Origin: Promethearchaeia archaeon
GTDB lineage: Archaea > Asgardarchaeota > Lokiarchaeia > Sigyniarchaeales > SOKP01
Direction: 5' to 3'
Length of the DNA stretch: 12,046 nt
NCBI GenBank assembly: GCA_046497275.1
Contig: JAWOFX010000164.1
Location: 1 to 12,046, forward strand
In this document: positions 1 through 12,046 of the stretch, one piece after another
Layout of the letters: every line of letters begins with the position of its first letter
Numbering within the stretch: the first letter of the stretch is position 1
Notes under the pieces: generated by a model
Databases searched by the model: none
The model's input: only the letters and a program-made list of their open reading frames with translations
Told to the model about the DNA's origin: nothing
Position numbers and translations under genes: made by a program

Positions 1-453
1 GTTGTAGAAAAAAATCCTTATAGATTAGAGATTGCAAAGAAATTTGATCCTGATGTCGCATTAAATAAGCTCAAATTATCTAAAATCAAAAGAGCAAATA
101 AAAAAGGAATATCTGGAGCTGATTTTGTATTTGAATGTTCAGGAGTGCCTGTATTAGTAAATGCTGCCATAGATGTTGTTCGAAAAGGGGGAACTATTGT
201 ACAGATAGGATTATGGGACAAACCACTTGAAATTAACTTACTTAAGTATGTTATGAATCAAAATCGTATTCAAGGTCTCTTTGGTTATTTACGAGAGGAT
301 TTTGAGTATGCTGTGGATTTAGTTGCTCGGAAACTCATAGATCCAGGGCCTATTATAACAAAAATTATTCCTTTACAGGATGTTGTCGAAGAGGGCTTCG
401 AATGCGGAATTAATCCAGATACTAAAGAATTGAAGATTTTAGTGGAACCTTAG
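1..453 (+). CDS. Zn-dependent medium-chain dehydrogenase/reductase (MDR), C-terminal part; gene starts upstream of the window
   Basis: Frame 1 is open from base 1 (VVEKNPYRLEIAKKF...GADFVFECSGVPVLVNAAIDVVRKGGTIVQIG...IQGLFGY...ITKIIPL...KILVEP*). The GADxVFECSG, GGxIVxxG and terminal KILV motifs are typical of the BDH/TDH/sorbitol-DH-like MDR family. The listed 145..453 ORF is only the part after an internal GTG. Confidence 0.85.
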   Translation, partial: VVEKNPYRLEIAKKFDPDVALNKLKLSKIKRANKKGISGADFVFECSGVPVLVNAAIDVVRKGGTIVQIGLWDKPLEINLLKYVMNQNRIQGLFGYLREDFEYAVDLVARKLIDPGPIITKIIPLQDVVEEGFECGINPDTKELKILVEP

Positions 454-470
454 TTCATACCTATTTGATC

Positions 471-489
471 TTTTACTTTTTTAATTTTT
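471..489 (+). terminator. T-rich tract, possible archaeal-type oligo(U) terminator
   Basis: TTTTACTTTTTTAATTTTT about 18 nt after the MDR stop codon. Weak evidence in so AT-rich a genome. Confidence 0.3.
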
Positions 490-656
490 CAAAATATATA
501 TAATTGTGAAATTGTGAGATTTTCTAAATTTAAAATAAGAATGAACTTTGAACATTTTAAATCTATAAAATCAATAATATGTAATGGAAAAATATAAAAT
601 AATTTAAGTACAAATTCTAATAAAAAGAAAAAGATGTTTATTTAGAGGGGATAATT

Positions 657-1844
657 TTGGAAAGATCAATTGAAATTTTCCATTTAGAAGGGCAAGATTA
701 TGAAATGGGTTTAAAACAAGGAAGATATTTTCAATCGCAAATCAAAGAATTGTACCAAAAACTTACCTCTTCTGATGAATTTTTAGCATCTAAACCATTT
801 TTCATTCCAAAGTTCCTGTACAAAAAGTTAGCAACAAAAATTTCTTCTAGTATGATTAAAGCGTCAATTAAAGAACATTTTCCTTCTCAATGGAAATTCT
901 TACAAGGATTAAGTGAAGGTGCAGAAATCTCAGAAAGTAAGCTTTTATTTCTCCAAGCCATTGATGCCCTTGGAACTCAAGTCTCAAATTATAGGATAGA
1001 AAAGAATGTATCCGCCTCCTTCAATGATTGCAGCGCAGTAGGAGTTAAAAGTATGAAAACTGATACTGGGGGAGTGTTAATGATTAAAAATTGGGATGGA
1101 CCGGAATTTTTAGCTCAATATACTATTTTCCGAAAGATGAAACCTTCCAATGGGAAAGGATTTGCAACAATAGGTTCTGGAGTGGTAGGTTTGGAGGGTA
1201 TTAATAATGGAATGAATGAAAAAGGGCTTTCCATCGTCTATAATTATGCGTATCCAAAAGAAATTGGAGATAATGGCGTGCCAGCTATGATTCTAATTAA
1301 GGAGGCTTTAGAAAATTGTGTTAGTGTGAAAGAAACTATTGAATTGTTTAAGAAATATCCCCGAATAGGTGGTGCTAATGTGATGGTGGCCGATAATGAT
1401 GGTGATCTAGCTGTAATAGAATTTAGTCCTTCAAATATCGAAGTACGAAGACGAGGAATAGAACGTGAAAACTCTTTTCTAATTTGTACGAATCATTATC
1501 TAACACCCATTATGAAAGGTTTGGAGATTTCCCGAGATGCTGTGTATAATGAGGATGCAGCAGAAGCATTTAAAGGTAAACCAGTGCACAAAAGCTCAAT
1601 CATGCGCTATAAAAATGCTCACACTATCTTAAAAAATAACGCTCCAGAAAAGATATCATTAGATTTTCTTAATACGCAAATTCAAAGTAATCACGGGCCA
1701 GACAACATTCCTTCTGAATTTACATTCTGCAATCATGGGACAGAGATCTCAACTGGGTTTGGAGTTATGTTAGATGTAAAAAATCGACATTTTTATGCAA
1801 CCTTAGGAAATCCATGTGAAGGAAAAATGGAAAAATTGTCATAA
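657..1844 (+). CDS. Peptidase C45 family (acyl-CoA:6-APA acyltransferase-like) Ntn-hydrolase / amidohydrolase precursor
   Basis: N-terminal 'EGQDYEMGLKQG' pro-region, nucleophile motif D-C125-SAVG, 'KNWD', 'GINNGMNEKGLS', 'CTNHY'. TTG start with SD-like GAGGGG at 645-650. Confidence 0.85.
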   Translation: MERSIEIFHLEGQDYEMGLKQGRYFQSQIKELYQKLTSSDEFLASKPFFIPKFLYKKLATKISSSMIKASIKEHFPSQWKFLQGLSEGAEISESKLLFLQAIDALGTQVSNYRIEKNVSASFNDCSAVGVKSMKTDTGGVLMIKNWDGPEFLAQYTIFRKMKPSNGKGFATIGSGVVGLEGINNGMNEKGLSIVYNYAYPKEIGDNGVPAMILIKEALENCVSVKETIELFKKYPRIGGANVMVADNDGDLAVIEFSPSNIEVRRRGIERENSFLICTNHYLTPIMKGLEISRDAVYNEDAAEAFKGKPVHKSSIMRYKNAHTILKNNAPEKISLDFLNTQIQSNHGPDNIPSEFTFCNHGTEISTGFGVMLDVKNRHFYATLGNPCEGKMEKLS

Positions 1845-1955
1845 GAATAAGTTATGTTTTATTGGATATTATGTATTATGGAGTAAAAAAAATTTGTAGA
1901 TTTATAATATATTGTAATAATTATATAGATAGAGAAACAAAAATAGAAAAAAAAT

Positions 1956-2246
1956 ATGGATACATCTAAAGAGATAAAATCTGTATCAAAAAACAATCTC
2001 TATAAACTAAGAAAGAAAAAAATAGAAGATCAAATTTTATCGGCGAAAAGAATTTTAGAACAAAAAATTGAACCTATTGAAGTTGCGGGCAGATTTTTAC
2101 ATGAATCGTTTAATTTAATGAAAAAAGGAATTTCAAATAGATATCCCGATTTATCAGAAGAAGAAATTAATCAAAAAATACAAAAAACCTTGCTTCTTTC
2201 TGAAAAATTAAAAAAAACTCGTACAAGAGGCAAAAATTATGGCTGA
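1956..2246 (+). CDS. Small basic helical protein, putative antitoxin (MenA1/Rv0078B-like)
   Basis: 96 aa. The segment 'FNLMKKGISNRYPDLSEEEINQKI' matches, from my recollection, the R/KxGIxxRxPxxSEEEI pattern of small proteins encoded upstream of DUF1814-type NTases. It overlaps the next gene by 8 bp (ATGGCTGA). Confidence 0.55.
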   Translation: MDTSKEIKSVSKNNLYKLRKKKIEDQILSAKRILEQKIEPIEVAGRFLHESFNLMKKGISNRYPDLSEEEINQKIQKTLLLSEKLKKTRTRGKNYG

Positions 2247-2823
2247 AATGGAAAATGTTTTATCTCGATTAAATTATGTCTTTGAGGCTACAAAAATTAA
2301 ATATGTTATTGTGGGGGGTATTGCTGTAATTCATTATGGGCATATACGAGCGACTCAAGATATTGATATTATTATAGAGGATGATTATTCTAAAATTTCT
2401 CAATTTTTAGGATTATTAAAAACCTATGAATTTGATGTGATGATGGATCAATTTCAAATGGCATATAAAGAAAAAACAAATATAACCATTTTTGATAAGA
2501 ACAGTTTTTTACGACTGGATATTAAAGTCGCTGATAAAAAGAGAGAATATGAAGTATTAAATAATGCAACCCAACAAATTATTTATGGAAAAAAAGTAAA
2601 TATTGCGCCTTTAGAATACGTTTTAATTGGAAAATTGATATATATGGGAAACGTTAGCGATATCCCCATTTCTGAATTATTAGAATATCAAGATGTTATC
2701 GATTTTTTAACAATATATCATGCCAATAAAAAAGATATTAATCTACAATTTCTAATCGAAAAAGTAAAAGAAATGGGTTTGGAAAATAATCTAAATAAAC
2801 TCCTTGAAATAAAATTCGACTAG
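2239..2823 (+). CDS. Nucleotidyltransferase, MenT1/AbiEii-like (DUF1814-type) putative toxin
   Basis: Pol-beta-superfamily signature 'YVIVGGIAVIHYGHIRATQDIDIII' (GG...RxTxDxD), with downstream 'APLEYVLIGKL' and 'YQDVIDF' (KL...QD..D) motifs as in MenT/AbiEii toxins. 194 aa. Confidence 0.8.
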   Translation: MAEMENVLSRLNYVFEATKIKYVIVGGIAVIHYGHIRATQDIDIIIEDDYSKISQFLGLLKTYEFDVMMDQFQMAYKEKTNITIFDKNSFLRLDIKVADKKREYEVLNNATQQIIYGKKVNIAPLEYVLIGKLIYMGNVSDIPISELLEYQDVIDFLTIYHANKKDINLQFLIEKVKEMGLENNLNKLLEIKFD

Positions 2824-2893
2824 TTTTCTTTGAACATATGGAAATTAAAAAATTTTATGAGATCATAAATAATATCCTATAATTCCTTACCTA

Positions 2894-3166
2894 TTATATC
2901 TGTTTCTCTATTCTTTTAACGATTTCGGATGGGGATAAATAACCACAGTTGATTATTATATCAGCATATTTCATGTATAAAGGAATTCGCTGTTCATACA
3001 ATTTCGAAATCGATAGAGTTTTTAGACCAACTATTCCTCTTGATTCTTTATCATCTAAACGTTCTTCTAAAATATCTAGTGGAATATTCAAAAAAATTAT
3101 TAGAGAAATTTGTTCAAAAGTGTTCATTAAGGATTTGGAATATATCACACTCCCACCCGAAGAGAT
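2894..3166 (-). pseudogene. aroK: Shikimate-kinase remnant lacking the N-terminal P-loop
   Basis: The minus frame reads ISSGGSVIYS...IIFLNIPLDILEERL...RG...LYEQRIPLYMKYADIII, i.e. the GGS/GGG motif, LID region and R-x-PLY motifs of shikimate kinase. An in-frame TGA lies just upstream, and no GxxGxGKS/T P-loop is found in any frame up to 3356. Confidence 0.7.
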
Positions 3167-3298
3167 TTCTTTTCATAATATTTCTTTCTATTAATTTTAG
3201 ATAAAAGAAATTTCAGATAAGAATCTAAATCCTCGAATGATAATAATAATACTTATATATCCAGTTATCAAATAAATTAATTGCATATTTTAGATAAA

Positions 3299-3316
3299 TT
3301 GATGGAAATCCATCAA
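3299..3316. promoter_or_regulatory. Palindrome TTGATGGA-AA-TCCATCAA, candidate transcription-factor operator
   Basis: Perfect 8-bp inverted repeat with a 2-nt spacer, 40 nt upstream of the SCP2 ATG and just downstream of a TATA-like TTATATA (~3253-3259). Confidence 0.45.
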
Positions 3317-3356
3317 CTTAACAATTATAAAATTATATAATTAAATGTGAAGAAAA

Positions 3357-3815
3357 ATGGTTAATTATGAAGACTTAGAGGAAATTGCAAAGAAATGGGC
3401 ACAAGAATATTGTGAAGCTTTAAATAATAGTCAAGCATATGATGAGGCGGCAAAAGGTTGGGGCATAGATTTCGAGGGGAGTATGCTTTTTGTGATGGAA
3501 AAATCAGGAGAAATTGAGGATAACGTTTCAGCTTTTCTGGATTTAAAAGATGGAAAATGTTTGGGTATAAAAATTCTCAAACCAGATGAGGATCCTCCAC
3601 GAGAACCAATAATGACTCTTAAAGGATCATTTTTATTGTGGAAAAAATTAGCATTTCGAGAAATTGATCCCATTCAAAGTTTAATGTCTGGAAAGTTAAA
3701 ACTTGAAGGAGATATGTCTCTTGCGATGAGATATTCGAGAGCAGCAATGGAACTCGCAAATGCCACAAAAGATACAGATACAACCTTCTTTACTAAATAC
3801 GATTTGGGAGAATAA
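3357..3815 (+). CDS. SCP2 sterol/lipid-binding domain protein
   Basis: 'ALNNSQAYDEAAKGW', 'FLDLKDGKC', 'TLKGSFLLWKKL...IDPIQSLMSGKLKLEGDM' is the classic prokaryotic SCP2 signature. Confidence 0.9.
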   Translation: MVNYEDLEEIAKKWAQEYCEALNNSQAYDEAAKGWGIDFEGSMLFVMEKSGEIEDNVSAFLDLKDGKCLGIKILKPDEDPPREPIMTLKGSFLLWKKLAFREIDPIQSLMSGKLKLEGDMSLAMRYSRAAMELANATKDTDTTFFTKYDLGE

Positions 3816-3838
3816 TAATATCTGGGGTGAAGAAAAAA

Positions 3839-4591
3839 ATGGATGATTTTGAACAACAAATTGATTATTCAATGCCAAGACAAAATGGTCTCTTCCCACC
3901 GCCTCCCTATCGATACCCTAACATGCGTGCGATGATAGTGTTGTTTCAATGTAAGGAAGGAGTAAAGAAAAAATATCTTCCTCCAGAATTGGAACCTATT
4001 GAATACGGATTTGATGCGATCTTTATTTCTGATTATCCCGACTCCTCAGTTGGACCCTATTTTGAAAATTTAATCGTATTAAATTGTAAGTATAAAGACC
4101 AACCAGGTGCCTTTGTCTTTAATATCTATGTCACCACCGAGGAGGCGCTGACTGCGGGGAGGGAAATATGGGGATATCCAAAAAAACTATGCGATATTAA
4201 ACTCTCACCAATTCAAGAAAAGAATGGCAAGAAAGTAGTATATGGAAGTCTCACAAGAAAAGATATTACGTTTTTAGAAGTTGAACTAAATGTTTTGGAT
4301 TCGCCTCCAGGAATGGATCCTAAAGGAATGATCGAGAACATGCCTCTTTATAATTTAAAACTCATCCCAGATGTAGCAGATAATTCAAAACCTGCTTTAA
4401 GACAATTGACCCAAACGGATATGAGATATAAGGAGTTTTCTAAACAATTTGGAGCAGAAACTAATTTTATCAGATCGACTTATTCAAAATATGATATCTG
4501 TCATGAATTATTAAAGGATGCCAATACAAATTTAGGAGGATTTTATATAGAATGTACACAGATCCTTCCTAATGGAAAGGTTCTGGAATAA
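3839..4591 (+). CDS. Acetoacetate decarboxylase (ADC)-superfamily protein
   Basis: 'YSMP...FPPPPYRY', 'YPDSSVGPYFE', and the Schiff-base motif 'GREIWGYPKKL' with the Lys-Lys pair intact. ATG 3839 is preferred over GTG 3827 because SD-like GGGGTGA lies at 3824-3830. Confidence 0.9.
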   Translation: MDDFEQQIDYSMPRQNGLFPPPPYRYPNMRAMIVLFQCKEGVKKKYLPPELEPIEYGFDAIFISDYPDSSVGPYFENLIVLNCKYKDQPGAFVFNIYVTTEEALTAGREIWGYPKKLCDIKLSPIQEKNGKKVVYGSLTRKDITFLEVELNVLDSPPGMDPKGMIENMPLYNLKLIPDVADNSKPALRQLTQTDMRYKEFSKQFGAETNFIRSTYSKYDICHELLKDANTNLGGFYIECTQILPNGKVLE

Positions 4592-4646
4592 TTTTCTTTA
4601 ATTATTATTTTTATTTATTTTAATTACAATCGATTAAGTATGAAAG

Positions 4647-6173
4647 ATGAATGATATACAAAATGCATATGAGGATATAGAGGATATTGTTGGAACCAAA
4701 TATGTCACTGATTCTGATGCCATCTGTTATTCTTATTCAATGAATTGTGATACGGTTCTTCAAGGCATACCCGATATCGTTGTCAAACCAAATTCCTCTG
4801 AAGAGATTTCAGAAATCCTTAAAGTAGCAAACCGATATAAAATTAAAGTAATCCCTCGAGGTGGTGGTGCCGATCTTACAGGCGGAGCAAAACCTATTGG
4901 GGATGGGGGTATCGTGGTGGATATAACGCGGATGAATAGAGTCTTGGATGTGGATGAGGAAAATCATATTGTCACAGCAGAATGTGGTATTTCTTGGAGT
5001 GAATTATGCGAATACTTGAGAAAGGTAGGTATTGGATATTACACAGGCTCAACAGGACCGGGATCTGGATTCTCTGCAACCATTGGTGGTGGACTCTCAA
5101 ATAATACATTAGGTGGCGGAGGTGCGGCGATGTATGGCAATGTTACTGAACAATGTGTTGGATTAGAAGTTGTACTTCCCACTGGGGAGATAATTTATAC
5201 TGGCGCTAAGGCAAATTCATTTTGCGAAAAACCATTTACAAGATTTGGGTTGGGTCCAGATTACTCGGGACTCTTCTTGGGGGATGTGGGAATTCATGGG
5301 ATTAAGACGAAAGCTTCCTTACGATTATATCCAATACCGGAATATGCAGCTTATAGTACATACGAGATTAATGATAGCCAAGATAAAGCTGAGTATTTAA
5401 AAGCGATGGAAGTAATGCAGAAGTGGCAACATCACCACTTATCACTTCACGATTTTTATTATTATACAAAGGGATATACTAAACTTCTCACTACTTTTCA
5501 AATCAAAAAAAACTTAGCAAATGCGGGGGTTGAGGGGAGTGTAATGTTTTATACCACTGTGGCAAACTCTCAAAAAGAATTAGATGACAATGTTGAGAGA
5601 ATTGAAAAAATAGCAAAAAAAGGAGATTTAAAGAGATTGGGGGATAGTATTGAAGAAGGTAATTTAGGCAAATGGTTTTATGAAGAGGATGGGAGATGGC
5701 AATGGGCACACGTCTATTGGGGATTATATGGTACAGAAGGAACCAGTTTGGGTTCTTGCCTGAAATGTCCAACGTATCAATTACCAGATTATATAAAATT
5801 ATATGAAGATTGGGCAAATCGAAACCGAGAGAAATTTTGGGATATCGGAGGAGGAGGAGCAAATTTTCTTGTGATTGGCTGCTACCCATGCTATATTGAT
5901 ATCACTGGGGGGATAACGCTTCACACTGATAAAAAAAATCGGAAACTTCAATATGAATTATGGGAGGACTTAATCTTATCTCAAATAAAAGATTTAGGGG
6001 CAATTCATTATTGGATGGGCGAGATTATCGGAAGAGCGTTAGTAGATTCTGGTGCTCTCAAGAAGGAATATTATGATTTTATGATTACTGTTAAAAAAGC
6101 ACTTGATCCCAATGGAATAATGAGCCCGGGAAAATTTTATTTAGGAGAAAAGTATCAAGAGGAGGGTAGATAA
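4647..6173 (+). CDS. FAD-binding oxidoreductase (VAO/PCMH; GlcD / D-2-hydroxyacid dehydrogenase-like)
   Basis: 'PDIVVKPNSSEEISEILK', 'IPRGGGADLTGGA', 'ATIGGGLSNN', 'GLEVVLPTGEI', 'GIHGIKTKASLRL', and C-terminal 'KKALDPNGIMSPGK'. Confidence 0.9.
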   Translation: MNDIQNAYEDIEDIVGTKYVTDSDAICYSYSMNCDTVLQGIPDIVVKPNSSEEISEILKVANRYKIKVIPRGGGADLTGGAKPIGDGGIVVDITRMNRVLDVDEENHIVTAECGISWSELCEYLRKVGIGYYTGSTGPGSGFSATIGGGLSNNTLGGGGAAMYGNVTEQCVGLEVVLPTGEIIYTGAKANSFCEKPFTRFGLGPDYSGLFLGDVGIHGIKTKASLRLYPIPEYAAYSTYEINDSQDKAEYLKAMEVMQKWQHHHLSLHDFYYYTKGYTKLLTTFQIKKNLANAGVEGSVMFYTTVANSQKELDDNVERIEKIAKKGDLKRLGDSIEEGNLGKWFYEEDGRWQWAHVYWGLYGTEGTSLGSCLKCPTYQLPDYIKLYEDWANRNREKFWDIGGGGANFLVIGCYPCYIDITGGITLHTDKKNRKLQYELWEDLILSQIKDLGAIHYWMGEIIGRALVDSGALKKEYYDFMITVKKALDPNGIMSPGKFYLGEKYQEEGR

Positions 6174-7399
6174 TGAGTAGAACTGAAAATAGTTTAGAGA
6201 ATCTAAAAAAAGTGAAAGACGAAGCATTATCATGTGTACATTGTGGACAGTGCCGAGTAGCACATTGGCCAATGCAGAATTTTTATTATATCTGTCCCGT
6301 TTATAAATCAGATCTTATTCCCAAATTCGAACCATATTTTGCGCGCGGAAAAAACATCATACTAAAGGGATTATTATGGGGGGATTTGGAATTAAACGAA
6401 GAAGTTAGTGAGCTCTTTTATCAATGTTCCTTATGTGGAGCTTGTGAGGAATTTTGTCATAACTCAATGAATGACAATATAGATTTCCCCACTCACAAAT
6501 GGACAAATATGGTTGAAGTATTTGAAGCTTTACGAGCAGATTTAGTAGAGGCGGGTTTTGCGTTGGACGGACATGTGTCTATGAACAAAGCATTAGTGGA
6601 ATTGAATAATCCATATGAACGGGACAATCAAGAAAAAAATAATTGGACTGACCAGCTTGATTTTAAAGTTAAAAATGCTTCAAAAGAACATACGGATCTT
6701 CTTTATTATGTGGGATGTACTGCAGCACTGACTCCAAAGATTCAAAATATCCCGATTTATACATCAAAGATTTTGCATAAACTTGGAATTGATTTTGGAA
6801 TTCTTGGAGAGAATGAAATATGCTGTGGAAGCGTTGCGATGAGAACTGGCGATCGAAAAGCTTTTGAAACGGTTGCAGAAAGAAATGTTCAGATGTTCAA
6901 AGACTTAGGCATAAAAACTATTATAACGAGTTGCGCGGGTTGCTATAGGACCTTAAAAAAAGATTACAAAACTAGGTTAGAAGGTATAAATGTCTATCAC
7001 ACGGTCGAATTCTTACAGAAGTATTTCAATGAGAATAATGTTAAACTCAAAAATTTAGGGAGTACCACCACATACCACGATCCTTGTCATCTTGGGCGTC
7101 ATATGGGAATGTATGAAATTCCGCGTGAGCTATTGAAGCAAGTATCTCATCCTACAGAAATGCAGACAAATCGACAAAGTGCCATGTGTTGCGGAGCAGG
7201 GGGTGGACTTAGGAAAGGAAATACGGAACTCTCCTTAGATCTTGCAAAAAATCGCATCCGTGAAGCTAAGGAGACTGGCGCAGAAAATTTGGTAAGTACC
7301 TGCCCATTTTGTTATCGAAATTTGTCAGACGCTCTCGAAGAATTAAATTGCGAGATTAAGATGATTGATCTGGTTCAATTAATATATGAAAATATATGA
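6173..7399 (+). CDS. (Fe-S)-binding protein, GlcF/HdrD-like, 2x[4Fe-4S] plus two CCG domains
   Basis: CVHCGQC...CP and CSLCGAC...C ferredoxin motifs; YVGC, EICCG, SCAGC, YHDPCH, CCGAGGG, CPFC. TAATG overlap with the FAD gene and SD GGAGGG at 6161-6166. Confidence 0.9.
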   Translation: MSRTENSLENLKKVKDEALSCVHCGQCRVAHWPMQNFYYICPVYKSDLIPKFEPYFARGKNIILKGLLWGDLELNEEVSELFYQCSLCGACEEFCHNSMNDNIDFPTHKWTNMVEVFEALRADLVEAGFALDGHVSMNKALVELNNPYERDNQEKNNWTDQLDFKVKNASKEHTDLLYYVGCTAALTPKIQNIPIYTSKILHKLGIDFGILGENEICCGSVAMRTGDRKAFETVAERNVQMFKDLGIKTIITSCAGCYRTLKKDYKTRLEGINVYHTVEFLQKYFNENNVKLKNLGSTTTYHDPCHLGRHMGMYEIPRELLKQVSHPTEMQTNRQSAMCCGAGGGLRKGNTELSLDLAKNRIREAKETGAENLVSTCPFCYRNLSDALEELNCEIKMIDLVQLIYENI

Positions 7400-7717
7400 G
7401 AATTCTTCAAAATTATCATTTACGACATTAAATGCCTTTTTAACTGAAAAATCAAAATATTCTTGTTTAGGAATTTGTGTATTGTCCCAAATATAGTTGT
7501 CAAGCATTTCAAATGCTTCTCCATTAAGATCCTTTACTTTTTTATCCAAAACATTTGAATAATCTAAGATCATCTCGTTGTTGGAAATTAACACATAGTC
7601 CTTGAATTGAAAGTTCTTACAATCTGGATAGGGTGGAATACATCCGCAATTTTCAAACTTTTTACAATAGGAACAAAAATGAAAGAAAATTTGAAATTTT
7701 GCGGCGTCTAGACGATT
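7379..7717 (-). pseudogene. Start-less or truncated small Cys-rich ORF (hypothetical)
   Basis: The frame of the listed 71-aa ORF (GTG 7594) stays open for 41 more codons to an in-frame TAA at 7720-7718. That extension contains CSYC-x5-CGC-x6-C but no ATG/GTG/TTG. Confidence 0.35.
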
Positions 7718-10083
7718 TTATCGAATCTTTTAAATATAAATTTTCAAATACATATAAAATAAAAAAATATTAGTAGCGTATGGATAATAGGGATTTAAGA
7801 CTTTCTTGCGATTCGGGTCATAGAAGATGTTCTGACAATGATAATCATTCAGATATTTTTAGAGAGGATAGTGTTTTCATTATAAAACGGGAACGCATTG
7901 AAGAAATGAAATCGGTGATTGACGAAAAAGGGCGTTATTCCGCCGAGACGATACGGATTTCTCGGGCTAAATTTGATTTAAAAGAGTTGGATCGCCTTGC
8001 TAACCGCTCCCGAGCACTCGCGAATGACACATTATATTTATTACGACAATACCATTTTTATCATACTACTAACGATATTGAGAAGAAGAACTTCTATCAT
8101 AGAAATGTTGGTGATAAATTTTACAAAACCATAAAAAAATCCGAATATCCAACTGAGAAAAAAAATGCCGCTGTAGAAATTTTGAATGAACTATTTTTCA
8201 ATTTTAGGGCTTTGAAGAGCACCATTCCAACGATAATGAAATTTATGGAATCCTACAAGGACATAGGATATTCTCCTTGTGCTCAAGCGATCGTTAAATC
8301 CGTGTGTGAAACTTTTATCAGTCATCTAAAATTAATAGAGGAATGGGAAAACGCCCCCAAAAATCAACGCGGACAAAAACCATCACGACCTGGTCTACCC
8401 CGATATTTTGGCAAAAAGATAGCGGGAGAGCGAGTGGGAAAGTGGAAATTGATTTATCCGAAGCAAAGGCTCGCTCACGCTGGGAACAAGGAAAGCAAGG
8501 ATAACGCCCTCGAAAACCAGCAATATACTTGTTATATGTATGTACCGCCCTCACACGATCATTTAATTCCCAGAATACGGGTCAGAACAAAAGTGCTATC
8601 TCAATTGCTCAGAAACGGTGGGTTTGTGGAGATTATTCCCTGCGGGAAAAATTACTCATTTAACATCCATTATATCAAGACCAAAGAACAACGAGCCAGA
8701 GAATATGGTCTCGATCTCAATAGATACGAGCAGAACCCTAATAGAGCAATTTCTATCGACTTCGGAGTAAATAATTTCCTTACTATATTCAATAATTTTG
8801 GTGCGAAATTCCCTATATTTAAAGGCTCAGCAATAAAGCGTTGGAACTACAGGATAAATCATAAAGTTCCCGCACTGCAACGAAGATCTGATGTGATTGC
8901 CGACGTGCTAGAGCGGTATGAAAAAAATAAAAAAGTGGGAACATTTCTTTCATTAGAATCAATTATCAATTCTCGAATTCACACCTATCACGACGAGTTC
9001 GGGAAATTGAAAAGAATGATTCTTTATATATTTAAAAAGTTTTCTGATCTTTCACAGTTGGATACTCACAGTTTAGACAATCAAGCCATTGTTCTCAAAT
9101 GTTTTCGTTCCAAATCATTTTATGGGACGGTAAAAATCACGAATTGGGATAACTTTAAAAAACTTGCTGAGAGTGACGGAAAAAGAGTCTATAAAGGCAT
9201 TTTCAATAAGATTAGAAAAATTATCTTGATGGAGAGTGCTCCACGTGAGAGAAATTCTCTCTTACTTTCGTATTTTCGCTATCTGCAGGATAAAAGGGAT
9301 CGTAAAATATGGATTCTCAAAAAGATTTTTGGATATTCAATTCAAGATTTACAAGATTATTTGGAATTATTTGAATTAAAAATCGATGAGATATGGGACA
9401 AATATAAACGAGTTAAGCGGGACGCTATTAACAAGATCGCTAAGAAACTCTTCTATTATTGCCTATACTATGGAATAGGGACAATTACTTTCGGTTATAA
9501 CAAAGGATGGCAGAGCAATGCTGTTAAACTCAAGAAATTAACCAGAGATTTATTTGTTTCCTTACCGTTTAACCAAGTGTTAGAACGAATTCAAGTGGAA
9601 GCGATTTATTTTGATATTACGGTTGATTATACGCCAGAATGGTATACCAGCAAATGCTCATATATCGACGATGAGCCAATTAGGAAAGAAGCAGAAAATA
9701 ACTATACTGGATTACGCAGATTTACTCAAAACAAGATACAACATAACGGATTATTTCGATCAAAGGACGGATACATCATTCACGGAGATATCAACGGTGC
9801 TGCAAATATCGGCAAGAAAAAACATCCAGATTTATTTTCAAAAAAAATGATCGCACACAATTTAAGCCTAACCGATCAAACAAGACAAAAAGTTACCAAA
9901 TTTATCACCACCCCGCCCATAAAGTTTTCCCCTTCAAATGGAATTCCCACAGAAGAGTTAAAAAGGAAGAACAGATTAAATAAAAGTAAGGTTAAACCAC
10001 AAAGGTATCAAATGAGTCCAAGAGAATTTTTGAAAATGACTCAAACTGCCTATGTGTAGTAGTACTACCTAATACCAATTCAC
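7700..10083 (+). mobile_element. Putative non-autonomous IS200/IS605-family (tnpB-only) element; boundaries approximate
   Basis: tnpB without adjacent tnpA. Hairpins occur near both ends (7705-7714, 7831-7853; 10004-10050, 10056-10068), and TTCAC at 10079-10083 is a candidate right-end motif. The element sits between unrelated metabolic gene clusters. Confidence 0.5.
7780..10059 (+). CDS. tnpB: Very large TnpB-like RNA-guided RuvC nuclease (IS200/IS605 OrfB family) with rearranged catalytic site and a large insertion
   Basis: N-terminal 'KELDRLANRSRALANDTLYLLRQ' and 'AQAIVKSV...RPGLPRY' REC/WED motifs; RuvC-I 'AISIDFGVNNF' (D327); 'ITFGYNKGW'; 'PEWYTSKCSYIDDEPI' (E620); 'GLFRSKDGYIIHGDINGAANI' (D670). 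A possible true start is ATG 7906 (MKSVIDEK). Confidence 0.9.
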   Translation: MDNRDLRLSCDSGHRRCSDNDNHSDIFREDSVFIIKRERIEEMKSVIDEKGRYSAETIRISRAKFDLKELDRLANRSRALANDTLYLLRQYHFYHTTNDIEKKNFYHRNVGDKFYKTIKKSEYPTEKKNAAVEILNELFFNFRALKSTIPTIMKFMESYKDIGYSPCAQAIVKSVCETFISHLKLIEEWENAPKNQRGQKPSRPGLPRYFGKKIAGERVGKWKLIYPKQRLAHAGNKESKDNALENQQYTCYMYVPPSHDHLIPRIRVRTKVLSQLLRNGGFVEIIPCGKNYSFNIHYIKTKEQRAREYGLDLNRYEQNPNRAISIDFGVNNFLTIFNNFGAKFPIFKGSAIKRWNYRINHKVPALQRRSDVIADVLERYEKNKKVGTFLSLESIINSRIHTYHDEFGKLKRMILYIFKKFSDLSQLDTHSLDNQAIVLKCFRSKSFYGTVKITNWDNFKKLAESDGKRVYKGIFNKIRKIILMESAPRERNSLLLSYFRYLQDKRDRKIWILKKIFGYSIQDLQDYLELFELKIDEIWDKYKRVKRDAINKIAKKLFYYCLYYGIGTITFGYNKGWQSNAVKLKKLTRDLFVSLPFNQVLERIQVEAIYFDITVDYTPEWYTSKCSYIDDEPIRKEAENNYTGLRRFTQNKIQHNGLFRSKDGYIIHGDINGAANIGKKKHPDLFSKKMIAHNLSLTDQTRQKVTKFITTPPIKFSPSNGIPTEELKRKNRLNKSKVKPQRYQMSPREFLKMTQTAYV

Positions 10084-10103
10084 AAAAGTGTTGATGGTCT
10101 ACA
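9830..10103 (+). ncRNA. Candidate omega-RNA (reRNA) overlapping the tnpB 3' end, with a possible guide after 10083
   Basis: Established for TnpB: the omega-RNA derives from the element right end and overlaps the ORF 3' end. Seen here: nested stems GGTA/TGCC, TGAGTC/GACTCA, CAAGA/TTTTG (10004-10050) and GTAGT/ACTAC (10056-10068). Boundaries are guesses. Confidence 0.35.
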
Positions 10104-10138
10104 GAGATGTGCACTCTTAAAAATGCATATGAATCTCT
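10103..10138. terminator. Imperfect hairpin between convergent genes
   Basis: AGAG-ATGTGCA-(CTCTTAAAAA)-TGCATAT-GAAT-CTCT: a 7-bp inner stem with one G-U pair plus a 4-bp outer stem. Confidence 0.25.
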
Positions 10139-10163
10139 CTAATGAGAAAATAATATAAAAAAA

Positions 10164-11273
10164 TTAAATTTGCAAATATTCCGTTCTTTCAGTAAATACG
10201 TTCGCCATTGATTCTTCTACATCTATTTTTTGTTCTAATAAACGATTAATATTCAAATTTTCAATAGTTCTTCCTTCTTCCCAAAAATCAATACCACATA
10301 AAACACTTGATAAATGTATGATGGAATCGATTGTAGGTGTATTTACATTTAAAAAACGTCCTAGAGACGCTAATGGGACAAGCCCAGTAGGTACATCTTC
10401 TGTAAAATATCTTGTTTCTAATTTATAAGGAGAATTGATCTCTTCATAGGAGTCAATTTTTTGAATTGACTCAAATATTGATTTCCCAGAAACTCCATAT
10501 ACTTGATTAGCCCACTTACAAAAGTCAAATCTTCTCACTCCTAACTTCCTAAAAATTTGATTAATTTCTAGTTGGATGGTTTCAAGTATCTGACAAATTC
10601 TTTTTGATGCTCCTTCTTTATAATATTTAAAGTCTAAACCATTTTCAATTGATCCGGAGTTTAATAGTGTGATTGTCGGATGAAGTAACATACCAATGTT
10701 ATTTAATGTAAGTTGAAGATAATTATCAACTGGCTGAAACTGTGGAAAAATATCATTTAAAGTATCTTTAATAAAAAAATTATTTTCTTCAGGATAAGAA
10801 CAAAAATTAATATCATCTTTTATCTTGAATATTCTAACTTTGTGTTTTTTTAATGCTCTAGCTGTGAATAAAAGAGTCTGAGTTTCTGCTATATACACAT
10901 TCAAATGTTTACGTTTTTCGTCAATAATCTGTTTAAATTCAATAGTACCAAACGTTCTCCCAGGATTTAATATTATAATTTGATCAGTTTTCAAATAGGG
11001 TGCGATTTTTTTAGCAATTTCCTTATGGGCAAAAGCTGGAATAGCAATCATTATTACATCTACGTCTTTCACTGCCGTTTCTAAATCTTGAGTTACTTTT
11101 TCAAGATCAAAGGACCCTTTTAATGCTCCTTTTGCTTTAATTCTCATTTTCTTCTTTATATATTCGATCCTTGAAAAAGAACGATTATATAGATTCACCA
11201 ATCCTCCTTTCGAAGCTAAATAAACAGCAAAGGCTCTGCCTCCAGAACCTGCTCCAATTACACAATATCTCAT
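10164..11273 (-). CDS. NAD(P)-dependent octopine/nopaline (opine) dehydrogenase family protein
   Basis: Rossmann 'VIGAGSGG', 'IILNPGRTFG', 'AETQTL', 'LNNIGMLLHP', 'RYFTEDVPTGLVP' and 'TPTIDSII'. The ATG at 11273 overlaps the upstream TGA (TGATG), with SD GGAGG at 11284-11288 on the minus strand. Confidence 0.9.
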   Translation of the reverse strand: MRYCVIGAGSGGRAFAVYLASKGGLVNLYNRSFSRIEYIKKKMRIKAKGALKGSFDLEKVTQDLETAVKDVDVIMIAIPAFAHKEIAKKIAPYLKTDQIIILNPGRTFGTIEFKQIIDEKRKHLNVYIAETQTLLFTARALKKHKVRIFKIKDDINFCSYPEENNFFIKDTLNDIFPQFQPVDNYLQLTLNNIGMLLHPTITLLNSGSIENGLDFKYYKEGASKRICQILETIQLEINQIFRKLGVRRFDFCKWANQVYGVSGKSIFESIQKIDSYEEINSPYKLETRYFTEDVPTGLVPLASLGRFLNVNTPTIDSIIHLSSVLCGIDFWEEGRTIENLNINRLLEQKIDVEESMANVFTERTEYLQI

Positions 11274-12046
11274 CAATTAATTGCCTCCAATTTTTTTAAT
11301 TCTTTAATTATGGGATCATCAAAATCAAAATTCTCTAATTTATTTAAAATCTGTTTGATTCTTTCGATCTCATTTATGGGTTTATTAGTGATCCCAATGG
11401 AATCACAAGCACCATTAATTATACGTGTTTTAATCTCTCCTTTCCCAAATGGATTATTTTTCAGATGGGGCGCATCAAATATACCTAATTTGACTAAACG
11501 ATATAAAATATTAGGATTTATCCAAGGATCTCGTTTTTCTGAAGGATGTTTTGTTAATTTCGGAATTAAATTTACAATCCATTTCGCTTGTTGAATTAGA
11601 GATTGTTTCCTCTTCTCGATATGTTCATTTTTAAATGAAATATTACTTGAGTACATGCGTTGAACTACTTGATCAACAATATCACAACTCTCAATAATAT
11701 CTTCTGGTAGCGCAGCATGGGACGCCTCTGAAAAACTAACAATATGTATTATATCTGGTTTTAATAATAATTGTATTAATGTGGCAGATGCTAATTGTCC
11801 TTTTGCTTTATTTAGATTTAAAGGAAAACTAGCTAATCCTGTTCTCACTTGTTTTATGATTTTAAAGGAATTATCTTCCAAAGAGTGTAAGAGCTCATTT
11901 TTGGCTAACATCTTGGCTAAATCCATATCAAAAGAGATGTTTGGGGGTGTATTAAACATATATTGAGCGACAAAATGTTTTACTCCCAGTTTTTTTGCGA
12001 TTATTCCACACAGATACATATCAGCAACGGCAATTGCATCTGGTGC
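11273..12046 (-). CDS. C-terminal part of a probable cobalamin-dependent (B12-binding, mutase-like) protein; gene starts beyond the window
   Basis: The frame is open to the window edge (APDAIAVADMYLCGIIAKKLGVKHFVAQYMFNTP...MDLAKMLAK...QVRTGLASFP...AKGQLASAT...PDIIHIVSFSEASHAA). I recall this as the family of B12-binding-domain proteins that neighbour opine dehydrogenases. The DxHxxG B12 motif itself is not in this window. Confidence 0.5.
   Translation of the reverse strand, partial: APDAIAVADMYLCGIIAKKLGVKHFVAQYMFNTPPNISFDMDLAKMLAKNELLHSLEDNSFKIIKQVRTGLASFPLNLNKAKGQLASATLIQLLLKPDIIHIVSFSEASHAALPEDIIESCDIVDQVVQRMYSSNISFKNEHIEKRKQSLIQQAKWIVNLIPKLTKHPSEKRDPWINPNILYRLVKLGIFDAPHLKNNPFGKGEIKTRIINGACDSIGITNKPINEIERIKQILNKLENFDFDDPIIKELKKLEAIN

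Follow-up and report, generated by a model that had tools for sequence, protein, structure and literature searches.

The Locus and Its Mobile Element

The stretch of DNA analyzed here (the window, 12,046 nucleotides in full) derives from an Asgard archaeon of the Lokiarchaeia/Promethearchaeota type and encodes a TnpB protein of unusual length. The tnpB coding sequence occupies positions 7780 to 10059 of the forward strand and specifies 759 residues plus a stop codon, in a frame of 2,280 nt that reads through without an internal stop or frameshift. Directly upstream lies an AT-rich region (7690 to 7779, forward strand) with the TATA-like sequence TTTTAAATATAAAT at 7728–7741. It is conserved between copies of the element, being near-identical in copies C92, C118, and C71, and may act as the tnpB promoter.

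Comparison with a congeneric genome, G274, places the gene within an inserted mobile element of ~2.74 kb (7391 to 10128, forward strand). At the orthologous locus (contig C104, L027), only 470 nt separate the two flanks, and this intervening DNA bears no similarity to the element. Flank homology with G274 ends at 7389/7390 and resumes at 10129, homology between copies begins at ~7401 and ends at 10128, and the flanks themselves differ from copy to copy. The pentanucleotide ATGAA at 10129–10133 repeats that at 7386–7390. The left part of the window copy appears to be truncated, with other copies reaching further left; the copies are mosaic in this region, and many are cut by contig edges.

The preliminary description of the locus called the tnpB gene “solo,” a term that is too strong, because the element also carries a small conserved ORF. 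This lies antisense to and divergent from tnpB (7382 to 7594, reverse strand) and is conserved in six copies. It encodes 71 residues from a GTG start or 64 from the first ATG at 7573, compared with 61 from the ATG of the homologues in other copies, and its stop-to-stop frame extends to 7717, taking in a Cys-rich stretch that lacks a start codon. Purifying selection acts on the ORF, with a dN/dS of 0.13 in its own frame compared with 1.07 and 1.65 when the other two frames are read. At its C-terminal end, six or seven codons (7382–7400) fall outside the homology between copies, and the final three of these (7382–7390) are flank sequence according to the comparison with G274. The only homologues are hypothetical proteins of 61–87 residues, and neither Pfam nor the Atlas yielded a lead. 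A small upstream ORF in one of the distant relatives discussed below (L015) was considered as a possible counterpart, but the two are not homologous.

Many TnpB proteins are encoded without a partner transposase, and a missing TnpA does not therefore exclude membership of the TnpB/OMEGA group. The reported absence of any CRISPR array, cas gene, or tnpA from the window was borne out: scans for tandem and spaced repeats found no CRISPR-like array, and neither tnpA nor a cas gene was present among the ORFs of the window. The adjacent array, usually accompanied by cas genes, by which a Cas12 enzyme is recognized is thus lacking from the window. Across the genome, which is 98.9% complete, there was no match to PF01797 (Y1 TnpA) or PF00239 (serine recombinase) and no Cas1, and none of these three was found beside the genes of relatives whose neighborhoods were surveyed. 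That survey covered called genes, and it brought no arrays to notice.

An Enlarged Member of the TnpB Family

Assignment of the protein to the TnpB family is almost certain. The Pfam model OrfB_IS605 matches residues 315–369 with a score of 36.6 bits (cut-off 30.5), and a Cas12f1-like TNB model matches weakly at residues 597–677. Among the paralogues, the match to OrfB_IS605 falls into two parts, positions 10–65 and 71–119 of the profile, with the insert in between. A search of PDB sequences with the single 759-residue sequence gave no match; a profile built from the alignment and compared with known structures matched TnpB and Cas12f with E values of 1e-12 to 2e-16. An AlphaFold model based on a 116-sequence alignment reached a pLDDT of 87.7, superseding one for which 16 close homologues served as input (pLDDT 45.8, unusable). 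The complete TnpB core, consisting of WED, REC, RuvC, and TNB, is present, in the fold characteristic of the family.

The same 116 sequences provided the basis for a comparison of size, 93 of them being ordinary relatives with a median length of 450 residues. The total excess of the present protein over these is ~310 residues, of which the largest part is an insertion within RuvC. An insertion of ~165 residues had been proposed, and the comparison gives 166 (residues 370–535) against a median of 14. The N-terminal REC expansion, previously put at ~40 residues around positions 95–150, amounts to about 32 at residues 96–150, and there is a further excess of about 35 residues in WED (residues 193–310). 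The N terminus and the C-terminal tail are each longer by about 47 residues; the tail is indeed basic (pI 10.6), as had been stated of a tail put at about 80 residues.

A Rearranged Active Site

The catalytic triad of aspartate, glutamate, and aspartate is conserved by alignment, with the glutamate at a relocated position. Asp327 of RuvC-I, in the motif ISIDFG (codon GAC, 8758 to 8760, forward strand), is invariant in 116 of 116 aligned sequences. The canonical RuvC-II glutamate position is occupied by Gly572 in the motif TITFGYNKGW (9493 to 9495, forward strand), and the relocated catalytic residue, Glu620, lies in the motif PEWYTSKCS (9637 to 9639, forward strand); each is at least 90% conserved among the 116 sequences. 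Asp670 of RuvC-III, in the motif HGDINGAANIG (9787 to 9789, forward strand), is at least 90% conserved and invariant in the enlarged clade. Between Glu620 and Asp670, the TNB region (9640 to 9786, forward strand) has Cys626 as its sole cysteine and no CxxC pairs, and hence no C4 zinc finger, a feature equally missing in the aligned relatives. The glycine, the relocated glutamate, and the absent zinc finger had all escaped the preliminary description.

Such rearrangements have been documented previously. In the clade RIIr-5, the canonical glutamate is replaced by glycine and compensated by a glutamate elsewhere (Altae-Tran et al. 2023, PMC10691335), and some TnpB branches have lost the zinc finger (PMC10691335). 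By the published motif description, the combination of Gly572, Glu620, and a TNB region with no zinc finger fits this rearranged RIIr-5 type. From the conservation of these residues, the enzyme is probably catalytically competent, and we consider it likely to be an active nuclease.

An alternative is that the window copy is a decaying, non-functional relic of a family that, as a whole, may be active. Two in-frame deletions are private to this copy (7 residues after about residue 186 and 8 after about residue 696), and Asp612 replaces a glycine that is found in all other family members. The left end is shorter than elsewhere, and the C terminus of the small antisense ORF has been replaced by non-homologous sequence, some of it from the flank. 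Decay of this kind is nevertheless difficult to reconcile with a 2,280-nt frame free of stops and frameshifts, with the retention of the catalytic and most of the invariant residues, and with an intact right end, and we regard it as unlikely.

A Helical Module within RuvC

The insertion (residues 370–535; 8887 to 9384, forward strand) is the most distinctive part of the protein. In the corresponding alignment columns, the median among the 93 ordinary relatives is 14 residues (range 6–86), and across the enlarged clade the length varies from 131 to 168. Both motifs that had been quoted as bounding it were found, FKGSAIKRWNYRINHKVPALQRR at residues 347–369 and IDEIWDKYKRVKRDAINKIAKKL at residues 535–557. 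Its description as predominantly helical is upheld by AlphaFold, which, with only 23 sequences contributing to the insert columns, predicts with high confidence an all-helical structure with helices at residues 392–424, 434–443, 445–453, 456–465, 472–483, and 488–515 (pLDDT about 89–97). On either side, the helices at residues 350–386 (nt 8827–8937) and 521–563 (nt 9340–9468) are predicted to be lengthened. In the model, the insert and these flanking helices form a stalk plus bundle: a RuvC helix pair that is ordinarily a short hairpin is extended and capped by the bundle of residues 392–515. The module is basic, with a net charge of +11 and a pI of 9.6. The helix labels given previously need amendment, as it is the first, Arg-rich helix (residues 350–386), directly following RuvC-I, that is equivalent in Cas12 terms to the bridge helix; the second (residues 521–563) is the RuvC helix that runs into strand β4.

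The insert has no relatives outside the enlarged TnpB family, and it corresponds to no known domain that could be found. Searched alone against a set of 5.8 billion proteins, it retrieved family members only; a profile of the region gave chance-level matches to PDB sequences (E ≥ 0.04), and an Atlas feature search gave scores below 0.9 and no lead. Origin by internal duplication was also considered, but there is no evidence for it, because hhalign comparisons with the protein's own REC, WED, and RuvC-II segments gave probabilities of at most 1.2%. Searches with the whole model did not find the full architecture in the AFDB clusters (best TM by query 0.44) or in the ESM Atlas (best 0.51, a TnpB of 473 residues), although both libraries are incomplete, and this result does not in itself show novelty.

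Homologues, Phylogeny, and Selection

The genome is a MAG in 188 contigs, and its fragmentation is the only consideration in favor of an assembly chimera or a mis-joined ORF as the source of the insert. The same architecture is present in at least eight contigs and recurs in independent JGI and NCBI assemblies. The insert is found in at least eight diverged paralogues within the genome, in about 20 metagenomic homologues from other samples (64–78% identity), and in eight distant large relatives (23–30% identity), and it is under purifying selection. Its occurrence throughout these homologues rules out a chimera, the probability of which we take to be negligible; the insert is genuine, ancient, and under constraint.

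In a tree calculated without the insert columns, all insert-bearing proteins are monophyletic (SH-aLRT 96), and the clade that they form is lineage-specific, within the Asgard archaea. The insert has a dN/dS of 0.30, compared with 0.24 for the protein as a whole and 0.13–0.15 for the RuvC segments, and dS reaches its minimum in the C-terminal tail, where tnpB overlaps the right end of the element. The suggestion that the protein might represent an undescribed enlarged OMEGA lineage stands in part. The insert is common to homologues, and no published description of the enlarged clade was found in the literature searched, but the active site is that of the already described RIIr-5 type.

Relation to Known TnpB, Cas12, and Fanzor Nucleases

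With the RIIr-5 type, the enlarged TnpB shares the glycine in place of the canonical glutamate, an alternative glutamate just before TSK, and the lack of a C4 zinc finger. The same motifs are found in its nearest ordinary relatives (about 400 residues), to which it is 22–32% identical overall and 31–46% identical from RuvC-II to RuvC-III. Compared with the RIIr-5 type and related archaeal branches, it has ~310 residues more and a helical module of ~150 residues. RuvC-III reads HGDxN instead of the NADxN of RIIr-5 proteins, and no TnpA was found for it. ISDra2 TnpB (PDB 8exa, 8h1j), the minimal OMEGA nuclease, is a protein of 408 residues with the canonical glutamate, a zinc finger, and a partner TnpA, whereas the enlarged protein has a relocated glutamate, no zinc finger, and the added module.

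Cas12b, Cas12e, and Cas12i have their REC2 (Helical-II) domain at the same RuvC-internal place as the insert. In Cas12a and Cas12m, REC2 is located in the REC lobe (PMC10442227), and the label “REC2-equivalent” that had been given to the position is accordingly apt for those Cas12 subtypes with a RuvC-internal REC2 but not for these two. In the predicted structure, the helical module occupies the RuvC-internal position used by Cas12j (PMC8298400). The STP (or RecII) domain of Cas12j3 interrupts RuvC, connects to it via a pair of long bridge helices, and restricts the hybrid to 17 bp (PMC8298400). The likeness of the enlarged TnpB to Cas12j/CasΦ, with Cas12b, Cas12e, and Cas12i grouped alongside, includes an extra domain between RuvC-I and RuvC-II on two long helices (for Cas12j3, PMC8298400) and an overall size of 700–800 residues, and chains of this group align over 400–446 residues of the model, compared with 289–381 for TnpB and Cas12f. 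What separates them is the lack of a CRISPR array or cas gene in the window, of Cas1 in the genome, and of any detectable sequence or profile similarity within the insert. On the tree, moreover, the insert has its origin in a clade of TnpB and not of Cas12 proteins.

The paired RuvC helices of Fanzor1, which are termed REC2, are likewise elongated, and two features define Fanzor and pro-Fanzor proteins, a DPG motif in RuvC-I and a RuvC-II glutamate shifted toward the C terminus (bioRxiv 10.1101/2023.08.09.552727). Identity with this group was considered and rejected: the shifted glutamate is present, but RuvC-I reads SIDFG, and with no DPG motif the protein is not Fanzor-like. Furthermore, Fanzor1 and Fanzor2 are eukaryotic and viral, whereas the host here is archaeal, and the tree groups the enlarged TnpB with prokaryotic TnpB proteins that lack DPG. 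Nothing supports a direct link from Asgard archaea to Fanzors.

The Right End and a Proposed Mode of Action

The right end of the element (9985 to 10128, forward strand) is conserved between copies and is a candidate for the 3′ part of an omegaRNA scaffold. It comprises the last 25 codons of tnpB and the stop codon, followed by 69 nt of non-coding sequence (10060–10128), and terminates in the hairpin GTGCA-N10-TGCAT. Over the terminal 79 nt, identity is 86–94% among nine homologous ends, those of eight copies and the right end at C115:3726, which has no tnpB, and 78–81% in two degenerate copies on contig C185; the identity of the coding sequence between copies is lower than that of the nine ends, at 76–84%. 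Conservation breaks off abruptly at 10128, beyond which the sequence is different in every copy. The pairs of the predicted RNA tolerate G-U changes, and 1 of 17 shows a two-sided change in a 15-sequence alignment; the z-score of the fold is only −0.89, which is not significant, and no Rfam family matches. By the IS200/IS605 OMEGA model, the candidate guide would be the flanking sequence that immediately follows the right end (10129 to 10148, forward strand).

These features, viewed together, may be explained as follows. An omegaRNA would be transcribed from the right end, which overlaps tnpB at its 3′ end, and would take as its guide the flanking sequence immediately beyond position 10128; the ribonucleoprotein would cut guide-matching DNA beside a short TAM. 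The helical module would span the TAM-distal part of the guide-target heteroduplex, in the manner of the REC2 and STP domains of Cas12b and Cas12j and of the helix pair of Fanzor1. For ISDra2 TnpB, the heteroduplex that is read is about 12 bp long, and in Cas12 enzymes the distal end came to be read through an acquired REC2 or through dimerization (PMC10097598, PMC10442227); the module might similarly allow a monomer to read a duplex longer than the ~12 bp of a minimal TnpB. Copies would have been spread by a trans-acting transposase that is now absent or unrecognizable. As a whole, this explanation, of a full-length OMEGA nuclease from an enlarged Asgard clade with a REC2-like insert, an omegaRNA-encoding right end, and copies spread in trans, seems to us somewhat favored.

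Its individual parts differ in strength. A REC2-like role for the insert, which is suggested by topology and charge only, we judge to be slightly short of an even chance. More tentative, and possible rather than probable, is the broader proposal that a TnpB lineage never associated with CRISPR independently built a RuvC-internal REC2/STP-like domain to become a monomeric, Cas12-sized OMEGA nuclease with a long guide, for which the small antisense protein is possibly an accessory.

Alternatively, TnpB could be active and the insert serve some other purpose, as a coiled coil for dimerization or partner binding, an extra surface for the omegaRNA scaffold, or a regulatory lid; the partner could be, for example, the product of the small antisense ORF or a host factor. 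The absence of detectable relatives or a known domain for the insert, its faster evolution (dN/dS 0.30 against 0.13–0.15 in the core), and its variation from 131 to 168 residues would all be in keeping with this, as would the conserved small ORF that accompanies the element and the precedent of Cas12f, which handles the distal end by means of a dimer and not a REC2 (PMC10097598). We nevertheless find such roles fairly unlikely, in that the insertion point and two-helix stalk match the STP domain of Cas12j (PMC8298400) and the REC2 helices of Fanzor1 (bioRxiv 10.1101/2023.08.09.552727), the module is basic, and the partner is only hypothetical.

Were the broader proposal of an independently built REC2/STP-like domain correct, the accretion of a REC2-type domain would not be an adaptation to CRISPR immunity but a trait selectable in a transposon or domesticated lifestyle. 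The enlarged clade has a domain of this topology, with neither an array, cas genes, nor a transposase found; should it also share the REC2 role, the trait can precede or bypass CRISPR association, as in the eukaryotic Fanzor1. A monomeric TnpB of 740–760 residues with a relocated glutamate and possibly a longer effective guide would also be a candidate for a new genome-editing scaffold.

Spread and Maintenance of the Copies

The genome contains about ten diverged copies of the element, with dS of about 0.7 and at most 81% amino acid identity between them; at this age, they give no sign of recent mobility. Most retain open frames, and a set of diverged, still-open copies with no recognizable transposase bears on how tnpB genes that stand alone persist in archaea. 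A further possibility is domestication, whereby the family would have ceased to assist a transposon, the diverged paralogues would have acquired a host or defense function as RNA-guided nucleases or regulators, and the conserved 3′ end would supply a fixed guide RNA. The genome, in which no TnpB-associated transposase of any kind was found and whose sole OrfB_IS605 matches are the copies of this family, lends itself to such a view, as do the age of the copies, their mostly open frames, and the purifying selection acting on them; archaeal tnpB genes in general show little recent mobility (PMC10691335). Several observations speak for mobile DNA instead and make domestication, in our estimation, improbable. 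The catalytic residues are intact, unlike those of most exapted TnpB proteins (PMC10691335), and the sequence after the right end differs in each copy, as would guides derived from the flanks. The congeneric genome G274 has no element at the orthologous site. Some copies are truncated, and one right end (C115:3726) stands without tnpB, as is typical of decaying mobile DNA. The family is also patchy in its distribution, occurring in three of seven genomes of the genus and eight of 135 of the family.

The enlarged TnpB and its insert

The tnpB ORF (7780-10059, + strand) is uninterrupted and encodes a product of 759 aa, for which assignment to the TnpB family is secure. Pfam OrfB_IS605 matches aa 315-369 above cut-off, and a Cas12f1-like TNB domain is weakly matched at aa 597-677. 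The two helices between which the preliminary description had placed an insertion of about 165 aa were found at aa 347-369 and aa 535-557. That observation was correct, coordinates included: in alignment with 93 ordinary relatives, which have a median length of 450 aa and were collected by exhaustive HMMER search, the columns of aa 370-535 (nt 8887-9384, + strand) hold 166 residues against a median of 14, and in the paralogues, which are further family members in the same genome, the OrfB_IS605 profile is split around the insert into positions 10-65 and 71-119. Lesser length excesses over the ordinary relatives occur in REC (aa 96-150, +32), WED (+35), the N terminus (+47), and the C-terminal tail (+47). 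The absence of a CRISPR array, cas gene, or tnpA from the window was likewise borne out, as neither the repeat scan (tandem or CRISPR-like) nor the gene content revealed any.

Comparison of six paralogues gave a median dS of about 0.7 and an overall dN/dS of 0.24. The insert is a constrained part of the protein, less so than the catalytic core, because its dN/dS is 0.30 compared with 0.13-0.15 for the RuvC segments; the tail, where dS is lowest, gives 0.27. The window's copy differs from all other family members in two private in-frame deletions, of 7 aa at aa ~186 and 8 aa at aa ~696, and in carrying Asp at position 612, which is Gly in the rest of the family.

Predicted structure of the insert

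Structure prediction on 16 close homologues gave a pLDDT of 45.8 and was replaced by one using a 116-sequence alignment (pLDDT 87.7, pTM 0.83). In this model, the three RuvC-I strands are followed by a 37-residue helix (aa 350-386), six helices (aa 392-515), a 43-residue helix (aa 521-563), and strand β-4, with pLDDT of about 89-97 throughout the helices. The normal RuvC helix pair is thus predicted to be lengthened into a stalk bearing a helical bundle. In Cas12b, Cas12e, and Cas12i, too, REC2/Helical-II follows the bridge helix and precedes RuvC-II. Among described proteins, the closest parallel is found in Cas12j3, in which the STP domain splits RuvC on two long bridge helices (PMC8298400). 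The RuvC helix pair was named REC2 by Yoon et al. and is elongated in Fanzor1 (bioRxiv 10.1101/2023.08.09.552727). In Cas12a and Cas12m, by contrast, REC2 is placed in the REC lobe (PMC10442227), unlike the RuvC-internal insert seen here, so the "Cas12 REC2-equivalent position" proposed initially holds for some subtypes only. A REC2/STP-like role for the helical module is suggested by topology. The insert is basic (net charge +11). Outside this TnpB family, searches with its sequence and profile matched no known domain or detectable relatives, and comparison with the protein's own segments did not point to an internal duplication as its source.

Active site and TnpB type

RuvC-I (SIDFG, Asp327) and RuvC-III (HGDINGAANIG, Asp670) are present, and the canonical RuvC-II glutamate is missing, its place being taken by Gly572 in TITFGYNKGW. 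A conserved glutamate, Glu620 in PEWYTSKCS, lies 48 residues downstream. This is the arrangement of the RuvC-II-rearranged TnpBs, RIIr-5 in particular, which have a "glutamate replaced with glycine" and an alternative glutamate that compensates (PMC10691335); judged from these motifs, the protein is likely to be catalytically competent. With only one cysteine between Glu620 and Asp670, the zinc finger is absent, a loss documented for some TnpB branches (PMC10691335). A shifted glutamate also occurs in Fanzors, whose definition requires a DPG motif in addition to it (bioRxiv 10.1101/2023.08.09.552727). The RuvC-I motif here is D-F-G where DPG is required, and the protein is therefore neither a Fanzor nor a pro-Fanzor.

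Distribution and origin of the insert

The source genome, a 3.85-Mb MAG of 188 contigs that is 98.9% complete, contains no TnpB family but this one. It is represented there by about ten copies that share 71-81% aa identity, of which at least eight carry the insert, and by additional fragments. About 20 homologues of 740-865 aa from other assemblies share 64-78% identity, those named being "Candidatus Lokiarchaeota" TnpB. The exhaustive search added distant large proteins (674-1806 aa, 23-30% identity) whose alignment is continuous through the insert, with 131-167 residues there; the named ones come from Promethearchaeota or Lokiarchaeota MAGs, plus one Kosmotogaceae MAG. Presence in so many copies, assemblies, and distant relatives rules out an assembly chimera as the source of the insert.

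In a maximum-likelihood tree computed after removal of the insert columns, all proteins with the insert group in a single clade (SH-aLRT 96) that is nested inside the ordinary 400-aa proteins and has P0042/P0044 as its sister, a topology consistent with a single origin. A profile of the insert region was searched against 400 genomes, including 135 species-level genomes from a single family within the phylum. Full-length matches were found in seven of these 135, and an eighth gave a near-full match (positions 41-204) with one internal stop; outside those eight, there were only short C-terminal matches. A single-sequence query matched only three of the seven genomes of the genus.

No description of this enlarged Asgard TnpB clade was found in the literature searched, which upholds part of the suggestion of an undescribed enlarged OMEGA lineage. 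Members are, however, already in public databases as TnpB and are probably included, without a name, in the published TnpB tree, and the rearranged-glutamate type has been described (PMC10691335). Most likely, this is an active ωRNA-guided nuclease of that type, from a lineage that gained a REC2/STP-like module without CRISPR association.

Several family members show further peculiarities. Copies on contigs C25, C108, and C128 of the source genome (G000; loci L006-L008, proteins P0006-P0008 and P0013) form a subfamily whose upstream region is different and reads in frame into tnpB, extending the N terminus by ~100 aa (open frames 859-879 aa). The metagenomic protein P0031 (1806 aa) has its C-terminal ~650 aa in the enlarged clade and an N-terminal ~1150 aa without Pfam match; a fusion or an error of gene calling could account for this. 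The 158-kb contig that carries P0034, a distant enlarged relative, has another TnpB-like gene (L015, 9499-11301; 600 aa) 2.5 kb downstream of it.

Element boundaries and candidate ωRNA

In the congeneric genome G274, the orthologous locus (L027, G274:C104:7600-9600) has the window's two flanks 470 nt apart with nothing element-like between, and homology ends at ~7389/7390 and restarts exactly at 10129. The tnpB gene is therefore carried in a 2.74-kb insertion, within the last codons of an upstream CCG-domain gene. ATGAA stands on both sides (7386-7390 and 10129-10133), as either a 5-bp duplication or microhomology. Also present at the G274 locus are a second, diverged copy of the CCG-domain gene's 3' end and a ~280-nt spacer that has a 75% match in G000:C154. 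The left end of the window's copy seems shortened, because homology to other copies begins at ~7401 while those run further left, with a second small ORF. Both the window (4647-7399) and the unrelated metagenomic locus of P0009 (L013, 8479-10215) have FAD-linked oxidase/Fe-S (GlcD/GlcF-like) genes adjoining the element, which could be coincidence or shared synteny.

Conservation between copies ends sharply after ...GTGCACTCTTAAAAATGCAT, at 10128, and the sequence beyond is different in each copy. Over the final 79 nt, nine homologous ends (those of eight copies and a tnpB-less one on contig C115) share 86-94% identity, above the 76-84% of the coding sequences; in two degenerate copies on C185, the figure is 78-81%. 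This right end is the expected place of the ωRNA scaffold and is a candidate for it. No Rfam family matched, and folding gave a z-score of -0.89. Of the 17 pairs in the consensus structure, most tolerate G-U changes and only one is changed on both sides; a terminal hairpin (GTGCA/TGCAT) keeps its stem across copies while its loop varies in length. The tnpB-less end (G000:C115:3726, L024) is followed by TCCAATTCCTTTAGATTCTA, GAT, and the identical 20-mer, a repeat after 3 nt. This would be explained either by tandem duplication of 23 nt or by a guide lying beside the target it matches, with a TAM resembling TAGAT.

Partners and a small antisense ORF

The 98.9%-complete genome yielded no Y1 transposase, serine recombinase, or Cas1, and a survey of the relatives' neighborhoods found no adjoining transposase on contigs of 6-158 kb. 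To call the TnpB "solo" was nonetheless too strong. A small ORF upstream of and divergent from tnpB (7382-7594, - strand) is conserved in six copies and under strong purifying selection, its own frame having a dN/dS of 0.13 while the other two give 1.07 and 1.65. It comprises 71 aa from GTG, or 64 aa from the first ATG, in the window; gene callers give 61 aa in other copies. Its homologues are only hypothetical proteins of the same kind, and Pfam and Atlas yielded no lead to a known family. Further upstream in the same frame, which spans 7382-7717 (- strand) in all, is a Cys-rich stretch, CSYCKKFxNCxC...PPYPxC. It has no start codon, and some copies retain it only in degraded form.
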